Below are positions 1 through 64,000 of a DNA stretch of 64,000 nucleotides, in pieces. This stretch comes from a virus. Location of the stretch: positions 6,109 through 70,108 of the IMG/VR virus record IMGVR_UViG_3300032373_000004; one strand, 5' to 3'. The notes beneath the pieces are model-generated. The model was given only the letters and a program-made list of their open reading frames with translations. It was not told where the DNA came from and ran no database searches. Every line of letters begins with the position of its first letter. Within the stretch, counting starts at the first letter, position 1. Position numbers and translations under genes: made by a program.

Positions 1-135
1 GAAGAATATGCTAAAGATTTAGGTTATGAAATTTTATTTACAACATCTAATACAAAACCAATAGAAGATATTATGGGTAATTTAAACTATAGTATTGGAG
101 ATATAGATGTAAAACATTATTTAAAACAATTATAA
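1..135 (+). CDS. 3' end of upstream gene (partial), hypothetical protein
   Basis: Open frame from window start to TAA at 133-135 (..GDIDVKHYLKQL*); same strand and spacing as downstream genes. Confidence 0.4.
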   Translation, partial: EEYAKDLGYEILFTTSNTKPIEDIMGNLNYSIGDIDVKHYLKQL

Positions 136-142
136 AAAAGAT

Positions 143-685
143 ATGGCAGTAGGAACAGCAGCAGTAGGCGCAGCAGGTGGAATAGGTAAGTTTTTCGAAG
201 GAAGAGCTATGCAAAGAAAAGCTCAAAAGCTTATTGATAATTTCGAATGGCAAGATTTAGAAAATCCTTATGAAAATCAACAGGTTAGTACGTTAGGAGC
301 TGATTTAAGAACAGAACAGGCTAATATTACTACAGCAGGTAATGTTGAAGCATTACGTGGTGGAGGTAATAGAGCTATCGTTGGAGGATTAGGGAGAGTT
401 CAAGCACAGAATAATGTATTGAATAGAGATATAGCAGCTACATTAGATGAACAACAAAAAAGAATTGATTTTGCTAAATCAGGTCAAGATGTTAGAAATC
501 AAAATATTATTGAAAAACGTCAAGGAGATGAGTTAGCTGGATATGGTAATATGTTAGGAGCTGGTCAACAGTTGAAATACGGTGGTATGACTGATATATT
601 AAATACAGCAGGTTTCGTAGGACAAACAGAAATGGGTAAGAGTGCAGATGCTGGGATTATGAATTTATTTAAAGGAACTAGTTAA
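143..685 (+). CDS. hypothetical protein, Gly/Ala-rich N-terminus (possible virion protein)
   Basis: 180-aa ORF tightly packed with downstream genes; N-term MAVGTAAVGAAGGIG. Confidence 0.5.
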   Translation: MAVGTAAVGAAGGIGKFFEGRAMQRKAQKLIDNFEWQDLENPYENQQVSTLGADLRTEQANITTAGNVEALRGGGNRAIVGGLGRVQAQNNVLNRDIAATLDEQQKRIDFAKSGQDVRNQNIIEKRQGDELAGYGNMLGAGQQLKYGGMTDILNTAGFVGQTEMGKSADAGIMNLFKGTS

Positions 686-687
686 TT

Positions 688-2337
688 ATGGCAGAAGTTA
701 GTGGTGGAGCAGCCTATAAAGGCTATCAAAAAATAGATAATGGTATATCTCAAGGTTTACAACATTGGGGAGGAATAAAGGCTAGAGAAAATGCTGCACA
801 AAAATTAGCAGATGAAAGAGCTGGGGTTCGTGAACAACAACGTAAGGATGATTGGATGAAAAATCACCAGTGGGAGGATTTTGAAAATGAAATCACCAAC
901 TATGAGAATTTCGATGATTTATCAAGAACCCTGTTTAATGATGTAAGAAACCAGACTACTGATTTATATCGTCAATCTATAAAACTTAGAAACGAAGGTA
1001 AGACCTTAGAAGCTGATACAGTATGGAATCAGTATTTAAAGACTAAAGGTGCATTTAAAGACTTTGCTAAAATTGAACCTATATTAGCAAAACATAATGA
1101 GAGTTTTGTTAATGATTTTAAAGCAGGTAAAGTATCTGGGGTAGATGATGATTATTTATCATTTATTCAAGCTCAGGAAAATGTAGATGTTAAACCTAAA
1201 GTTGTTAATGGTACATTAAAATATCAAGTAGCTTTTAAAGATAAAGAAGGTAAAATAACAGATGTGAAAGAAATGTCACATTATGATTTAGTTAATAATA
1301 AATATTCGTATATTCCTAAGAATGATGTTTTAGGTAAAGAAGGTATTGTTACTAATATTCTTAAAACAGTTGGTAAAAGAACTTATGATGAGACAAGAGG
1401 TTTGTATAAATACACTCTTCAAAAATGGGATGATAAAGCTATAGCACTAGTTGATAGTTACGTTGATGGATTAGTTGAGAATGATAGAGCTATGTCCGAT
1501 TTACTTTTCCAAGCTACAGGTAAGAAGAAATTTGGAAATATTAAATATAGAAGAAGAGGTGAACAAGATAATTTTACTGATTCTGATAAAAAGCAAGTAA
1601 AAGATTGGATTAAAACTCAAGTTGAGGGTGGATATGATTCTAAACAATCAAAGACGTTTGAATCAGGTAAAGCAGCTAATATTAGAGGTAATGAAGCTAA
1701 TAGAATAAGTCAAGGTCGTTTAAATGAAACTATTCGTCATAATAAAGCTATGGAAGGAATTTCCAGAGATAAGATGAAAGATGAGGATAAGGTTACAATG
1801 AGTAGGTTAAATTATGATGCTGACCAATTTGTTAATGGAGATTATTCAGGTTTATTAGGTAGATTCAAAAATGAATTCGACGAAGAAACAAATATCAGAA
1901 AGGTAGTTAAAGCACCTAATGGTAATTACGTTGTAGCTATCACAGAAACAGGTGAAAAAATTGAAATACCTAATACTAAAAGAGGATTCTTAGAATTCAA
2001 AATTAGAGGTAATGCTGAATATAAGAAATTTAACCCAGATGGAGTTATGTCTAACCCAGCAATTAAATATAGAAATGATAATGTAACAGGTTCTGATATA
2101 TCAGATATTGCAGGTGATTTATTCAATGAAGAAGGTAAACCTAAAGTTGATGATGAGAAAATATTACAATCATTAAAAAGATACTTAGATATTGAAGGAG
2201 AAGATAATTTTACATGGAGTGGTAATTCATTAAAAATTAATGGTAAAAATGTTGATACTTCAACTAAAGCTAAGTTTGAAAAAACATTAAAGAAAGCACT
2301 TGAAACTAATAAAGACCCTTTAGGTCTTGGAATATAA
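688..2337 (+). CDS. hypothetical protein (549 aa)
   Basis: Long ORF; 3-nt spacing to neighbours; no recognisable motif. Confidence 0.5.
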   Translation: MAEVSGGAAYKGYQKIDNGISQGLQHWGGIKARENAAQKLADERAGVREQQRKDDWMKNHQWEDFENEITNYENFDDLSRTLFNDVRNQTTDLYRQSIKLRNEGKTLEADTVWNQYLKTKGAFKDFAKIEPILAKHNESFVNDFKAGKVSGVDDDYLSFIQAQENVDVKPKVVNGTLKYQVAFKDKEGKITDVKEMSHYDLVNNKYSYIPKNDVLGKEGIVTNILKTVGKRTYDETRGLYKYTLQKWDDKAIALVDSYVDGLVENDRAMSDLLFQATGKKKFGNIKYRRRGEQDNFTDSDKKQVKDWIKTQVEGGYDSKQSKTFESGKAANIRGNEANRISQGRLNETIRHNKAMEGISRDKMKDEDKVTMSRLNYDADQFVNGDYSGLLGRFKNEFDEETNIRKVVKAPNGNYVVAITETGEKIEIPNTKRGFLEFKIRGNAEYKKFNPDGVMSNPAIKYRNDNVTGSDISDIAGDLFNEEGKPKVDDEKILQSLKRYLDIEGEDNFTWSGNSLKINGKNVDTSTKAKFEKTLKKALETNKDPLGLGI

Positions 2338-2343
2338 TATAAT

Positions 2344-5300
2344 ATGGAAGATGAAATCTTAGATGGTATAACACCTGCTGAATTTGCAGCAAAAATAAAA
2401 GCTAAATATCCTCAGTATAAAAATATTGAGGATTCTATCTTAGTTGATAAAATGATAACTAAATATCCTGAATATAAGGGTAAAATTAATTACGATGACC
2501 CAACAAAGGGGGGGAAAGCCAAAACAATAAAAAATGGGGATTCCAACTCTGTTTTGGCAGATACAACTTCTTCATTGGAATCAACAAAGACAAATAAATT
2601 TAGATTACCGACAGATGATGAAATGAACACCTTCATAGATAATGGAGGTGTAGTCACTGATTCACCTATGGTTAAAAAAGTTGAGAATATACGTAAAAAG
2701 ATTGAAGCTGAAAATGCTACAAAGAAAAAACAAGCTGCTAAAGAATTAACAGATGATATAGTTTTAAGAACTAAATATCCTGAATTAACTACAGAAAGAG
2801 ATTCTTTAATGAAAGAATTGAAATCAAGGTCTGTAATGAACGATAATTCTGATTTGGAAGATAGACTCTCTGAAATTGATAAAGTGCTTAAATCAGCTCC
2901 TAAGAGCTTTAGAAAGATACGTAAAGAGAAATTAGATGAGATTGATTCCCAAATGAATCAATTAGAAAGAAAAGGATATGCTTTAACAGGTAATTCTGAT
3001 TTTATTGACAGTAGTGGAACGTATCAACAATTGAAAAAAGAACGTGAAGGTGTTCAATATGATATTGATAAAGAAAATGAGACGTTAAATAAACTTACAG
3101 AAGATACTACTATTACTGACCAATTTATTAGATTTTACACGCCTAAATTTTTAGGTAATTGGTTAACACCTGAAAATGAAACAGTTAAATTAGATGAGAA
3201 AGTTGAAGAAAAACTTTTAGCTGAATTAGATTCTAACAAAAGGTTAAAATCTAAAGTTAATTTAGGTGGAAAAAATAGAAATTATTTATCTCTACAAGAT
3301 AGGGAGAATATGATTAAATCTGCTAAAGAGCAAGTATTATTAGATGAAAGTAAATTAATCAAACAAGAGTACGATGAGATAATCAAAGATTCTCAAGGAT
3401 TAAAACCTGATTCAAAAGAATATTTTGAATTACAAAAAAGAATAGAAGGGTTAAATGAAAGAAATAATACTCTTTTATTTAACTACGGTTATGATAAAGT
3501 AAATAATCAATTCAACGATGTTTTCAAAAGAACAACTAGAGGTAAAGATTATGATGAAGCTTTAGGTCAAGGAGGATTGGATGTAGGTTCAACGTTTATT
3601 GAAAGTATGACTAATACTATCTTAGACGGTACAGTAGGTTTTGCTGGGTGGTTAGGTTCTTTAGGAGACGGTTTTACTGACGATGATTCATACTCAATAT
3701 TTGATGCTATGGGTGACACGGCTTATGAGTTATCTAATAATAATTTATTACCTTCTTCTAAATCAGATAAAGGTAATATTGTTGATAAAGATGGTAATTG
3801 GAATTTATCATTATATTCTGTAGGTAAAGCAGGTGCAGAAGGTTTACCTTTTACGTTAGCATTAATTAATAGTGCTCGTAAAGGTAATGTAAAAGAAGCA
3901 TATAAAAAATTAGGAGGACTTATATCTCCTAACAGAGCTAAAACTATATCTCAAAGTTTACAGATGGCTGATAAAGCTTATAGGTTAACTGTATCAGACA
4001 ATAGAAAAGAAGCTTTAAATAACGGACTAGATGGTATACAAGCAATAGCATATGCTAATTTTCAATCTATGGCTACAGGTTTAAGTCAAATGATTATGCC
4101 TGATACTAAATTCTTAAAAACACCTGCTGGAAAAGCAATATTAGGTAAATTCACTAATGATTTAAAAACTGCTACTACTAAAGAAGCTATATCGAAAGCT
4201 TCTAAAGCTTTTATCGGTAATCTAGCTAGAGAGTTAGGTGAAGAAGAGATTGAAGGGGCTATGTCTGAAATGATTAAGTTTGGAATGCTTCAAAATCATT
4301 CTAATGAGTTTTTAACAGCTAGATATCAAAAAGAACTAATTGGTAAAACTCTAATTGTTACAGGTATGGTTGGGGGTGCTGGTATTAAATCTAATATTAA
4401 TGCTACAAAAGATGCTTTATATAAAGATTTAAATAAAAATTATGATGATTTAATTGTAGATATTGATAATATGATGGAATCATCTGACGATGTTACATTT
4501 AAAAAAATATTAAACAACTCTAAAAGATTAATAGGTGATATCAAAGATGTTACCAGTAAGTCTCCTGAAAATGTTAATGGTAAACAAATTGATTTACTAA
4601 TTGAAAAAAAACATTTAATACAAGAGATGAAATCTTTAGATGATTCGTTTCATCCAGAATATAAAGAAAAAATTGAAAACATAAATGAAAAAATTAGAAA
4701 AGAAAGCTCCCTTAAAAGTGAAGCTGATAAAAAGGATTCTGACAAATCCAAAACGAAAACCAACAAAGGGAAGGTCGAAACAAAGACGAATGAGAAGGTA
4801 AAATACGATGTAAATGAACAATTAAAATCTCATAATGAAAATGAAGGTTCTACTTTTACATTAGATGGTAAAAACAGGAGTGGTGAAAAAGGAGTTTCAT
4901 CTGTATCAATATTTCCAGAAAGAAGTAAAATTATTGATGGGAGTATTACTGAGAAAGACATTTCAGATTTTAAAGAAGTTAATAAAGATATATTAAAAGG
5001 AAATGAAGATGTTTTAGCTATAGGTACTTGGTATGATAAATCATCAGGTAAAACTTATTTAGATGTATCTGCTGTTACAGATACTGAATCAGCCACTCGA
5101 TTAGGAGAGCAATATAATCAAAAAGCAATTTTTAATTTAGAAACATTTGAAGAAATTGATACTAAAGGTGATGGTAAACCTGTAAAAAATTTAAAACCAG
5201 AATTAGATAGAGTTTCTGATATTAGAGAAGTATTGAAAAAATCTAAAGGTTATAAAAAAATAGCTGATGAGGTTAGAAAAGTTAAGATTAATAAATCTGT

Positions 5301-8241
5301 TAAAGATTCTATGTCTAAACTTCAATCTAATCCTGTAGGTGGATTATTTTCAGCAGTATGGGATGGGGCTGTAGAAACAGTTGCAAAATCAATAGAAGTT
5401 ACTGGAGATATTAAAGTAGCCATTGAAAAAGGTATTGAATATTTAAAAAATACTGACTGGTATAAAAATCTTTCGAATGAAGGTAAGCAAAGTGCTGAAA
5501 ATATATTTAGAAAAGATGCTTTCAATTCAGTTAATAAACCTGATACAGTTGGAAAAATTGATATTAAAGCAAAGACTAAATTAGGAGAAATTAAAGATGA
5601 TTTAACTAGTAAGTTAATTGATAAATATCATTTTATTAGAAAAGTTCAAAATCAATTAGAAACCATTCAAGGTAAACCATTAGATAAAGAAAGTAATTTC
5701 TCTCAAGCTGAGGTAGCTCTGTATGGTAAAGCATCTAATGATTTAGACATATTTGAAAAAGATATAAAAGAACTTGTGAAAAAAATAAGTAGTAAAAAAC
5801 TTAATCGTAAACAAGTTTCAAAATATTTATATGCTAAACACGCTGTTGAAAGAAATGCTTATGTTAAAGCTAATATAGACCCTAATACAGATAAGGGTTC
5901 TGGTATGACTGATAAAGAAGCCAAAGAGATATTAGATTTATTTACTGATGAACAATTAACTGATTTAAGAGACATATCTATAGATATCGAGGTGATATTA
6001 AATAAAACTCGTAAGAATTTAGTTAAGTTTGGATTAATGTCTCAAAAAGCTGTAGATGCTTTAGAGCAGCGTTATGAGAATTATGTTCCATTAACTAATT
6101 TTGCAGATGTAGATAAAGAAAGTAGTAATTTCATTGATACAGGAGGTAAAATTTCTATAAAAGGAAAAGAGTTTAGAAAAACTAAAGGGCGTTCATCAGA
6201 GGCTGGAGATGTTTTAGCTAATGTTTTATCACAACATCAAGAAATCATTGTAAGAGGTAGAAAAAATGAAGTAATGCAGTCTCTTTACAACATGGTTAAA
6301 GAGAACCCTGATAAAGAATTTTATAGAATATATTCTAGGAACAACCCTGATATGACGAGAGGTATCGGTGCTAATGGTCAAGTTACTCAAGTTAGACAAC
6401 CTATGGAAATGAATAATGATTATGTAGGTGTTAAAGTTGATGGAGAATCATTTTTTATTAAGTTTGCTAATAAAAGATTTGCTCATATACTAAATGCTTC
6501 TAATCTTGAAAAAACAAGGTTTATTGAAAGAACATTCGGTAGAGTTAATAGATATTTAAGTTCAATGTTAACATCATTAAATCCAGAATTCGTTCTATCT
6601 AATTTTTCAAGAGATATTCAAACGGCTGTGATTAATATGATGTCGGAATCAGATATATCGAATAACTCTGTTAAAGACACTAAGATTATAGGTAAAATTA
6701 TAAAATCGACTTTACCTTCTCTTAAAACAATATATAATTCTGAAACAGGTAAGAAGAAAGATACTGAATTAACTAAGTATTATAATGAGTTTAAAGAAGA
6801 TGGTGCTAAAACTGGATGGTTTTATGCTAAAAACACAGAGGATTTAAAAACTGATATAGATAATATTTTTAAATTACAAGACAGTAAGAAAATATCAGCA
6901 ACTAGAGCTAAGGCTGGGTTAAAATCAATATTGAATTATGTAGATAATGTAAATAGTTCAGTTGAAAACGCTGTTAGATTAGCTACATACACAGAAGCTA
7001 GAAAAACTGGTGTGACTAGAGAAGATGCAGCAACATTAGCTAAAGAGCTGACAGTTAACTTTAATAGAAGTGGTGAATGGGGAACGATAGCTAATTCGTT
7101 TTATCTATTCTTTAACGCATCTATTCAAGGTACAGCTAGATTTTGGAGAGCCATGGCTACACTTAAAAAAGTATATGATAGTGAAGGTAACATTACTGGT
7201 AGAAAGTTAAACGCTGGTCAAAAAGTAGCTATGGGAATAGTAGCCTTTTCATCATTAGCTACTATAATGAATCAAATGATGTCTGATGATGACGACGATG
7301 GTAGAAGTTTCTATAGTAAAATCCCTGATTATGAGAAGGAGAGAAATTTAATTATAATGAATCCTAATGGTAAAGATTATTTTAAAATACCTCTACCTTA
7401 TGGTTATAATATATTTCATAATTTAGGTAGTATTACAACAGAAGTATCTACAGGAGAAAGAAGTGTTGGAGATGGAGCAGGTTTTCTATTTAATAGTGCT
7501 GTTGGTGCATTCTCACCTGTTAGCTTTTCGAAATCAGATGATTTATCTGTACAAGGAGCTAAGGCTTTAGTTCCAACTGCTTTTAAACCTATTGTAGAAT
7601 TAGCTGTTAATGAGAATCATTTTGGAGCATCTATTTATAATGAAAATATGCCATTTGATAAAAGTCCTGAACCCGATTCAAATTTAGGTAGACCTAATAC
7701 GAATGCTATATTTAAAAATATGAGTAAATTCATGAATGAAGCTACTGGAGGTTCTGATTATGTTTCTGGAGGAATAGATGTTAATCCTAATACTTTAGAA
7801 TATTTAATGGAGTATTATAGTGGAGGATTAGGTAAGTTTGTAAATAGAACTGCTGCAACTATAAACACAGCTAAAGATAAAATAGAAGGTAAACCTGTAG
7901 ATTTCGAAATGAATAAAATTCCTTTTGTTAGAAAATTTGTTGGGGAGAAAAATAAATATGTCGATAAATCAGATTATTTTGAAGGTTCGACAGAAGTTAG
8001 ACAATTATATGAAGAATATAAAAATAATACTCCTGAGAATAGAAGAAAGGATAAATATAAAAGCGTAGCTCGATTAAAGAAAATGGCTGATGCTATTGAT
8101 AGAGACCTTAAAAAAATAAGGAAACAGAGAAAGAGATTAATGGAGAATAAATCAATTGCTAATCTAGTCAAGTTAAATGAGCTTGAAACCAAAGAGTTGA
8201 AGTTAATATCTAAATTCAACAGAGTTTATGCTGAAAAGTAA
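2344..8241 (+). CDS. giant 1965-aa protein, probable virion-associated (tape-measure/ejection-like) protein
   Basis: Uninterrupted 5.9-kb ORF; coiled-coil-like charged segments, Lys-rich low-complexity stretch (KKDSDKSKTKTNKGKVETKTNEK), Gly-rich segment; strong hairpin terminator immediately downstream. Confidence 0.55.
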   Translation: MEDEILDGITPAEFAAKIKAKYPQYKNIEDSILVDKMITKYPEYKGKINYDDPTKGGKAKTIKNGDSNSVLADTTSSLESTKTNKFRLPTDDEMNTFIDNGGVVTDSPMVKKVENIRKKIEAENATKKKQAAKELTDDIVLRTKYPELTTERDSLMKELKSRSVMNDNSDLEDRLSEIDKVLKSAPKSFRKIRKEKLDEIDSQMNQLERKGYALTGNSDFIDSSGTYQQLKKEREGVQYDIDKENETLNKLTEDTTITDQFIRFYTPKFLGNWLTPENETVKLDEKVEEKLLAELDSNKRLKSKVNLGGKNRNYLSLQDRENMIKSAKEQVLLDESKLIKQEYDEIIKDSQGLKPDSKEYFELQKRIEGLNERNNTLLFNYGYDKVNNQFNDVFKRTTRGKDYDEALGQGGLDVGSTFIESMTNTILDGTVGFAGWLGSLGDGFTDDDSYSIFDAMGDTAYELSNNNLLPSSKSDKGNIVDKDGNWNLSLYSVGKAGAEGLPFTLALINSARKGNVKEAYKKLGGLISPNRAKTISQSLQMADKAYRLTVSDNRKEALNNGLDGIQAIAYANFQSMATGLSQMIMPDTKFLKTPAGKAILGKFTNDLKTATTKEAISKASKAFIGNLARELGEEEIEGAMSEMIKFGMLQNHSNEFLTARYQKELIGKTLIVTGMVGGAGIKSNINATKDALYKDLNKNYDDLIVDIDNMMESSDDVTFKKILNNSKRLIGDIKDVTSKSPENVNGKQIDLLIEKKHLIQEMKSLDDSFHPEYKEKIENINEKIRKESSLKSEADKKDSDKSKTKTNKGKVETKTNEKVKYDVNEQLKSHNENEGSTFTLDGKNRSGEKGVSSVSIFPERSKIIDGSITEKDISDFKEVNKDILKGNEDVLAIGTWYDKSSGKTYLDVSAVTDTESATRLGEQYNQKAIFNLETFEEIDTKGDGKPVKNLKPELDRVSDIREVLKKSKGYKKIADEVRKVKINKSVKDSMSKLQSNPVGGLFSAVWDGAVETVAKSIEVTGDIKVAIEKGIEYLKNTDWYKNLSNEGKQSAENIFRKDAFNSVNKPDTVGKIDIKAKTKLGEIKDDLTSKLIDKYHFIRKVQNQLETIQGKPLDKESNFSQAEVALYGKASNDLDIFEKDIKELVKKISSKKLNRKQVSKYLYAKHAVERNAYVKANIDPNTDKGSGMTDKEAKEILDLFTDEQLTDLRDISIDIEVILNKTRKNLVKFGLMSQKAVDALEQRYENYVPLTNFADVDKESSNFIDTGGKISIKGKEFRKTKGRSSEAGDVLANVLSQHQEIIVRGRKNEVMQSLYNMVKENPDKEFYRIYSRNNPDMTRGIGANGQVTQVRQPMEMNNDYVGVKVDGESFFIKFANKRFAHILNASNLEKTRFIERTFGRVNRYLSSMLTSLNPEFVLSNFSRDIQTAVINMMSESDISNNSVKDTKIIGKIIKSTLPSLKTIYNSETGKKKDTELTKYYNEFKEDGAKTGWFYAKNTEDLKTDIDNIFKLQDSKKISATRAKAGLKSILNYVDNVNSSVENAVRLATYTEARKTGVTREDAATLAKELTVNFNRSGEWGTIANSFYLFFNASIQGTARFWRAMATLKKVYDSEGNITGRKLNAGQKVAMGIVAFSSLATIMNQMMSDDDDDGRSFYSKIPDYEKERNLIIMNPNGKDYFKIPLPYGYNIFHNLGSITTEVSTGERSVGDGAGFLFNSAVGAFSPVSFSKSDDLSVQGAKALVPTAFKPIVELAVNENHFGASIYNENMPFDKSPEPDSNLGRPNTNAIFKNMSKFMNEATGGSDYVSGGIDVNPNTLEYLMEYYSGGLGKFVNRTAATINTAKDKIEGKPVDFEMNKIPFVRKFVGEKNKYVDKSDYFEGSTEVRQLYEEYKNNTPENRRKDKYKSVARLKKMADAIDRDLKKIRKQRKRLMENKSIANLVKLNELETKELKLISKFNRVYAEK

Positions 8242-8244
8242 ACA

Positions 8245-8277
8245 AAAACCCCCAACCAATTCAGGAAGGGGGTTTTC
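8245..8277 (+). terminator. rho-independent terminator hairpin (aaaaccccc..gggggtttt)
   Basis: 9-bp GC-rich stem with 14-nt loop followed by T-run, directly after stop of giant ORF. Confidence 0.7.
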
Positions 8278-8325
8278 TAATTAATAACCTTAAAACATAG
8301 TTTACAATGACAAAACAAACTATTG

Positions 8326-8399
8326 TGGACTATAATGGATTCGAACCAATGACCTTCTCCTTATGAGGGAGCTGCTCTAACCAACTGAGCTAAAAGTCC
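8326..8399 (-). tRNA. tRNA-Met/Ile2 (anticodon CAU)
   Basis: Acceptor ggactat/aaagtcc, D-arm GCUC..GAGC, anticodon stem GCUCC/GGAGA with loop CUCAUAA, T-loop UUCGAAU. Confidence 0.8.
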
Positions 8400-8616
8400 A
8401 ATTAAAATACTTGCTTAAATTTCAGTTATAAGATACTTAGCAGAACTCCAAACCATTCCACACCCTATTCATAACATCTCCAGTCGAAGTGTTAGTTTTA
8501 AGTACATTTACAATAAATACAACTGCTGATACAGTTTAATAATAACCCTTTTCTTTTAATGTGGTCGAATCACTCTAGGGAATCTCTTATTATTTATCTT
8601 CAATCAAATATTTTAG

Positions 8617-8700
8617 AACAGTAGGAGGGATTCGAACCCCCATTTTCAACTCCAATTACGGTTAACAATTTAGAAAAATGCCTCGGTTACAACTGCTTGA
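8617..8700 (-). tRNA. tRNA-like element, anticodon unresolved (possible pseudo-tRNA)
   Basis: Canonical T-arm gaggg-attcgaa-ccccc on minus strand, but no clean 5' acceptor complement found. Confidence 0.3.
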
Positions 8701-8922
8701 TTTATAATATTTCAATATATTCGATTCCTTTAGGTGTACTTAAAGGCTCACTTATATTAGTAGGTTCTTTCTCCTGTTCAAAGAGAATATCGTACGTTAC
8801 TTTTAACATAAATATCATAATGATATAATTGTTAAAGTGATTAATACTATACATAAAATGAGATAAGTCACTCTATTAAATTTTACATTTTTTGTTATCA
8901 TTTTATTTAATTTTAAAATTTG

Positions 8923-8997
8923 TACTTGAGGTAAGAATCGAACTTACGACCTCTTGTGTGTAAAACAAGTGCTACTGAACCACTGAGCTACTCAAGC
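8923..8997 (-). tRNA. tRNA-Val (anticodon UAC)
   Basis: Acceptor acttgag/ctcaagc (G1-U72), anticodon stem CUUGU/ACAAG loop UUUACAC, T-loop UUCGAUU. Confidence 0.8.
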
Positions 8998-9365
8998 ATT
9001 TTTTCGTGAACTTCTCTATGACAATTTGAACATAATAAATCACATTTATCTAATTCTTTTTTTATGTCTTCAACAGTCTTACCATAATGATTAGATAGTG
9101 TGAAATCTTTTTCATTAGGGTCTTTATGATGAAATTCTAAAGCTGAATTACATTTATTATATCCACAAATAAAACATTTACCACCCTTATAATTTATAAG
9201 TGCTTGTTTTTTATTCTTTCTATTCATATTTTGTCTCAAAATCACTCTATTTTTAACATCGTTATTACAATGATATGATATTGTTGATTTACTACATTTT
9301 AAAATAGAAGCAATTTGGTCATATGTCTTACCTTCTTCTCTTAATTTCAATATTTGTTCTTTCAT
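8988..9365 (-). CDS. HNH homing-type endonuclease with N-terminal HTH
   Basis: CFICGYNKC..EFHHKDPNEKDF..CSNCHREVHE motif. Start trimmed to the internal Met (MKEQILKL), because the table ORF's upstream N-terminus overlaps tRNA-Thr; the C-terminal 10 nt still overlaps tRNA-Val. Confidence 0.6.
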   Translation of the reverse strand: MKEQILKLREEGKTYDQIASILKCSKSTISYHCNNDVKNRVILRQNMNRKNKKQALINYKGGKCFICGYNKCNSALEFHHKDPNEKDFTLSNHYGKTVEDIKKELDKCDLLCSNCHREVHEKMLE

Positions 9366-9410
9366 AATACAAATATAATAAATATTCGAATACGGTAATT
9401 TTCGAACTAG

Positions 9411-9482
9411 AGCCCAATGCAAGAATCGAACTTGCTTCCAGTGATTACAAAACACTACATCATCCCTAAATGCTTATCGGAC
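9411..9482 (-). tRNA. tRNA-Thr (anticodon UGU)
   Basis: Acceptor gcccaat pairs atcggac with G-U wobbles; T-arm gcaag-aatcgaa-cttgc; anticodon loop UUUGUAA; D-stem weak. Confidence 0.55.
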
Positions 9483-9753
9483 ATTTGAGGAATTTCGTTT
9501 CCTCAATTACGTGCTTAGGCAACCATTCTAAATGATTGTGTAGCAAAAACATTAACTCTTTTTCCAGTTAATTAAATAAGAATATTCTCTTTAATACTTT
9601 TATAATGCAATCAAATCCAGACACCCCCATGGAAGAGTAGTTTTTAAATAGAACACTCCTGAGAAAACTATAGGACTACTGATTAACAGTTGTCTCCACC
9701 ATTCATTTTTGAAAGAAATGAAAAACTTAATTAGGTATACCACTACATAATTG

Positions 9754-9818
9754 TGGAGGTGGAGGGATTCGAACCCTCGTCTTACAAAAAATCATATTAC
9801 GTCAATGAACAATTCTTG
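9754..9818 (-). tRNA. truncated tRNA-like fragment (T-arm plus 3' acceptor strand only)
   Basis: gaggg-attcgaa-ccctc T-arm but only about 40 nt before next tRNA; contains CTTACAAAAAA, the reverse orientation of the repeat motif seen at 12.7-13.4 kb. Confidence 0.3.
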
Positions 9819-9895
9819 CGGTCTAAGAGGGATTCGAACCCTCGTTTTAGAGCAGTGACAGTGCAATTCCCCACACCAATGGAGCATATTAAACC
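9819..9895 (-). tRNA. tRNA, probably Asp (anticodon GUC)
   Basis: Acceptor ggtctaa/ttaaacc (one G-U), T-arm gaggg-attcgaa-ccctc, loop CUGUCAC as in bacterial tRNA-Asp but anticodon stem only 3 bp. Confidence 0.45.
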
Positions 9896-10032
9896 AGATA
9901 GGAGACTTGTTCACAATTTCTAGTATTTGCTGTCTCCTAAAAATAATTAAGGGTAAGTTCTACCGAGCATAGTGCCTACTCATCGGTGATTAAGGGTTTG
10001 ACACATCCCTTCTCTTACCTTACATTACTTAG

Positions 10033-10110
10033 TAGCGGAGGTGGGAGTCGAACCCAGTAAGACGAGCTTATGAGACTGTCTAGCAACCCTGCTTCCTACA
10101 ACCGCAATGT
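10033..10110 (-). tRNA. tRNA-like element, unresolved (T-arm gtggg-agtcgaa-cccag)
   Basis: Clear T-arm and CUCAUAA-like loop but acceptor and anticodon stems do not close; promoter-like box immediately upstream at 10115-10122. Confidence 0.3.
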
Positions 10111-10114
10111 TATG

Positions 10115-10122
10115 CAAATATA
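10115..10122 (-). promoter_or_regulatory. putative -7 promoter element (TAnnTTTG type) inside tRNA array
   Basis: Reverse complement of caaatata = TATATTTG, embedded in ..ttcttatatttgcat.. Confidence 0.35.
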
Positions 10123-10167
10123 AGAATAGTTTTTAAACTATCAAATATTTTTCATATTTATTTTTAG

Positions 10168-10241
10168 ACGGAGTAGTGGGAATCGAACCCACTCTATTTC
10201 TGATTGGAAGTCAGATGCACCACCAACTATGCGTTACTCCG
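10168..10241 (-). tRNA. tRNA-Gly (anticodon UCC)
   Basis: Acceptor cggagta/tactccg perfect, D-stem GCAU/GUGC, anticodon stem UCUGA/UCAGA with loop CUUCCAA, T-arm gtggg-aatcgaa-cccac. Confidence 0.65.
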
Positions 10242-10294
10242 TGGAGAAGGACAGGTTATTTATACCTTTAAGGGAGTCCTTCACACCCTTCTTG

Positions 10295-10368
10295 TAGGAA
10301 TAGATGGATTCGAACCATCAACTTCCACCTTATCAGGGTGGTGCTCTAACCTGTTGAACTATACTCCT
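10295..10368 (-). tRNA. tRNA-Ile (anticodon GAU)
   Basis: Acceptor aggaata/tactcct, D-stem GUUC/GAGC, anticodon stem CCACC/GGUGG with loop CUGAUAA, perfect T-arm. Confidence 0.8.
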
Positions 10369-10476
10369 ATTTGTTATCCCTAACAGTTCTCCTTGTAATG
10401 GTCTAGTGTGACCATACTTAGTGTGTTTTTCGGGGTTTCTGGTTTAGATAACAGTACTATAAACCCTTTTTCCTTG

Positions 10477-10549
10477 TTCCCCCAGAAGGACTCGAACCTA
10501 CGACTCTTCCGTTAAAAGCGGAATACTCTACCAACTGAGTTATGAGGGA
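10477..10549 (-). tRNA. tRNA-Lys (anticodon UUU)
   Basis: Acceptor tccccca/tgaggga, D-stem ACUC/GAGU, anticodon stem UUCCG/CGGAA with loop CUUUUAA. Confidence 0.8.
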
Positions 10550-10556
10550 ATATTTG

Positions 10557-10630
10557 TGGAACAGGTGGGTCTTGAACCCACAACTCTCGGAATGCAAAAC
10601 CAAGATACGAGCCACTTGTTTATCTGCCCC
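10557..10630 (-). tRNA. tRNA-Ala (anticodon UGC)
   Basis: Acceptor ggaacag/ctgcccc with two G-U pairs; T-arm gtggg-tcttgaa-cccac; loop UUUGCAU; anticodon stem 4 bp. Confidence 0.55.
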
Positions 10631-10635
10631 AAATA

Positions 10636-10665
10636 AAAAGCTCCAATCTTTCGAGAGGAGCTTCT
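10636..10665 (-). terminator. hairpin terminator downstream of vWA gene (bidirectional-looking)
   Basis: Stem aagctcc/ggagctt with T-run on the minus strand (..gctttttatttgggg) between gene end 10817 and tRNA-Ala. Confidence 0.5.
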
Positions 10666-10816
10666 GTTTTATAATATATGATTATTATATATCAGTTTTA
10701 CTCCAAAGGAATTGTCCTTTAGTTCTACCATCAATCGCTATTTTAATAACCGTATTCATTTTTCTTTATTAATTGAGGTACAAATATAAGTAAAATATCT
10801 GTACCTCAGAAACTTT

Positions 10817-12655
10817 TTAAATATTATTTTTAACAAACTCTCTAACAGGTGCATACCTATTAGTACGTGATAGTGATAATAATGGTGTATACACATCATA
10901 TGTGTCCATATCCCTAAAATTAGTTAGTAACATTTCGATACTAGCTGGATTAGGTGGTACAACCATAATATTATCAATTCCTGAGAAACGTGTCACTTTA
11001 GCTGACATACTTCTACTAACATCAATCAATACTATATATGGCTTAAAACCGAAATATTTTTCACATTTTCTCATGAAATCATTCATGCTAGATTCTGGAG
11101 AACGCATATTATTAAACTCACCATCAGAAATTAAAGTCCAAATAGGGTACTTTTGTAATTCTTCAAGTTTATTAGGGTCTCCATTAACCCAAGCATTAAT
11201 ACCTTCTGGAATAGATGATATGTTTGTCATACCATTATTACATTTACCATTTAACCAGCTAGACATTCTTTTTAAATTATTTAAAAATGTATCTTCTGGG
11301 TCTATCAATGGTTTAGTAGGTGTTCCATAAGTTCTACCTTTCATTAAAGAATTAGGTCTAACTGTTTGACTACTAATACCATTATACATTCTACAGTTAC
11401 CTGCAAACAATCCAATCATATTACGAGCATCCACATCAGGGTTTTTCATCATTGTGATTGTAGCCATAAAAGCTGCAAACTGATAAGGTTTATAACCCAT
11501 ATTATGTCCTCCCCATCCCATACTACCAGAATCATCCATAAAAATTAAAGAATTATAAGGTAAGTTAATACTATCTAAAAATGGCTGAATCTTTATTTCA
11601 TCAACTCTACCGTTAATAATATCTTCAAACATTTTTGTAAAAGAATTAGCTCCTACATTAACCTTAGCCTCTTTCTTAACTTTTGCTAAACTATCTTTTT
11701 CTGCTTTAGTAGCTGTTCCTTGAGTAATTTTTTCTTCAAGTTTACGTTGTTCAGCTTGTTTAGTTTCTTTATAAGATTCCCAAGCCTGATAGTATTCTTT
11801 AAATTTAACCCATTTCTCTCCGAACATAACTCTATTACGAACTCTAAAACGAGCATCAGATGGCATTTTATCAATCATTTCAATGAAAGCTTCTTTATCC
11901 ATGTCTTTAATTGCCCCAGAAGAGAATATTACAGACTCAAAACCTTGATTAAATTCTTTTCTCCAATTATAAAAACCTGTAAAGTCTACATAAGTTCCTT
12001 TATCTTCAAATGGTAATCTAGCTTGTGTTGAAATTTCAGTCAGTAATTTAGCCTTAGTTTCCATTACTTTAACCGTTTCTGGTAACATTTGTGTATTACC
12101 ACTACGTTTAGAAAACCTAGGACGAGTAACAAATTTAGCTACACATATCTTTTGGAAAGGAGTACCTTTATTAATTATATTACTAACATAACTAGCTACA
12201 TCTTTTAAACCAAATAAGTTTACCATATCAATAACAGATATTACTGACTTTGTTCCTTTTTTAGTTTTAACTCTCACAGATAAAATATTATCCATAGTTG
12301 TATATTCAGTAATTAAGGTCATTAGAGCTATTCTCTTAGGTTTTCTAAGAGTTTTAATCTTAGATATTAAGAATGGTATAATAGTGTCTCTAAACACTTC
12401 TCTTTGACCATTTCCACCACCGTCTACTTTACCATCAAAAATATTATGTTGTCTATTTGTAACATCACCTACAAAGAACAATACTGTAACTAATGTAGCT
12501 AATTGTTCTTTATTTTCACATTCATTCCAAGCAGCTTCTAATTTTGAAGTTGTTGGAGTCATTCCTTTAGATGCTGATTGATATAGCTCTAAAGTGTTCT
12601 TCATCCCATAAAAAGGATTACTATCTTTCGTATTGAATTCTACTTGTTTAATCAT
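10817..12655 (-). CDS. von Willebrand factor A (vWA) domain protein, 612 aa
   Basis: MIDAS motif FMDDSGSMGWGG (DxSxS) in C-terminal half; long ORF with terminator downstream. Confidence 0.6.
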   Translation of the reverse strand: MIKQVEFNTKDSNPFYGMKNTLELYQSASKGMTPTTSKLEAAWNECENKEQLATLVTVLFFVGDVTNRQHNIFDGKVDGGGNGQREVFRDTIIPFLISKIKTLRKPKRIALMTLITEYTTMDNILSVRVKTKKGTKSVISVIDMVNLFGLKDVASYVSNIINKGTPFQKICVAKFVTRPRFSKRSGNTQMLPETVKVMETKAKLLTEISTQARLPFEDKGTYVDFTGFYNWRKEFNQGFESVIFSSGAIKDMDKEAFIEMIDKMPSDARFRVRNRVMFGEKWVKFKEYYQAWESYKETKQAEQRKLEEKITQGTATKAEKDSLAKVKKEAKVNVGANSFTKMFEDIINGRVDEIKIQPFLDSINLPYNSLIFMDDSGSMGWGGHNMGYKPYQFAAFMATITMMKNPDVDARNMIGLFAGNCRMYNGISSQTVRPNSLMKGRTYGTPTKPLIDPEDTFLNNLKRMSSWLNGKCNNGMTNISSIPEGINAWVNGDPNKLEELQKYPIWTLISDGEFNNMRSPESSMNDFMRKCEKYFGFKPYIVLIDVSRSMSAKVTRFSGIDNIMVVPPNPASIEMLLTNFRDMDTYDVYTPLLSLSRTNRYAPVREFVKNNI

Positions 12656-12914
12656 CTTTCGTTTTAATTTAATTGTTATTATTGTAAGTAAAAAATTTTA
12701 CATTATTAATGATATAAAAAGGGAGATTTCTCTCCCTAATTACAAAATTCCAAAAACTATGTTACTATCAACGGAAACATAACTCTTTTAAGATACTTGT
12801 TTTGTATAATTGATTTTAAGTCAATCGCCTTAACCACTTGGCAACAAAAGCATTATGGAGCTTTCGACAGGAATCGAACCTGCGTTTATAGTAGTTTTTG
12901 TAAGTATCTATTTG

Positions 12915-13026
12915 TGGCGAGGGTTGGACTCGAACCAACAGTTTTAGTTTATGAGACTAACGTTTTACCTATATGTTGTTTTTGTAAGTAACATCGTTAC
13001 TTAAATTGTTTTTAAACAACCTCGCC
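12915..13026 (-). tRNA. tRNA (anticodon CAU) carrying an about 40-nt insertion in the D-loop region
   Basis: Acceptor ggcgagg at 12916-22 and perfect complement cctcgcc at 13020-26; T-arm gttgg-actcgaa-ccaac; anticodon stem UUAGU/ACUAA with loop CUCAUAA; insert contains hairpin AGUAAC-GAU-GUUACU and UACUUACAAAAA. Confidence 0.55.
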
Positions 13027-13035
13027 ATATTTTAG

Positions 13036-13153
13036 GGGGGAGTGTAGGATTCGAACCTACGACATCGTGCATCCAAAGCAAATGTAGTTTGATTTTGTAA
13101 GTATCATTAGATACTTGTTACGTTACGTGCTCTACCAACTGAGCTAACTCCCC
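13036..13153 (-). tRNA. tRNA with about 45-nt internal insertion, anticodon unresolved
   Basis: Acceptor ggggagt (13037-43) with perfect complement actcccc (13147-53) preceded by gagcta; canonical D-arm GCUC-AGUUGGUA-GAGC; perfect T-arm gtagg-attcgaa-cctac; insert carries hairpin AGUAUC-UAAU-GAUACU plus UACUUACAAAA. Confidence 0.5.
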
Positions 13154-13172
13154 CATATAAAAGCTACTTATG

Positions 13173-13259
13173 TTTACAATGTGGGATTCGAACCCACTAC
13201 CTTAATTATTGAAAAATTACGTTCTAACCAAATGAACTAAATGTATTTTTGTATTGTAA
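13173..13259 (-). tRNA. tRNA with anticodon UCA (opal-reading/suppressor-like) and a 13-nt 5' insertion
   Basis: Acceptor ttacaat/attgtaa perfect; D-arm GUUC-AUUUGGUUA-GAAC; anticodon stem UAAUU/AAUUA with loop UUUCAAU; T-arm gtggg-attcgaa-cccac; 13 extra nt between acceptor and D-arm. Confidence 0.5.
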
Positions 13260-13447
13260 GTAGCTATATTTTATTATTTTAAAGAACTTGGTAAGTCACT
13301 TGTTAAATACGGAATTGAACCGCTTAGTTTGCTTAAAAGGCAAATGATGAACCAAACATCAAATTTAGTTTGATTGTAAGTGACTATATTACTGATTTTA
13401 TTCTACGGTGTAAAGATATATTTAATATTCTTAACTACCAAACTTTT

Positions 13448-13864
13448 TTAAGAATATTTTTTAATCTCGTTTTCAATATCTTCTAAAGACATTTTACCAA
13501 GCTTCTCTAATTCTTTTTCTGTTTTGATTTTACTCAATACAGCTAATTTTTCAGCAGCTTCTGATTTCAATTTTTCTTTAGCTTTCTCAGCTTTACTAAC
13601 CTCTTGTTTGTAATCAAATACTTCTTTCAAAGTATCTAATTGTAATTTTAAACCAGTTGCTTTAGCTGAATTTGAATTTTCATATAAAGAATCTGTAGAC
13701 AAACTATCTAATTCTTTTTTAGTTCTTCTCCACATATTGTTGATACTTTTAATACCTACATTATGGAATAAATCTTGAATTGTGTACACTGTTCCAACAG
13801 AACCTGAGAAAACAATGTTCTCAATAACACATTTTGATACGGATGTTTTTAAATTTTCATTCAT
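13448..13864 (-). CDS. hypothetical coiled-coil protein
   Basis: ORF trimmed to internal Met (MNENLKT) at 13864, which sits 33 nt downstream of a TATATTTG box; KE-rich C-terminus. Confidence 0.5.
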   Translation of the reverse strand: MNENLKTSVSKCVIENIVFSGSVGTVYTIQDLFHNVGIKSINNMWRRTKKELDSLSTDSLYENSNSAKATGLKLQLDTLKEVFDYKQEVSKAEKAKEKLKSEAAEKLAVLSKIKTEKELEKLGKMSLEDIENEIKKYS

Positions 13865-13896
13865 AATATATTTTGTTTTAATTATTAATTCTGATG

Positions 13897-13904
13897 CAAA
13901 TATA
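13897..13904 (-). promoter_or_regulatory. putative -7 promoter box (TATATTTG)
   Basis: caaatata on + strand, 33 nt upstream of start codon at 13864. Confidence 0.4.
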
Positions 13905-13954
13905 AAACAGATATATTTAACCACCAAATTTTTCGATAAATATTTTTATCATTG

Positions 13955-14026
13955 ACTTTCTGGAAGGAGTCGAACCTTCGTCTAAAGCTTCGTAGGCAAT
14001 GGTTTTTCCAATTAAACTACAGAAAG
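13955..14026 (-). tRNA. tRNA-Arg (anticodon ACG)
   Basis: Acceptor ctttctg/cagaaag perfect, D-stem GUUU/AAAC, loop CUACGAA, T-arm gaagg-agtcgaa-ccttc. Confidence 0.6.
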
Positions 14027-14064
14027 ATTTTGTCACAAATATATGCTATAATTGTGACAATTTG

Positions 14065-14138
14065 TACCCCAGACAGGGCTCGAACCTGTAAAACTCAATG
14101 CTTAAAACTGATATGTATTCCAATTCCATCACTGGGGC
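14065..14138 (-). tRNA. tRNA with anticodon UAA (Leu-type anticodon, short variable arm)
   Basis: Acceptor accccag/ctggggc, anticodon stem UCAGU/AUUGA with loop UUUAAGC, perfect T-arm acagg-gctcgaa-cctgt. Confidence 0.5.
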
Positions 14139-14151
14139 ATAAACAACATTG

Positions 14152-14224
14152 TACTCCAAGTAGGATTCGAACCTACAAATTTCAGGGTCTAAACCTGTTG
14201 CCTATTCCATTCGGCTATTGGAGT
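14152..14224 (-). tRNA. tRNA with anticodon UAG (Leu-type anticodon, short variable arm)
   Basis: Acceptor actccaa/ttggagt perfect, anticodon stem ACAGG/CCUGA with loop UUUAGAC, perfect T-arm. Confidence 0.5.
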
Positions 14225-14229
14225 ATTAG

Positions 14230-14315
14230 GGTGAAAGATGGGATTCGAACCCACGAAATCTTTTCAGATGCCAGAATCACAATCTGGTGCATTTGACCAC
14301 TCTGCTACAATCACC
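14230..14315 (-). tRNA. tRNA-His (anticodon GUG) with encoded G-1:C73 and 16-nt variable region
   Basis: Anticodon stem CCAGA/UCUGG perfect with loop UUGUGAU; extra 5' G opposite discriminator C; acceptor has two U-U mismatches. Confidence 0.6.
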
Positions 14316-14322
14316 ATATTAG

Positions 14323-14395
14323 TAGGAATATCAAGACTCGAACTTGAAATATGGAATTCAAAGTTCCATGTGTTAACCAGTTACACTATACTCCA
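14323..14395 (-). tRNA. tRNA-Gln (anticodon UUG)
   Basis: D-stem GUGU/ACAC, anticodon stem UGGAA/UUCCA with loop CUUUGAA, perfect T-arm tcaag-actcgaa-cttga. Confidence 0.7.
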
Positions 14396-14435
14396 ATATA
14401 CTTGGACACTATGTCTAAGATAATGTCCAAGTTAG

Positions 14436-14515
14436 TACTCCCTGTGGGAATCGAACCCACTCTCCAAAAAGGCTAGGTTGAAAGCCTAGTCGCTCACCCA
14501 ATTGCATTAAGGAGC
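14436..14515 (-). tRNA. tRNA-Glu (anticodon UUC) with extended variable region
   Basis: Anticodon stem CUAGG/CCUAG perfect with loop CUUUCAA; acceptor actccct/aaggagc with G-U pairs; 12-nt variable region. Confidence 0.5.
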
Positions 14516-14523
14516 AGTAATAG

Positions 14524-14599
14524 TCTGAGAAGTTGGATTCGAACCAACGGAATATCTATCTTCCAAAGATAGCGAGTACAGCCTCTGCATTGTTCCCAG
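14524..14599 (-). tRNA. tRNA-Pro (anticodon UGG)
   Basis: Anticodon stem CUAUC/GAUAG perfect with loop UUUGGAA, perfect T-arm gttgg-attcgaa-ccaac, acceptor ctgagaa/ttcccag. Confidence 0.55.
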
Positions 14600-14606
14600 A
14601 AATGAA

Positions 14607-14639
14607 AATCCCTGCTAATTTTATTTAACAGGGATTTCT
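14607..14639. other. 9-bp perfect inverted repeat (aaatccctg..cagggattt) flanking a 14-nt loop
   Basis: Located just upstream (transcriptionally) of the minus-strand tRNA array. Confidence 0.4.
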
Positions 14640-14761
14640 TAATAATTAATCTAAAAATTTAGTATGAGCATTTTCACAAAAAATTAGACAACATAAGCCC
14701 TGCCGTTAATCGTAACGGTTGTTCTAAAAGACCTGTATGTAGCTGTATATTTTTCATACTG

Positions 14762-14769
14762 CAAATATA
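14762..14769 (-). promoter_or_regulatory. putative -7 promoter box (TATATTTG) reading into the minus-strand tRNA array
   Basis: + strand ..actgcaaatataag..; reverse complement TTATATTTGCAG. Confidence 0.35.
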
Positions 14770-15118
14770 AGTAAAATTTCTTTACTAGCAAAATTTATTC
14801 AGGTAATTTTTTATACCAGTTATATGCAAAGTAAAAAGGAATAAAACTTTTCTTAAATTCAGTCTTACTTTTGAAGACTATAGACCTATCACCTGTTATT
14901 TGTTTTATAAATAACCCTAATAAGTATACAACCACATATATTTGAATTATAATCATATTATTAATTTTTTATAATGGTTAATAAGCTTATTTAATTTAGA
15001 TTCATAATATAATTCAAATTCTACAAATCCTTCATCATCTTGTTCCCATAACACAAAGAAAACGTTTCTAAGTTTCTTTGATGGAGATTCTTTAGGTATT
15101 TTCTTTGTACGACTCATA

Positions 15119-15466
15119 TTAATCTAATATTACCCAATCATTCTCTAAAACATCTGATGGAGATGCTACCCATCCATAAATAGTATTATCTGGATAAACC
15201 ATTGCTAATTGGTTTTTATAATCAATCGTACTATGATTATGTGCACCTCCTCCAGTACTAATATCAGTAATACTTAATCTTCTTAAAAATTCATCTTTTA
15301 CTGATTGTGGTAAAGATTGCATTTTTGGTACTGTTTCTGCAACATTAATTCTAGCAGGTACTTGCATAAAAATGAATAATTCTTTCCCATTCCAACCTAC
15401 TCTAGCAACTCTTTTACCTTGCTTTAAAGCGATTACCGCTTTTCCAAAACTTACTTGTTCGTTCAT
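15119..15466 (-). CDS. hypothetical protein (115 aa)
   Basis: ORF overlapping the next gene by 4 nt (operon-like packing). Confidence 0.5.
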   Translation of the reverse strand: MNEQVSFGKAVIALKQGKRVARVGWNGKELFIFMQVPARINVAETVPKMQSLPQSVKDEFLRRLSITDISTGGGAHNHSTIDYKNQLAMVYPDNTIYGWVASPSDVLENDWVILD

Positions 15467-16143
15467 ATTAATCCGTTTAAACTTAAATATAATTTATAAT
15501 ATTGAGATATTTCTAAGGCTATCTCTTGTACCTCTTTTAATACTGTATCTACTCTTTCTTGCGTTACATTTTTAGTGATAGTGACAAACCTATCACCTAA
15601 CTTTAATCTTTCGTTCTTAAAAGCGTTACCTGTTCTATGAATTAGAAAGACTTTGACATCAGATGGTAATACACCTGTCTCCTGTTTAATAGCTCCAGCA
15701 TAAATATCTAGTTGAGTATATTCATCACTTTCATATTCAGCAGTTTTTTTATCAACATCTCCAGTTTTATAATCTGCTATCTTATCTACCATTTCAACCT
15801 CGACTCCACACGACTGTTGTAAATCCAACGTATTGGTGTCAATAAAACCTTTAATATAGAAACCATCCAACTGTAGTTTAATTTCTCTTTCAAATTCATC
15901 ATATCTAGGTATTGTTTTTAAAAATTTCTTCTCTTTAACTGTGAACCCACTATAATCATTATTCTCTAAAGCTTCACCTACTTTAGAACCAAATTCTGTA
16001 TACGCATTCCCTTCAAAAGCTTCACCAAAGAAATATTGTCTTATATATTCTCGTTTGCTTTTCTTCCAAGTTGATATTTGAGAATATGATAAATAAGGGA
16101 ATCCTTCATCATCAACTCTAGGTAAAATTAAATTATTATTCAT
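15463..16143 (-). CDS. putative PD-(D/E)XK-family nuclease
   Basis: N-terminal YLSYSQISTWKKSKREY resembles the SxSxL..CP..Y motif of Cas4/RecB-like nucleases (Cys absent); sits among replication genes. Confidence 0.4.
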   Translation of the reverse strand: MNNNLILPRVDDEGFPYLSYSQISTWKKSKREYIRQYFFGEAFEGNAYTEFGSKVGEALENNDYSGFTVKEKKFLKTIPRYDEFEREIKLQLDGFYIKGFIDTNTLDLQQSCGVEVEMVDKIADYKTGDVDKKTAEYESDEYTQLDIYAGAIKQETGVLPSDVKVFLIHRTGNAFKNERLKLGDRFVTITKNVTQERVDTVLKEVQEIALEISQYYKLYLSLNGLI

Positions 16144-17059
16144 AAGATGTTTTCAATGTTTTAATATGAGCTTTTGTTAACTTTGTTTTCTTTCCTTTAG
16201 CTGTAGACACAGCAGCATTAAGTATAACATAACCTAATTGTCTCTCTTCATCAGACATTTTATCAAAAATAGTTTTTAATTCTTTCTTTTCTTTAACACC
16301 ATAAGAACCTCCATCAAAAAGACTTCTTATTAAAGGTATCTTCTCAAAAGGTGTTTTCTTATCTTTACCTAAATTCTTAAAACTATCTATAATTTTATAA
16401 ACTGCTACAACATCTCTTTCACAATATTCTGATATTCTTTCAATATTACCTTCTGGGTCAGCCCAAAAATATTGTGGAACATCCTTACCTTGTAAATCTT
16501 GCTTTGGAGAATCAATACCTAAACTATTGGTTAGAGCAATTAAAGATGTTCTATCGAAACTTCCCATTTGCCATAATTCTTTAGTATCTAATAACCAATC
16601 CATTGTCCAAGGTTTCTCACCAGATGTATCTAACATACTATGTGGAATAATATTATTTATCATTCCTCTTTTAGCAATATATGGGATATCGAATTGTTTA
16701 ATATTATGACCACATAAATAATCTAATTCAAATGATTTAGATGAATCAAAACCATCTAATGTTTTATAGAAATCATTTATTAATGTTTTCTCATTCAAAT
16801 CATTAAATGTTTTTAACCTGAATTCACTACCATCATAAAAACCTACAGATATACAAACTACTCTACCGAAATCTGAAAATAAGGCAGCTTCATCTTTATA
16901 TAACTGAGCTAATTCTTCATCTGTTTCACCGTTTCTTCTTTTTTTATACGCCCAAGCATCGAACTCAGAACTACTAAGGTCTAATTCTTTACTATTTGTT
17001 GATGTTTCTATATCAAGAAACAAAATGTTTTCAATTTTAACTTTTTTTAATATTTTCAT
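16136..17059 (-). CDS. DnaQ-like DEDD 3'-5' exonuclease
   Basis: Exo I LFLDIETS, Exo II YLCGHNIKQFDIPYI, Exo III Y..ERD region. Confidence 0.65.
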   Translation of the reverse strand: MKILKKVKIENILFLDIETSTNSKELDLSSSEFDAWAYKKRRNGETDEELAQLYKDEAALFSDFGRVVCISVGFYDGSEFRLKTFNDLNEKTLINDFYKTLDGFDSSKSFELDYLCGHNIKQFDIPYIAKRGMINNIIPHSMLDTSGEKPWTMDWLLDTKELWQMGSFDRTSLIALTNSLGIDSPKQDLQGKDVPQYFWADPEGNIERISEYCERDVVAVYKIIDSFKNLGKDKKTPFEKIPLIRSLFDGGSYGVKEKKELKTIFDKMSDEERQLGYVILNAAVSTAKGKKTKLTKAHIKTLKTSYE

Positions 17060-17072
17060 TATGTTTAATTAT

Positions 17073-17519
17073 TTAAAATGGTAAATTACCATCATCTGTT
17101 AATTCGTATTTACTAGGGTCTATATTTCTTGAAATATTATCCTTATAATTAACCCATCGTATATTCGATAATACATACCCATCTTTAGGTACTATTCTAT
17201 CAATTGATGGTTTATATTCATCATCCCAATTAGTTTTTTTCCACTTATCAAACAAAGCATTGAATATTGGGTCATTCAATGAAAATTCATAAAATTCATC
17301 TTTGGAACAAATATCTAATCCTAAATATAAATCACTACGTCCTGTTTGACCAAGTACTCTGGCTTTCATATCTTTATAGATAATTGTTACTTTACCTTTT
17401 TTAGTGTGGACGTAATCTCTAACCTTATCTTTATAACACGGTTTACAAGTTTTACGTCCACTGTAAAAATGAATTATAAATTTGTCTTTACCACAAACAT
17501 TACAAATCTTCTTTTCCAT
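17073..17519 (-). CDS. HNH endonuclease with N-terminal zinc ribbon
   Basis: CNVCGKD..CKPC and DRIVPKDGYVLSNIRWVNYKDN (HNH-like). Confidence 0.5.
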   Translation of the reverse strand: MEKKICNVCGKDKFIIHFYSGRKTCKPCYKDKVRDYVHTKKGKVTIIYKDMKARVLGQTGRSDLYLGLDICSKDEFYEFSLNDPIFNALFDKWKKTNWDDEYKPSIDRIVPKDGYVLSNIRWVNYKDNISRNIDPSKYELTDDGNLPF

Positions 17520-18462
17520 TTTTTATTTGATAATCTAAGAAGTTCATATACGTTTTATTTGTAACCTTATATGTTACATTATCAACATTACATTTCATAA
17601 TTCTCTGAACAGTTCCAGCAGGTGTAACTGTTGTATCATGTAACTTAACATCTAACGAACCACAATTAGGACAACTATATTTTTCACCACCATTTAAAAC
17701 TCCGAAATGTATTTTATGACCCATATATTTACGAAGAGTTAAATACATATCTTCGGTAGCTACAATATCTTGACGATTATAATCAACCATTTTTTGTAAA
17801 TATTCAGCTTGTTCATCTGGTGTACCAAATTGAATTTTATCCCACATTTTAATACCTTCATGCTCTAATTTAGTTTCAACTCCTAAAAACTTAGTAATGT
17901 AACTCATAGAATAACTAGGGAGTCTGAATAATCGTTTAGTTTCTTTCATTATATCAAATGATTTAACGTAAGTATTAACTTCTAAACCATACTTCATTGC
18001 TCTGGCATTAACCCAACGGTTATCAAATCTATCATTATTTTGACCGATAACCATGTTAGCTTTATTATAAACTTGTAAAAATTCCTCTAACATTTTTTCA
18101 TCCGAATGATGTTTATCCCATGTCAAATCATGAACTTCATCTTCACCTAACCATTTATAAGCTATAGTAATTATTTTAGGCTCTTCTAATAATTGATGAT
18201 GACTGATATATTGTTTACCTGTCCACCACACCATAGCTGGTATACGACCTGTCTCAATATCATACACAAGTATTTTAGAAGGGTTCATTTCATTTTTAGC
18301 CATAACACCTACACCTATCTTCTTAGCCCATCCTCGAATAGTTCTTTCTGATACATTGTAGTGAGATGATAATGATTCTTGAGCTAATTTTTTAGAAGGT
18401 TTTTCTTTATATTCTTTTTGAATTAAATCAAAATCTCCTTCTGTTAAATTATTAAAATTCAT
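17500..18462 (-). CDS. DEDDy-type 3'-5' exonuclease domain protein with N-terminal HTH and C-terminal zinc ribbon
   Basis: Exo I VYDIETG, Exo II GQNNDRFDNRWV, Exo III YNRQD; CPNCGS motif. Confidence 0.5.
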   Translation of the reverse strand: MNFNNLTEGDFDLIQKEYKEKPSKKLAQESLSSHYNVSERTIRGWAKKIGVGVMAKNEMNPSKILVYDIETGRIPAMVWWTGKQYISHHQLLEEPKIITIAYKWLGEDEVHDLTWDKHHSDEKMLEEFLQVYNKANMVIGQNNDRFDNRWVNARAMKYGLEVNTYVKSFDIMKETKRLFRLPSYSMSYITKFLGVETKLEHEGIKMWDKIQFGTPDEQAEYLQKMVDYNRQDIVATEDMYLTLRKYMGHKIHFGVLNGGEKYSCPNCGSLDVKLHDTTVTPAGTVQRIMKCNVDNVTYKVTNKTYMNFLDYQIKNGKEDL

Positions 18463-18624
18463 ATTTCTTCTTTTTTAATTAAATTATCTTTAAATGCTTT
18501 CAATTTTCTTCTTAGTTCATCAATCATTTTAAATGTTTCATCTATATCTCCATCAGAAGACGATTCATAAATATTATCAATATCTGTATGAAACTCATTA
18601 GTTAATGAAAAAATTATTTTCTCT

Positions 18625-19101
18625 TTACTCATTATTCTTCAATATTAATTTAATAGTTTCATCACATTCTTTCCTATTTTGAGGTTTATATATTATTGTA
18701 TTTATTGACTCTCTATGGATTAAATATTTAAACATTTTCCATTTCATAGGGAAAGATTCATTAGCATATCCTTTTGTTTCAATTATAAAGTTCTCACCTA
18801 CGAAATCTGGAGTGTATGTTATAGGTAATACTATTTTTTCACCTCTATTTTTAAACTCTCCTTTACTATTGGATTGTCTTTCATAACTCTTACTTTCAAA
18901 TTTAAACTTTGGTTGAATTACATATTTAGTAGGTTCATATTGAAATTCTATTTTGTTCTCATATAATACTTGAGCCATGTATTTCTCTAAACCACTTTTG
19001 TAATCTATACCTCGATATGTATATTTTTTAGCTTTGGATAAACTAGTTCCTTTTTTACGTTTATATTTTCTAAATGCCATCTTCAAATACAGCAGATTCA
19101 T
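18625..19101 (-). CDS. hypothetical protein (158 aa)
   Basis: ORF in minus-strand gene train. Confidence 0.45.
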   Translation of the reverse strand: MNLLYLKMAFRKYKRKKGTSLSKAKKYTYRGIDYKSGLEKYMAQVLYENKIEFQYEPTKYVIQPKFKFESKSYERQSNSKGEFKNRGEKIVLPITYTPDFVGENFIIETKGYANESFPMKWKMFKYLIHRESINTIIYKPQNRKECDETIKLILKNNE

Positions 19102-19384
19102 CTGCCTGTCTTAATAATTTAGAGAATACATCTACAAACTTCTCATTACTAGATAGCTCTCTTTCATTCATCATATCTAATATAGAATGTGTTCTTTCAT
19201 GATAAAAAGTATCTAATATTCTATCTTCACTTAATTCATCTATTCCCTGAGTAGTACTCAAAGTTATTTCAGTTTTAGCATAGTCTGATAAACCATAATT
19301 TTGTCTATCATTCATCCTTTCGTTGTTAAAAACTACATTTACGGTAGTTCCAAAAAGCCTAAAACTTTTAGGTATTTTTTTCAT
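19070..19384 (-). CDS. hypothetical protein (104 aa)
   Basis: ORF 3 nt upstream of the polymerase gene end. Confidence 0.45.
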   Translation of the reverse strand: MKKIPKSFRLFGTTVNVVFNNERMNDRQNYGLSDYAKTEITLSTTQGIDELSEDRILDTFYHERTHSILDMMNERELSSNEKFVDVFSKLLRQADESAVFEDGI

Positions 19385-19387
19385 ATA

Positions 19388-21442
19388 TTATCTAGGTGTT
19401 ACTTCACCATACTTTTCAATCAACCAGTCTTTACCATAAAGTTCTAATTGTCTAACAGTAGGTTTTTTATTAATACAATACTTCAAGAATTTTTCTTCTT
19501 GAGCTTCTCTTTTAGCTTTTTCTTTAGCTTCTTTCTTAGCTATCATTAAACGTTCTTCTGTACCATCAATTTTATGAATTATTTTATAACATTCCTTAAT
19601 GTAATAATCATAATCAATATTATAATCAAGTATAGAATCTTTCTTTTCAAACGTATTGAAAATAGTAACTAATGTTCCACCAGCTTCTATTTCAATAACT
19701 CTTTCATCTTTTAATTTTCTAAAAATCTCACCATCTGTAGATACAAAATATCTATTAGTTTTCTGACGTTGGGTTATTCCCCAATCCTCTTCTCCTTCAA
19801 TATTAGAAGAATTAGCTGTTTCACAAGTCCATCCATGAGTAGCATTAAACGTTTTACAAAACTCATAAATATCATCACATTCCATAATTGTCTCCTCAAC
19901 AGGTTTATCTTCTAAAAAATATTTAGCAATTGCCTCTGGTACAATCATTTGTGATAGTGATTTATGATATTCTCCTTCATCCATCATCTCAGAATAAATT
20001 CTCAATGCTCCTTTATATTTTAACTTACCATCAACTCCTTGAGCAATGTAAGAATTAACATCTCGAATAATCATTTGATTATAAGCTTGATATTCCAATA
20101 CTAAATCGGTCTTCTTTTCCCAAGCTAAACATTGGTTATAAAAATTACGTTTTTCAGTTTTAGGTATGATAGCTGTTAAACCATCTGTATTAATCTGTAA
20201 CATTGTCATATCATCAACATTAGTCATTAACATTTCAGATAACATTACTAATGATAGTTGACCAGCTAATGTGGTTTTCAACGTATAAAGTGGGTCATAT
20301 AACCAGCTATATTCAGAATTAGATTTACCATACACAGAATTTAATGAAAGTTTAAACCCTGTATTCATAACCTTATCACCATTCTTTTTAGCTTCTAAAC
20401 GAGGTTTTAATAAACCATTCTCATATACATCTAAAAACACTTCCCCTAAATGCTTAGGATATAAACCATTAACGATAGCTAAACTAGGGTATAATGATGC
20501 TACATCAACATCTACAATCATATGAGTATCTGTTTCTTTATATACTCCAGATTTAATACATCCATGAATACCTCCAGTTCCTAAATCAAATGTAAAACCT
20601 TCATATTCAAAACTATATTTAAAAGAACCTTTTATTTCATCTACTTCGATATCATTAAGATAATCTAATAAATCATTAAAATCTTTAGTCTCAAAATCAA
20701 TATAAGTAGGTACACATTCAGAAAATTTAAAATTATCCCTATGTGTTCTACGTTTTTTTACTTGAGAATAATTTTCACCAGTCTCATCACAATACAATTT
20801 AAGGGTTAATTCCTCCCCTATTTTTGAATCTGGATAGTTCATACATTTTAATCCATATCTTTCATATAAACCCTTCCTAAGCTCTATTTTAGGTATTGTT
20901 TTAAGGTAAAATTCTAATGTTGAATCTACATCATTTAAATTATAATCTAATATTTCTTGAACTTGTTCTTTAGTATTAATTGTATCATAATGTTTATACG
21001 GCATATCCTGAACATTATGATATCTAAAAGCTATTTGTAACTTTTTTAAAGATGTCATTCTTGCTCTATTATTATAATGCCATATTCTAAATAAATCAAG
21101 CTGAGGTATCTTAATATATTTATCTCGTATTCCTGACCATTCATCTTCAATAATCTCTTGAGCTTTAGTATATATTTCTTTAGCTATTTCATCACCTGTT
21201 GGATAACCATATTTCCATCTTTCTGCTGAATTTAGTATGAAATGTAAAACAGGGTAATCAAAACTAAGATTATTGAATCCGATAAGTCCTCTGACAGAGT
21301 TTAAATGAGCTAGAAATTCATCCAGCTCATTTATATCTTGCCATATCGTAAATTGAATCACTTCTTTTGAATCACGTTCCATTGCTGTATACGTGAAACA
21401 ATTAGATAATGTTTCAACATCATAGACCCATACCTTATCCAT
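19388..21442 (-). CDS. family B DNA polymerase with 3'-5' exonuclease domain (compact, 684 aa)
   Basis: Exo I YDVETLSN, Exo II NNLSFDYPVL, Exo III YNLNDVDS; PolB motif A DVASLYPSLA, motif B KLSLNSVYGKS, motif C QINTDGL. Confidence 0.85.
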   Translation of the reverse strand: MDKVWVYDVETLSNCFTYTAMERDSKEVIQFTIWQDINELDEFLAHLNSVRGLIGFNNLSFDYPVLHFILNSAERWKYGYPTGDEIAKEIYTKAQEIIEDEWSGIRDKYIKIPQLDLFRIWHYNNRARMTSLKKLQIAFRYHNVQDMPYKHYDTINTKEQVQEILDYNLNDVDSTLEFYLKTIPKIELRKGLYERYGLKCMNYPDSKIGEELTLKLYCDETGENYSQVKKRRTHRDNFKFSECVPTYIDFETKDFNDLLDYLNDIEVDEIKGSFKYSFEYEGFTFDLGTGGIHGCIKSGVYKETDTHMIVDVDVASLYPSLAIVNGLYPKHLGEVFLDVYENGLLKPRLEAKKNGDKVMNTGFKLSLNSVYGKSNSEYSWLYDPLYTLKTTLAGQLSLVMLSEMLMTNVDDMTMLQINTDGLTAIIPKTEKRNFYNQCLAWEKKTDLVLEYQAYNQMIIRDVNSYIAQGVDGKLKYKGALRIYSEMMDEGEYHKSLSQMIVPEAIAKYFLEDKPVEETIMECDDIYEFCKTFNATHGWTCETANSSNIEGEEDWGITQRQKTNRYFVSTDGEIFRKLKDERVIEIEAGGTLVTIFNTFEKKDSILDYNIDYDYYIKECYKIIHKIDGTEERLMIAKKEAKEKAKREAQEEKFLKYCINKKPTVRQLELYGKDWLIEKYGEVTPR

Positions 21443-21443
21443 A

Positions 21444-21815
21444 TTAAAATTTCTTACCTCCTTCTTTCTCTCTATTCTTCGCTTTATGGTCTGCTCTATT
21501 ACGATTATACTGTATTTTTTCTACAATAGCTCCACCAATATCATATCCCCATCTACCACAATAGTCCATAATTCTAATTACAGCATCTGCCATTTCAACT
21601 TCTGCCATAGGTCTATGAGGTAAATGTTCATCCTGTAAGCCTTTTCTCTCACCTTCAAGGGCTTCTGAAATCTCACTATGTATTAATGAAATCATTTCTC
21701 CTTTATTTCTATCTTTAAGTTCTCCAGTAGTAGGGTCAGTATGCCAACCTCCATTTAAAGATTCTTGATAACAAATATCTCTTAACGTATTAATTCCTAT
21801 AATATCTTGCTTCAT
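21444..21815 (-). CDS. MazG-like nucleoside triphosphate pyrophosphohydrolase
   Basis: Glu-rich helices IHSEISEALEGE and EVEMADAVIRIMDY typical of the all-alpha NTP-PPase fold. Confidence 0.5.
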   Translation of the reverse strand: MKQDIIGINTLRDICYQESLNGGWHTDPTTGELKDRNKGEMISLIHSEISEALEGERKGLQDEHLPHRPMAEVEMADAVIRIMDYCGRWGYDIGGAIVEKIQYNRNRADHKAKNREKEGGKKF

Positions 21816-21822
21816 GTTTAAT

Positions 21823-23379
<1,557 letters not shown>

Positions 23380-23385
23380 TTATTT

Positions 23386-25287
23386 TTATTTAATTGGACA
23401 TCCTCCTAAACCACAAGCACCTAACTCTTCAATATCTTCTTCATTTATTTCAATAGATGTTATAGGTTTTGTTAATTTTGTTAAATATTCATATTGTTCT
23501 TTACTAATTTCTTCAAAAGGTAATTGTTTAAATCCACTAGCACCTTGTTTTAATAAAAAACTCAATGTTTTAAAATTAGTACCGAAATTATCTTCAATAT
23601 ATTTCTTTAATTCTGGTAAATCTTCTTTCTCATAATATGCTGTAACAGATACTGAGTTATCAGACCAATTCTTTTGCATAAATTGAACTGTATCTAATTG
23701 TTCAAATACAGTCATATCATCTGCTGAAATTGTTCCATCAGGATATTTACAAGGAAATTCAACAACATAAGTTGTTCTATCTAAAGACCCATCAAAATTC
23801 TCTTGAAATTCAACATGATACCCATGAGATTTACAAACTTCTACTAATGGTGATTCTGCTGATATCCTTATCCTACGAATATAATATTGACCTGCTGTAG
23901 CTGGGTGTACACCTGATGTAACACCTGCTAATAATGACAAAGTACCTGATGGTTTCACTGTAGTAAGTTTAATACTCTCAGGGAATCCCATATTCTTAGA
24001 ATATTCTTTATCATAAGCTCTTAAATATTTATACCCTCCGTCTAACCAGCTCAATTGTTCTTCTGATGACATCATAACTCCAGTAATTCCTATACCCATA
24101 CGCATATTAGCATTAACAATTTCTTGAGTCTCTTTATGATGAGATTTCAAAGATAATGAATGTTTGTTTACCCTATACAATATTGTTATTACTTTTATAA
24201 ATTCTTCATAACTAGTAATATTAGGTAAATAAACTTCTGCTAAACAGCAAGTTTCATGATTAGCTAATGATTGTTCAGCACAAGGGTTATAACCTTCTAC
24301 ATCTGGGTCTGGATATTCTGTTTCACCAGTACGACCTTCTTTCTTAGATAACTCAACATTAACTAAACCATAAGGCTCACCCTGCTCATAAGTTTCCCAA
24401 AACTCTTGTGGTAACAATTTAGCATCAGACACATCTACAGAATTATTTGACATATTTCTCCAATTCGGAATATTACCTAAATCCCATCTTTTAGCTTTAA
24501 GATATTCCAAATCATCATAATCACCAATAGCTATTTGAGCTGAACGTCTTACGTTACCAGCTACCACTATCATACCTAGAATATTCATTATATCTAAAGC
24601 ATCTATAGGTCTTATTTGCTTACCTCTTCGATTATTTAATATATCACTAATCAATCCTACTCCTTCAACTAATATAGCTGCTCCAGAAGCTGTTCCACCA
24701 AAACCTTTAATTGGTTCACCAGCTCCTCTAATTAACTGAGTACTATATGTAAATCCTTCACCTCCATAAAAATGAGCTTTAAGAACTTTACCTAATAATT
24801 TAACCCAACCCTCTCTAGTATCTGGAACTATATAATCGGACTGTTTATCATCAACTCTTTCAATTTTTACTTTTTTTCGAACTACTTTAGGTAATTTATA
24901 AATATGCTCTCTTTTAATTGAAAACCCTACTCCAGAACCTAACATTAACATATCCATAGCCCACGTAAATGGTCTAATAGGTTCATCAATTACTACAAAA
25001 GCACAATTTTGTAGAGAAGGTAACCCTAATTGGTCAACTGTTTTCGTACCTAATTGCCACATGAATCTACCTGCTACAGAACCTTTCATATCATGTCTCA
25101 TATCACGATAAAACTCTTTTTCTTTTTCAGTTAAATCTAATTTTAATTGTTTATCAATACCATATAATTCTCTTTCTACAGTATCACTAAATGTTTCCTT
25201 AGAGCCATCTTTTTTAAATCTTGAATACGTTCTAGCAAATGTAACATACCCTAATTCACCCCATTTTACTTCTCTATCCTCTATCAT
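23386..25287 (-). CDS. ribonucleotide reductase catalytic subunit (class II-like)
   Basis: Active-site YNPCAEQSL (NPC[GA]E) motif, C-terminal Cys-rich tail GACGLGGCPIK; 633 aa with no separate small subunit nearby. Confidence 0.7.
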   Translation of the reverse strand: MIEDREVKWGELGYVTFARTYSRFKKDGSKETFSDTVERELYGIDKQLKLDLTEKEKEFYRDMRHDMKGSVAGRFMWQLGTKTVDQLGLPSLQNCAFVVIDEPIRPFTWAMDMLMLGSGVGFSIKREHIYKLPKVVRKKVKIERVDDKQSDYIVPDTREGWVKLLGKVLKAHFYGGEGFTYSTQLIRGAGEPIKGFGGTASGAAILVEGVGLISDILNNRRGKQIRPIDALDIMNILGMIVVAGNVRRSAQIAIGDYDDLEYLKAKRWDLGNIPNWRNMSNNSVDVSDAKLLPQEFWETYEQGEPYGLVNVELSKKEGRTGETEYPDPDVEGYNPCAEQSLANHETCCLAEVYLPNITSYEEFIKVITILYRVNKHSLSLKSHHKETQEIVNANMRMGIGITGVMMSSEEQLSWLDGGYKYLRAYDKEYSKNMGFPESIKLTTVKPSGTLSLLAGVTSGVHPATAGQYYIRRIRISAESPLVEVCKSHGYHVEFQENFDGSLDRTTYVVEFPCKYPDGTISADDMTVFEQLDTVQFMQKNWSDNSVSVTAYYEKEDLPELKKYIEDNFGTNFKTLSFLLKQGASGFKQLPFEEISKEQYEYLTKLTKPITSIEINEEDIEELGACGLGGCPIK

Positions 25288-25478
25288 ATCACTATATCAT
25301 TTTTGAATTCAGATAATTCTTTTAAAGCATTTTCTCCTATAAATAAAGATGCCGTGTGGTTTTTACCGATACCTATAATAATCTCATAAGTTTTTTCTGA
25401 AAAACTAACACTAGTAATTCCTGATGTTAGTTCAGTATTTGCAGGGATTATGATTTCCCTCTTTAATGTTTTACTCAT
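25284..25478 (-). CDS. hypothetical small protein
   Basis: 64-aa ORF overlapping the RNR start by 4 nt. Confidence 0.4.
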   Translation of the reverse strand: MSKTLKREIIIPANTELTSGITSVSFSEKTYEIIIGIGKNHTASLFIGENALKELSEFKNDIVI

Positions 25479-26330
25479 TTATAATATCTCTTTTAAATTT
25501 TTAATTCTTTTAAATCCTACATTGTATCTTTGATTATGAGGAGCATCCATTAAGAAGCAGCAAATACCTGCATCATTTAATTGTTTAAAATTATGAAACG
25601 CATCATCTACAAAAATATCTATACCTTCTCTTTTAGCAATGTCTACTTTAGTATTACCTACACCTACTGTGTACACTGGTCTAGCAGGGAATCCGTGCAT
25701 ATCTAACCATTTTTCACTAATTTGACTGTCTACAGGTCTTGATGTAATGTAACAATGAGGTTCAAACGGTATGTCTTCTGGTTTAATTAAAGGTTTTAAA
25801 CCAAGATAAAAAATATCTAACTTACCTTCTTCTTTCATTGTATCAAATTTATTTAATATTTCTCTATCGAAATACCAACTAGCAGGTCTATCTCCTTCTG
25901 ACCAATCGCCTATCCAATCACATAATACCTCATCAATATCTAAAGCTATTTTAGGCTGTTTCAGGTAACTATGAGGTCTATCATCTCCTTGAGGATATAT
26001 TTTATAATAAGCTGTAAGGAAATGTGCATTACAAGCTATATGAGCTGCGTGTAACTCCCCTGTTTCTGGGTCGTAATCTTCACCACTCTCTACAGCATTT
26101 AAGTGACGTTTAAGTGATGCTATGACATTACTCCAAGCCATACCTCTTTCCCAATTACGGTCTTTGTATTTAATTGCTCCAGCAGTTAATACGTTAACCA
26201 TTTGTTCATGTGACCACGGATGAACCAAATCAAATCTGGCTTTTCCTTGGTTAAACCTCAGTCCTTTATGCTTAGATTGTTCTTGGTCTACTTTATCTAA
26301 AATTTCATCTCTAGTCTCTATTGTCTTCAT
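25479..26330 (-). CDS. fusion of a dATP/dGTP pyrophosphohydrolase-like N-domain with a 5'(3')-deoxyribonucleotidase (HAD/NT5C)
   Basis: HAD motif I IALDIDEVL (DxDxV) in C-half; N-half all-alpha with conserved W/H/E residues. Confidence 0.55.
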   Translation of the reverse strand: MKTIETRDEILDKVDQEQSKHKGLRFNQGKARFDLVHPWSHEQMVNVLTAGAIKYKDRNWERGMAWSNVIASLKRHLNAVESGEDYDPETGELHAAHIACNAHFLTAYYKIYPQGDDRPHSYLKQPKIALDIDEVLCDWIGDWSEGDRPASWYFDREILNKFDTMKEEGKLDIFYLGLKPLIKPEDIPFEPHCYITSRPVDSQISEKWLDMHGFPARPVYTVGVGNTKVDIAKREGIDIFVDDAFHNFKQLNDAGICCFLMDAPHNQRYNVGFKRIKNLKEIL

Positions 26331-26344
26331 GATTTATTTCTTAA

Positions 26345-28237
26345 TTATCCAAAAGCCTCTTCGGCTGTCATTCTTTTTAACTTTGCTCTAACCCCCATTT
26401 TAGACACCATCGCCTTATACATAGGATTATCACCATTACTATCCCAATACCCTAAAAAACCATCTCTGGTCTCATAGATTAATTCACTCCACTCACCATT
26501 TGAGTGTACTTTCCCACCAGTTTCAATTTCTTTAATCTTCTCAACAACGACCTGCATTGTTCTTCTAACATCAGAATCTTCATGATTCACAATCCTATGG
26601 AAAACAAAGAAATCATCAACACGATATGGAAAATCAGCTCCTCCTTGAATACTATATTTAGAAGGTGGTTTCAAATAACCTGTCAAGTCTTTATTTTCTC
26701 TAGGTGCTTGTGATGACGGATGAGCCATAACGTACACAGAACAATAAGTTTCTGAAAAAACCCTCATTTTAGATAACATTTCATTATTAAAACTATAACC
26801 ATTACCAGTAACCTTAAAGAAATTGTAAGGGTCAATTAATAAAGCATCAATACCATATTTCTCATACAAACGTTTACCCATCTCAAGAACTTCATCTATC
26901 GAATAATGTTTTTTATTAGACATTATCTTAAAATTCTCTCTCGATTCTTTTTTATATTTGTCAAATAATATCTCATTATTTTTATAATATTTAATAGGTT
27001 TACCATATTTTAATTCAATCAACCTACGTCTAGTCATACCTGTTTTGTTTTCTGGAGCAATTATTCCCCATTTCCAATCATGTAATGTTTCTGTAGCTGC
27101 TACCATTGATAACATACCTAAAGACTTTCCTACACCATCATAACCAAGTCCTATATTCAATGAATTTGCTTTAGCTAATATATAATCATCTAAATCTCTC
27201 CACCCAAATGTTAATCCTTGAGGTACTTCATCTTTACGAACCTGTTCTAAATATGTGTTTTCTTCAACATCATCAGATAAAAATGATAGTGATTCTAAAC
27301 TTTCCTCCCAATCTTGTTCATCCTGTTCAACTTTAGTTTTATCTTCATCATTTTTATCACCATATCCATCCTCATATAATTTAGCATACGCAATATCATA
27401 ACGACCCTCACATTCTAATTCAGCAAATATAGCGTGATTATTATAAGCCCTTTCTAATTCAAAAGTATTTTGAGAAGTAGAGAATACAAAGAAAAATTTA
27501 CCATCTTTATTATAACCTCCTGATATACCGTCTTTTACACTTTTCTCAGGTCTTGTTAAATTTACCCATACAGAATCTTCCGAGTGTTTTGTCCATCCAT
27601 TCTTATAAAGAATATCTAAACCTATATCTAAATCATTGTTATAATCAGGGAATTTTTTAAGATATTTATTATCCTCTGCCGTAGCTCTTTTACGTGCTTC
27701 TTTAATTAAAGTAGCATTAAGCATTTTAGCAGATATAAATAATTGTAATCTTTCTTTCGGTTGTAAAATAGGTATTTTATCAAAAGAACCCTGTAGTAAT
27801 TTATATCCTTTTGATGGAGCACATTTAATATATCCTCCCTCACCTCTTGTCTCAATAATTGCTAATCCTTCACTATTCTTAGCTAATTTACGTGATGAAG
27901 ATACATCTTCACATCTATAAATCATATGAAATCCACCAGAAATTGTTTGTTGAACGATAACTTTATTAAGTATGTCAATAGGTACTTTTGATTTGAATAT
28001 TTTCATAATCAATTTAGGGTCTTCTGCATTCTTTAAATCGAAATCAATCGCTTCTAAACCTCCAGATATAATACCAGTACTAATACCAATATTATCAAAA
28101 TCATACTCTAATACCTCATCTTCTTGTATCAACAAAGAGCTATGTTTTTCTCGTAGAGGTGTTTTATCATCTGCTACAGGAACAGGGTTTAACCCATAAG
28201 AAAGATATTCTAATGCTTTATTTTGAAATCCTTGCAT
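26345..28237 (-). CDS. primase-helicase: archaeo-eukaryotic primase (PrimPol) domain plus P-loop NTPase
   Basis: AEP motifs AIDFDLKN (DxD) and SGGFHMIYR, then Walker A GYDGVGKS. Confidence 0.6.
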   Translation of the reverse strand: MQGFQNKALEYLSYGLNPVPVADDKTPLREKHSSLLIQEDEVLEYDFDNIGISTGIISGGLEAIDFDLKNAEDPKLIMKIFKSKVPIDILNKVIVQQTISGGFHMIYRCEDVSSSRKLAKNSEGLAIIETRGEGGYIKCAPSKGYKLLQGSFDKIPILQPKERLQLFISAKMLNATLIKEARKRATAEDNKYLKKFPDYNNDLDIGLDILYKNGWTKHSEDSVWVNLTRPEKSVKDGISGGYNKDGKFFFVFSTSQNTFELERAYNNHAIFAELECEGRYDIAYAKLYEDGYGDKNDEDKTKVEQDEQDWEESLESLSFLSDDVEENTYLEQVRKDEVPQGLTFGWRDLDDYILAKANSLNIGLGYDGVGKSLGMLSMVAATETLHDWKWGIIAPENKTGMTRRRLIELKYGKPIKYYKNNEILFDKYKKESRENFKIMSNKKHYSIDEVLEMGKRLYEKYGIDALLIDPYNFFKVTGNGYSFNNEMLSKMRVFSETYCSVYVMAHPSSQAPRENKDLTGYLKPPSKYSIQGGADFPYRVDDFFVFHRIVNHEDSDVRRTMQVVVEKIKEIETGGKVHSNGEWSELIYETRDGFLGYWDSNGDNPMYKAMVSKMGVRAKLKRMTAEEAFG

Positions 28238-28967
28238 ATTCTTTTTTAAGTTCTTTATTGATTAAAAAATCTTTTGATTGAGGTAATCCATTTTTCCAAT
28301 AATCTGGATAATAGACATTACCTTTAACTTCAACATAAAAATGCTCAAATCCTTTAGGAGCACCTTTAGATTGTTTTAATTTGTTCTCATCTTTAAACCA
28401 TACGTTTCTTAACGTAGCTTTCCAATCTCGAACTACTTTACCTCTACTATTTATCCATACATCACTACGACCTCTTTTATCGGCTTCATTTTGATAATAA
28501 TTAATAAAGTTTTCAGCATTAATATTATAACCTTGTTGTATACAATAGTCTAATACTTGTTTTTTAGACGGTTTTACGAATACTCTAGCTTTACTTAATG
28601 TATTTATACTAAGAGTGTCTAAAAAGTCTCTTAAATCAACTGGTAAAGCTTCTAAATCCTTAGTAATTTTTAATATTGTTGAATCACTTTTAGCTAACGT
28701 ATTAAAATGAGCTGGTACAACAAAATAAACATCACTATCATATTGTTTAACGTGCAAATAACCATCACTAATTAATTCTCTAGTACTAATTCTTATATCA
28801 TCTATAGTTAAATTTAACTGTGCTTGAGCAACAGGAAAATTAATTGATAACACCCCAACAGTATTAATGCTAGGGTGTGTTATCAAATAAATGTAAAACA
28901 ATTTTGAATTGTTAGTAAGATTATTAAACTTGTTATTTCCCCAAAGCTTACTAATCTTTACTGCCAT
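28218..28967 (-). CDS. hypothetical protein (249 aa), possible replication accessory
   Basis: ORF between primase and SSB-like gene. Confidence 0.45.
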   Translation of the reverse strand: MAVKISKLWGNNKFNNLTNNSKLFYIYLITHPSINTVGVLSINFPVAQAQLNLTIDDIRISTRELISDGYLHVKQYDSDVYFVVPAHFNTLAKSDSTILKITKDLEALPVDLRDFLDTLSINTLSKARVFVKPSKKQVLDYCIQQGYNINAENFINYYQNEADKRGRSDVWINSRGKVVRDWKATLRNVWFKDENKLKQSKGAPKGFEHFYVEVKGNVYYPDYWKNGLPQSKDFLINKELKKEYARISK

Positions 28968-29744
28968 TTAGAATGGTAAATCGTCTTTATCATCTGCATC
29001 TGGGTCAGTAGGTGGAGTAGGTACTGATTCAGTTACTTCTACTGTAGTTCCACTAACACCATCAAAATAAGACTGTAATTTCTCATCTTCTTCAACAGCT
29101 AATTCTGATTGTTCCTCTGTTAAATCTTCTACTTGAAACTCTAACACATAAAACCAGATAGGCTGTTTAGCACGAGGATTCTTCTTCAACTTAGCATCTA
29201 AAGCAGCTTCCTCTTTCTTAGTAACTAAGACATTAGCACCTTTTTCTCTCTTAGATAAACCTCCTTTACCAATTGTAATAGCATAATCATAAAAAGCATC
29301 ATTAGGATGTTCAGCAGCGAATTCAATCCAACTACCTAAAGCAACTCCAGTTAACTGAATATTAACCATCTCCATACCATCTCCTACATCAGCTAAACAA
29401 ATTAAATTTGTTGTAAATTTACCTCCAAAAGAAGATAAATCAGATTTAATATCCTGATATAAACCTTCTGCAAGAACATTTGGTTTACCATTATTAAAAG
29501 AAACAACTTTTAATTCTTCTTTAGTTGTATTAGCGACCATGTTTGACGAAACCCCTACACCTAAACCTTCATTAAATCCTGTAACAGATGCTCTTGTGTC
29601 TAAGACTATTACATCTATTGTTTCTAATTCTACATTTTCTTTAGCATCTTTATCCCAATACTTGAAAGTTCCTGTACTACCACTAAAAGAAATGTACTTT
29701 TGAATTGGTGATTTACTACCACCTCTTTTTTGAGTTCTACTCAT
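28968..29744 (-). CDS. putative ssDNA-binding protein (acidic C-terminal tail)
   Basis: C-terminus ..DPDADDKDDLPF resembles the SSB acidic tip DDDIPF; sits in replication module. Confidence 0.35.
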   Translation of the reverse strand: MSRTQKRGGSKSPIQKYISFSGSTGTFKYWDKDAKENVELETIDVIVLDTRASVTGFNEGLGVGVSSNMVANTTKEELKVVSFNNGKPNVLAEGLYQDIKSDLSSFGGKFTTNLICLADVGDGMEMVNIQLTGVALGSWIEFAAEHPNDAFYDYAITIGKGGLSKREKGANVLVTKKEEAALDAKLKKNPRAKQPIWFYVLEFQVEDLTEEQSELAVEEDEKLQSYFDGVSGTTVEVTESVPTPPTDPDADDKDDLPF

Positions 29745-29748
29745 AATT

Positions 29749-30282
29749 TTACTTGATTAAATATTTAACGTTATTTACAATTAAGTAATTAATTGTTCTA
29801 GGGTCAACTAAACGATTAGGGTTTCCTTTATCAATGTTCATATCAACAAACGACACTCTACCATTAACATCAGGGTTACCATAATGTCTTCCGACCATTA
29901 CACGCTCATCTCCTTTTAAATTAATTACACCTTTTACTTGTTTGGTAAAATCAGCTTGAGTCATTCCAATACCTAATTTACCATAAATAGTACTAATACT
30001 ATCTGTAACTTTCTTATTATCCAATTTTTTATTGAACATTACAGTCATGGCTACACGAGAATGTTGTAAGAAAATCTCAGCTAATTCTGTTTTTGTAACT
30101 TTTTTAACCTCATCATGTTGTGAAGCTGATGACAATGATTGATTGACATAATTATCATCTACAACCACCCTATTACCGTCACCATTGATAAGCTGTACTT
30201 TTTTTCCAACTATCTTTTCTACTTTGTAATATTGAGACTCACTTAAAATCTCACCTACTACTAACTTTTTAAATTCTGACAT
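29749..30282 (-). CDS. hypothetical protein (177 aa)
   Basis: ORF in operon-like train. Confidence 0.45.
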   Translation of the reverse strand: MSEFKKLVVGEILSESQYYKVEKIVGKKVQLINGDGNRVVVDDNYVNQSLSSASQHDEVKKVTKTELAEIFLQHSRVAMTVMFNKKLDNKKVTDSISTIYGKLGIGMTQADFTKQVKGVINLKGDERVMVGRHYGNPDVNGRVSFVDMNIDKGNPNRLVDPRTINYLIVNNVKYLIK

Positions 30283-30295
30283 ATTATTTATTAAA

Positions 30296-31081
30296 TTAAA
30301 TTGTTCCTGATTGTTTATAAAACCCTGTTAATACATCCTCACCTCTAAGTACTTTACTAGCGTATGTTTTAGTTGAACGTGTAGTAGCTTCAAAAGATTC
30401 TTTTATTGAACTAGTATCATTTTTATGACTAAGGGTATTAGATTCATCTATTTTTAATACAGATATTACGTGTCTGACATCTTTTTCTGTTCCAACAAAT
30501 GTTACAGTAATATTATCCCTTTTACAGATATTTATTAATTTCTTAGCTTTTTCTAAGCTTCCCCAATTACTATCATTATCTCTACCATCTGTAAAAATCT
30601 TAACAATTACTTTTTCATTATCTTTTTTATTATCTAATAAATTAGATAATGTTTCAACTATAGCATCATATAATGCAGTATTACCATGATATACATTTAA
30701 TGGAAAACCAGCTTCTTTTATAGGTAATTTAGAATATTCTAAATTATACCTACCTTGTGAAGAAAATGTAATTAATGTTTGAATATAATTTACATTTGTT
30801 TCTTTTTGTAACTCAGCTATTTCTATCTCAATCCCTGATTTAGCAGCTTGAAATTTGGTTTGGTCACTGCCATTATACCATGTCATAGAAGCAGAAGAGT
30901 CTAAAATATGTACATTATGGACAGTAACATTACTTTCAACATTAGATATTTGATTAATTAAATGTTGACGATATTCGTCTGGTGTATCAAAACCAGCTCT
31001 GTTTGCAAGAACTAACCTACGATTTTTATTTGCTTTCTTAAAGTCGTAAAGTAATTCTTCTTTAGTTTTTAATTTTTTCAT
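30296..31081 (-). CDS. vWA domain protein (261 aa)
   Basis: MIDAS HILDSSASMTW (DxSxS), later T and D ligands. Confidence 0.55.
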   Translation of the reverse strand: MKKLKTKEELLYDFKKANKNRRLVLANRAGFDTPDEYRQHLINQISNVESNVTVHNVHILDSSASMTWYNGSDQTKFQAAKSGIEIEIAELQKETNVNYIQTLITFSSQGRYNLEYSKLPIKEAGFPLNVYHGNTALYDAIVETLSNLLDNKKDNEKVIVKIFTDGRDNDSNWGSLEKAKKLINICKRDNITVTFVGTEKDVRHVISVLKIDESNTLSHKNDTSSIKESFEATTRSTKTYASKVLRGEDVLTGFYKQSGTI

Positions 31082-31526
31082 TTAAATTGTATTTTAAATT
31101 ATATTGTTCAATTCTAGTTTTATACAAGAATAATAAATCTATATTCCTATAGATACTTTCTTGACAATTCTTTAATTTTTTCTGGTAAAAAGCTCTAGTA
31201 ATTTTAGGACGTAATTTAGACTTATATTCTTTTTTTTCAGAATAAAGCCTTTCTAATATTCTAGTATATATTCCAATTCTCTTTAAATTTCTTTTATTGA
31301 CAATCCAATCTATACCTTTTATAAAACCTAATTTTAAAATAGTTTTATATTCTTTATCTTTAACGTCATCATAAAAATCACTTCGTCGAACATCCTCTAA
31401 CTTAAATAAATTAGAGGATTTCGATAACTTAAAACCTTTGTAGATTATAAATTCATTTTCACCTGAGCCAAAGATTGTAACATTAGCCTTTTTAGCTTCA
31501 TTAAACCAATCTTGTAATATACTCAT
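31062..31526 (-). CDS. hypothetical protein (154 aa)
   Basis: ORF overlapping downstream vWA gene by 20 nt. Confidence 0.45.
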   Translation of the reverse strand: MSILQDWFNEAKKANVTIFGSGENEFIIYKGFKLSKSSNLFKLEDVRRSDFYDDVKDKEYKTILKLGFIKGIDWIVNKRNLKRIGIYTRILERLYSEKKEYKSKLRPKITRAFYQKKLKNCQESIYRNIDLLFLYKTRIEQYNLKYNLNEKIKN

Positions 31527-31591
31527 ATCTTTATCTTTGTTTATAATACAAATATATAAAGCGAATATTTAATAACCTAATTTTTTAGTAA

Positions 31592-32401
31592 TTAATTTAT
31601 ACCTTTTAAACCTTTTACAATAGCTGTTTCTGAACCGAACACATTATTATTACCATACATTGATATACCTGCTTTAGCGAATGATTCCATCACTTCTAAC
31701 TCACGTAATTTAAGTACTGCTGGTCTCGATAATAACTCTTTGGTTTTATAATCCCATTGAGCTTTTTCAAAATCTCCTTTACCTTGAGCTGCTTTTGCTT
31801 TAGCTAACGCTGTTTGTTCTGCTTCTTTTTTACTGGCTAACTCATTTTTACCTATTTGTACTGCTGTTTCTTCGGCTAATCTTGATATACCTTCTGGTAT
31901 GTTAATATCTGTAAACCTAACACGTTTAAATTCAACAAAAAATTCTGGTAACTCTTTTTTCAATATCTCAGCTAATTTATCTTCCCCTTCGGCTCTTTTA
32001 TTTTTATTTAAATCAACTGCTGAATATTGAGGAACTACCTCTTTAGCTGCTGATGATAGTGATGTTACAATCTTAACGTCTATGTCACTAATACCAACGT
32101 GTAATTTATTAACACTTGCTGGGTCTAAATTATAATCTAAAGCGACAGAAACAGTAGTAATCATATCATTCTTATCATTAAATGAGAATTCTTTAACTAC
32201 AGTATGTTCTCTAACATCGTATTCTACGACATCATCCCATAACCAATGGAATCCTCCATTCATACCTTCTGGTAAAATTGTTTTCATATTGGTTTCACCT
32301 CCCCAAGAAACTTCAACTCCTTTATGTCCAGAGCTTACTGTTGTACAGGACATTACAGTAAATAATAATCCTAATGTTAATAGTTTAAATAAATGTTTCA
32401 T
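31592..32401 (-). CDS. SPFH/band-7-like lipoprotein (putative)
   Basis: Lipoprotein signal MKHLFKLLTLGLLFTVMSC; Ala/Lys-rich coiled segment LAKAKAAQGKGDFEKAQ typical of HflK/C-type proteins. Confidence 0.4.
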   Translation of the reverse strand: MKHLFKLLTLGLLFTVMSCTTVSSGHKGVEVSWGGETNMKTILPEGMNGGFHWLWDDVVEYDVREHTVVKEFSFNDKNDMITTVSVALDYNLDPASVNKLHVGISDIDVKIVTSLSSAAKEVVPQYSAVDLNKNKRAEGEDKLAEILKKELPEFFVEFKRVRFTDINIPEGISRLAEETAVQIGKNELASKKEAEQTALAKAKAAQGKGDFEKAQWDYKTKELLSRPAVLKLRELEVMESFAKAGISMYGNNNVFGSETAIVKGLKGIN

Positions 32402-32422
32402 AATTCTTTAATTGTTTTAAAT

Positions 32423-32743
32423 TTAACTTTCTTTTTTTGAATATGTTTTTTTAAGTAGCCACATCACTACTAACCCTAATATTAATACTGGATAAATTAA
32501 TACAATAATCCAATATAATACGAAAGACACGATTAATATACCTATTATACCTAATAAAAATACAAAAGCTGCTCCTAAATTATCAATCTCTTTATCTTCA
32601 ATAGACTCAAATAAATCATAATATATTGAATCTTCAAAGATTTCCCAGCTCATAAATAATCTTCTTATTTTACCTACAAATGGTGATAAAATAAGTATTA
32701 TTGCTGGAACAAATGCTAAAATCTTACCTAATGTCCAATACAT
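32423..32743 (-). CDS. small integral membrane protein
   Basis: Two hydrophobic helices (ILAFVPAIILILSPFV, AFVFLLGIIGILIVSFVLYWIIVLIYPVLILGLVVMWLL). Confidence 0.45.
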   Translation of the reverse strand: MYWTLGKILAFVPAIILILSPFVGKIRRLFMSWEIFEDSIYYDLFESIEDKEIDNLGAAFVFLLGIIGILIVSFVLYWIIVLIYPVLILGLVVMWLLKKTYSKKES

Positions 32744-32858
32744 AATTATTTATCTTTAGATTTCTTCCAACGTCTATTTGGATTTCTAAGCCACTCCCAA
32801 CTCATCCAAAAAGCCCATACTACCACTGCGATAGCTAATAAACCTAATGCCCCTTTCA

Positions 32859-33059
32859 TTAGAATGATATAACGTTACCTGATATAGAATACCCAGCGTT
32901 TATTAATTCTTTCTCATCTGATTCACTCAAATTCAAATTATTAATAATAGCTGCACTTTCTCCTGATGAAGCTGCTGCACGTATTGTATCAATCACCCTA
33001 CCTAAAGGGGTAACATACGCATCACTTAACTCTCTTGCTTGTTTTGCTGTAAATTTCAT
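32859..33059 (-). CDS. hypothetical small protein
   Basis: 66-aa ORF. Confidence 0.3.
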   Translation of the reverse strand: MKFTAKQARELSDAYVTPLGRVIDTIRAAASSGESAAIINNLNLSESDEKELINAGYSISGNVISF

Positions 33060-33071
33060 ATTTTATTTAAT

Positions 33072-33308
33072 TTATGTTAATTCAAAAAATTCATTAATCT
33101 TGGTAACTAAATTCGAATTCTTATCTCGAATTGCTTCCATACTCTTCTTGCTCTCCTGAGCATCTTTAATAATTTGTTCCTCTATAGCAATATCATCTTC
33201 AATTGCTTGATTAGCAGTTGCTAAATCAGAAACAGTAGCTTGAAATACTTTAAAAGCGTTAGCACTTTTATCAGTATGTTTTTGTACTCTAGTTTTTGTG
33301 TTAAACAT
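33072..33308 (-). CDS. hypothetical small coiled-coil protein
   Basis: 78-aa ORF. Confidence 0.3.
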   Translation of the reverse strand: MFNTKTRVQKHTDKSANAFKVFQATVSDLATANQAIEDDIAIEEQIIKDAQESKKSMEAIRDKNSNLVTKINEFFELT

Positions 33309-33321
33309 AATTGTTTTTAAT

Positions 33322-34833
33322 TTAATTGTTAATTTTATTAATTCTTTCTCTTATTTCAGTAAGAGTTGTTTGATTATGGAATGTTCCATTTTCAAATATT
33401 GTTTGCAAATAACCTAAATGTTCAATATTCCAAGGAATTTGGTCATATAGCTTATACTGTTCAGTATCTTTATCAAAATCAACTGATAATAAACCTTTAG
33501 CAGATTTTTTACTTCCATCAGATGTAATAGGGTCTTTAAAAATTTGTCTTCCAATAGATATAAAAGAACCTTCATTATCTCCTCCATCAATATTCTCTAA
33601 TATCTCAACATAGGTAGCTTTCATAGCGAACCCATGTGTATCTCTGGTAACATATTGATATGTAAAACTACCAATACCTAACACAATATTTGTAGAAGCA
33701 AAACCTTTATCTCTCAGTCTTCGTGTAATGTCTTTAGCTCTTTCAGGAGTTATAGAATCACCGTAAATTGCACCAATATGAGGGTCTAATACCTTATAAC
33801 CCTGTTCATTGATTGTTCCTCCAAATAAATCCCAAAGAACTTCAATGACTCCTTTACCAGAAGGTGATTCTGGAGATACAAATGAATCTACGTTATTTCC
33901 ACAAATAATATCGGCTGGGTCTCCAGAGTCAGGTCTTATTACTATCTTACCATCTCTGGCTAAAATTTCATCTTTAAGCACAGGTAAGTATTTAGTTAAT
34001 ACATCCCATAAATTCCAAGTATCGCTAACAATACTCAATATACCTGTAGGAAACTGCTTCATTAAATACCTAAATGTCTCAAGTTCACTATCATCACCTC
34101 CAGCACACATAACACTATGTTCAGTAGCGTTAACTGAACCTACTACAAATCCTTTCTCATCATAGTATTTACGAGCAGAAGCTATTGTAGGTAATGAATC
34201 ATCTCCTTTAAAAGATGTAGCATGACCTAATCCAGCATAAACTGTAGCATCAATACCTGCCATACCCCTCATCCCAAAATTATGTCCTTGGAAATCTACG
34301 AAGTCAATCGCTTGAGCATCTGTTTGAATACAAGCATCCGTTAAAATATCTTTATAATGATGAGCTGTAGTAGCTGCTGTCATAGGCATCCATAACATAT
34401 TAGAAATTAATGTTTCTAAAAAATTAGTTAACCAAAAGAAATCTGGGTCAGTATTATAAATAGTTAATACTGGTACACCATATGGTACAAATGTACCTTC
34501 TGGTAAAGCTTTAACTTTAATTGGTAAATGACCTAAATCATGTAACCTACCAATATGACTTACATCATAATCAGAATTTAAATATAATGAGTATTCATCT
34601 TTGATTTCAGTTAATACCTTAGTAAAATCTTTATTAAAAAATCCTTCATCAAACATTTCTTTAATTTGTCTCATTACCATTTGTTGACCAAACGATACTA
34701 CTCCTCTACCGCCTCTAACATTAGTATGTTTACCATGTCTAGGTGTAAAATTACTATACACAAGTGTTGTACCTTGTGGGTACATCATGTGATGACCTGT
34801 TTTATAACCATCGGTTATTAAGAATGGATTCAT
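33322..34833 (-). CDS. nadV: nicotinamide phosphoribosyltransferase family protein (NadV/NAMPT-like; possible Namat)
   Basis: Strong similarity to NadV throughout: DGYKTGHHMMYP, HDLGHLPIKVKALPEG, DFFWLTNFLETLIS. Confidence 0.9.
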   Translation of the reverse strand: MNPFLITDGYKTGHHMMYPQGTTLVYSNFTPRHGKHTNVRGGRGVVSFGQQMVMRQIKEMFDEGFFNKDFTKVLTEIKDEYSLYLNSDYDVSHIGRLHDLGHLPIKVKALPEGTFVPYGVPVLTIYNTDPDFFWLTNFLETLISNMLWMPMTAATTAHHYKDILTDACIQTDAQAIDFVDFQGHNFGMRGMAGIDATVYAGLGHATSFKGDDSLPTIASARKYYDEKGFVVGSVNATEHSVMCAGGDDSELETFRYLMKQFPTGILSIVSDTWNLWDVLTKYLPVLKDEILARDGKIVIRPDSGDPADIICGNNVDSFVSPESPSGKGVIEVLWDLFGGTINEQGYKVLDPHIGAIYGDSITPERAKDITRRLRDKGFASTNIVLGIGSFTYQYVTRDTHGFAMKATYVEILENIDGGDNEGSFISIGRQIFKDPITSDGSKKSAKGLLSVDFDKDTEQYKLYDQIPWNIEHLGYLQTIFENGTFHNQTTLTEIRERINKINN

Positions 34834-35240
34834 AAATTATAATTTTTAATTAATTCTTCTTCACTTTGAACCCAACAATCTTTATTATTAGGTTTCTCAT
34901 CACCGTTATAACAAATATAAGAAGGTTTATTAACTTGATAATTAACTACTCCATCTAAAGTTTGCAAACTTACTAATCTTGTATCAGTTATATATTCACC
35001 TATCCATATAGGTAATTTTTGATAACCTTTATCATCTGAAATCCATCCTACAGGAGAAGTTAGATTATCATTAGGTTGTACACCATGAGTAATAATACCT
35101 GCATCATCATGTTTAAGATATGCTCCATTTGGAAATTCCTGTACATTACCTTCTCCCCATTCTTCACTTTTATCAATAGTGACAGGACTAGGACAAAATG
35201 AGAAATTTACATTTCTTTGCTGACTTGTTATTTTTCTCAT
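34830..35240 (-). CDS. hypothetical protein (136 aa)
   Basis: ORF overlapping neighbours by 4 nt. Confidence 0.45.
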   Translation of the reverse strand: MRKITSQQRNVNFSFCPSPVTIDKSEEWGEGNVQEFPNGAYLKHDDAGIITHGVQPNDNLTSPVGWISDDKGYQKLPIWIGEYITDTRLVSLQTLDGVVNYQVNKPSYICYNGDEKPNNKDCWVQSEEELIKNYNL

Positions 35241-35602
35241 GATTTAATACCTTTAATGTATCTACTAGGGTTGTTACTAATTCTTCTTTCCCAAACCTCA
35301 GCTATACCTTTAAATACTCTATTCGTTAAATAATTAACTCCTATGATATCACTAGTTAAATTAGCTTTTGAATCTGCTCTACCTGATGAAATTTTCTCAG
35401 CTAATTCTTGATTAAAAGTATCTTCTTTCACTTTAACAGAATACCCTACTGATACATCTGATGCTGAATGAATAGGTTCTTTCTTAACAAAACTAAAACA
35501 TCCTGTTTCAATATCGTAATAATCTTTTGTTGTTTTTACACATAGTGTAATTTGTCTTTCACCTAATTCAAAAGTGTGAAAAACTGGTTTTTGCTTACTC
35601 AT
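35237..35602 (-). CDS. hypothetical protein (121 aa)
   Basis: ORF. Confidence 0.45.
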   Translation of the reverse strand: MSKQKPVFHTFELGERQITLCVKTTKDYYDIETGCFSFVKKEPIHSASDVSVGYSVKVKEDTFNQELAEKISSGRADSKANLTSDIIGVNYLTNRVFKGIAEVWERRISNNPSRYIKGIKS

Positions 35603-35621
35603 AATATATTGATTTTAATTA

Positions 35622-36410
35622 TTAATTTCTTCCTTTTTCTTCTGGATATAATTCTGTTAACAAATCTGATTGCCAAAACTGTTTAGTGTCTATATCCATA
35701 ATTGTTAATTTACCTTCAAAACCTCCTCCAGTATCTAAATTCCACACATTACTTCTATTCATAGGAACAATTATATTCCCCTGCTTAGGCTGTGTTTTAA
35801 TTTTATATTCTGGATAATGAGGTTTTATTTTCCAATTACCTGTTGAGGTATGACCAATGTAAATCTCTTTATGTTTCTCAAATCTTCTTGATTGAGGTGT
35901 TCCTCCTTCATGAATTCTACCATGAGATAGTAAAGCTAATTGCCATAAATCTCTATCCCAATAATAATCAGATTGATAATGTTCATGACCTAATCCTTTA
36001 CGTGAATGAAATCCACCATGTACAAATCCTCTATTATAATCATCTACATAGAAATTTAAAAGATTCTTAAAGAAAGTCCTATGTTCTTCAACAACTAATA
36101 ATCCTGAATTTACATAAGAATTAATTGTTGATTGACCTCCCTGTTGTGTCCACATTAAAGGTGCTTGACCGTATACTAACCAATCCTCACACCATTTATC
36201 ATGATTTCCTCGTAAGAATATAGGCGTGATAGTGGTATTATCCCTTATTTGGATAAGTTCTTCGATAACTTCTGCCGACTCTCCCCATCCGTCTACATAA
36301 TCTCCTAAAAAAATTAATTGGTCATTCGATGCGTTATATTCACATCTCTCTAAGATTTGTCTTAATGCCCTTAGTCCACCATGTATGTCACCTATTACTA
36401 ATGTTCTCAT
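35622..36410 (-). CDS. calcineurin-like metallophosphoesterase (PPP/ApaH-type)
   Basis: GDIHG, GDYVDGW, GNHD motifs. Confidence 0.75.
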   Translation of the reverse strand: MRTLVIGDIHGGLRALRQILERCEYNASNDQLIFLGDYVDGWGESAEVIEELIQIRDNTTITPIFLRGNHDKWCEDWLVYGQAPLMWTQQGGQSTINSYVNSGLLVVEEHRTFFKNLLNFYVDDYNRGFVHGGFHSRKGLGHEHYQSDYYWDRDLWQLALLSHGRIHEGGTPQSRRFEKHKEIYIGHTSTGNWKIKPHYPEYKIKTQPKQGNIIVPMNRSNVWNLDTGGGFEGKLTIMDIDTKQFWQSDLLTELYPEEKGRN

Positions 36411-36412
36411 AA

Positions 36413-37240
36413 TTAATAAAATAATTGTACAACTTCTAAATTAGTTGGATTATACATTGCTCCTCCTTCTGTGTCAGCCCAATATTCTTTAAATTTACTA
36501 TTAGTAGTAAATACTTTATCGAAATAATTAGTAATAGGGTCTATACCTAAATTCTGAACAGTCATATGACTAACCATTAAGTATAACTTACCACAGTTCC
36601 TTTCTCTCAATAATTTAGCTAACCCTTTAAATGTACCTCCATAAACACTTATATCGTCTACAATAAGTATATCTTTCCCTCCAAAATCTTCCCTATCTAC
36701 AATTTGTGATAGTGATGATTTTCCATTATCATACTGCCTAGCTTTAGATGCTGAATATGTTTCACCTCTCCACCCTATTTTATCAGATAACTTCATTAAA
36801 GGTTTGAATCCACCTGCATCAGAAGACATAAGTATCATGTCATTTACTGGAGATAATTTTCTTAAAACTTCATCTATAAGAATACTATTATCAATAATAT
36901 CTACACCTGTAAATAAAGACTCCACTACTTCTGGATTATGAGGATGGAATATACTCATTGAAATATTATATCCATCAACATATGTATCTAAAATTCTAGC
37001 TAATGTAAGTAAACCAGAAGATTGAAATTCATTAAATCTTTTGTCTGCTTGAGCATCAAGAAGACAAGGTATTGTTATATGTGCTTTAACTCTGTTATGA
37101 ATTAACACATCACAAAGTTGAGCTAAATGTATAACGCTTTTATAATCATTAATTCTAAAAGTAATCTCTTGAGTTGTGTTTTCCCATTCTTCTGGGATAG
37201 TAATATAACTCGTTCCGTCTGGATATTCATTTATCTTCAT
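36413..37240 (-). CDS. ribose-phosphate pyrophosphokinase (Prs)-like PRTase protein (possible ADP-ribose pyrophosphate synthetase, Adps-like)
   Basis: PRPP-binding loop ILIVDDISVYGGT; Prs-like segments PCLLDAQADKRF and MSSDAGGF; shorter (275 aa) than cellular Prs. Confidence 0.6.
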   Translation of the reverse strand: MKINEYPDGTSYITIPEEWENTTQEITFRINDYKSVIHLAQLCDVLIHNRVKAHITIPCLLDAQADKRFNEFQSSGLLTLARILDTYVDGYNISMSIFHPHNPEVVESLFTGVDIIDNSILIDEVLRKLSPVNDMILMSSDAGGFKPLMKLSDKIGWRGETYSASKARQYDNGKSSLSQIVDREDFGGKDILIVDDISVYGGTFKGLAKLLRERNCGKLYLMVSHMTVQNLGIDPITNYFDKVFTTNSKFKEYWADTEGGAMYNPTNLEVVQLFY

Positions 37241-37422
37241 ATACCTGCTCTTAGTTTAAACAATCTATGTAATCCTAATATTTGATAATACCCTTTAGTA
37301 CTACCTTGTACTCTTACAACTGATTTAATATTTAATGCTCTACGTTTCTTCTGTAGATTTTTTCTGGATTCACTCCAGAAATTTCTTTGACTTCTTTCTG
37401 TTTGATACATATATGTTTTCAA
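37237..37422 (-). CDS. hypothetical small protein (likely starts at internal ATG 37410)
   Basis: ORF; TATATTTG-type box 24 nt upstream of 37410. Confidence 0.3.
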   Translation of the reverse strand: MKTYMYQTERSQRNFWSESRKNLQKKRRALNIKSVVRVQGSTKGYYQILGLHRLFKLRAGI

Positions 37423-37433
37423 TTTATTTTATG

Positions 37434-37441
37434 CAAATATA
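37434..37441 (-). promoter_or_regulatory. putative -7 promoter box
   Basis: caaatata on + strand (rc TATATTTG) upstream of 37237-37410 gene. Confidence 0.35.
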
Positions 37442-37474
37442 TATAATAATTTTTATATTCGCAAGTTTTTTTCG

Positions 37475-37684
37475 CTAAATTATTTCTTCAAAACTACAGA
37501 AAGATTTACGAACTGTTAGTTCTTCTCCTTTCCTTTTAGAATTTTCAGGTAACATTGTTCTGGTTGCACCATTTAATATCTCACCTGTTACCCAAGTATC
37601 TCCTGATACATCCGTCATCCTCATTGTAAATATCCCTTTACGAGAATGGTTTATTTTATAAACTTTGTTTTTTTCTAACACCAT
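37475..37684 (-). CDS. hypothetical small protein
   Basis: 69-aa ORF. Confidence 0.3.
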   Translation of the reverse strand: MVLEKNKVYKINHSRKGIFTMRMTDVSGDTWVTGEILNGATRTMLPENSKRKGEELTVRKSFCSFEEII

Positions 37685-37700
37685 GTTATATTTTTTTAAA

Positions 37701-38981
37701 TTATTTACCTCCTATTTTTACCCACATATCTTCAATACGTTGTTCAAATTCTTCTTCTGTTTCATCATGTTTAATTTCAGGCATACCTACTCTCGAACCG
37801 AAAGTGTAAGAATATTCTAACATACATTTTACTGACGGTATCATTCTTTTACCTCCATCAACATAAGTATGTCCATCTAATATACAATCTTGTAAAATCT
37901 TAGGAGTTACAGGAATTACTTCATTAGGAAACATTCTTATCGTACCTTTATCTGTTTGAAATTCAACTGTTGGTATACCATTAAACTTATCATCAATTTT
38001 TAAAGTACACGTACCTATTTCAGCTACACTTGTAGTAACAGTTGTATTAGGATTTTTAACAATCATAAACAAAGCTGTTTCATCATATTCAAAAGCTCTA
38101 ACTAATCTTTCAACTTTTTCATAAGTCGCTTCTTGAACATAATCTGTAAGATGACCCATACCCATATATGTACCTATATTATCTTTCATGTCAGATATCA
38201 TCTGATGTACTTGTCTCCAACTTTTAAGATTTACAAACTTTATATCTTCTGGAGTTAGATTACCTCCTTTACCTAGTCTATAATATACATATCTATCATC
38301 ATCTTCATCATAATAAAGATGATACATTTTAGCAATATCTTCATGCGTTATAGATTCATCAAATATAGCTTTTCTTTTATTCTCTTGAGAGACATCTGTT
38401 AAATCCATTGATAATAAAGAAAATGATAGTGATTCAAATTGTTTTTGATTATCAAGGTAAACTAAATTAGTATCTAAACCTTTAGATTTAGGAACAGATA
38501 ATAATTTTTTATATCTATATTCTAATTCATTATCTTCAACCATGTTTTCAATAATACCTAACACAGTTATACCTTTCTCCTCAAAGAAAGGAACAGTTCT
38601 TTCCACATCTGCTTTAGATAATTCACTTGGTTGACTAACTAATATTGCAGCACTTATTTTCAATTTCTTAATTAAAGCTAAATGAATATCTGTAATACTT
38701 GGTGGTGTATCAATTAATAATATATCTGGATTAACATCCTTAATTTTAGTAACTGACTCTCTCAAAAATAAATTAATCGTCGCTTTATCAAGGAACAACC
38801 CTGTATAATCATGATTAGATATTAAATCTTCACTAATTAAATGGTGCATTGAAGGAGTATTTAAGTCCATATCTAACACCATAACCTTCTTACCTGATTC
38901 TTTAAAAGCTCTATATAAACAATAAGTTGTAGTAGATTTACCTACTCCACCTTTACCTGAATAAGTTAAAAATGATTTCAT
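37701..38981 (-). CDS. ParA/MinD/Mrp-family P-loop ATPase with about 250-aa C-terminal extension
   Basis: Deviant Walker A SGKGGVGKSTT at residues 8-18, VLDMDLNTPS; C-terminal half without recognisable motif. Confidence 0.65.
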   Translation of the reverse strand: MKSFLTYSGKGGVGKSTTTYCLYRAFKESGKKVMVLDMDLNTPSMHHLISEDLISNHDYTGLFLDKATINLFLRESVTKIKDVNPDILLIDTPPSITDIHLALIKKLKISAAILVSQPSELSKADVERTVPFFEEKGITVLGIIENMVEDNELEYRYKKLLSVPKSKGLDTNLVYLDNQKQFESLSFSLLSMDLTDVSQENKRKAIFDESITHEDIAKMYHLYYDEDDDRYVYYRLGKGGNLTPEDIKFVNLKSWRQVHQMISDMKDNIGTYMGMGHLTDYVQEATYEKVERLVRAFEYDETALFMIVKNPNTTVTTSVAEIGTCTLKIDDKFNGIPTVEFQTDKGTIRMFPNEVIPVTPKILQDCILDGHTYVDGGKRMIPSVKCMLEYSYTFGSRVGMPEIKHDETEEEFEQRIEDMWVKIGGK

Positions 38982-39187
38982 ATCTCAAAATGTTTATTTA
39001 ATTGTTTAATTACATAATACTGTAAGTTTGCTAACCTACCTATACCCACAACATTGAATATCCAATGGGAAAATACTTCCCTGAATTGCTCAAATGATAG
39101 TGATATTTTACCTCCCATAATAGTATAATAAAAGAAATATACTTCCATCATATCTGTACTAGGGTCTTGAAACTGTTCTTTTGTCAT
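38978..39187 (-). CDS. hypothetical small protein
   Basis: 69-aa ORF overlapping neighbours by 4 nt. Confidence 0.3.
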   Translation of the reverse strand: MTKEQFQDPSTDMMEVYFFYYTIMGGKISLSFEQFREVFSHWIFNVVGIGRLANLQYYVIKQLNKHFEI

Positions 39188-39621
39188 AATTTCCTTTCAT
39201 AATATTTCAAATACACATAAGACTTATGATACTTTTTAATTCTCTCAAAATCTTTATCTCTAAGTCCTTTTAATCTAGTAATATCAGAATTATCTTCTAA
39301 GTCTGCTAACTTAACCAATATAGCATTAGTATTCATTGAAATACTGTGAATATATTGTTCATAATTCATTTCATTTGGGTCATGAGTTAATAATCTTAAA
39401 GCTGTTACAACTCTATCTGAAAAACCACTTTTAATAAGGTCTTCAAATTCCCATTTAGTATCTTCAACAAGGTCGTGCATAACTGCTATACATCTTAATT
39501 CTTCATCATTTTTAGGCATTTTATCCATGACTCTCAAACAATGTAAAATGTACGGATTACCACCTTTGTCTTTTTTACCTTCGAAGGCTTGTGCTACAAT
39601 TGATATTGCTCTACTTAACAT
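39184..39621 (-). CDS. HD-domain SpoT/MESH1-like small alarmone hydrolase
   Basis: HCLRV (His), IAVMHDLVEDT matching the SpoT hydrolase motif AAxLHDxxEDT; 145 aa. Confidence 0.7.
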   Translation of the reverse strand: MLSRAISIVAQAFEGKKDKGGNPYILHCLRVMDKMPKNDEELRCIAVMHDLVEDTKWEFEDLIKSGFSDRVVTALRLLTHDPNEMNYEQYIHSISMNTNAILVKLADLEDNSDITRLKGLRDKDFERIKKYHKSYVYLKYYERKL

Positions 39622-39628
39622 ACTTTAT

Positions 39629-40069
39629 CTATTTATAAGTTAGAAATAATACTTTAATTAATTTATTAGCTGAAAAAACTTCATTCAAAGCTTTTAATCT
39701 ATGGTTACCATCAATAACAATATAATTACCATTATCATTAAATACCTTAATTCTTTTGTAATTATCAGGGTCTTGTTTTAAATCATTTATTAATTTATCA
39801 ACCCAATCAGGATAATTAATTTCATGAGAATAATTTATATCTCCTAATTTCATTTCAATTTTACGAGCTGATAGTTTACCTTTAGATAAAATATCCCTAA
39901 GATGTTTAATATCTTTACGATATGATTTCTTATAATAAAATTTAGCTATTGATTTCCATTTACCCATCATAGCTTCTTGAAATATTATCATAATAGTCCA
40001 ACGAGTCTTTCTAAATCTGATTTTCTTACCTGACGGAAAGAAAAAATCATAAACTTTTTGTTTTTTCAT
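39629..40069 (-). CDS. ParB/sulfiredoxin-like nuclease (NTP-binding) domain protein
   Basis: YIVIDGNHRLKAL (GxxR box of ParB N-domain). Confidence 0.55.
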   Translation of the reverse strand: MKKQKVYDFFFPSGKKIRFRKTRWTIMIIFQEAMMGKWKSIAKFYYKKSYRKDIKHLRDILSKGKLSARKIEMKLGDINYSHEINYPDWVDKLINDLKQDPDNYKRIKVFNDNGNYIVIDGNHRLKALNEVFSANKLIKVLFLTYK

Positions 40070-40129
40070 GTTATTTAATTTAATTAGGTAAATAGAGGGG
40101 AATCGAACCCCTCATTACACACCAGTTAT

Positions 40130-40552
40130 TTATTTTATAAGACTTTTAAATCTTAAATATCTTCTATAATATTTAATAGTAGTTTTCTTCCTATATCCTT
40201 TATAAAATCCACCGTTCCACATCCTTACTATATCCTGTTCAGTAGGTTGTTTACTATAACGTTTAACAAACCTCTTAATCCCAGCATTTATGTATAATGT
40301 GAATATTTCCTCAGCGCAATGTTCATTAAAAGCATCTTGATGAGTGTAATCAGTTCCATATATTCGATTTACATCATCTATACAGATTTTATGTATTTGA
40401 AGAATTCCAAAAGCCTTACCGTTATCTCCTATAGCTTTTATATCACCATTCGACTCTGTTTGTTTGAGCACTGTTATAATCTTAGATATATCAGATGCTT
40501 GACAAAACGATGATAGTGATAATAATATTATTAGGATTAACTTAGGTTTCAT
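40130..40552 (-). CDS. secreted lytic transglycosylase (SLT-domain) protein
   Basis: Signal peptide MKPKLILIILLSLSSFCQA; catalytic-Glu motif KQTESNGD and GILQIH. Confidence 0.55.
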   Translation of the reverse strand: MKPKLILIILLSLSSFCQASDISKIITVLKQTESNGDIKAIGDNGKAFGILQIHKICIDDVNRIYGTDYTHQDAFNEHCAEEIFTLYINAGIKRFVKRYSKQPTEQDIVRMWNGGFYKGYRKKTTIKYYRRYLRFKSLIK

Positions 40553-40755
40553 TACTCTAAAACAATTTTACATTGGTATTTAGGGTATTGAGTTTTAACT
40601 ACAAAATCTACTAACTTACCTAACATACTTTGTTTCTGTTCTCTGTAAACCGTAGGGTTATTCACTTTAAAAAAATTATGCTCTCTAATAGCTGCTTTCT
40701 TTTTAGCTCTCCTACGCTGTTTCTGCTCTCTTTTTAATTCTAATTCTCGTGTCAT
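40552..40755 (-). CDS. small basic protein
   Basis: 67 aa, KRR-rich N-terminus. Confidence 0.35.
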   Translation of the reverse strand: MTRELELKREQKQRRRAKKKAAIREHNFFKVNNPTVYREQKQSMLGKLVDFVVKTQYPKYQCKIVLE

Positions 40756-41000
40756 ACTTGTTCTATTTTAGTTATTTTACAATTCAAATCTACGAATACT
40801 GGCTCTTTACCAACGGCTTCGTTATACCCTTTATTAAAGGACACATAAACAGGCTGGTTCATTTTAGACCTGTCTAAATCCACATAGGTTCTTTCCCAAT
40901 CTCCTTTACGAGTATCACCTGTTTCCAGAATTTTACCTCGTCTATCAACTGTGAAAAAACCTATTTTTGGATTACTTAAATATATTTTTGTTTTACTCAT
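40752..41000 (-). CDS. hypothetical small protein
   Basis: 82-aa ORF. Confidence 0.4.
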   Translation of the reverse strand: MSKTKIYLSNPKIGFFTVDRRGKILETGDTRKGDWERTYVDLDRSKMNQPVYVSFNKGYNEAVGKEPVFVDLNCKITKIEQV

Positions 41001-41003
41001 CCG

Positions 41004-42467
41004 CTAATCAAATTTAACATGATAAATAGCATTAGCAGGTGTCATATAATTAATTTCATTAGGGTCATCAGGAACTAAATATCCTTTATCATCTTCATGT
41101 AAATCATGAAGATTACAAGGTATGATTGTAGTCTTAATTTCCTTAACATCACAACTATGCTCTTTCATAAAATCTGCTATAATAACAGCAAATTGTTTAC
41201 TCATTACCTCACATGATAACATCGGATTATCTTTAATATGAGCTAATATTTTATCATGTAATAGCCAATGGTCAATGATAAAACCTTCATCATTTAATTT
41301 ATAACCGCATAATATTTCGGCTTGGTAATTGTAAGCTTCGTGACCTTCAACATTACATTGTGTTTCAGTATGATTTTCTGTTTGGAAAAAACCTCTTCGA
41401 TTTAATGTAATTAATTCTGTAACAGAATCTTCAAAATTATATGATTTGATAATTTTTTCAGATTCATCATATAAATCATAACCTTTAAAATATTCTTTAA
41501 AAGATATTGGATTATATTCTGATTTATTACGACTGAAAAATTCAAAACTACTAAATGAGTTTCTAGGACTATCGTAGAACGTAAATCCTTGTTTAGAATA
41601 CTCTCGCTCCCAAGGAGTGTTATCATATAATTCTGTATTATTTATTTTAAAAGGGAAATCTAAACTGAATAATAATTTAGCTTCTTCTTTAGTATCACAT
41701 ATAATAGTGATACTATCGTCTTTTAATTTTTGAAGTTTTTTCTTCAAACCTTTTTTCTTCTTAGGATATGTATTAAAGAATAATGTATAATTTCTATCTT
41801 CTAAAACACTTCTCCAAAAAGCATGACCTTCAATTGTATCAAGCCATGTAAAACCACCTCCACCATCATCTGCCCCTCTTCTACTCTCTTCAAAAATGCT
41901 AATGTTTTCAGGATTACCTTGTTCAACTTGACGTTTTAGTAATAACTTTACTACTTCTTTAGGTGTGTTTTTAAGATATCCTTTAAACTTTGATTTAGTT
42001 TTAGATATTTTATCAAAGAATAAATTAAAATTCTCATTTATTATAACATCTTCCCAAAAATCATTACCTTCTTTAGTTTTTTCCCACTTGAATCCTCCAT
42101 CATCAACGGATGCGTGTCTATCGTTTTCAAACACTTTAACATTTTTAGGGTTACCGTCTTTTACTTGACGTTTAAGCATTTCTTTAACAATTCGTTTTGG
42201 AAACCCTTTAATATCACCTTTATATTTAGATTTAGTTTTCTTAGGGTATTTTTCAAAAAACCTATCGAAATTTCTATCAATTAAAACAGTAGACCAAAAA
42301 CCATGACCTTCTTTTGTATCACTCCACCCAAAACCATTCCCTAAAGAACTTGCTGATATATGGTCTTCAAAAACAGATACGTCTTCATTGTTACCTTGTT
42401 TAACCTGATGTTTTAAAATTGCTTTTACGATTTCTTTTGGGAAACCTTTTAATTTTCCTTTGTACAT
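41004..42467 (-). CDS. protein with three tandem about 80-aa repeats plus about 240-aa C-terminal domain
   Basis: Repeat unit GFPKxIVKxxLKxQVxxGNxxNVxVFExxxxAxxDxGGFxWxxTxEGxxFWxxVxxxxNFxxFF occurs 3 times (residues about 3-75, 84-160, 164-245). Confidence 0.6.
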   Translation of the reverse strand: MYKGKLKGFPKEIVKAILKHQVKQGNNEDVSVFEDHISASSLGNGFGWSDTKEGHGFWSTVLIDRNFDRFFEKYPKKTKSKYKGDIKGFPKRIVKEMLKRQVKDGNPKNVKVFENDRHASVDDGGFKWEKTKEGNDFWEDVIINENFNLFFDKISKTKSKFKGYLKNTPKEVVKLLLKRQVEQGNPENISIFEESRRGADDGGGGFTWLDTIEGHAFWRSVLEDRNYTLFFNTYPKKKKGLKKKLQKLKDDSITIICDTKEEAKLLFSLDFPFKINNTELYDNTPWEREYSKQGFTFYDSPRNSFSSFEFFSRNKSEYNPISFKEYFKGYDLYDESEKIIKSYNFEDSVTELITLNRRGFFQTENHTETQCNVEGHEAYNYQAEILCGYKLNDEGFIIDHWLLHDKILAHIKDNPMLSCEVMSKQFAVIIADFMKEHSCDVKEIKTTIIPCNLHDLHEDDKGYLVPDDPNEINYMTPANAIYHVKFD

Positions 42468-42494
42468 TTTATTTGATTTTAATTATTATTCGTT

Positions 42495-42713
42495 TTAATT
42501 AGGTTTAAATTCAAATATTACATAACCGTTACCATAACCTACTCTTCTCATTTGAAATAGTAAGATTGCTAAACCCTCTTCGGTTTCAATCATATACTTC
42601 TCAAACACGTTGTCTTTACTTACAACTTGGTCAATGAAACGATGAGATATATACTTATCTAATCGTTGTGCTATTTCTTCTTGTGGTTTAAAAAACCATT
42701 TTAAATTTGACAT
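42495..42713 (-). CDS. hypothetical small protein
   Basis: 72-aa ORF. Confidence 0.4.
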   Translation of the reverse strand: MSNLKWFFKPQEEIAQRLDKYISHRFIDQVVSKDNVFEKYMIETEEGLAILLFQMRRVGYGNGYVIFEFKPN

Positions 42714-42931
42714 AATATTTAATTTAGTGTAACAGTTGGTATTGCTCCAATTAATTAGTCTTTCTAACTGTTACTATTTTAAGGATATTTAACCAATTAT
42801 TTTAACTAGTTTTTTACCATGTTGAGTCCTAACCCATTTATGGGTTTTAGATTCTAATTTATCACGTTCATTTAAACGTGCCTTTTTAGCATTTTCTTTT
42901 GCTTGTTTTCTGTCGAAATGATTGTCTTTTG

Positions 42932-43171
42932 TCATGATTGTTTATTTATAAATTCTTCATTAGGTGTTACTTTTGAAAGTAATTCTATACCTGTACAATA
43001 CCTATTCTCATAAGTAAATAGAGCTTCACAAACTCTTAAAACTAATTCTTTATCAGCAGATAAATCAAAATCTAACATCCAATATCCTTTTTGATTAGAT
43101 GCTATTATATAATTTTGAGGAACTTGTCGAATAGTTTGTGAATATTGATTGAATACTAATATGTTTTGCAT
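42932..43171 (-). CDS. hypothetical small protein
   Basis: 79-aa ORF. Confidence 0.4.
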   Translation of the reverse strand: MQNILVFNQYSQTIRQVPQNYIIASNQKGYWMLDFDLSADKELVLRVCEALFTYENRYCTGIELLSKVTPNEEFINKQS

Positions 43172-43173
43172 AA

Positions 43174-43335
43174 TTAGTAATTTTCATTATAAACTCTAGT
43201 TGCTAACTGTAATGCGTGTGCATTAATTTGTGCCATTCTACCTGCTGTCTGACAACTTGGTAACTGGATTCCATTATAGGTTGTTTCACCTCTTAGGATT
43301 GCTCTTTGGATGTTGTTAATTTCTATTGTGTTCAT
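43174..43335 (-). CDS. hypothetical 53-aa protein (not in supplied ORF track)
   Basis: ATG at 43335 (cat on + strand) to TAA at 43174; MNTIEINNIQRAILRGETTYNGIQLPSCQTAGRMAQINAHALQLATRVYNENY; abuts preceding gene with 2-nt spacing. Confidence 0.3.
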   Translation of the reverse strand: MNTIEINNIQRAILRGETTYNGIQLPSCQTAGRMAQINAHALQLATRVYNENY

Positions 43336-43979
43336 GATTGATAATTTTAGTCAGTAGTGTGTGTATTGCTCACATCAATAAGTCATTCTTACACTACTGT
43401 TTCTGTGTTTTAATTTTATTGTAAAGACTATTACTCTACTTCTTTAATACTTGTACTCACATACCTATATCGGATTTCTAATTACCCATATTTAAGGATT
43501 AGGCAAATTATACTTGTATCAACGCATTTGCTACGCTATTAGCTCTCTATGGTTTTGCTAACACTACCCCTATTTTAAACTGTTTGGTCAGTACTGTTTG
43601 ACGTTACAAAGATAAAGTCTATTATTGAGATACACAAGTGAAAAGTAAAATATTTTACGTTTAATAGTAAAAAAAGTCTTTGTTGCTTACTTATTACCTT
43701 GTTTAACCATACTGCATAGCGTAACGTGCTAACAACTAGTGTACATAACTTGGCAAAGTACTTTTTATAGTATTCTACTTTTCTACTGTATATTTCAAAG
43801 AACTAAACTTTATGTTTAACTTCGGTACAAAGATATAACGAGTTTTTGAATCTCACAAGAGAAAAGTGAAAAACTTTTATTTTGTTATGTTATATAATGT
43901 ATTAAAATTAAAGAACTTGCCTAACTCATCAGTGTATTCTTAAAGGCTGAATACAGACAGGTTGTTACACCTGTTTCGT

Positions 43980-44123
43980 TTATTTATTATCACTTCTAAT
44001 TATAGCCTGTTCAATACTATCTATAATTTCATTCTTTAAACTAATTCCTTCATTAATTGTTAAACCTGATAAACTAAATCCTAATTTCTCAGCCATTTCA
44101 AATACTATTGTTAATTTTTCCAT
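43980..44123 (-). CDS. hypothetical 47-aa protein (not in ORF track) with duplicated promoter/leader module
   Basis: ATG at 44123 preceded by the same about 40-nt upstream sequence as gene 44236-44436; MEKLTIVFEMAEKLGFSLSGLTINEGISLKNEIIDSIEQAIIRSDNK. Confidence 0.3.
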   Translation of the reverse strand: MEKLTIVFEMAEKLGFSLSGLTINEGISLKNEIIDSIEQAIIRSDNK

Positions 44124-44150
44124 AATATAATGTTTAAGTTATTACTGATG

Positions 44151-44158
44151 CAAATATA
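44151..44158 (-). promoter_or_regulatory. putative -7 promoter box (TATATTTG) 28 nt upstream of start 44123
   Basis: + strand ..ttactgatgcaaatataaatatg.. Confidence 0.4.
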
Positions 44159-44235
44159 AATATGTTATTTTAATCTCACAAGACATTTTTGCATTATTTT
44201 AATAAAAAAGGGGCTTTTAAACCCCTTTAATAACA

Positions 44236-44436
44236 TCAATGTAAATCTTTTTGTTCGTTGTAGTAATCCCAAGCTTCTTGCTCTGTATTTCTCCAACCTA
44301 AAGTTGTTACATTGTTTTTTGTTCCTTTAGTTGATTTAACACGTATTATCCAACGTCCATCTTTCAACTGTGAAACTCCTTCGGTTTTGTTACGGTCATT
44401 TCTTTTAAAGCTGTTTCCGTAGTTTAATCCTGCCAT
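44236..44436 (-). CDS. hypothetical small protein (66 aa)
   Basis: ORF preceded by a duplicate of the 44124-44165 upstream module (variant box ACATTTGT at 44464-44471). Confidence 0.4.
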   Translation of the reverse strand: MAGLNYGNSFKRNDRNKTEGVSQLKDGRWIIRVKSTKGTKNNVTTLGWRNTEQEAWDYYNEQKDLH

Positions 44437-45780
44437 AATATAATGTTTAAGTTATTACTGATACAAATGTATGTATAATAATTGTGTCGTGCAAGTGACA
44501 ATTTGTCAGTGCATGGTGAAGTCAGTGGTAGTGGGATGTTGAGGTGTTAAATAAATTATTATATGTCATGATGTCATGAATAATATGTGTATTTAAATAG
44601 CTGATTATAACATACAGACCTTAATCGCTCGTCCTCCCTGAGTAAAAAACTATTCAATAAATATAATTAGCCTCATAACATTATAGTAACAACTGATTCT
44701 AAAATGTTAGCTTTTCCTTTTTATATATCATACGTACAATTTTAAACCTTCTGATAATCAACAGTTTAAAATAGCTTTGTAAATTATTAGATAATGTTTA
44801 CACCACAAATAAAAGTCTGAATTTATCCCTTAAAAGTTCAATCGTAGACCCCACCACCCCAAAATAAAAATGGATTTCCTTTCAGGTCTCAGGGGGGTCT
44901 ATTCAACTATAGACCCTAAAGCCTCTTTTTGATTTAATTTTTTTGAAAAAATTTTATAAAAAAAATATGGAGCATTAGAATCATAACTAACACTCCATTT
45001 AAGCATCACAGAACGTGATTTAAGGAAAGAAAAAATAAATCTGGGTATATCATACCACAAAGTCTTTTAAAACGTCTTAAAACGGCAATTTTAAAAACCC
45101 TTATTAGACCATAAATTTATCTCATAAAAAATCCCACTGAACAAATGGGATGTAGGGCAAAGATAATAAAAAAATGCTTATATATTAAGTATTAATATAT
45201 AAATTAATATTTAATTAGTTATAATTAAGAAGTTATAATGTAATAAAGTAGATATTGTTTAATAAACTTAAATATCTAATAAGAAGTAGTAGGTTTTCTT
45301 TGCTTCTTTCTTTTGGTTTTCTCTCTTCACAAAGTTACACTTTTTTATTGAATAATGATTTATAAGATATTTGATTAATAATCAATGGTTTAATCAAAAA
45401 CACATCATTTTTACCAAGTAAAATATTTTACAAAAAAGTCAGATAAATAATTTTAATAATACTATATATAAAAACTATAATTTAACCATGAACTATAAAA
45501 ATAATCTATAGTATATTAAAAACATCAATAAAATCAACACTTCACCACATAACAACATATATGGTCAGTAAAAATATTTACATTTTCTTTGGTCAGTAAA
45601 ATATTTTACATTATCTTTACACCAGAATTAAAAATCAAAATAAAATATGAATCTAACAACATTACAATATATAACATTATTCTTCTGGTCAATATTTAGT
45701 CCAACTAAATATAATCAGTATGAATACTACCTGAATATAGGATTACAAGCTAAATATGCTTTCGAAAAAGCTCAAGAATC

Positions 45781-46488
45781 ATGATTAAGAAACAATATAT
45801 AGGTTATTATAGAGTTTCCACTAAAAGACAAGGTGACTCTGGATTGAGTTTAGAGTCTCAAAAACAAGATGTACAAAGATTTGTACCAAATGACGGTACA
45901 TTGATTAATGAATATACGGAAGTTGAATCGGGTAGAAAAAACAACAGGAAACAATTATCTAAAGCATTACAGGAATGTAGAGATACAGGTGCAACTTTGG
46001 TAATAGCTAAATTAGATAGATTATCACGTAATGCTCCTTTTACAATAATGTTAAGGGATTCTAGTGTAGATTTTTTATGTGCAGATATGCCAGAAGCTAA
46101 TAGTTTAACAATAGGTATATTAGCATTAATAGCTCAAGATGAAGCTGATAAAATATCTAGGAGAGTTAAGGATGCTTTATCTGTTATTAAAGGTAAAATT
46201 GAAAGAGGTGAAGAGCATATATCTAAATCAGGTAATGTTATAACTAAATTAGGTGCTTGGAGTACTATGTCAGATTTTGCTAGGGAAAGAGGGTTACAAA
46301 TAAGAAAGGAAAACGCTAAGAATAATCCAGAAAGTAAAAAAGCTGGAGCATTTATAGTGACTGCTAAGAATGCAGGTAATAATTTTAGTCAAATTACTAA
46401 AATGTTAAATAATTCTGGGTTTAGTACCCCTAGAGGGGGTAAATTTTCTCAGGTGCAAACAAAGAGATTATATGAGCGTTATAAATAA
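45781..46488 (+). CDS. small serine recombinase (resolvase/invertase family)
   Basis: Catalytic domain YYRVSTKRQGDSGLSLESQ (nucleophile Ser) and LVIAKLDRLSRN; 235 aa, no large-serine-integrase C-terminal domain. Confidence 0.75.
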   Translation: MIKKQYIGYYRVSTKRQGDSGLSLESQKQDVQRFVPNDGTLINEYTEVESGRKNNRKQLSKALQECRDTGATLVIAKLDRLSRNAPFTIMLRDSSVDFLCADMPEANSLTIGILALIAQDEADKISRRVKDALSVIKGKIERGEEHISKSGNVITKLGAWSTMSDFARERGLQIRKENAKNNPESKKAGAFIVTAKNAGNNFSQITKMLNNSGFSTPRGGKFSQVQTKRLYERYK

Positions 46489-46693
46489 AATAATTAACTG
46501 GATGAGACCTAAATCACCATGTCATAGTTTATCTATGAAGAGTGTTGGTTGTCATGATAATTTTGGAGATATTCCGATTTATCAATGTCCTAAATGTAAA
46601 AAAGAATGGATATGAAAAATAATAAAGATGAAATGATAGATTCATATGTATTATTGATTGTTGTAATATGGATTATAATCACACTGGTTTAAT

Positions 46694-46894
46694 ATGAAAC
46701 ATTGTCCAAATTGCGTAACAGAGTTACAAGAAAATAAGAAAAAATTAGGTAGAAACACTAAATGGTTAGTGTGCCCTAATTGTGGTCTTAGGGTTAAACC
46801 TACGATAGATATAGAAACACCTCATATAGTAAAAGGTGTTAAACGAGATAAAACTTTTATAGAGGATGAAGCAAACGGTAGATATAACCTATAA
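46694..46894 (+). CDS. zinc-ribbon small protein
   Basis: CPNC..CPNCG pair. Confidence 0.4.
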   Translation: MKHCPNCVTELQENKKKLGRNTKWLVCPNCGLRVKPTIDIETPHIVKGVKRDKTFIEDEANGRYNL

Positions 46895-47057
46895 GGTTAA
46901 TGAGATATTAAAACGAAGTGTTTTTAATACTAAAAAGTTATTATCAGAAGGTTTAGATATTAGTAGACCTACTTTAGATTCGAGAATGAGTGGTAAAACT
47001 AAATGGGGTAAATTAGAGAAACATTGGATTAATTATATTTATAAAAAATTAAAATAA
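46866..47057 (+). CDS. hypothetical small protein
   Basis: 63-aa ORF overlapping previous by 29 nt. Confidence 0.3.
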   Translation: MKQTVDITYKVNEILKRSVFNTKKLLSEGLDISRPTLDSRMSGKTKWGKLEKHWINYIYKKLK

Positions 47058-47176
47058 TATGGCACGATATATAGTAAAAAGTATTAAATTAGGAATTAAA
47101 ACTATTAAGATATTAATTATTACTATAATAGTAGTAGTGTTTGTTTTAGGGGTATTACTATTCTAATAATGTTAGT

Positions 47177-47404
47177 ATGTTAACAAAAGAAATAATTAAA
47201 GATAATAGGGCTTATATAGATAATATGGCTTCTAAAGTAATGGTAACGTATTTGGAACGTTCACCATTAAAAGGATTTGAAGACTCAATGAGTGTTGCTA
47301 GAATTAGTTATAAACAAGCATTAGCTATGTTAGAGGTAAGAGATAATTCCTTATTGAATTTAGCTAAAGAACATAATTTAATTAAAGAAGATAATAGTGA
47401 GTAA
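47177..47404 (+). CDS. hypothetical small protein
   Basis: 75-aa ORF. Confidence 0.35.
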   Translation: MLTKEIIKDNRAYIDNMASKVMVTYLERSPLKGFEDSMSVARISYKQALAMLEVRDNSLLNLAKEHNLIKEDNSE

Positions 47405-47581
47405 TTATCCAACAGGTTCTGAACATAACCCACAAGCTCCTTGGAATGAGGAAGATAAAAATAATAATTGTTATTTTTGTGGAGAGCCTATTTCTGGAAA
47501 ATACTACTGTAATAAAATATGTGAAAAATCGGATATGAGTGATTAGTATTTTTTGTACATTTGTTATATAAATGAAATAGA

Positions 47582-47815
47582 ATGGGTCAATCTAAAACAG
47601 TTAAAATTAATTTAAAACAATTAATTGCTAATTTGATTTTTGCATTTGCAGATAAGAATCAAGAAAATGTAGAAAGGATAAAAAATGATTTTGAATTAAT
47701 TTATAATAATGAGTCTGTTAGTATGAAAGGTAATATTATACAGTATTTATTAAGTAATAAAATTGTTCAGGATAATGAAAAATTATTAAATTATTTTAAT
47801 ACATTTTCAAATTAA
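47582..47815 (+). CDS. hypothetical small protein
   Basis: 77-aa ORF. Confidence 0.35.
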   Translation: MGQSKTVKINLKQLIANLIFAFADKNQENVERIKNDFELIYNNESVSMKGNIIQYLLSNKIVQDNEKLLNYFNTFSN

Positions 47816-47826
47816 AAATATTTTTG

Positions 47827-47834
47827 TATATTTG
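47827..47834 (+). promoter_or_regulatory. putative -7 promoter box TATATTTG
   Basis: 30 nt upstream of ATG 47864 in ..gtatatttgcatcat.. Confidence 0.4.
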
Positions 47835-47863
47835 CATCATATTAAAAAACTAAAAATAATAAT

Positions 47864-48142
47864 ATGAGTCATTTAAACAAAGGAAGAGGTTTACAAGTAA
47901 TTTTTGATTACACAGCAGGTAATGTGTCAATTGATGGGCATAAAGCAGCGTTAACAAGAGTTGAGCAGTTAGAAGCTATGAACGATAAAGTTCCACAAAC
48001 TGATATTGTAGCAGCATCTACAGTTCTTACAGGAGCTACACCATATAAAGTGTATGCTTATACGTTAACTGTGAATTTCACAACAGGGGTTTATACTTTC
48101 GTGTTTGTTGAAGAAGCACCTAATGTAGAAAGTTTAAGTTAA
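47864..48142 (+). CDS. hypothetical protein (92 aa)
   Basis: ORF with promoter box upstream. Confidence 0.4.
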   Translation: MSHLNKGRGLQVIFDYTAGNVSIDGHKAALTRVEQLEAMNDKVPQTDIVAASTVLTGATPYKVYAYTLTVNFTTGVYTFVFVEEAPNVESLS

Positions 48143-48299
48143 TAATAAAACATATTATGAAAATATATAATACATATTGTAATTCGTTTAGTTGGAATAT
48201 TCCGATAGGGAGAGGTATGTGTTATGATTTTACAAGTATGTAGTTATTTACTTAATAAAACATAAAATCCTCTCAAGAAATTGGGGGGATTTTTTATTT

Positions 48300-48382
48300 G
48301 GGGATGGAAAGCTATTCGGATATAGCAGCAGGTCTGTAAAACCTGTCCTTAATTGGGAGTGGTTCGAGTCCACCCAGCCCCA
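48300..48382 (+). tRNA. tRNA-Tyr (anticodon GUA), long variable arm
   Basis: Anticodon stem caggt/acctg perfect with loop CUGUAAA; acceptor ggggatg/cagcccc; T-loop TTCGAGT; 12-nt variable region. Confidence 0.55.
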
Positions 48383-48470
48383 CGAGGCTGATAACTTACA
48401 GAAAGAAAGAAACAGGAAAAAGAGTTAGTGATTTTTGGTGGTTATGCACTTGATTATGAAACCATCGCAG

Positions 48471-48562
48471 GGAAGAGTTATCCGAAAGATTCTGGGTAGC
48501 GGAGACGGTCTTGAAAACCGTTTGTTGTAAAAGATGTGAGGGTTCGAATCCCTTCTCTTCCT
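48471..48562 (+). tRNA. tRNA-Ser (anticodon UGA), type II
   Basis: Acceptor ggaagag/ctcttcc perfect; anticodon stem acggt/accgt with loop CUUGAAA; 16-nt variable arm; T-arm gaggg-ttcgaat-ccctt. Confidence 0.7.
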
Positions 48563-48656
48563 CAAATAGAAAGTAAACCAGTAAGGTACTGGACTCCCCT
48601 GCTAAGGGATGTGAGGGTAAAACCTTGAGAATCGTGTTCTCTTCTTTCTGCTAAAA

Positions 48657-48728
48657 TCTTCTCTCGTATAAAGGTTATTACGTGTGACTGTTAATCACTT
48701 TATCAAGGTTCGAGTCCTTGGGGAAGAG
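48657..48728 (+). tRNA. tRNA-Asn (anticodon GUU)
   Basis: Acceptor tcttctc/gggaaga, loop CUGUUAA, perfect T-arm caagg-ttcgagt-ccttg. Confidence 0.65.
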
Positions 48729-48735
48729 CTAAAAT

Positions 48736-48808
48736 ACACATAGTGTCGTCTGGGAGCGACAGCAGTCTCCAAAACTGTGAGCTTAGGGTTCGAATCCTTA
48801 TATGTGTG
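48736..48808 (+). tRNA. tRNA-Trp (anticodon CCA)
   Basis: Acceptor acacata/tatgtgt perfect, D-stem gtcg/cgac, anticodon stem gcagt/actgt with loop CUCCAAA. Confidence 0.75.
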
Positions 48809-48822
48809 CTAATATATTAATT

Positions 48823-48895
48823 GGGGAAGAAGCTAACTCGGTAGAAGCGTTAGTCTGAAAAACTAAAGGAATGTGTTCGACTCACATCTTTCCCA
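48823..48895 (+). tRNA. tRNA-Phe (anticodon GAA)
   Basis: Acceptor ggggaag/ctttccc, anticodon stem ttagt/actaa with loop CUGAAAA, perfect T-arm atgtg-ttcgact-cacat. Confidence 0.75.
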
Positions 48896-48900
48896 CAATA

Positions 48901-48971
48901 CACCATAATCCTGATGGTGAAGGGTTGCCTCTGCAAAAGGTAAAGTGTCAGTTCGATTCTGACTGTGGTGT
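48901..48971 (+). tRNA. tRNA-Cys (anticodon GCA)
   Basis: Acceptor caccata/tgtggtg, loop CUGCAAA, perfect T-arm gtcag-ttcgatt-ctgac. Confidence 0.7.
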
Positions 48972-49008
48972 CAATTATTTTTATTATCTTTGTGTAAAAT
49001 ATAATAAA

Positions 49009-49647
49009 ATGAATAAAGGTCAATTCGAAAAAAGAATAACCGAAGAACAAATACAAGAAATATTATATCTTTACTCAAAAGGTTTTTCTTATAGGGCTAT
49101 AGCAGCTAAAATAGGTTTTTCACATGAAACTGTTAGGAGATATATAAAATTAAATACTCCTAAAGATAAGCTGATATATAATCATACTAAGACTAGAAAG
49201 AAAAAACCTAAACCTCGACATAAGTCTACTAGAGATTATGATTTTTTACAATATGTTAGACCAGTGTTTAGATGGGCTACTAAAAATTCAAATTTAAATA
49301 GGTCTCAAGTAGAATTATTATTATATTTATACCCAAAAGGTGTATTTACTAAAAAAGAATTTTATGATTATCATAAAATAATGGGGATTTACCAAATTAA
49401 AACTTTTAATTTATTTATGGAAAATGGATTCATGAATGTTTGGAGACCTAAGAAAGTAGGTCAAAAAGCTTTATACGTATTAACAAATAAAGCTAAACAG
49501 CTTTGTGATAAAATGCACAAATTTTTAACAGGTGAGAAAGAAATACCTGTTAGTCCTCAACATAATATTTTAGCTAAAGATACAGGTGTTAGGATAAATA
49601 CTTATTATATGGATATTATTAAAAAAATGAATAAAGATAGAGATTAA
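49009..49647 (+). CDS. HTH DNA-binding protein (possible transcription regulator)
   Basis: Start trimmed to MNKGQF (49009), since the ORF-track N-terminus overlaps tRNA-Phe/Cys; HTH-like ILYLYSKGFSYRAIAAKIGFSHETVRRYIK. Confidence 0.5.
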   Translation: MNKGQFEKRITEEQIQEILYLYSKGFSYRAIAAKIGFSHETVRRYIKLNTPKDKLIYNHTKTRKKKPKPRHKSTRDYDFLQYVRPVFRWATKNSNLNRSQVELLLYLYPKGVFTKKEFYDYHKIMGIYQIKTFNLFMENGFMNVWRPKKVGQKALYVLTNKAKQLCDKMHKFLTGEKEIPVSPQHNILAKDTGVRINTYYMDIIKKMNKDRD

Positions 49648-49684
49648 AAAAAGTGTATAGTTCAATAACTATACACTTTTCATT

Positions 49685-49993
49685 TTATTTCTTTTTCTTT
49701 CTCCCACCTTCTCCAGCTCTACCACGATTAGTAGATGATTTTACAAATCTATTAGTGGCATGGTCATAATCTTTTCCTTTTATATTTTTTCCTTTTTTTG
49801 TAGCCTCTCTTCTTTTTTTGTTAGCTTCTGCTCTTTTTTTCTTTTGAGCTGGTCTAGCATTTATTTTTTTATCAGTAGCTGCTTTTTTCTTTCTCGCTGC
49901 TGAGTTCTTTTTATAATACTGTGTGCTTGTACCCATATTTCTACTCTTAATTTTTATTCGTATATTTGCAAATATAATAAAAAATAACAACAT
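49685..49993 (-). CDS. highly basic histone-like/DNA-binding protein (probable true start at internal Met, about 49934)
   Basis: KKKAATDKKINARPAQKKKRAEANKKRREATKKGK..GRKKKK; palindromic promoter box sits between the internal Met and the divergent + gene. Confidence 0.5.
   Translation of the reverse strand: MLLFFIIFANIRIKIKSRNMGTSTQYYKKNSAARKKKAATDKKINARPAQKKKRAEANKKRREATKKGKNIKGKDYDHATNRFVKSSTNRGRAGEGGRKKKK
49959..49974. promoter_or_regulatory. palindromic bidirectional promoter element TATATTTGCAAATATA
   Basis: Perfect 16-nt palindrome giving a TAnnTTTG box in both orientations, about 30 nt upstream of ATG 49996 (+) and of the internal Met of the divergent minus gene. Confidence 0.5.
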
Positions 49994-49995
49994 TT

Positions 49996-51750
49996 ATGAT
50001 TTTTATAAAGAAAAGTGTTATAGATGAAGAAAAGTTGTTCTATCTTAATGGGTTAGATTACGAAAAAGGTCTTTTTAAACTATATTATAATAAAGTAAAT
50101 AGAAACAGTGATAACCTTAGTTTAGATAATATCAGAGTAGGTATACGTTCTATAGAACAGGAGAATGATATTTTAACAATCCCTGCTAATTTTACAGAGT
50201 TTACGAAAGATGGTGTAAATCCATATTCTTCTTTTAATGAATTAATTCTCGATTTATCTGATTTATTGGGTTTTGAAAATGGCGGTAGGTTGGGGAGTGG
50301 TATCAATATTGTCCAAAGAGTAAATGGTTTTTCTGATTTAGAAGCTGGGGAAGATGTAGGTGATTTAGCGTTTGTAGAAAATTCAGAAGGTACACAATGG
50401 TTACCTAATTCTTTAGGAGGAACTTATTATCCTTCTGGGTGGTATCTGTGGAATGACCCTAATTGGGTTTCTGATAAAAACGCAATAGCTAATCAATTAG
50501 AACAAAGTATATTAGATATAAATAATCATACGCATACTTTATCAGATATTACAGATTTTGAAGATTATGAGTATAGAGTTAAGGTTAAACAGGCTTCTGA
50601 TTTACAAGGAGTATTAGATAGTAATAAAATCTATGTAGTAGATGGTAAAATAGATATGGGCTCTATAGAAATAGAAGTTCCATCAGGAGGTTTATTTATT
50701 GAAGGATTTGATTATTTTGTATCTTGTTTATATTCTAGTGAAGATAATCATACTATGTTTAAGAATTCAACTGGTCAAGCAGCAGGTAATTTCAAATTAG
50801 GAAATATAAGTATATATTCTTCTGGAAATAATTCAAAAATATTTGAATTAGATAATCAATTAAATTTCGGAGCTATTGAATTTAATAGTGTAAATATAGG
50901 AGATTTTTCTGTATTAACAACAGAAATAGGTCAGTTAAATCAATATAGACAATTTAGAACTAATGATTGTGCTTTTATTAGGATAGGAGATGGTTTAAAT
51001 TTCGGAGGAGTTTGGGCTGGAGGATTTAGAATTACAGATACTATATTATTAGCTATCCCAGCTAATACTTCTGTTTTTAAAGAAGGTGTTAATTTGAATT
51101 TCTTAGGAAGTTCTTTATCAGACTTAAATGCTGTTAGTATAGATAACACCACTATTGTATTTGATTTTCAAGATTCTAATTTTTCTATGGATGAAGGTTT
51201 TTCAATGAATGGGGCTAGGTTTAATATTAGTTCAAATCCTGTTCCTAATATGACGTTGAGTTCTACTAAAAGAAATTTTTCTAATTGTACAGGTGTAACA
51301 AATACATTTGAAGGAGCTAAGTGGGAATTAACTACTCAACAGGAAACTGGATTAACATTAAATACTTTGACTAAATTAGAAGGTGTAACAACATATAGTA
51401 ATTTAGTTTATTTTGGTACAAATGGTAATAATAGCATAGTTTATAATTCTTCTATAATTAAAGATTATGTAGTATCAGGTCAATTAGTAATTGATGGAGG
51501 AGCTAATGATGACATTGAAATAATTGTTAGAAAATGGAATAATTTAACATCATCATATACTGATGAGTCTGTCTTTTTAAGACGTATATCGAATATTGTA
51601 GGTGGATTAGATATAGCTTATTTTAATCCTTATACTAACGTTAGTCTTAATATAAATGATAGAATTGAAATATGGGTTAGAAATATAACTGATAATACAA
51701 ACGTTACTTTATTAGAAGGTTCTTTTATAAATATAATATCAAGAAATTAA
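49996..51750 (+). CDS. structural protein, tail-fiber/receptor-binding-like (584 aa)
   Basis: N/S/T/G-rich beta-type composition, follows divergent promoter, heads a + strand late-gene block. Confidence 0.5.
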   Translation: MIFIKKSVIDEEKLFYLNGLDYEKGLFKLYYNKVNRNSDNLSLDNIRVGIRSIEQENDILTIPANFTEFTKDGVNPYSSFNELILDLSDLLGFENGGRLGSGINIVQRVNGFSDLEAGEDVGDLAFVENSEGTQWLPNSLGGTYYPSGWYLWNDPNWVSDKNAIANQLEQSILDINNHTHTLSDITDFEDYEYRVKVKQASDLQGVLDSNKIYVVDGKIDMGSIEIEVPSGGLFIEGFDYFVSCLYSSEDNHTMFKNSTGQAAGNFKLGNISIYSSGNNSKIFELDNQLNFGAIEFNSVNIGDFSVLTTEIGQLNQYRQFRTNDCAFIRIGDGLNFGGVWAGGFRITDTILLAIPANTSVFKEGVNLNFLGSSLSDLNAVSIDNTTIVFDFQDSNFSMDEGFSMNGARFNISSNPVPNMTLSSTKRNFSNCTGVTNTFEGAKWELTTQQETGLTLNTLTKLEGVTTYSNLVYFGTNGNNSIVYNSSIIKDYVVSGQLVIDGGANDDIEIIVRKWNNLTSSYTDESVFLRRISNIVGGLDIAYFNPYTNVSLNINDRIEIWVRNITDNTNVTLLEGSFINIISRN

Positions 51751-51751
51751 T

Positions 51752-52348
51752 ATGGAAGAAGGTGTAATATTTTATATAAATAATCGAAGAGAATTAAGAA
51801 TATATGAACTATTAAAAAATATGTCATATATACCATTGATAGAACATTTCGATTTTACAACAATAGGTCTTAGGACTGAAACTCCTGTATATGGTAATGG
51901 AGGTGTTAAAATAAGTTCTTCATATACAATGAATGGGAATGAAGTAGTTAAAAAATTATTTAGTTATGTGGATGACGGTGTTTGGGTGGAAATTGTTTGG
52001 ATGAAGAAAGATGGAAGTACAGGTATTAAAAAAACAATATTTAAACCTTTGAATATTGTTGAGATACATAAAATAAATAAATCAAATAGAGATAGGACTA
52101 TAACTTATTTACAAGCTAGTGCTATAGGTACACCTATAGAAAATTATGTTAATGATATATTGAAATTTTGTAAAAATGAAATTGATTTGTTTATTTATAA
52201 TAACACTGATGATTTTAAAGAAAAGATAGAAAATACAATATTAGAACCTTACAGGACATATTTAAATGACATAATAGTAGAAGCACCTTCTGAGCAATAT
52301 CCTACAGGTAAGACAGTTAAAGATTCTATATTACAACAAATAAATTAA
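51752..52348 (+). CDS. hypothetical protein (198 aa), possible fiber accessory
   Basis: ORF 2 nt after previous. Confidence 0.45.
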   Translation: MEEGVIFYINNRRELRIYELLKNMSYIPLIEHFDFTTIGLRTETPVYGNGGVKISSSYTMNGNEVVKKLFSYVDDGVWVEIVWMKKDGSTGIKKTIFKPLNIVEIHKINKSNRDRTITYLQASAIGTPIENYVNDILKFCKNEIDLFIYNNTDDFKEKIENTILEPYRTYLNDIIVEAPSEQYPTGKTVKDSILQQIN

Positions 52349-52358
52349 AAAATACAAA

Positions 52359-52772
52359 ATGAAAAAAATTATTAAAATTACAGGGAGTTTATTATTAAAC
52401 TTACTGCTTGTTATAATAGCGATATTTTTATTAAAATATTTATTAATACCAGCTATTATTATAACATTGTTTATTTCCTTTTTTAATAGGAAGGTAGGTA
52501 ATGGGTTTTTGAACATTAGTCAATATCTAAGAGAAGTAGCGTTGTCTATAGACCAATTAGGTAATGTGATATGTTCAGACCTTTTTGATATAACACTTAT
52601 TAATAAAAACGGTTATAAGTTTGGTAACCCTGATGAAACAATATCAGGAGTTATAGGTAAAAATCAAAAATTAAAAACATTAACATTTATAGGTAAAGGG
52701 TTAAATAAAATATTAAATATTATTGAAAAAGACCATTCTATAAACGCTATTGAAGAAGATGAAAAAAATTAG
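52359..52772 (+). CDS. membrane protein, holin candidate
   Basis: N-terminal hydrophobic helices (LLLNLLLVIIAIFLLKYLLIPAIIITLFISFF); immediately upstream of endolysin. Confidence 0.4.
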   Translation: MKKIIKITGSLLLNLLLVIIAIFLLKYLLIPAIIITLFISFFNRKVGNGFLNISQYLREVALSIDQLGNVICSDLFDITLINKNGYKFGNPDETISGVIGKNQKLKTLTFIGKGLNKILNIIEKDHSINAIEEDEKN

Positions 52773-52774
52773 TT

Positions 52775-53263
52775 ATGAAATCAATATTTTTATTTTTTCA
52801 AAATGTAACAATAGGTAAAAAAATATTACTGTTACTAACCCCCATAATAAGTATTATAATTTCTATGAAAGCAGCTATTTTTGGATTATGGTTACTTATA
52901 TTTTTTGATTTATTAACAGGTATAAGAAAATCATTACACGTAAAAAAAATACCATTTAATCCTTTAAATGCTTCTTTTCGGAAAGCTATTAAAAGTTATT
53001 TACTTAGACAAACGTGGAGAAAAACATATGAATATGGATTAGGTATAATAATCATTATTATATTTGAATCATTGATATTAGGTTCAACACCTATAGCTTT
53101 GATAGGTAAATCATTTACTATTGCTGAATTATCGGTTTTAATTCCAGCAGCAGTAGAAGTATGGAGTATTTTTGAGAATTTTGAGGAGGTTTCTGGTAGA
53201 AATGTATTTAAAGTTATAAAGAGTTTATTACCTGCTCCGTTATCAAGATTATTTAATAAATAA
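52775..53263 (+). CDS. multi-pass membrane protein, holin candidate
   Basis: Three to four hydrophobic segments; adjacent to amidase. Confidence 0.45.
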   Translation: MKSIFLFFQNVTIGKKILLLLTPIISIIISMKAAIFGLWLLIFFDLLTGIRKSLHVKKIPFNPLNASFRKAIKSYLLRQTWRKTYEYGLGIIIIIIFESLILGSTPIALIGKSFTIAELSVLIPAAVEVWSIFENFEEVSGRNVFKVIKSLLPAPLSRLFNK

Positions 53264-53275
53264 AAACAAAATTAA

Positions 53276-53872
53276 ATGGGAAAAACAGTAGTTTTAGATG
53301 CAGGTCATGGAGGTATGATAAATGGAGTATATCAAACAGCAGGTAAAAGAAGCCCTAATTATTCAAAAGGAATTCTTTACGAAGGTATGTTTAATAGGTG
53401 GGTAGTAAATAGAGTTAAAGAAGAATTAGATAGATTAACTATACCATATTATTATATATCTGCTGAGGATGCTGATGTTAGTTTACAAGCTAGGGTCAAT
53501 CGAGCAAATAACATATATCAGAGTGATAAGTTTACTTATATTCTTTCTATTCATGCTAATGCTGGAGGAGGTAAAGGAGTTGAAGGATTCACTACTATAG
53601 GGAACACTGATTCTGATAGAATAGGTGAAGTAATTCTTAGTAATTTAGAAAATGACCTAAGAGGTCAAAGAATGAGATTTGATAGAACTGATGGTGATAG
53701 AGATAAAGAAGTTAATTATTACATTTTAAGAAAACCAGCGATGTCCGCTTTTTTGTTAGAATGTGGTTTTATGGATAATGAGTCTGATTACAATAATCTT
53801 TGGGATAAAGATTATTTAAATTCTCTGGTACAATCTTTAGTTAAAAGTATAAAAGAAATTTATGAAAATTAA
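53276..53872 (+). CDS. N-acetylmuramoyl-L-alanine amidase (Amidase_3) endolysin
   Basis: VVLDAGHGG, LSIHANAGGGKG, Zn-ligand pattern of the AmiC/CwlV family. Confidence 0.8.
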   Translation: MGKTVVLDAGHGGMINGVYQTAGKRSPNYSKGILYEGMFNRWVVNRVKEELDRLTIPYYYISAEDADVSLQARVNRANNIYQSDKFTYILSIHANAGGGKGVEGFTTIGNTDSDRIGEVILSNLENDLRGQRMRFDRTDGDRDKEVNYYILRKPAMSAFLLECGFMDNESDYNNLWDKDYLNSLVQSLVKSIKEIYEN

Positions 53873-54482
53873 TGTAACTAATATTTTACTAATAGCTTTA
53901 ATAGTCATAATGGGATGGCAAACTTTTAGTACAAGTTCAGAAGAACCTGTAAAGGATGAAACTATTATTATTCCAGAAGTTAAAGGTAGTACAGGAAAAA
54001 AAGAGGTTGAACAAGTTGTCTTACAACCAATATATTTACCAAGCAGTAATGAAAAAGTAAATGTGGATTCAGTCTTAAAAGATAAATATGAACAGGCTCT
54101 TAAAGAAAAAGACTCTTTGACTCAAAGAACACTTTATTTAGAAGCAATTAAAATTAATAAATATGAACAAATACTCGTTGATAATGATTCTATTGAGATT
54201 AAGGGATATGCTAGGACTCGTGGAAGTCTCTTGGATTACTCCGTTGATTATAGAATTAAGCCCTTTAATTACACATACACTCCTAAAGTAATAAAGAAAA
54301 GACCAAAATTATCTATGGGGTTACAAGTTGAATCAGGAATACCAGTACTACCTACTACTAATTTTTTATTAAAAGGTGGTATTTATTTTGAAAACAATAA
54401 AGGTAATGGTTTCAGTTTAGGTTATGATACTCAACAAAGATTATGGATAGGAGTTAGAAAGACATTTACATTAAAAAAATAA
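53862..54482 (+). CDS. N-terminally membrane-anchored protein (possible spanin-like lysis accessory)
   Basis: TM segment ILLIALIVIMGW then soluble domain; overlaps amidase stop by 11 nt. Confidence 0.35.
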   Translation: MKINVTNILLIALIVIMGWQTFSTSSEEPVKDETIIIPEVKGSTGKKEVEQVVLQPIYLPSSNEKVNVDSVLKDKYEQALKEKDSLTQRTLYLEAIKINKYEQILVDNDSIEIKGYARTRGSLLDYSVDYRIKPFNYTYTPKVIKKRPKLSMGLQVESGIPVLPTTNFLLKGGIYFENNKGNGFSLGYDTQQRLWIGVRKTFTLKK

Positions 54483-54483
54483 T

Positions 54484-55920
54484 ATGGCAAAAATAAATGA
54501 TATTACAAAATATAAACCTGATAATTTAATATCATTAGGAGATATACTTTTAGGTAGTGATTCTGATGATAATTTCAAAACTAAAAATTTTACATTAGAA
54601 GGTATTTATAATTTTATTAATAAACTTAATGGTTCAGATAACAGTAATAACCTTTTAAGATTTTCTACAATTGATTCTTTTGATGAAAACGATGGGGTTT
54701 TTAACACTAATTCAGGAGAATTAGTGTTTACAAATATTAACACGTTAAGTTTTAGTAAAATAGGTAGAGATAATAATGATTTAGAATCATTCTTTGATTT
54801 TTTAATATTAAATAAGGATTTTTTGTTATTAACTATAAACGTACCTAATAATTCTGAAATAATTAATTATTTTTCCATTAATGATATAACTGTTAATTCT
54901 GAAATGGGAGAGGTAAATGGATATGTTATAGATGTTGAATTATTTAATAATATATCATTAGGGGAACTAGTTGATGATAATATATATTCTATAGGTTATA
55001 TATTGAAGAGTGGTGGAGAACCAGTTTTTGACCCAGAAAATGTTTCAGATTCTTTATTCGCTGACGAATCTCATGGAGGGTTACCTGCTGGAACTACAGT
55101 AGGCAGTCAACGAGGTAGATTATTACAAGATATGTTATTAGATATTGTTTTCCCTACCAAATTAGCATATATTAATATTTCAAAGAATGTTAGTTTTACA
55201 GGGATTAGTTCTCAGAGTTTAGAGGTAGGTACTTCTATCAGTAGAATTTTTTCAGTTATTTTAAATAAAGGTTCTATTAATAATGGAGATAATTCTGTAG
55301 CTGGAGATTTAGTAGGAGATTTAAATAATGTAATAATTAAAGATAATATTACTAATATTAATATTATTGATGATAATTCTCCAGTATCGAATAATGAAAC
55401 ATATGATTTATCTAATTATATTGTTAAGCAGGGTAATAATCAGTGGGAATTAACAGCATCGCATTTAGCTGGTACAACAGTATATTTAAATAATAAAGGT
55501 GTTATAGGAACTAATTTATCGACTAGTCAAGTAGCTGGAGATATAATTCGTACATCTTCGATTATAAGTGGTAGGTATAATAGATGGCACTATTTAGGTG
55601 GTCAGAACACATCTCCTAATGATTCTACAAATGTTAGGTTGTTATCAACTAATTCATTGTTATCATCATCTAATACAGGTTCATTTTCCACTAATATACC
55701 TGCTGGAACACAGGAATTCACCGTTTATTATCCTATAGGTAAAACATTAACAGTTATAGATACTGGTAATTTAAATAATAATCTAAGTGGTTCATTTATT
55801 AAAACTCCTATAAATATTGATGATGCAGTAGGTACGAGTGTTAATTATGAGAAAGCAACTATATTTTTAGGATTATCAGGTTTTCCTAGTAGTACTAATT
55901 TTAACATAACAATATCTTAA
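54484..55920 (+). CDS. structural protein (478 aa), fiber/baseplate-like
   Basis: N/S/T/G-rich, in late-gene block. Confidence 0.45.
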   Translation: MAKINDITKYKPDNLISLGDILLGSDSDDNFKTKNFTLEGIYNFINKLNGSDNSNNLLRFSTIDSFDENDGVFNTNSGELVFTNINTLSFSKIGRDNNDLESFFDFLILNKDFLLLTINVPNNSEIINYFSINDITVNSEMGEVNGYVIDVELFNNISLGELVDDNIYSIGYILKSGGEPVFDPENVSDSLFADESHGGLPAGTTVGSQRGRLLQDMLLDIVFPTKLAYINISKNVSFTGISSQSLEVGTSISRIFSVILNKGSINNGDNSVAGDLVGDLNNVIIKDNITNINIIDDNSPVSNNETYDLSNYIVKQGNNQWELTASHLAGTTVYLNNKGVIGTNLSTSQVAGDIIRTSSIISGRYNRWHYLGGQNTSPNDSTNVRLLSTNSLLSSSNTGSFSTNIPAGTQEFTVYYPIGKTLTVIDTGNLNNNLSGSFIKTPINIDDAVGTSVNYEKATIFLGLSGFPSSTNFNITIS

Positions 55921-55923
55921 AAA

Positions 55924-57849
55924 ATGAGTTTAAATTTACCATTTGGAGTATTCAGGTCAACAAGAGGAGACACTGATTTAAAATTTAGAGTTGCAGATGA
56001 TTCTGCTAGAAATAGTCTTATTATAAATGACCTTATAGATATAGGACATATTATATATCATATTGCTGATAATAATCATTATAAGTTAGACACATATCCT
56101 ACATATGGTTCTCTAACAGGAATTGTTTGGAAACCTGTAGGTAATGAAAAATCGAGTTCGATTACTTCGACATCAGAAGATACTGTAGCAACATCTAAAG
56201 CTGTTAATGATTTAAAAATATTAATTGATTCTATAAACACGTTATTATTATCTGATGATGTAACATTGGATGAGTTACAAGAGATAGTAGATTTCATAAA
56301 GCAGAACAAAGATGACTTAGATACATTAACAATATCAAATATTTCAGGGTTATCAGATGCTTTAGATTTAAAATTAGAGAGAGGAGGTTATACAGGAACA
56401 GCACAGGATTTAAAAACATTAATAGATAATATTGATGGTTTTATAAGTGTTACAAAAACAGATACTAATTCTTGGGATGTTAATTATTCTACTAGATTAG
56501 GTAATACTGTGACACTTAATTTTCAAGATTGGTTTGATACTAAAATGAATGTATCAACATCTTTAACACCTAATGCGTTAAAGTTTCAAAATGAGTTAGG
56601 TAATTGGATTGTACCAAAAGCATCTACGTTTTTTCAAACTATTTATATAGATAGCACTATACCTAATAGTACATCTTCTATAATTAATGAATCATCATTC
56701 CCATTTAAGACAATGGAAGATGGTAAAAACGTTTTAATTTCATCAGGTTTAGAGTATTTACCTACTAGATATTATTTTTTAGATGATGCTGTACATCAAG
56801 GTACTGAATTATTACAGACAGATACTATATTTGATGCTAGAAGTACCGCTACTATAGATTTCACAGGTGTAAATGAAGGAACTTCTGTGATATCAACTAT
56901 AGGTGATAGTGATTTTAGTCCAACTTATGATTTTATAGGAGGTAAAATAAATGTACAATGTAATGTTGTTAGTGTTGACCCTTCTTATACTTGTAGTTTT
57001 ACACCTCAATATGGAATACAATCAGTCGCAGCATCTCAGGTTAGTTTAGTCGGTGAAATAGGTTATTTTCATTGGAATTGTAATAATGGTGGAACTACTG
57101 GGTTTTCAGAAAATCCTTTCCTAGCTCTTGGGAGAGGTTCATTAATAATAAGACAATTATATATCACATCGTTAACTAATAATGTGATTCGTTTAACGAA
57201 TCAAAATTTAAATTTAAGTATTACAGAATTAATTGTTACTGGAATAACTAGTCATATTCTTTGGAATTATTATCAAGGTTTTTCTGGAGTATCTACCACA
57301 TCTATTAATATAGATAATATCTCAATAGATGGTGGAGTTATAACTATAGGTTTAAGACCTACTGTTGGAAATATAACAGGTACAGGTAATGTATCTTTAC
57401 CTTCTGCTGTATATAATGATTCAGATATTGATTCTACAATATCTTTAAATACAGTTAATATAGGACGTATAAGTGGTAAAATAAATACAAATACTCCTAT
57501 AACAAGTAATTATTCAGCAGGGGGAGCTATTTTTGAAGATTTTGAAGGTTACATTAGTAATATAACTATGTTTTCTATTAATGTAAATGCTAGAATAATT
57601 TTTCGAGGGAATAATAAAATATTTTTATCAGGTACAAATAGACTAGCTAATTTAAATAGTGTGACTCATAGAGATGATGTTGTGCATATTGAAAGTGGTT
57701 TTACAGTAGTACAGAGAGAGACAGGGCAAGAAGCATCAAATATCTTTCTTAGTAATAATGCAAATCATGAGATGTTAATAACAACTTCTTTTTTTACAAA
57801 TGGTACTAATATTGGAATATCTACTAATAGAATAACTACAGAATACTAA
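55924..57849 (+). CDS. structural protein (641 aa), fiber-like
   Basis: S/T/N-rich repetitive beta-type composition. Confidence 0.45.
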   Translation: MSLNLPFGVFRSTRGDTDLKFRVADDSARNSLIINDLIDIGHIIYHIADNNHYKLDTYPTYGSLTGIVWKPVGNEKSSSITSTSEDTVATSKAVNDLKILIDSINTLLLSDDVTLDELQEIVDFIKQNKDDLDTLTISNISGLSDALDLKLERGGYTGTAQDLKTLIDNIDGFISVTKTDTNSWDVNYSTRLGNTVTLNFQDWFDTKMNVSTSLTPNALKFQNELGNWIVPKASTFFQTIYIDSTIPNSTSSIINESSFPFKTMEDGKNVLISSGLEYLPTRYYFLDDAVHQGTELLQTDTIFDARSTATIDFTGVNEGTSVISTIGDSDFSPTYDFIGGKINVQCNVVSVDPSYTCSFTPQYGIQSVAASQVSLVGEIGYFHWNCNNGGTTGFSENPFLALGRGSLIIRQLYITSLTNNVIRLTNQNLNLSITELIVTGITSHILWNYYQGFSGVSTTSINIDNISIDGGVITIGLRPTVGNITGTGNVSLPSAVYNDSDIDSTISLNTVNIGRISGKINTNTPITSNYSAGGAIFEDFEGYISNITMFSINVNARIIFRGNNKIFLSGTNRLANLNSVTHRDDVVHIESGFTVVQRETGQEASNIFLSNNANHEMLITTSFFTNGTNIGISTNRITTEY

Positions 57850-57861
57850 AAAATAAACAAT

Positions 57862-58422
57862 ATGAATATAGCAACAATTATTATAAATAAATATTTAACA
57901 TCAGAAGAACAATTAAATATAGTTTCTAATGGAGGTGATTTAACTATTACGATTATGGATTCTCAAACAGGTGAACAAGTAGATTTGAATATAGCTGATA
58001 AATTAGCTATTGGAGAAGGTTTATATTTTGTTCAGACTTTTAAAGATGTTGATTATCAGTTAAATAAGAATAATACAACAGTTAAAATTATAAATGATAA
58101 TGATAATTTTAAATTAAAAGCCAGTAAACTTATAGATATTGAGGGTAATAATGAAGAATTATTATCACATATAATCAATCTAAAAATAAGTGTTAATAAT
58201 GGAGATATTAATAATCCTATAACAAGTATTGTTGAGAATGTGGATATATATTCTACAATTTCTCAAGAACAGGTTGATAAGTTTAATAATTTAGGATTAA
58301 CGTTATTAGGTGAATTTTGGAAAGATTTTTCAGTAACAGGTAAATCAAAAATTGAATTTTTAAAAATGAATGACTCTACAATATTTATAGGTAATAATGA
58401 TAATGGTTTTATAACTAATTAA
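57862..58422 (+). CDS. hypothetical protein (186 aa)
   Basis: ORF. Confidence 0.45.
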   Translation: MNIATIIINKYLTSEEQLNIVSNGGDLTITIMDSQTGEQVDLNIADKLAIGEGLYFVQTFKDVDYQLNKNNTTVKIINDNDNFKLKASKLIDIEGNNEELLSHIINLKISVNNGDINNPITSIVENVDIYSTISQEQVDKFNNLGLTLLGEFWKDFSVTGKSKIEFLKMNDSTIFIGNNDNGFITN

Positions 58423-58490
58423 CTAATTTCTTATAAGAATCACCTAATGTGAAAATTTAGTATTTTTGTAATTAATAAAAATATAATATT

Positions 58491-58742
58491 ATGAAAACAC
58501 AAATACGAAAAATATCAGTAGGTAAGGATTATCCAGATGGGGTATTACATTATCAAGTAGGTAAAAATATAAATTTAGCTGGTAAACCTTATGAAATAAC
58601 AGATATATTAACCAATCAAGAATTATTGAATCAAGGTAAATTAGCATATGACGTATACATTGCTAATGTTGATGGAAAAGTTTTATGGAAAACTATTGTG
58701 GATGTACCAGTAGTTATTGAAAACAATATTAATTTTGAGTAA
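58491..58742 (+). CDS. hypothetical protein (83 aa)
   Basis: ORF. Confidence 0.4.
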   Translation: MKTQIRKISVGKDYPDGVLHYQVGKNINLAGKPYEITDILTNQELLNQGKLAYDVYIANVDGKVLWKTIVDVPVVIENNINFE

Positions 58743-58744
58743 TT

Positions 58745-59314
58745 TTGAAAAGTATTAATTATGTAATTGTTGAAGTAGATGATTTATATAATAATATTGA
58801 AGAAGGTATTGTTATTAATGATTCTATAGAGAGTGTTGAAAACATAAATAGAACTGCTAAGGTTATAAGTGCCCCTGATTTTACAATTTTAGAATCAGGG
58901 GATGAAATTATTATACATCATAATATATTTAGAAAAAAATATACTGTTAAAGGTAGACAAATAAATAGTAACTTCTGGATAGAAGGTAATAGATATTTTG
59001 TTCCATTAACAGAAATTTTTATGTATAAACGTGATAGTGAATGGGTGTGTGTAAATCCATATTGTTTTATAAAACCTATTGATGTTGAAGAAAATATACT
59101 AGGTTTTAATGTATTAGAAAACATACATAAAGGTAGATTAAATCACGAAGGAGTAGTATTATATTCTAACCCTGATTTAGAAAAACAAGGTATAATTGAA
59201 GGAACTAAAATTCTTTTCTCAAAGAATAGTGAATATGAATTTAAAATAGATGGTCAATTGTGTTATAAAATGACCACAAATGATATATTAGGGATTGTTG
59301 AATGGAAGGATTAA
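58745..59314 (+). CDS. hypothetical protein (189 aa)
   Basis: ORF. Confidence 0.45.
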   Translation: MKSINYVIVEVDDLYNNIEEGIVINDSIESVENINRTAKVISAPDFTILESGDEIIIHHNIFRKKYTVKGRQINSNFWIEGNRYFVPLTEIFMYKRDSEWVCVNPYCFIKPIDVEENILGFNVLENIHKGRLNHEGVVLYSNPDLEKQGIIEGTKILFSKNSEYEFKIDGQLCYKMTTNDILGIVEWKD

Positions 59315-62166
59315 GTGCTCAAATCGAATCAGGATTAGATACAGTTTTAGAAGGTCTTAATTATGATATAGGAATTGATTATATGATTAGAGATTCTAAT
59401 GAATATAAAAACTATATTGGTTATAATATAATAACTTCTACTTTAAAATCTAAATTTAAAGGTAAACTTGAAAAAGTAAGTGATAAAGGAATAACGATTT
59501 CATATTATATTAAGAAAGATAAAGAAAGAGTTAATAAAAAAATAACTTTATCTTTTTCAAAAGTTTTAGAATCTAGGGTTTATGAGGAAGATTCAGATTT
59601 ATTAGAGGCTGATAAAATGAAAGCTATTATTGATTCTAAAATATCTTCGTTTAGTTTAGCAAAGCAAATGTTAAATAAGTGGGTATCATCTCCTAACTCA
59701 CCTACTGAGAAAAAACAAAGATATTATATTGAAGAAATTATTAAGTCAGGTGAGAAAGCTTTATCTTTTCTTAGGGAAACTTTAGCACATGATATTGATT
59801 ATGATGAAATTGAAAAACATAAAATTAGCGCAGCTATTAAAGCTAAGCCTATAATATTAAATGGGATATTTGAGTTAGATGCTAATTTAATAGAACTAAG
59901 GAATAAATTAGAGGCTAACGATTTAAGTTTATCTGAAAGAGAATTTACTTTAGGTTATCCTGAATTATACGCTAAAGGTAAGTTTATAAATAGAGACCAT
60001 TATTATAAGAAAGTATTAAATAATAATGGAGCTGTTATTATAGACCCTTTTTCTACAGAAGGTAAGAAAATAACATTAGATGATTTAGACATAATACTTC
60101 CAAAAATACCTAATAAATCAGATATATTATTTAATGATTTACCTAAATCCAAACAATTTTGGAAACGACCAGATATTCCAAATATAACTATATCTAATAT
60201 AGATAACCATAAAGATTTTATTATACGTGAGTTTAAAAGACGTATAGAAGGTGTATGGTTTTATAATAATGGTGTACCTACATATCTTACAGGAAATCAT
60301 TATTTTGCTTTAGTTTATGGTAAAATGTTAGATAATGGAGGTTATATGGATTACAGAGAGGCTCAAAGAGACCTTTTTTATTTCATGGAAGCTTGTCTAG
60401 TTGATTATAGAAGTTTAGGTATGCTTTTTGGAAAAAGTCGTAGGACAGGGTTTACATACGCAGCCATTATGGCTATTTTAAACTTTGCTACAATGACTGC
60501 AAATGCTAAAAATGGTCTAATGAGTAAATCAGGTACTGATGGTGGAGAGGCTTTTGCTAAAATATCTTATGCTTTTTTAAATCTCCCTTTTTGGATAAGA
60601 CCTATTGTGAGAGGTAAATTAGACTCTCCTAAAGAATTATATTTCGGACAACCTTTTGATAATAGTAAAGAGAAAAAAAAGACTAAGAGTATCAATATGG
60701 ATGAGTACTTGAATACAAGTATGGATTGGAGAAATACTAAAAACGGTTCTTATGATTCTATTAAATTGAATAGATATCTTTTAGATGAAATTTTTAAAAT
60801 AGAGTCTCCTAATGATGTAGTAGTTCATTTATCAATGGTTACTCCTACAATGATGCCTAACGGAGATGTTGTAGGTAAAATGTTAGCTGGTAGTACTATG
60901 GGTGTCCATTCTAAGGGTGGTTTACAGGGAATTGAGCTTATTAATAACTCTAAAGTAACACTTAGAGACCCTGACACTGAAAAAACCCCTACAGGGCTTT
61001 ATTTTCACTTCTTACCTGCTCATAAAAACATGGAAGCTTTTACTGATAAATACGGTAAATGTTGGGATAAACCACTGACTAAAAAAATATTAAATGTTAA
61101 AGGTAAACCTATTAAGATGATGGGAGCTGAACAGTATTTAATAGCTATAGAACAGCAGAAGAAAAAACAAAGTGATAAAGCGTATAATGAACAGATAAGA
61201 ACATATCCTAGAACATTAGAGCACATGATGAGAGATGATTCTACAGAAAGTGTTTTTAATATGGAAAAATTATTAGAGCAATCTGAATATAACGCTAAAA
61301 TACCAGAAGAATCGAGATATACAGTAGGTAATTTCGATTGGGTAGACGGAGTTGAAGATGGTGATGTAGTATTTAATCCAAATTCAAAAGGTAGATTTAA
61401 AGTATCTTGGATGCCCTCTATAATTGATGGTACAGAAGGTTTGGCTAACAGGGTTAGAGAAGTCAATGGTAAATTTTTTCCATTAAATAAACAATGTGTT
61501 AGAATTGGGGTTGACCCATTTTCTTTAAAGAGTACACATGGTGAAGGGTCTAAAGGGGCTGCTCATGGATTAACTATTATTTTTCCAGAAGGAGGTGCTC
61601 CTTCAAATAAATTTGTATTTGAATATTTAGCTAGACCTTCCGATGAAACAATTTTCTTCGAAGATATGATTAAGGTTATGAGGTATTATGGTGCTCCAGT
61701 ATTAGTTGAGAGCAATCGTATTGATTTGCTTCGTCATATGAGAAATAGGGGTTATAGAGGGTTTGCTATGGATAGATTAGATAGACCTAAACATAAATTG
61801 AATCCTAATGAAATAGAATATGGAGGACAAGTTATGTCAGGTAAAGATATTTTAGATTCACATATGAACGCTATAGGTGCTTGGATTGAAAAATATATAG
61901 GTGTTTATACAAATGAATTAGAGAAATTAAGACCAATTGGTGAAATGGGTGATATGCCGTTTAATAATACACTTAAAGATTGGTTAGGTTTTGACCCAGA
62001 TGATAGAACTAAGTTTGATGCTACAATATCTAGCGGTTTAGCTGTAATGGCTTGTCAGACTGAAAAATATAAAGGTAAAAGAATAAAAAAAGACCGAACT
62101 AAAATTGTATTACCTTTGTTGAGAACATATTCGAACAAAAGTAATTTAAGCGGTTCTATAGGATAA
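59302..62166 (+). CDS. terminase large subunit-like protein with about 370-aa N-terminal extension
   Basis: Walker A-like LFGKSRRTGFTYAAIMAI, Walker B-like YLLDEIF, nuclease-domain motif RIGVDPFSLKS, followed by probable portal gene. Confidence 0.55.
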   Translation: MEGLSAQIESGLDTVLEGLNYDIGIDYMIRDSNEYKNYIGYNIITSTLKSKFKGKLEKVSDKGITISYYIKKDKERVNKKITLSFSKVLESRVYEEDSDLLEADKMKAIIDSKISSFSLAKQMLNKWVSSPNSPTEKKQRYYIEEIIKSGEKALSFLRETLAHDIDYDEIEKHKISAAIKAKPIILNGIFELDANLIELRNKLEANDLSLSEREFTLGYPELYAKGKFINRDHYYKKVLNNNGAVIIDPFSTEGKKITLDDLDIILPKIPNKSDILFNDLPKSKQFWKRPDIPNITISNIDNHKDFIIREFKRRIEGVWFYNNGVPTYLTGNHYFALVYGKMLDNGGYMDYREAQRDLFYFMEACLVDYRSLGMLFGKSRRTGFTYAAIMAILNFATMTANAKNGLMSKSGTDGGEAFAKISYAFLNLPFWIRPIVRGKLDSPKELYFGQPFDNSKEKKKTKSINMDEYLNTSMDWRNTKNGSYDSIKLNRYLLDEIFKIESPNDVVVHLSMVTPTMMPNGDVVGKMLAGSTMGVHSKGGLQGIELINNSKVTLRDPDTEKTPTGLYFHFLPAHKNMEAFTDKYGKCWDKPLTKKILNVKGKPIKMMGAEQYLIAIEQQKKKQSDKAYNEQIRTYPRTLEHMMRDDSTESVFNMEKLLEQSEYNAKIPEESRYTVGNFDWVDGVEDGDVVFNPNSKGRFKVSWMPSIIDGTEGLANRVREVNGKFFPLNKQCVRIGVDPFSLKSTHGEGSKGAAHGLTIIFPEGGAPSNKFVFEYLARPSDETIFFEDMIKVMRYYGAPVLVESNRIDLLRHMRNRGYRGFAMDRLDRPKHKLNPNEIEYGGQVMSGKDILDSHMNAIGAWIEKYIGVYTNELEKLRPIGEMGDMPFNNTLKDWLGFDPDDRTKFDATISSGLAVMACQTEKYKGKRIKKDRTKIVLPLLRTYSNKSNLSGSIG

Positions 62167-62176
62167 AAAATAAGAT

Positions 62177-64000
62177 ATGAATTATAAATTAAAGAATAAA
62201 AAAACTGTTGTTCCTAGAAGCTTCCCTGACCATTTAGCATCGGATGAAGTTAAAAATAGTGATGAATTTGGGTTATCTATGGCAAAAGCTATAGAATCTG
62301 AATGGTTTCTTAGGGTTAATGATAACAGTTGTGCTTTTTATGACAAGAGAGATAAATATCATAATTTAAGATTATATGCTCGTGGAGAACAGTCTACTAA
62401 ATTGTATAAAGATTTACTTAATGGAGGAGATGATTCATCATATACTAATTATGATTGGAGACCTTTGCAAGTAGTACCTAAATTTGTTAAACTTATTGTT
62501 AATCAGATGACTGAAAGGCTATTTGATATAAAAGCAGAAGCTGTAGATAAATATTCAACGGATTTAAAAGATAGTTATAAGAAAAGTCTTGAAGATTTTT
62601 TAATATCGAAACCTATAATGCAAGAAGCTAAAGAATCATTAGGTATTGATATGTTCCCTAATGATTCTGAGGAATTTCCAGAAACACAGGAGGAGATAGA
62701 TTTACATATGGCTCTTAAATATAAACCAGCTATCGAAATAGCTACAGAAGAAGCCATTAAATACACTTTAGAAATGAGTAATTATGATGAAACTCAAAGT
62801 AGAGTTATCGAAGATATCGTTTCTATAGGGTTAGGTGCTATAAAACACACTACAGATAAAACAAAAGGTATTATTATTAAGTATGTTGACCCTTCTAATT
62901 TAATATACTCATATCCTGTCCATCGTAATTTTGAAGATGTACATTATTATGGTGAGGTGAGACGTATTACTATAAATGAATTAAAAAGAATATCTAATGG
63001 GGAATTTGATGATGAACAACTTAGGAAAATTGCTGAAAGCTCGTCAGATTGGACTAGATACCATGGTAATACGAATGAACAATCTCAAACACGTAGAGAT
63101 GAAGATTTAGGTGGTATGATGGTTAACATTATGGATTTTAACTTTAAATCTACTAATACTATATCATATAAGAAAAAATATAATAAAAACAACGGATTCA
63201 AAATGACTAAGAAAGAAAGTACTTTTGAAAAAAAGAATAAAGAATATTCAGGTTTCGACGTTGTTAAAAAAGTAATTGATGTTTGGTATGAAGGAACTTT
63301 AGTTCTAGGTACTGAGTATATGTTTAATTATGGATTATGTGAGAACATGGTTAGACCAAAAGGTTATTTGAATGAAACTATACCTAATTTTATTTTATAT
63401 GCTCCAGAGCTATATCAAAATAGAACTAGAAGTTTAGTTGAACGAATTATACCTTATGTTGACCAGATGCAGCAAATTCATATTAAACTACAGCAATTAA
63501 TTGCTAAATCTCGACCTAATGGAGTATATATTGATGTAGATGGATTAGAAGAAGTTGCCATGGGAGATGGTAGTTTCCTAACACCTTTAGAAGTTATTAA
63601 AATATATAATCAAACAGGTAATATATTAGGTACTTCTGTCACGGCAGAAGGTGATTATAATTACGGTAGAGAACCAATTAAGGAATTGAAAAATGGTGTT
63701 GTAGATGGATTAGATAGATTAATATCTACTTATAATCATTATTTAAATTTACTTAGGGATGCTATAGGTATTCCTCAAGGAGCTGATGCTAGTATGCCTC
63801 ATCCTGATACTTTAGTAGGGGTTCAAGAACAAGTGGTATTGAATTCTAATACTGCAACTAGACATATTTTAGATTCATCATTGAATATATCAGAGAGGTT
63901 AGGTAAAGGATTAGCATTAAGATTGAAAGATATCTTTAAATATTCTGATTTAAAGATGGCATATATTAATGCTATAGGTAAAATTAATTTCGAAGTACTT
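62177..64000 (+). CDS. putative portal protein (5' partial; runs off window)
   Basis: ATG at 62177, open to window end (more than 600 codons); position immediately after terminase-like gene. Confidence 0.4.
   Translation, partial: MNYKLKNKKTVVPRSFPDHLASDEVKNSDEFGLSMAKAIESEWFLRVNDNSCAFYDKRDKYHNLRLYARGEQSTKLYKDLLNGGDDSSYTNYDWRPLQVVPKFVKLIVNQMTERLFDIKAEAVDKYSTDLKDSYKKSLEDFLISKPIMQEAKESLGIDMFPNDSEEFPETQEEIDLHMALKYKPAIEIATEEAIKYTLEMSNYDETQSRVIEDIVSIGLGAIKHTTDKTKGIIIKYVDPSNLIYSYPVHRNFEDVHYYGEVRRITINELKRISNGEFDDEQLRKIAESSSDWTRYHGNTNEQSQTRRDEDLGGMMVNIMDFNFKSTNTISYKKKYNKNNGFKMTKKESTFEKKNKEYSGFDVVKKVIDVWYEGTLVLGTEYMFNYGLCENMVRPKGYLNETIPNFILYAPELYQNRTRSLVERIIPYVDQMQQIHIKLQQLIAKSRPNGVYIDVDGLEEVAMGDGSFLTPLEVIKIYNQTGNILGTSVTAEGDYNYGREPIKELKNGVVDGLDRLISTYNHYLNLLRDAIGIPQGADASMPHPDTLVGVQEQVVLNSNTATRHILDSSLNISERLGKGLALRLKDIFKYSDLKMAYINAIGKINFEVL

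What the first reader, a model, noticed from the sequence alone, without database searches (positions are those of the whole stretch)
43340..45780. 2.4-kb ORF-poor region with iterated motifs and long inverted repeats next to a serine recombinase
Only three ORFs of 66 aa or less are present, against an otherwise gene-dense genome. The region contains: a repeated about 25-nt motif (cacaagtgaaaagtaaaat at 43636, cacaagagaaaagtgaaaaac at 43853, partial at 44168); a long hairpin (gtagacccc..ggggtctat, 44847-44905) plus nearby tagaccc repeats; shorter hairpins (atggag..ctccat at about 44968-45000; atcac-agaacg-tgat at about 45008-45023); and an extremely AT-rich block of ttaatat/ataat iterons (45150-45700). 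It ends at a 235-aa resolvase/invertase-type serine recombinase. Candidate roles: replication origin, res/crossover site for the recombinase, or non-coding RNAs.
Basis: seen in the sequence. Interest (0 to 1): 0.55.

Follow-up and report, generated by a model that had tools for sequence, protein, structure and literature searches.

The report
Phage early-gene control region, probable origin
The gene-poor stretch is the conserved central control region of an uncultured flavobacterial phage, holding host-type promoters, repressor-like binding sites, terminators, a previously undescribed folded leader RNA and a likely replication start; it shows no sign of being a recombinase target or a cluster of RNA genes.

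Summary
All ten related phage genomes examined have a 1.2-3.9 kb gene-poor gap between the leftward replication arm and the rightward arm that starts with a small ORF and the serine recombinase. Two blocks (43600-43880, 44680-45780) are conserved without codon periodicity. A 14-bp palindrome (GTAAAATATTTTAC; three exact copies, none expected by chance) sits at fixed promoter positions in seven genomes: -21.5, -49.5 and about -199 of the rightward promoter, and -49.5 of one leftward promoter. That is operator behaviour. The hairpins at 44967-44998 and 45131-45151 are minus-strand terminators. The long hairpin is not conserved. The AT-rich block is the least stable duplex in the 64-kb window and in 9 of 10 relatives' loci. 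It lies just downstream of a conserved promoter, as in T4 oriF/oriG (inferred). The leftward leader (43352-43399) carries a strongly covarying three-way-junction RNA absent from Rfam. No evidence supports a res site or an invertible segment.

The parts
42707..42799 (-). Second copy of the structured leader RNA element.
   Evidence: Covariance-model hit of 51.8 bits with R1 and 82.3 bits with R2. Its outer stem is GUAACAG/CUGUUAC, with the same loops as copy 1.
43352..43399 (-). Structured leader RNA element, copy 1. It is a three-way junction: an 8-bp outer stem (CAGUAGUG/CACUACUG) encloses two 4-bp hairpins with loops AAUGA and AGCAAUA. It ends 16 nt before the ATG at 43335.
   Evidence: 9 of 16 pairs are compensated among 5 sequences. 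Across 11 copies, 99.4% of cells are paired, 15 of 16 pairs change on both sides, 0 of 500 shuffles reach this, and slid controls give 22-47% pairing. No Rfam match.
43607..43637 (-). Promoter P1 (TTG-N20-TATCTTTG), predicted start about 43602. It has a 266-nt ORF-less leader running to the first gene of the leftward operon.
   Evidence: The -33 and -7 columns are invariant in 7 genomes while the spacer varies.
43645..43658 (.). Operator-like palindrome O_L (GTAAAATATTTTAC), centred at -49.5 of P1.
   Evidence: The position is the same (+-2 nt) in 7 genomes.
43659..43827 (-). Conserved non-coding segment between P2 and P1, including a run of seven T on the minus strand.
   Evidence: Conservation profile, alignment, and no codon periodicity.
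43828..43858 (-). Promoter P2 (TTG-N20-TATCTTTG), predicted start about 43823. It reads through P1 into the same operon.
43955..44181 (-). Window-specific cassette 1: promoter P3 (44151-44181), a 23-nt leader, a 47-aa ORF (43980-44123, phrog_26637) and a hairpin at 43955-43976.
   Evidence: The ORF is 78% identical at the nucleotide level to Cellulophaga phage phi13:1 gp076. The cassette is absent from relatives.
44207..44494 (-). Window-specific cassette 2: promoter P4 (44464-44494), a 23-nt leader, a 66-aa ORF (44236-44436) and a terminator (44207-44228). P3 and P4 share a 60-nt promoter-plus-leader repeat.
   Evidence: (repeat D1). The small ORFs found in other genomes' gaps are not homologous to it.
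44676..44709 (.). Conserved inverted repeat TAACATT...AATGTTA, with a compensatory change in L150. Function unknown.
44813..44919 (.). Conserved block of unknown function. It contains invariant AAGTCTGAATTT (44813-44824), a C-rich and a G-rich pair of tracts, and invariant TATAGACCCTAA (44908-44919).
44957..44998 (-). Intrinsic terminator T2 (stem 44967-44998, followed by a U-run).
   Evidence: Consensus energy -17.8 kcal/mol, a U-run in all five sequences, three compensated pairs in L151, and U.G pairs that fit only the minus strand.
45005..45040 (-). Highly conserved segment: the small hairpin ATCAC..GTGAT followed by TTTAAGGAAAGAAAA.
45124..45151 (-). Intrinsic terminator T1 (stem 45131-45151, followed by a U-run).
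   Evidence: The hairpin is conserved, with compensated pairs.
45178..45277 (.). AT-rich block that behaves like a DNA unwinding element. It has 10% GC and is the least stable duplex in the window.
   Evidence: -93.3 kcal/mol against a mean of -117 (SD 6.1); the homologous position is the minimum of the locus in 9 of 10 genomes. Its position is fixed at -547 to -582 from the recombinase ATG in 7 genomes. Its sequence is poorly conserved.
45281..45325 (-). Near-invariant tract, purine-rich in the minus-strand RNA, that forms the 5' end of the promoter-5 transcript. It contains the hairpin AAGAAG/CUUCUU.
   Evidence: L151 has the compensated stem AGAAC/GUUCU.
45330..45337 (-). The -7 box (TAACTTTG) of promoter P5, predicted start about 45325. 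It drives an ORF-less transcript of about 200 nt across the AT-rich block to T1.
   Evidence: CAAAG-TA is invariant and the fifth base of the box varies (A or C) in 6 genomes. The full TTG-N18-20 composite is present in L027, L150 and L154. In the window itself the -33 element is degenerate.
45418..45431 (.). Operator-like palindrome O3, at -199.5 of the rightward promoter and -99.5 of P5.
45492..45512 (.). Palindrome whose arms covary between genomes (ACTATA/TATAGT in the window, ATTATAAAT/ATTTATAAT in L150, ACCATAAAT/ATTTATGGT in L027). Function unknown.
45562..45619 (+). Rightward promoter P_R (TTG 45589-45591, N20, TATCTTTA 45612-45619; predicted start about 45624). Operator O1 (45596-45609) lies in its spacer at -21.5, and O2 (45568-45581) lies at -49.5. 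Together O1 and O2 form the 28-nt tandem repeat.
   Evidence: (repeat D6). Relatives have a canonical TAnnTTTG box.
45647..45784 (+). Conserved 45-aa ORF with a hydrophobic N-terminus. It starts 23 nt after the predicted P_R start and overlaps the recombinase start (ATGA).
   Evidence: weak codon periodicity, p=0.011.
45781..46488 (+). Serine recombinase, 235 aa.
   Evidence: PF00239, E 5e-23. Conserved in all 10 genomes at 56-69% identity. The YYRVSTKRQ and LDRLSR motifs are visible in the sequence.
46866..47057 (+). 63-aa helix-turn-helix-like protein, the candidate operator binder (inferred).
   Evidence: It is present in every genome that has the palindrome and missing only from L148, which has none. 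Weak HTH matches. JGI labels one homologue 'predicted DNA-binding transcriptional regulator'. The predicted structure has three helices at pLDDT 75.8.

Best explanation
The region is the central divergent early-transcription control region of a roughly 76-kb uncultured phage of Flavobacteriia (Bacteroidota). Its right-hand part probably contains the replication origin.

Shown at the sequence and comparative level:
1. There is a tandem array of host sigma-A-type promoters on the minus strand. P1 and P2 feed the leftward replication-gene operon through a long leader. P3 and P4 each drive a small, window-specific ORF cassette.
2. One plus-strand promoter, P_R, drives the 45-aa ORF, the recombinase and the small genes after it.
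3. A 14-bp palindrome sits at nucleotide-fixed promoter positions: -21.5 and -49.5 of P_R, -49.5 of P1, and -99.5 of P5 (which is also -199.5 of P_R).
4. Two conserved minus-strand intrinsic terminators, T1 and T2, are present.
5. A covarying three-way-junction RNA lies in the leftward leader 16 nt before the first start codon. A second copy lies further down the operon.

Inferred mechanism:
- Host RNA polymerase fires from these promoters on infection.
- A small dimeric regulator, most likely the 63-aa HTH protein made from the rightward operon, then binds the palindromes. It shuts off P_R through the spacer site and co-regulates P1 and P5.
- The leader RNA module controls translation or stability of whichever gene follows it.
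- Promoter P5 transcribes a conserved purine-rich RNA into the genome's least stable, AT-rich 100-130 bp and stops at T1/T2. This opens or primes the origin, in the manner of T4 oriF/oriG.
For: Conserved layout:
- The gene-poor gap between divergent arms is present in all 10 genomes.
- The non-coding blocks are conserved as well as the neighbouring genes, with no codon periodicity (p 0.13-0.71, against 2.5e-33 for the recombinase).

Promoters:
- The composite promoter motif occurs 4 times here against 1.9 expected per 64 kb.
- Its density is 1.5-2.3 per kb in the gaps against 0-0.66 per kb elsewhere.
- The -33 and -7 columns are invariant while the spacers vary.
- TAnnTTTG at -12 to -5 is the flavobacterial sigma-A box (PMC9723704). 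With that rule, P3, P4 and P_R each have a 23-nt leader to their ATG.

Operator:
- The exact palindrome occurs 3 times against 0.00 expected.
- Its promoter-relative positions are the same to within 2 nt in 7 genomes.
- It is the only recurrent motif in the right-hand block.
- L148 has a different palindrome at its own back-to-back promoters.

Other elements:
- Terminators.
- Leader RNA.
- Unwinding-element-like block: the global stability minimum in the window and the locus minimum in 9 of 10 genomes, with fixed geometry relative to P5 and the recombinase.
- The T4 precedent of a promoter plus a sequence-nonspecific A+T-rich DUE (PMC3016281).
Against: - There are no transcript, start-site, binding or replication data, so every functional assignment rests on consensus matches and conservation.
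- A lone TAnnTTTG box is not enriched (122 found against 105 expected). P5 has a degenerate -33 in the window and in three relatives, so P5 rests mainly on invariance of the box.
- The 63-aa protein is only weakly HTH-like: all Pfam hits are below threshold and the Foldseek matches have E about 8. The 75-aa neighbour has the same phyletic pattern.
- GC skew and arm symmetry are confounded with coding strand, so they do not test the origin independently.
- Several conserved pieces are unexplained: 44676-44709, 44813-44919, 45005-45040 and 45492-45512.
Confidence: 0.68

Rival explanations
1. The right-hand block (45131-45640) is primarily a replication origin of the initiator-and-iteron type. 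The palindromes would be initiator-binding sites flanking an AT-rich unwinding element, not transcriptional operators.
For: The AT-rich stability minimum is conserved in 9 of 10 genomes. Three palindrome copies lie within 420 nt of it, and they are the only recurrent motif there. The region sits at the divergence point of the two gene arms and at the cumulative GC-skew minimum.
Against: The palindromes are locked to promoter coordinates to within 2 nt, including one copy 1.5 kb away from the AT block at P1. No recognisable initiator gene is adjacent. The distant relatives L148 and L149 keep the AT block but lack the palindrome array. The skew is confounded with coding strand.
Confidence: 0.2
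2. The palindromes and their 28-nt duplication are res-like or crossover sites for the adjacent serine recombinase. They would serve to resolve genome multimers or to invert or delete the 1.95-kb segment between 43645 and 45596, and the recombinase might also repress its own promoter as Tn3 resolvase does.
For: Resolvase genes classically lie next to their res site, which overlaps their promoter (established for Tn3/gamma-delta, Sin and beta recombinase). Three sites lie within 370 nt upstream of the gene. The central TA is symmetric, as in resolvase crossover sites. The recombinase is the best-conserved gene of the neighbourhood.
Against: Only the 14-bp core is shared between copies, and the flanks are neither symmetric nor similar, whereas serine-recombinase dimer sites are 24-34 bp. 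No part of the gap appears in inverted orientation in any of 9 relatives. L148 retains the recombinase at 56% identity but has no palindrome, while loss of the palindrome tracks loss of the 63-aa HTH protein. No resolvase-type C-terminal HTH_7 domain was detected.
Confidence: 0.1
3. The gap mainly encodes independent trans-acting small RNAs, for example the promoter-5 transcript of about 200 nt and an RNA ending at T2.
For: The transcription unit from P5 to T1/T2 has no ORF, a conserved 5' end and conserved terminators. The 45005-45040 segment is highly conserved just upstream of T2.
Against: There is no Rfam match even at E=5. Consensus folds are weak on both strands. The P5 RNA folds no better than shuffles (z -1.66). 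Its conserved 5' tract has no complementary target in the 64 kb. Its body is unconserved AT-rich sequence.
Confidence: 0.15
4. The gap contains the physical genome ends (terminal repeats) or a packaging site, with early promoters clustered near the ends as in T7 or T5.
For: Tandem strong host promoters in an ORF-poor, repeat-bearing region resemble the T7 left end. Three independent assemblies have contigs that start inside the gap (L028, L152, L153).
Against: Several contigs of 76-78 kb run straight through the gap. The contig starts fall at different places. The terminase gene is 14 kb away. No long direct repeat was found.
Confidence: 0.06

Closest known systems
Divergent early control regions of lambdoid phages (P_L/O_L and P_R/O_R with Cro/CI)
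   Same: Host-polymerase early promoters fire in both directions from a central region. Short palindromic operators overlap or flank the promoters on both sides. A small HTH protein is encoded in the rightward early operon. An RNA element lies in the early leader, analogous in position to nut.
   Different: There is no CI-like repressor or lysogeny module. The promoters are Bacteroidota-type (-33/-7). The two promoter sets are about 2 kb apart, not about 80 bp. Operators sit at -49.5 on both sides with only one spacer site. Binding has not been demonstrated.
T7 early promoters A1, A2, A3 (tandem host promoters)
   Same: Several strong host-type promoters are arranged in tandem, 200-320 nt apart, all reading into one early operon (from knowledge of T7).
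   Different: Here the array is internal and divergent rather than at a genome end. Two of the promoters have captured their own small ORFs. One carries an operator.
[quoted passage not shown]
   Same: A conserved promoter points into an extremely A+T-rich stretch of about 100 bp that starts a few tens of nt downstream. The property is conserved while the sequence is not, matching the sequence-independence of the T4 DUE.
   Different: The promoter is of the host sigma-A type rather than MotA-dependent. A near-invariant purine-rich RNA 5' segment and two terminators flank the block. R-loop formation and priming are untested.
Tn3/gamma-delta res (resolvase binding sites between divergent genes that also act as operators)
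   Same: A serine recombinase gene has palindromic sites overlapping its own promoter, within an intergenic region between divergent transcription units.
   Different: The sites here are 14-bp cores rather than 25-34-bp subsites. They are spaced 28 and 150 nt apart, with a fourth about 1.95 kb away. The distribution of the palindrome follows a small HTH protein and not the recombinase.
Cis-acting leader RNAs of phage early operons (lambda nut/boxB, HK022 put, T7 RNase III sites, T4 translational operators)
   Same: A small structured RNA with covarying stems and conserved loops is repeated within an early operon, downstream of the early promoter and between genes.
   Different: The architecture is a three-way junction of 48 nt. 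It sits at a fixed 16-17 nt before start codons of unrelated genes. It has no Rfam family, and no match was found outside this phage group.

Membership tests
Bacteroidota sigma-A promoters | A -7 box TAnnTTTG | tested here: met
   P1-P4 match exactly. P_R is TATCTTTA in the window and TAnnTTTG in relatives. The consensus comes from PMC9723704.
Bacteroidota sigma-A promoters | A -33 TTG about 18-21 nt upstream of the -7 box | tested here: met
   P1-P4 and P_R all have an N20 spacer. For P5 it is met only in L027, L150 and L154; the window's -33 is degenerate.
Bacteroidota sigma-A promoters | Transcription actually starts about 5 nt downstream of the box | not testable with these tools
   This needs 5'-end RNA-seq. 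Indirect support: identical 23-nt predicted leaders for P3, P4 and P_R.
Intrinsic (Rho-independent) terminators | A G+C-containing hairpin followed directly by a U-run on the transcribed strand | tested here: met
   44998-44967, 45151-45131 and 44228-44207 on the minus strand; 5 found against 0.5 expected. Conserved, with compensatory and wobble pairs.
Transcription-factor operators | A palindromic site at fixed positions relative to promoters, conserved across relatives | tested here: met
   Sites at -21.5, -49.5 and about -199 of P_R, at -49.5 of P1 and at -99.5 of P5.
Transcription-factor operators | A cognate DNA-binding protein binds the site | not testable with these tools
   The candidate is the 63-aa HTH-like protein, based on co-occurrence and weak HTH matches.
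res sites of resolvase-type serine recombinases | Location next to the recombinase gene, overlapping its promoter | tested here: met
   O1 and O2 lie 170-215 nt upstream of the recombinase ATG, within P_R.
res sites of resolvase-type serine recombinases | Two or three dimer-binding subsites of 24-34 bp, each with inverted 9-12-bp end motifs | tested here: not met
   Only a 14-bp core (7-bp half-sites) is shared between copies; the flanks differ.
Invertible segments (Hin/Gin/Mpi type) | Both orientations of the segment exist among genomes or reads | tested here: not met
   No inverted-orientation match of the gap in 9 relatives. Read-level data are not available.
Promoter + DUE origins (T4 oriF/oriG type) | A promoter directed into an A+T-rich unwinding element just downstream | tested here: met
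   P5 box at 45330-45337; stability minimum at 45178-45277; geometry conserved.
Promoter + DUE origins (T4 oriF/oriG type) | A persistent R-loop or priming of DNA synthesis, and autonomous replication | not testable with these tools
   This requires experiments.
Iteron-type origins | An array of initiator-binding repeats next to the AT-rich element, with an initiator gene nearby | tested here: inconclusive
   Only the palindrome half-site recurs. No initiator gene was recognised among the neighbours.
Rfam RNA families | A match to any of the 4227 covariance models | tested here: not met
   Only tRNAs reach gathering scores. Nothing credible at E<=5 in 43100-45900.
Small resolvase/invertase serine recombinases | An N-terminal Resolvase catalytic domain with the active-site serine motif | tested here: met
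   PF00239, E 5e-23; YYRVSTKRQ is visible in the sequence.
Small resolvase/invertase serine recombinases | A short C-terminal HTH_7-type DNA-binding domain | tested here: not met
   No Pfam domain was found in residues 140-235. Some homologues carry a precomputed PF07508 'Recombinase' domain, and the best PDB match is the TP901-1 integrase catalytic domain.

The most novel reading that the evidence does not exclude
Two linked novelties are not excluded. First, the 48-nt three-way-junction leader RNA, with its fixed A/U-rich tail and start codon, could be a new class of portable cis-regulatory module for translation, stability or antitermination control in Shine-Dalgarno-less Bacteroidota phages. 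It might be read by the conserved 46-48-aa basic protein encoded immediately upstream of its second copy. Second, one small Cro-like regulator could control both early promoters and the promoter that feeds the unwinding element, coupling early-gene shut-off to host-polymerase-primed origin firing.
Probability: 0.2. Interest if true: 0.7.

Novelty: new variant of a known kind. Interest (0 to 1): 0.5.

Why it matters
Almost nothing is known about how phages of marine and environmental Flavobacteriia organise early transcription and start replication, and this lineage has no cultured relative (its DNA polymerase is about 38% identical to the nearest isolate). The region gives a testable map:
- six predicted transcription starts;
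- a four-site operator set with exact promoter geometry;
- a candidate regulator;
- a candidate host-polymerase-primed origin;
- a strongly covarying RNA motif that is absent from Rfam.

It also shows that a recombinase gene next to repeats does not by itself indicate a recombination site.

Tried and rejected
- **Rfam.** Searches at gathering and at permissive thresholds found only tRNAs.
- **IMG/VR searches for relatives.**
  - Protein queries gave only recombinases of at most 49% identity, or nothing.
  - An exact 29-nt probe gave nothing.
  - The pyrimidine-tract probe was too low in complexity, and none of its 119 hits was a true relative.
- **Metagenome probes.** Both found nothing.
- **Outer-stem probe CAGTAGTG..CACTACTG.** It hit more than 120 IMG/VR contigs. 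81 of them share one 45-nt length and are coding sequence for a primase-like zinc-ribbon motif (CGSSDA...HYCFSC), so they are unrelated.
- **Loop-pattern hits in IMG/VR and GTDB genomes.** None scores with the covariance model.
Rejected.
- **The 66-aa ORF as an AP2-like DNA binder.** This was my guess from its appearance, and Pfam does not support it.
- **Small ORFs in different genomes' gaps as one family.** Rejected.
- **The palindrome-like site at 12688.** It does not overlap a recognisable promoter.
- **Targets for the purine-rich RNA tract.** None found.
- **Structure prediction from the locus-derived alignment.** The fold search was not significant.
Full report
**What genome this is.** The window has about 29% GC, 20 tRNA genes and phage genes. 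On the minus strand, from about 8.3 to 43.3 kb, these include DNA polymerase, primase-helicase, ribonucleotide reductase, NAMPT and a ParA-like protein. On the plus strand from 45.6 kb onward they include a tail fibre protein and the terminase. The only nucleotide match to a deposited phage is a 114-nt small ORF shared with Cellulophaga phages. The DNA polymerase is about 38% identical to its nearest cultured relatives. The region under study is the divergent junction of the two arms and coincides with the cumulative GC-skew minimum. That skew follows coding strand everywhere, so it is not independent evidence.

**Checking the observation.** Mechanical ORFs of at least 40 aa in the region are 47, 43, 66, 53 and 45 aa. 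The recombinase has a Resolvase catalytic domain. 'Iterons' in the AT-rich block are not supported. Tandem Repeats Finder gives only weak low-complexity repeats there, plus one solid 28-nt x2 tandem at 45562-45618.

**Relatives.** IMG/VR and the JGI metagenome collection hold no close relative. The large protein database does: recombinase homologues of 56-69% identity sit on contigs of 55-78 kb. I fetched nine such loci. Every one has the same layout: minus-strand genes, then a 1.2-3.9 kb stretch with at most one or two small called genes, then the recombinase on the plus strand, usually preceded by one or two small ORFs. The gap is therefore a conserved trait of the lineage.

**What is conserved.**
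- Window 43600-43880 and 44680-45780 are conserved at about 70-76% nucleotide identity. That is as good as or better than the neighbouring small genes.
- Window 43900-44520 is specific to this genome.
- Substitutions in the conserved blocks show no 3-nt periodicity (p 0.13-0.71). The recombinase gene gives p = 2.5e-33. The conservation is therefore non-coding.

**The repeated motif is a promoter.**
- On the minus strand the 'cacaag' motif reads CTTGTG, which contains the TTG of a -33 element. It is followed 20 nt later by TAnnTTTG, the sigma-A -7 box of flavobacteria, which lies at -12 to -5 (PMC9723704).
- TTG-N20-TAnnTTTG occurs seven times in 64 kb against 1.9 expected. Four of these lie within 900 nt here, all on the minus strand.
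- Across ten genomes the gaps hold 1.5-2.3 such sites per kb against 0-0.66 per kb elsewhere, mostly as tandem minus-strand arrays. L149 is the exception, at 0.46 against 0.37.
- In alignment the TTG and TTTG columns are invariant while the spacers drift.
- Placing the transcription start 5 nt after the box gives a 23-nt leader for P3 (ATG 44123), P4 (ATG 44436) and the plus-strand promoter P_R (ATG 45647).
- P3 and P4 share a 60-nt promoter-plus-leader repeat. They drive unrelated small ORFs that relatives lack. The small ORFs found in other genomes' gaps are not homologous to them. This spot therefore accumulates variable cassettes.
- P1 and P2 have no ORF of their own and read into the leftward operon through a 266-nt leader.
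- Caveat: a lone TAnnTTTG box is not enriched. Only the composite motif and cross-genome invariance carry weight.

**The palindrome behaves as an operator.**
- GTAAAATATTTTAC occurs three times exactly against 0.00 expected, plus a variant at 45568.
- Relative to predicted starts, the site centres lie at -21.5, -49.5 and about -199 of P_R. They lie at -49.5 of exactly one leftward promoter (P1) and at -99.5 of P5. These offsets hold to within 2 nt in seven genomes that are only about 70% identical in DNA. L154 keeps the core TAAAATATTTTA at two of these positions.
- It is the only motif that recurs in the right-hand block.
- The distant relative L148 has no such palindrome. It has back-to-back divergent promoters with a different palindrome (TGACAATTTGTCA) beside their -33 elements, overlapping the plus-strand one.
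- The palindrome's distribution matches that of a 63-aa protein encoded at 46866-47057, which is present everywhere except L148. This protein gives weak, sub-threshold HTH matches. One homologue is labelled 'predicted DNA-binding transcriptional regulator' by JGI. Its three-helix model has pLDDT 75.8. Structural matches to Fis/NtrC-type domains are not significant.
- That this protein binds the palindrome is an inference.

**Terminators and the ORF-less unit.**
- Five terminator-like sites are found against 0.5 expected.
- T2 (44967-44998) and T1 (45131-45151) are on the minus strand and are conserved. Both show compensatory changes, and T2 also has wobble pairs that fit only that strand.
- Upstream of them, the -7 box TAACTTTG (45337-45330) keeps CAAAG-TA invariant in six genomes. 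In three relatives it has a full -33/-7 match.
- The predicted transcript of about 200 nt begins with a near-invariant purine-rich tract that contains a compensated hairpin. It then crosses the AT-rich block and ends at T1.
- This transcript is not unusually structured (z -1.66). Its conserved tract has no complementary target in the window.

**The AT-rich block.**
- By nearest-neighbour energies, 45178-45277 is the least stable 100 nt in the whole 64-kb window (-93.3 kcal/mol against -117 +- 6.1).
- The homologous position is the minimum of the locus in 9 of 10 genomes, including distant ones.
- Its centre lies 547-582 nt before the recombinase ATG in seven genomes. The P5 box lies at -436 to -451 in six.
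- Its sequence is poorly conserved.
- A promoter pointing into a sequence-nonspecific A+T-rich unwinding element is the defined anatomy of T4 oriF and oriG (PMC3016281).
- I therefore infer a transcription-activated or transcription-primed origin, at roughly 40-45% confidence.
- If the contig is 76.6 kb and the unseen 12.5 kb is plus-strand, the convergent point at about 8.3 kb lies nearly opposite the gap. That would fit bidirectional replication, but it rests on that assumption.

**A structured leader RNA.**
- On the minus strand at 43352-43399, an 8-bp stem encloses two 4-bp hairpins. It ends 16 nt before the first start codon of the leftward operon.
- Among five genomes, 9 of 16 pairs show double compensatory changes.
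- A covariance model found a second copy at 42707-42799 and further copies in relatives.
- Across the 11 copies, 99.4% of cells pair and 15 of 16 pairs change on both sides. No shuffle out of 500 reaches this, and slid controls give 22-47% pairing. The alignment was fitted to the model, so the counts lean towards the structure.
- The two copy classes nevertheless have entirely different outer stems with the same loops (AAUGA, AGCAAUA). They share the same tail, ACUAAAUUAAAUAUUAUG, which runs into start codons of unrelated genes.
- There is no Rfam match and no scoring match in IMG/VR, GTDB genomes or the metagenome collection. A refined model finds no further copies.
- Its role is not determined. 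Candidates are control of translation, RNA stability, or antitermination.

**The recombination-site hypothesis.**
- In favour: resolvase genes usually adjoin their res site.
- Against: only a 14-bp core is shared between copies, and the flanks are unrelated. No inverted arrangement exists in nine relatives. L148 keeps the recombinase without the palindrome. The recombinase lacks a recognisable resolvase-type HTH, and its best solved match is the TP901-1 integrase catalytic domain.
- I put this hypothesis at about 10%.

**Unexplained pieces.**
- The inverted repeat at 44676-44709.
- The block 44813-44919, with invariant AAGTCTGAATTT and TATAGACCCTAA.
- The very conserved 45005-45040.
- The covarying palindrome at 45492-45512.

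**Verdict.** The region is a conserved phage early-control region and probable origin. It is ordinary in kind but new in its particulars, and it contains one new RNA motif.

Noticed in passing
window 42707-42799 (-), with equivalents at L150 3716-3811, L024 5232-5323 and L151 4218-4313: A second copy of the three-way-junction leader RNA. It always lies just after a conserved 46-48-aa, very basic ORF (window 42789-42935) and just before start codons of unrelated genes. The basic protein could be its RNA-binding partner.
   Followed up: partly
window 13172-13246 (-): ARAGORN calls a tRNA with anticodon UCA (labelled tRNA-SeC), which would read UGA. Rfam also scores it as a tRNA (54.9 bits). It could be an opal-suppressor tRNA carried by the phage. 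ORFs in the window look normal under the standard bacterial code.
   Followed up: no
window 13036-13153 (-): Rfam reports a tRNA match spanning 118 nt (49.7 bits) that ARAGORN does not call. It may be a tRNA with an insertion or intron.
   Followed up: no
window 43980-44123 (-); L020 6002-6145: The 47-aa cassette ORF (phrog_26637) is 78% identical at the nucleotide level to gp076 of Cellulophaga phage phi13:1 and to phiST and phi19:2, which are otherwise unrelated phages. It looks like a horizontally mobile small gene, here fused to a duplicated promoter-leader module.
   Followed up: partly
window 43900-44520; L027 8138-8653; L024 8383-8610; L150 5698-5898; L151 6568-6792; L154 7358-7564: The same spot in the gap, between the two conserved blocks, holds different, non-homologous small genes in each genome, each with its own promoter. 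It appears to be a hotspot for cassette gain and loss.
   Followed up: partly
window 45781-46488 (+): The recombinase's C-terminal 95 residues have no Pfam match. Some homologues carry the 'Recombinase' domain of large serine recombinases (PF07508), and the best solved match is TP901-1 integrase. It may be a shortened relative of the large serine recombinases and not a classical resolvase/invertase.
   Followed up: partly
window 41004-42467 (-): The 487-aa protein begins with three tandem repeats of about 75 aa (KGFPKEIVK..QGN..F.W..T.EG..FW) that match several PHROGs of unknown function.
   Followed up: no
L148 8080-8151: This distant relative has back-to-back divergent promoters with a different palindrome (TGACAATTTGTCA, and TTGTCA-N7-TGACAA in the spacer). 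The layout is the same as in the window but the operator specificity differs.
   Followed up: partly
window 12688-12701: A one-mismatch copy of the operator palindrome (GTAAAAAATTTTAC) lies 33 nt upstream of the start of the 612-aa gene at 10817-12655, just after a terminator hairpin. No canonical promoter is present there.
   Followed up: partly
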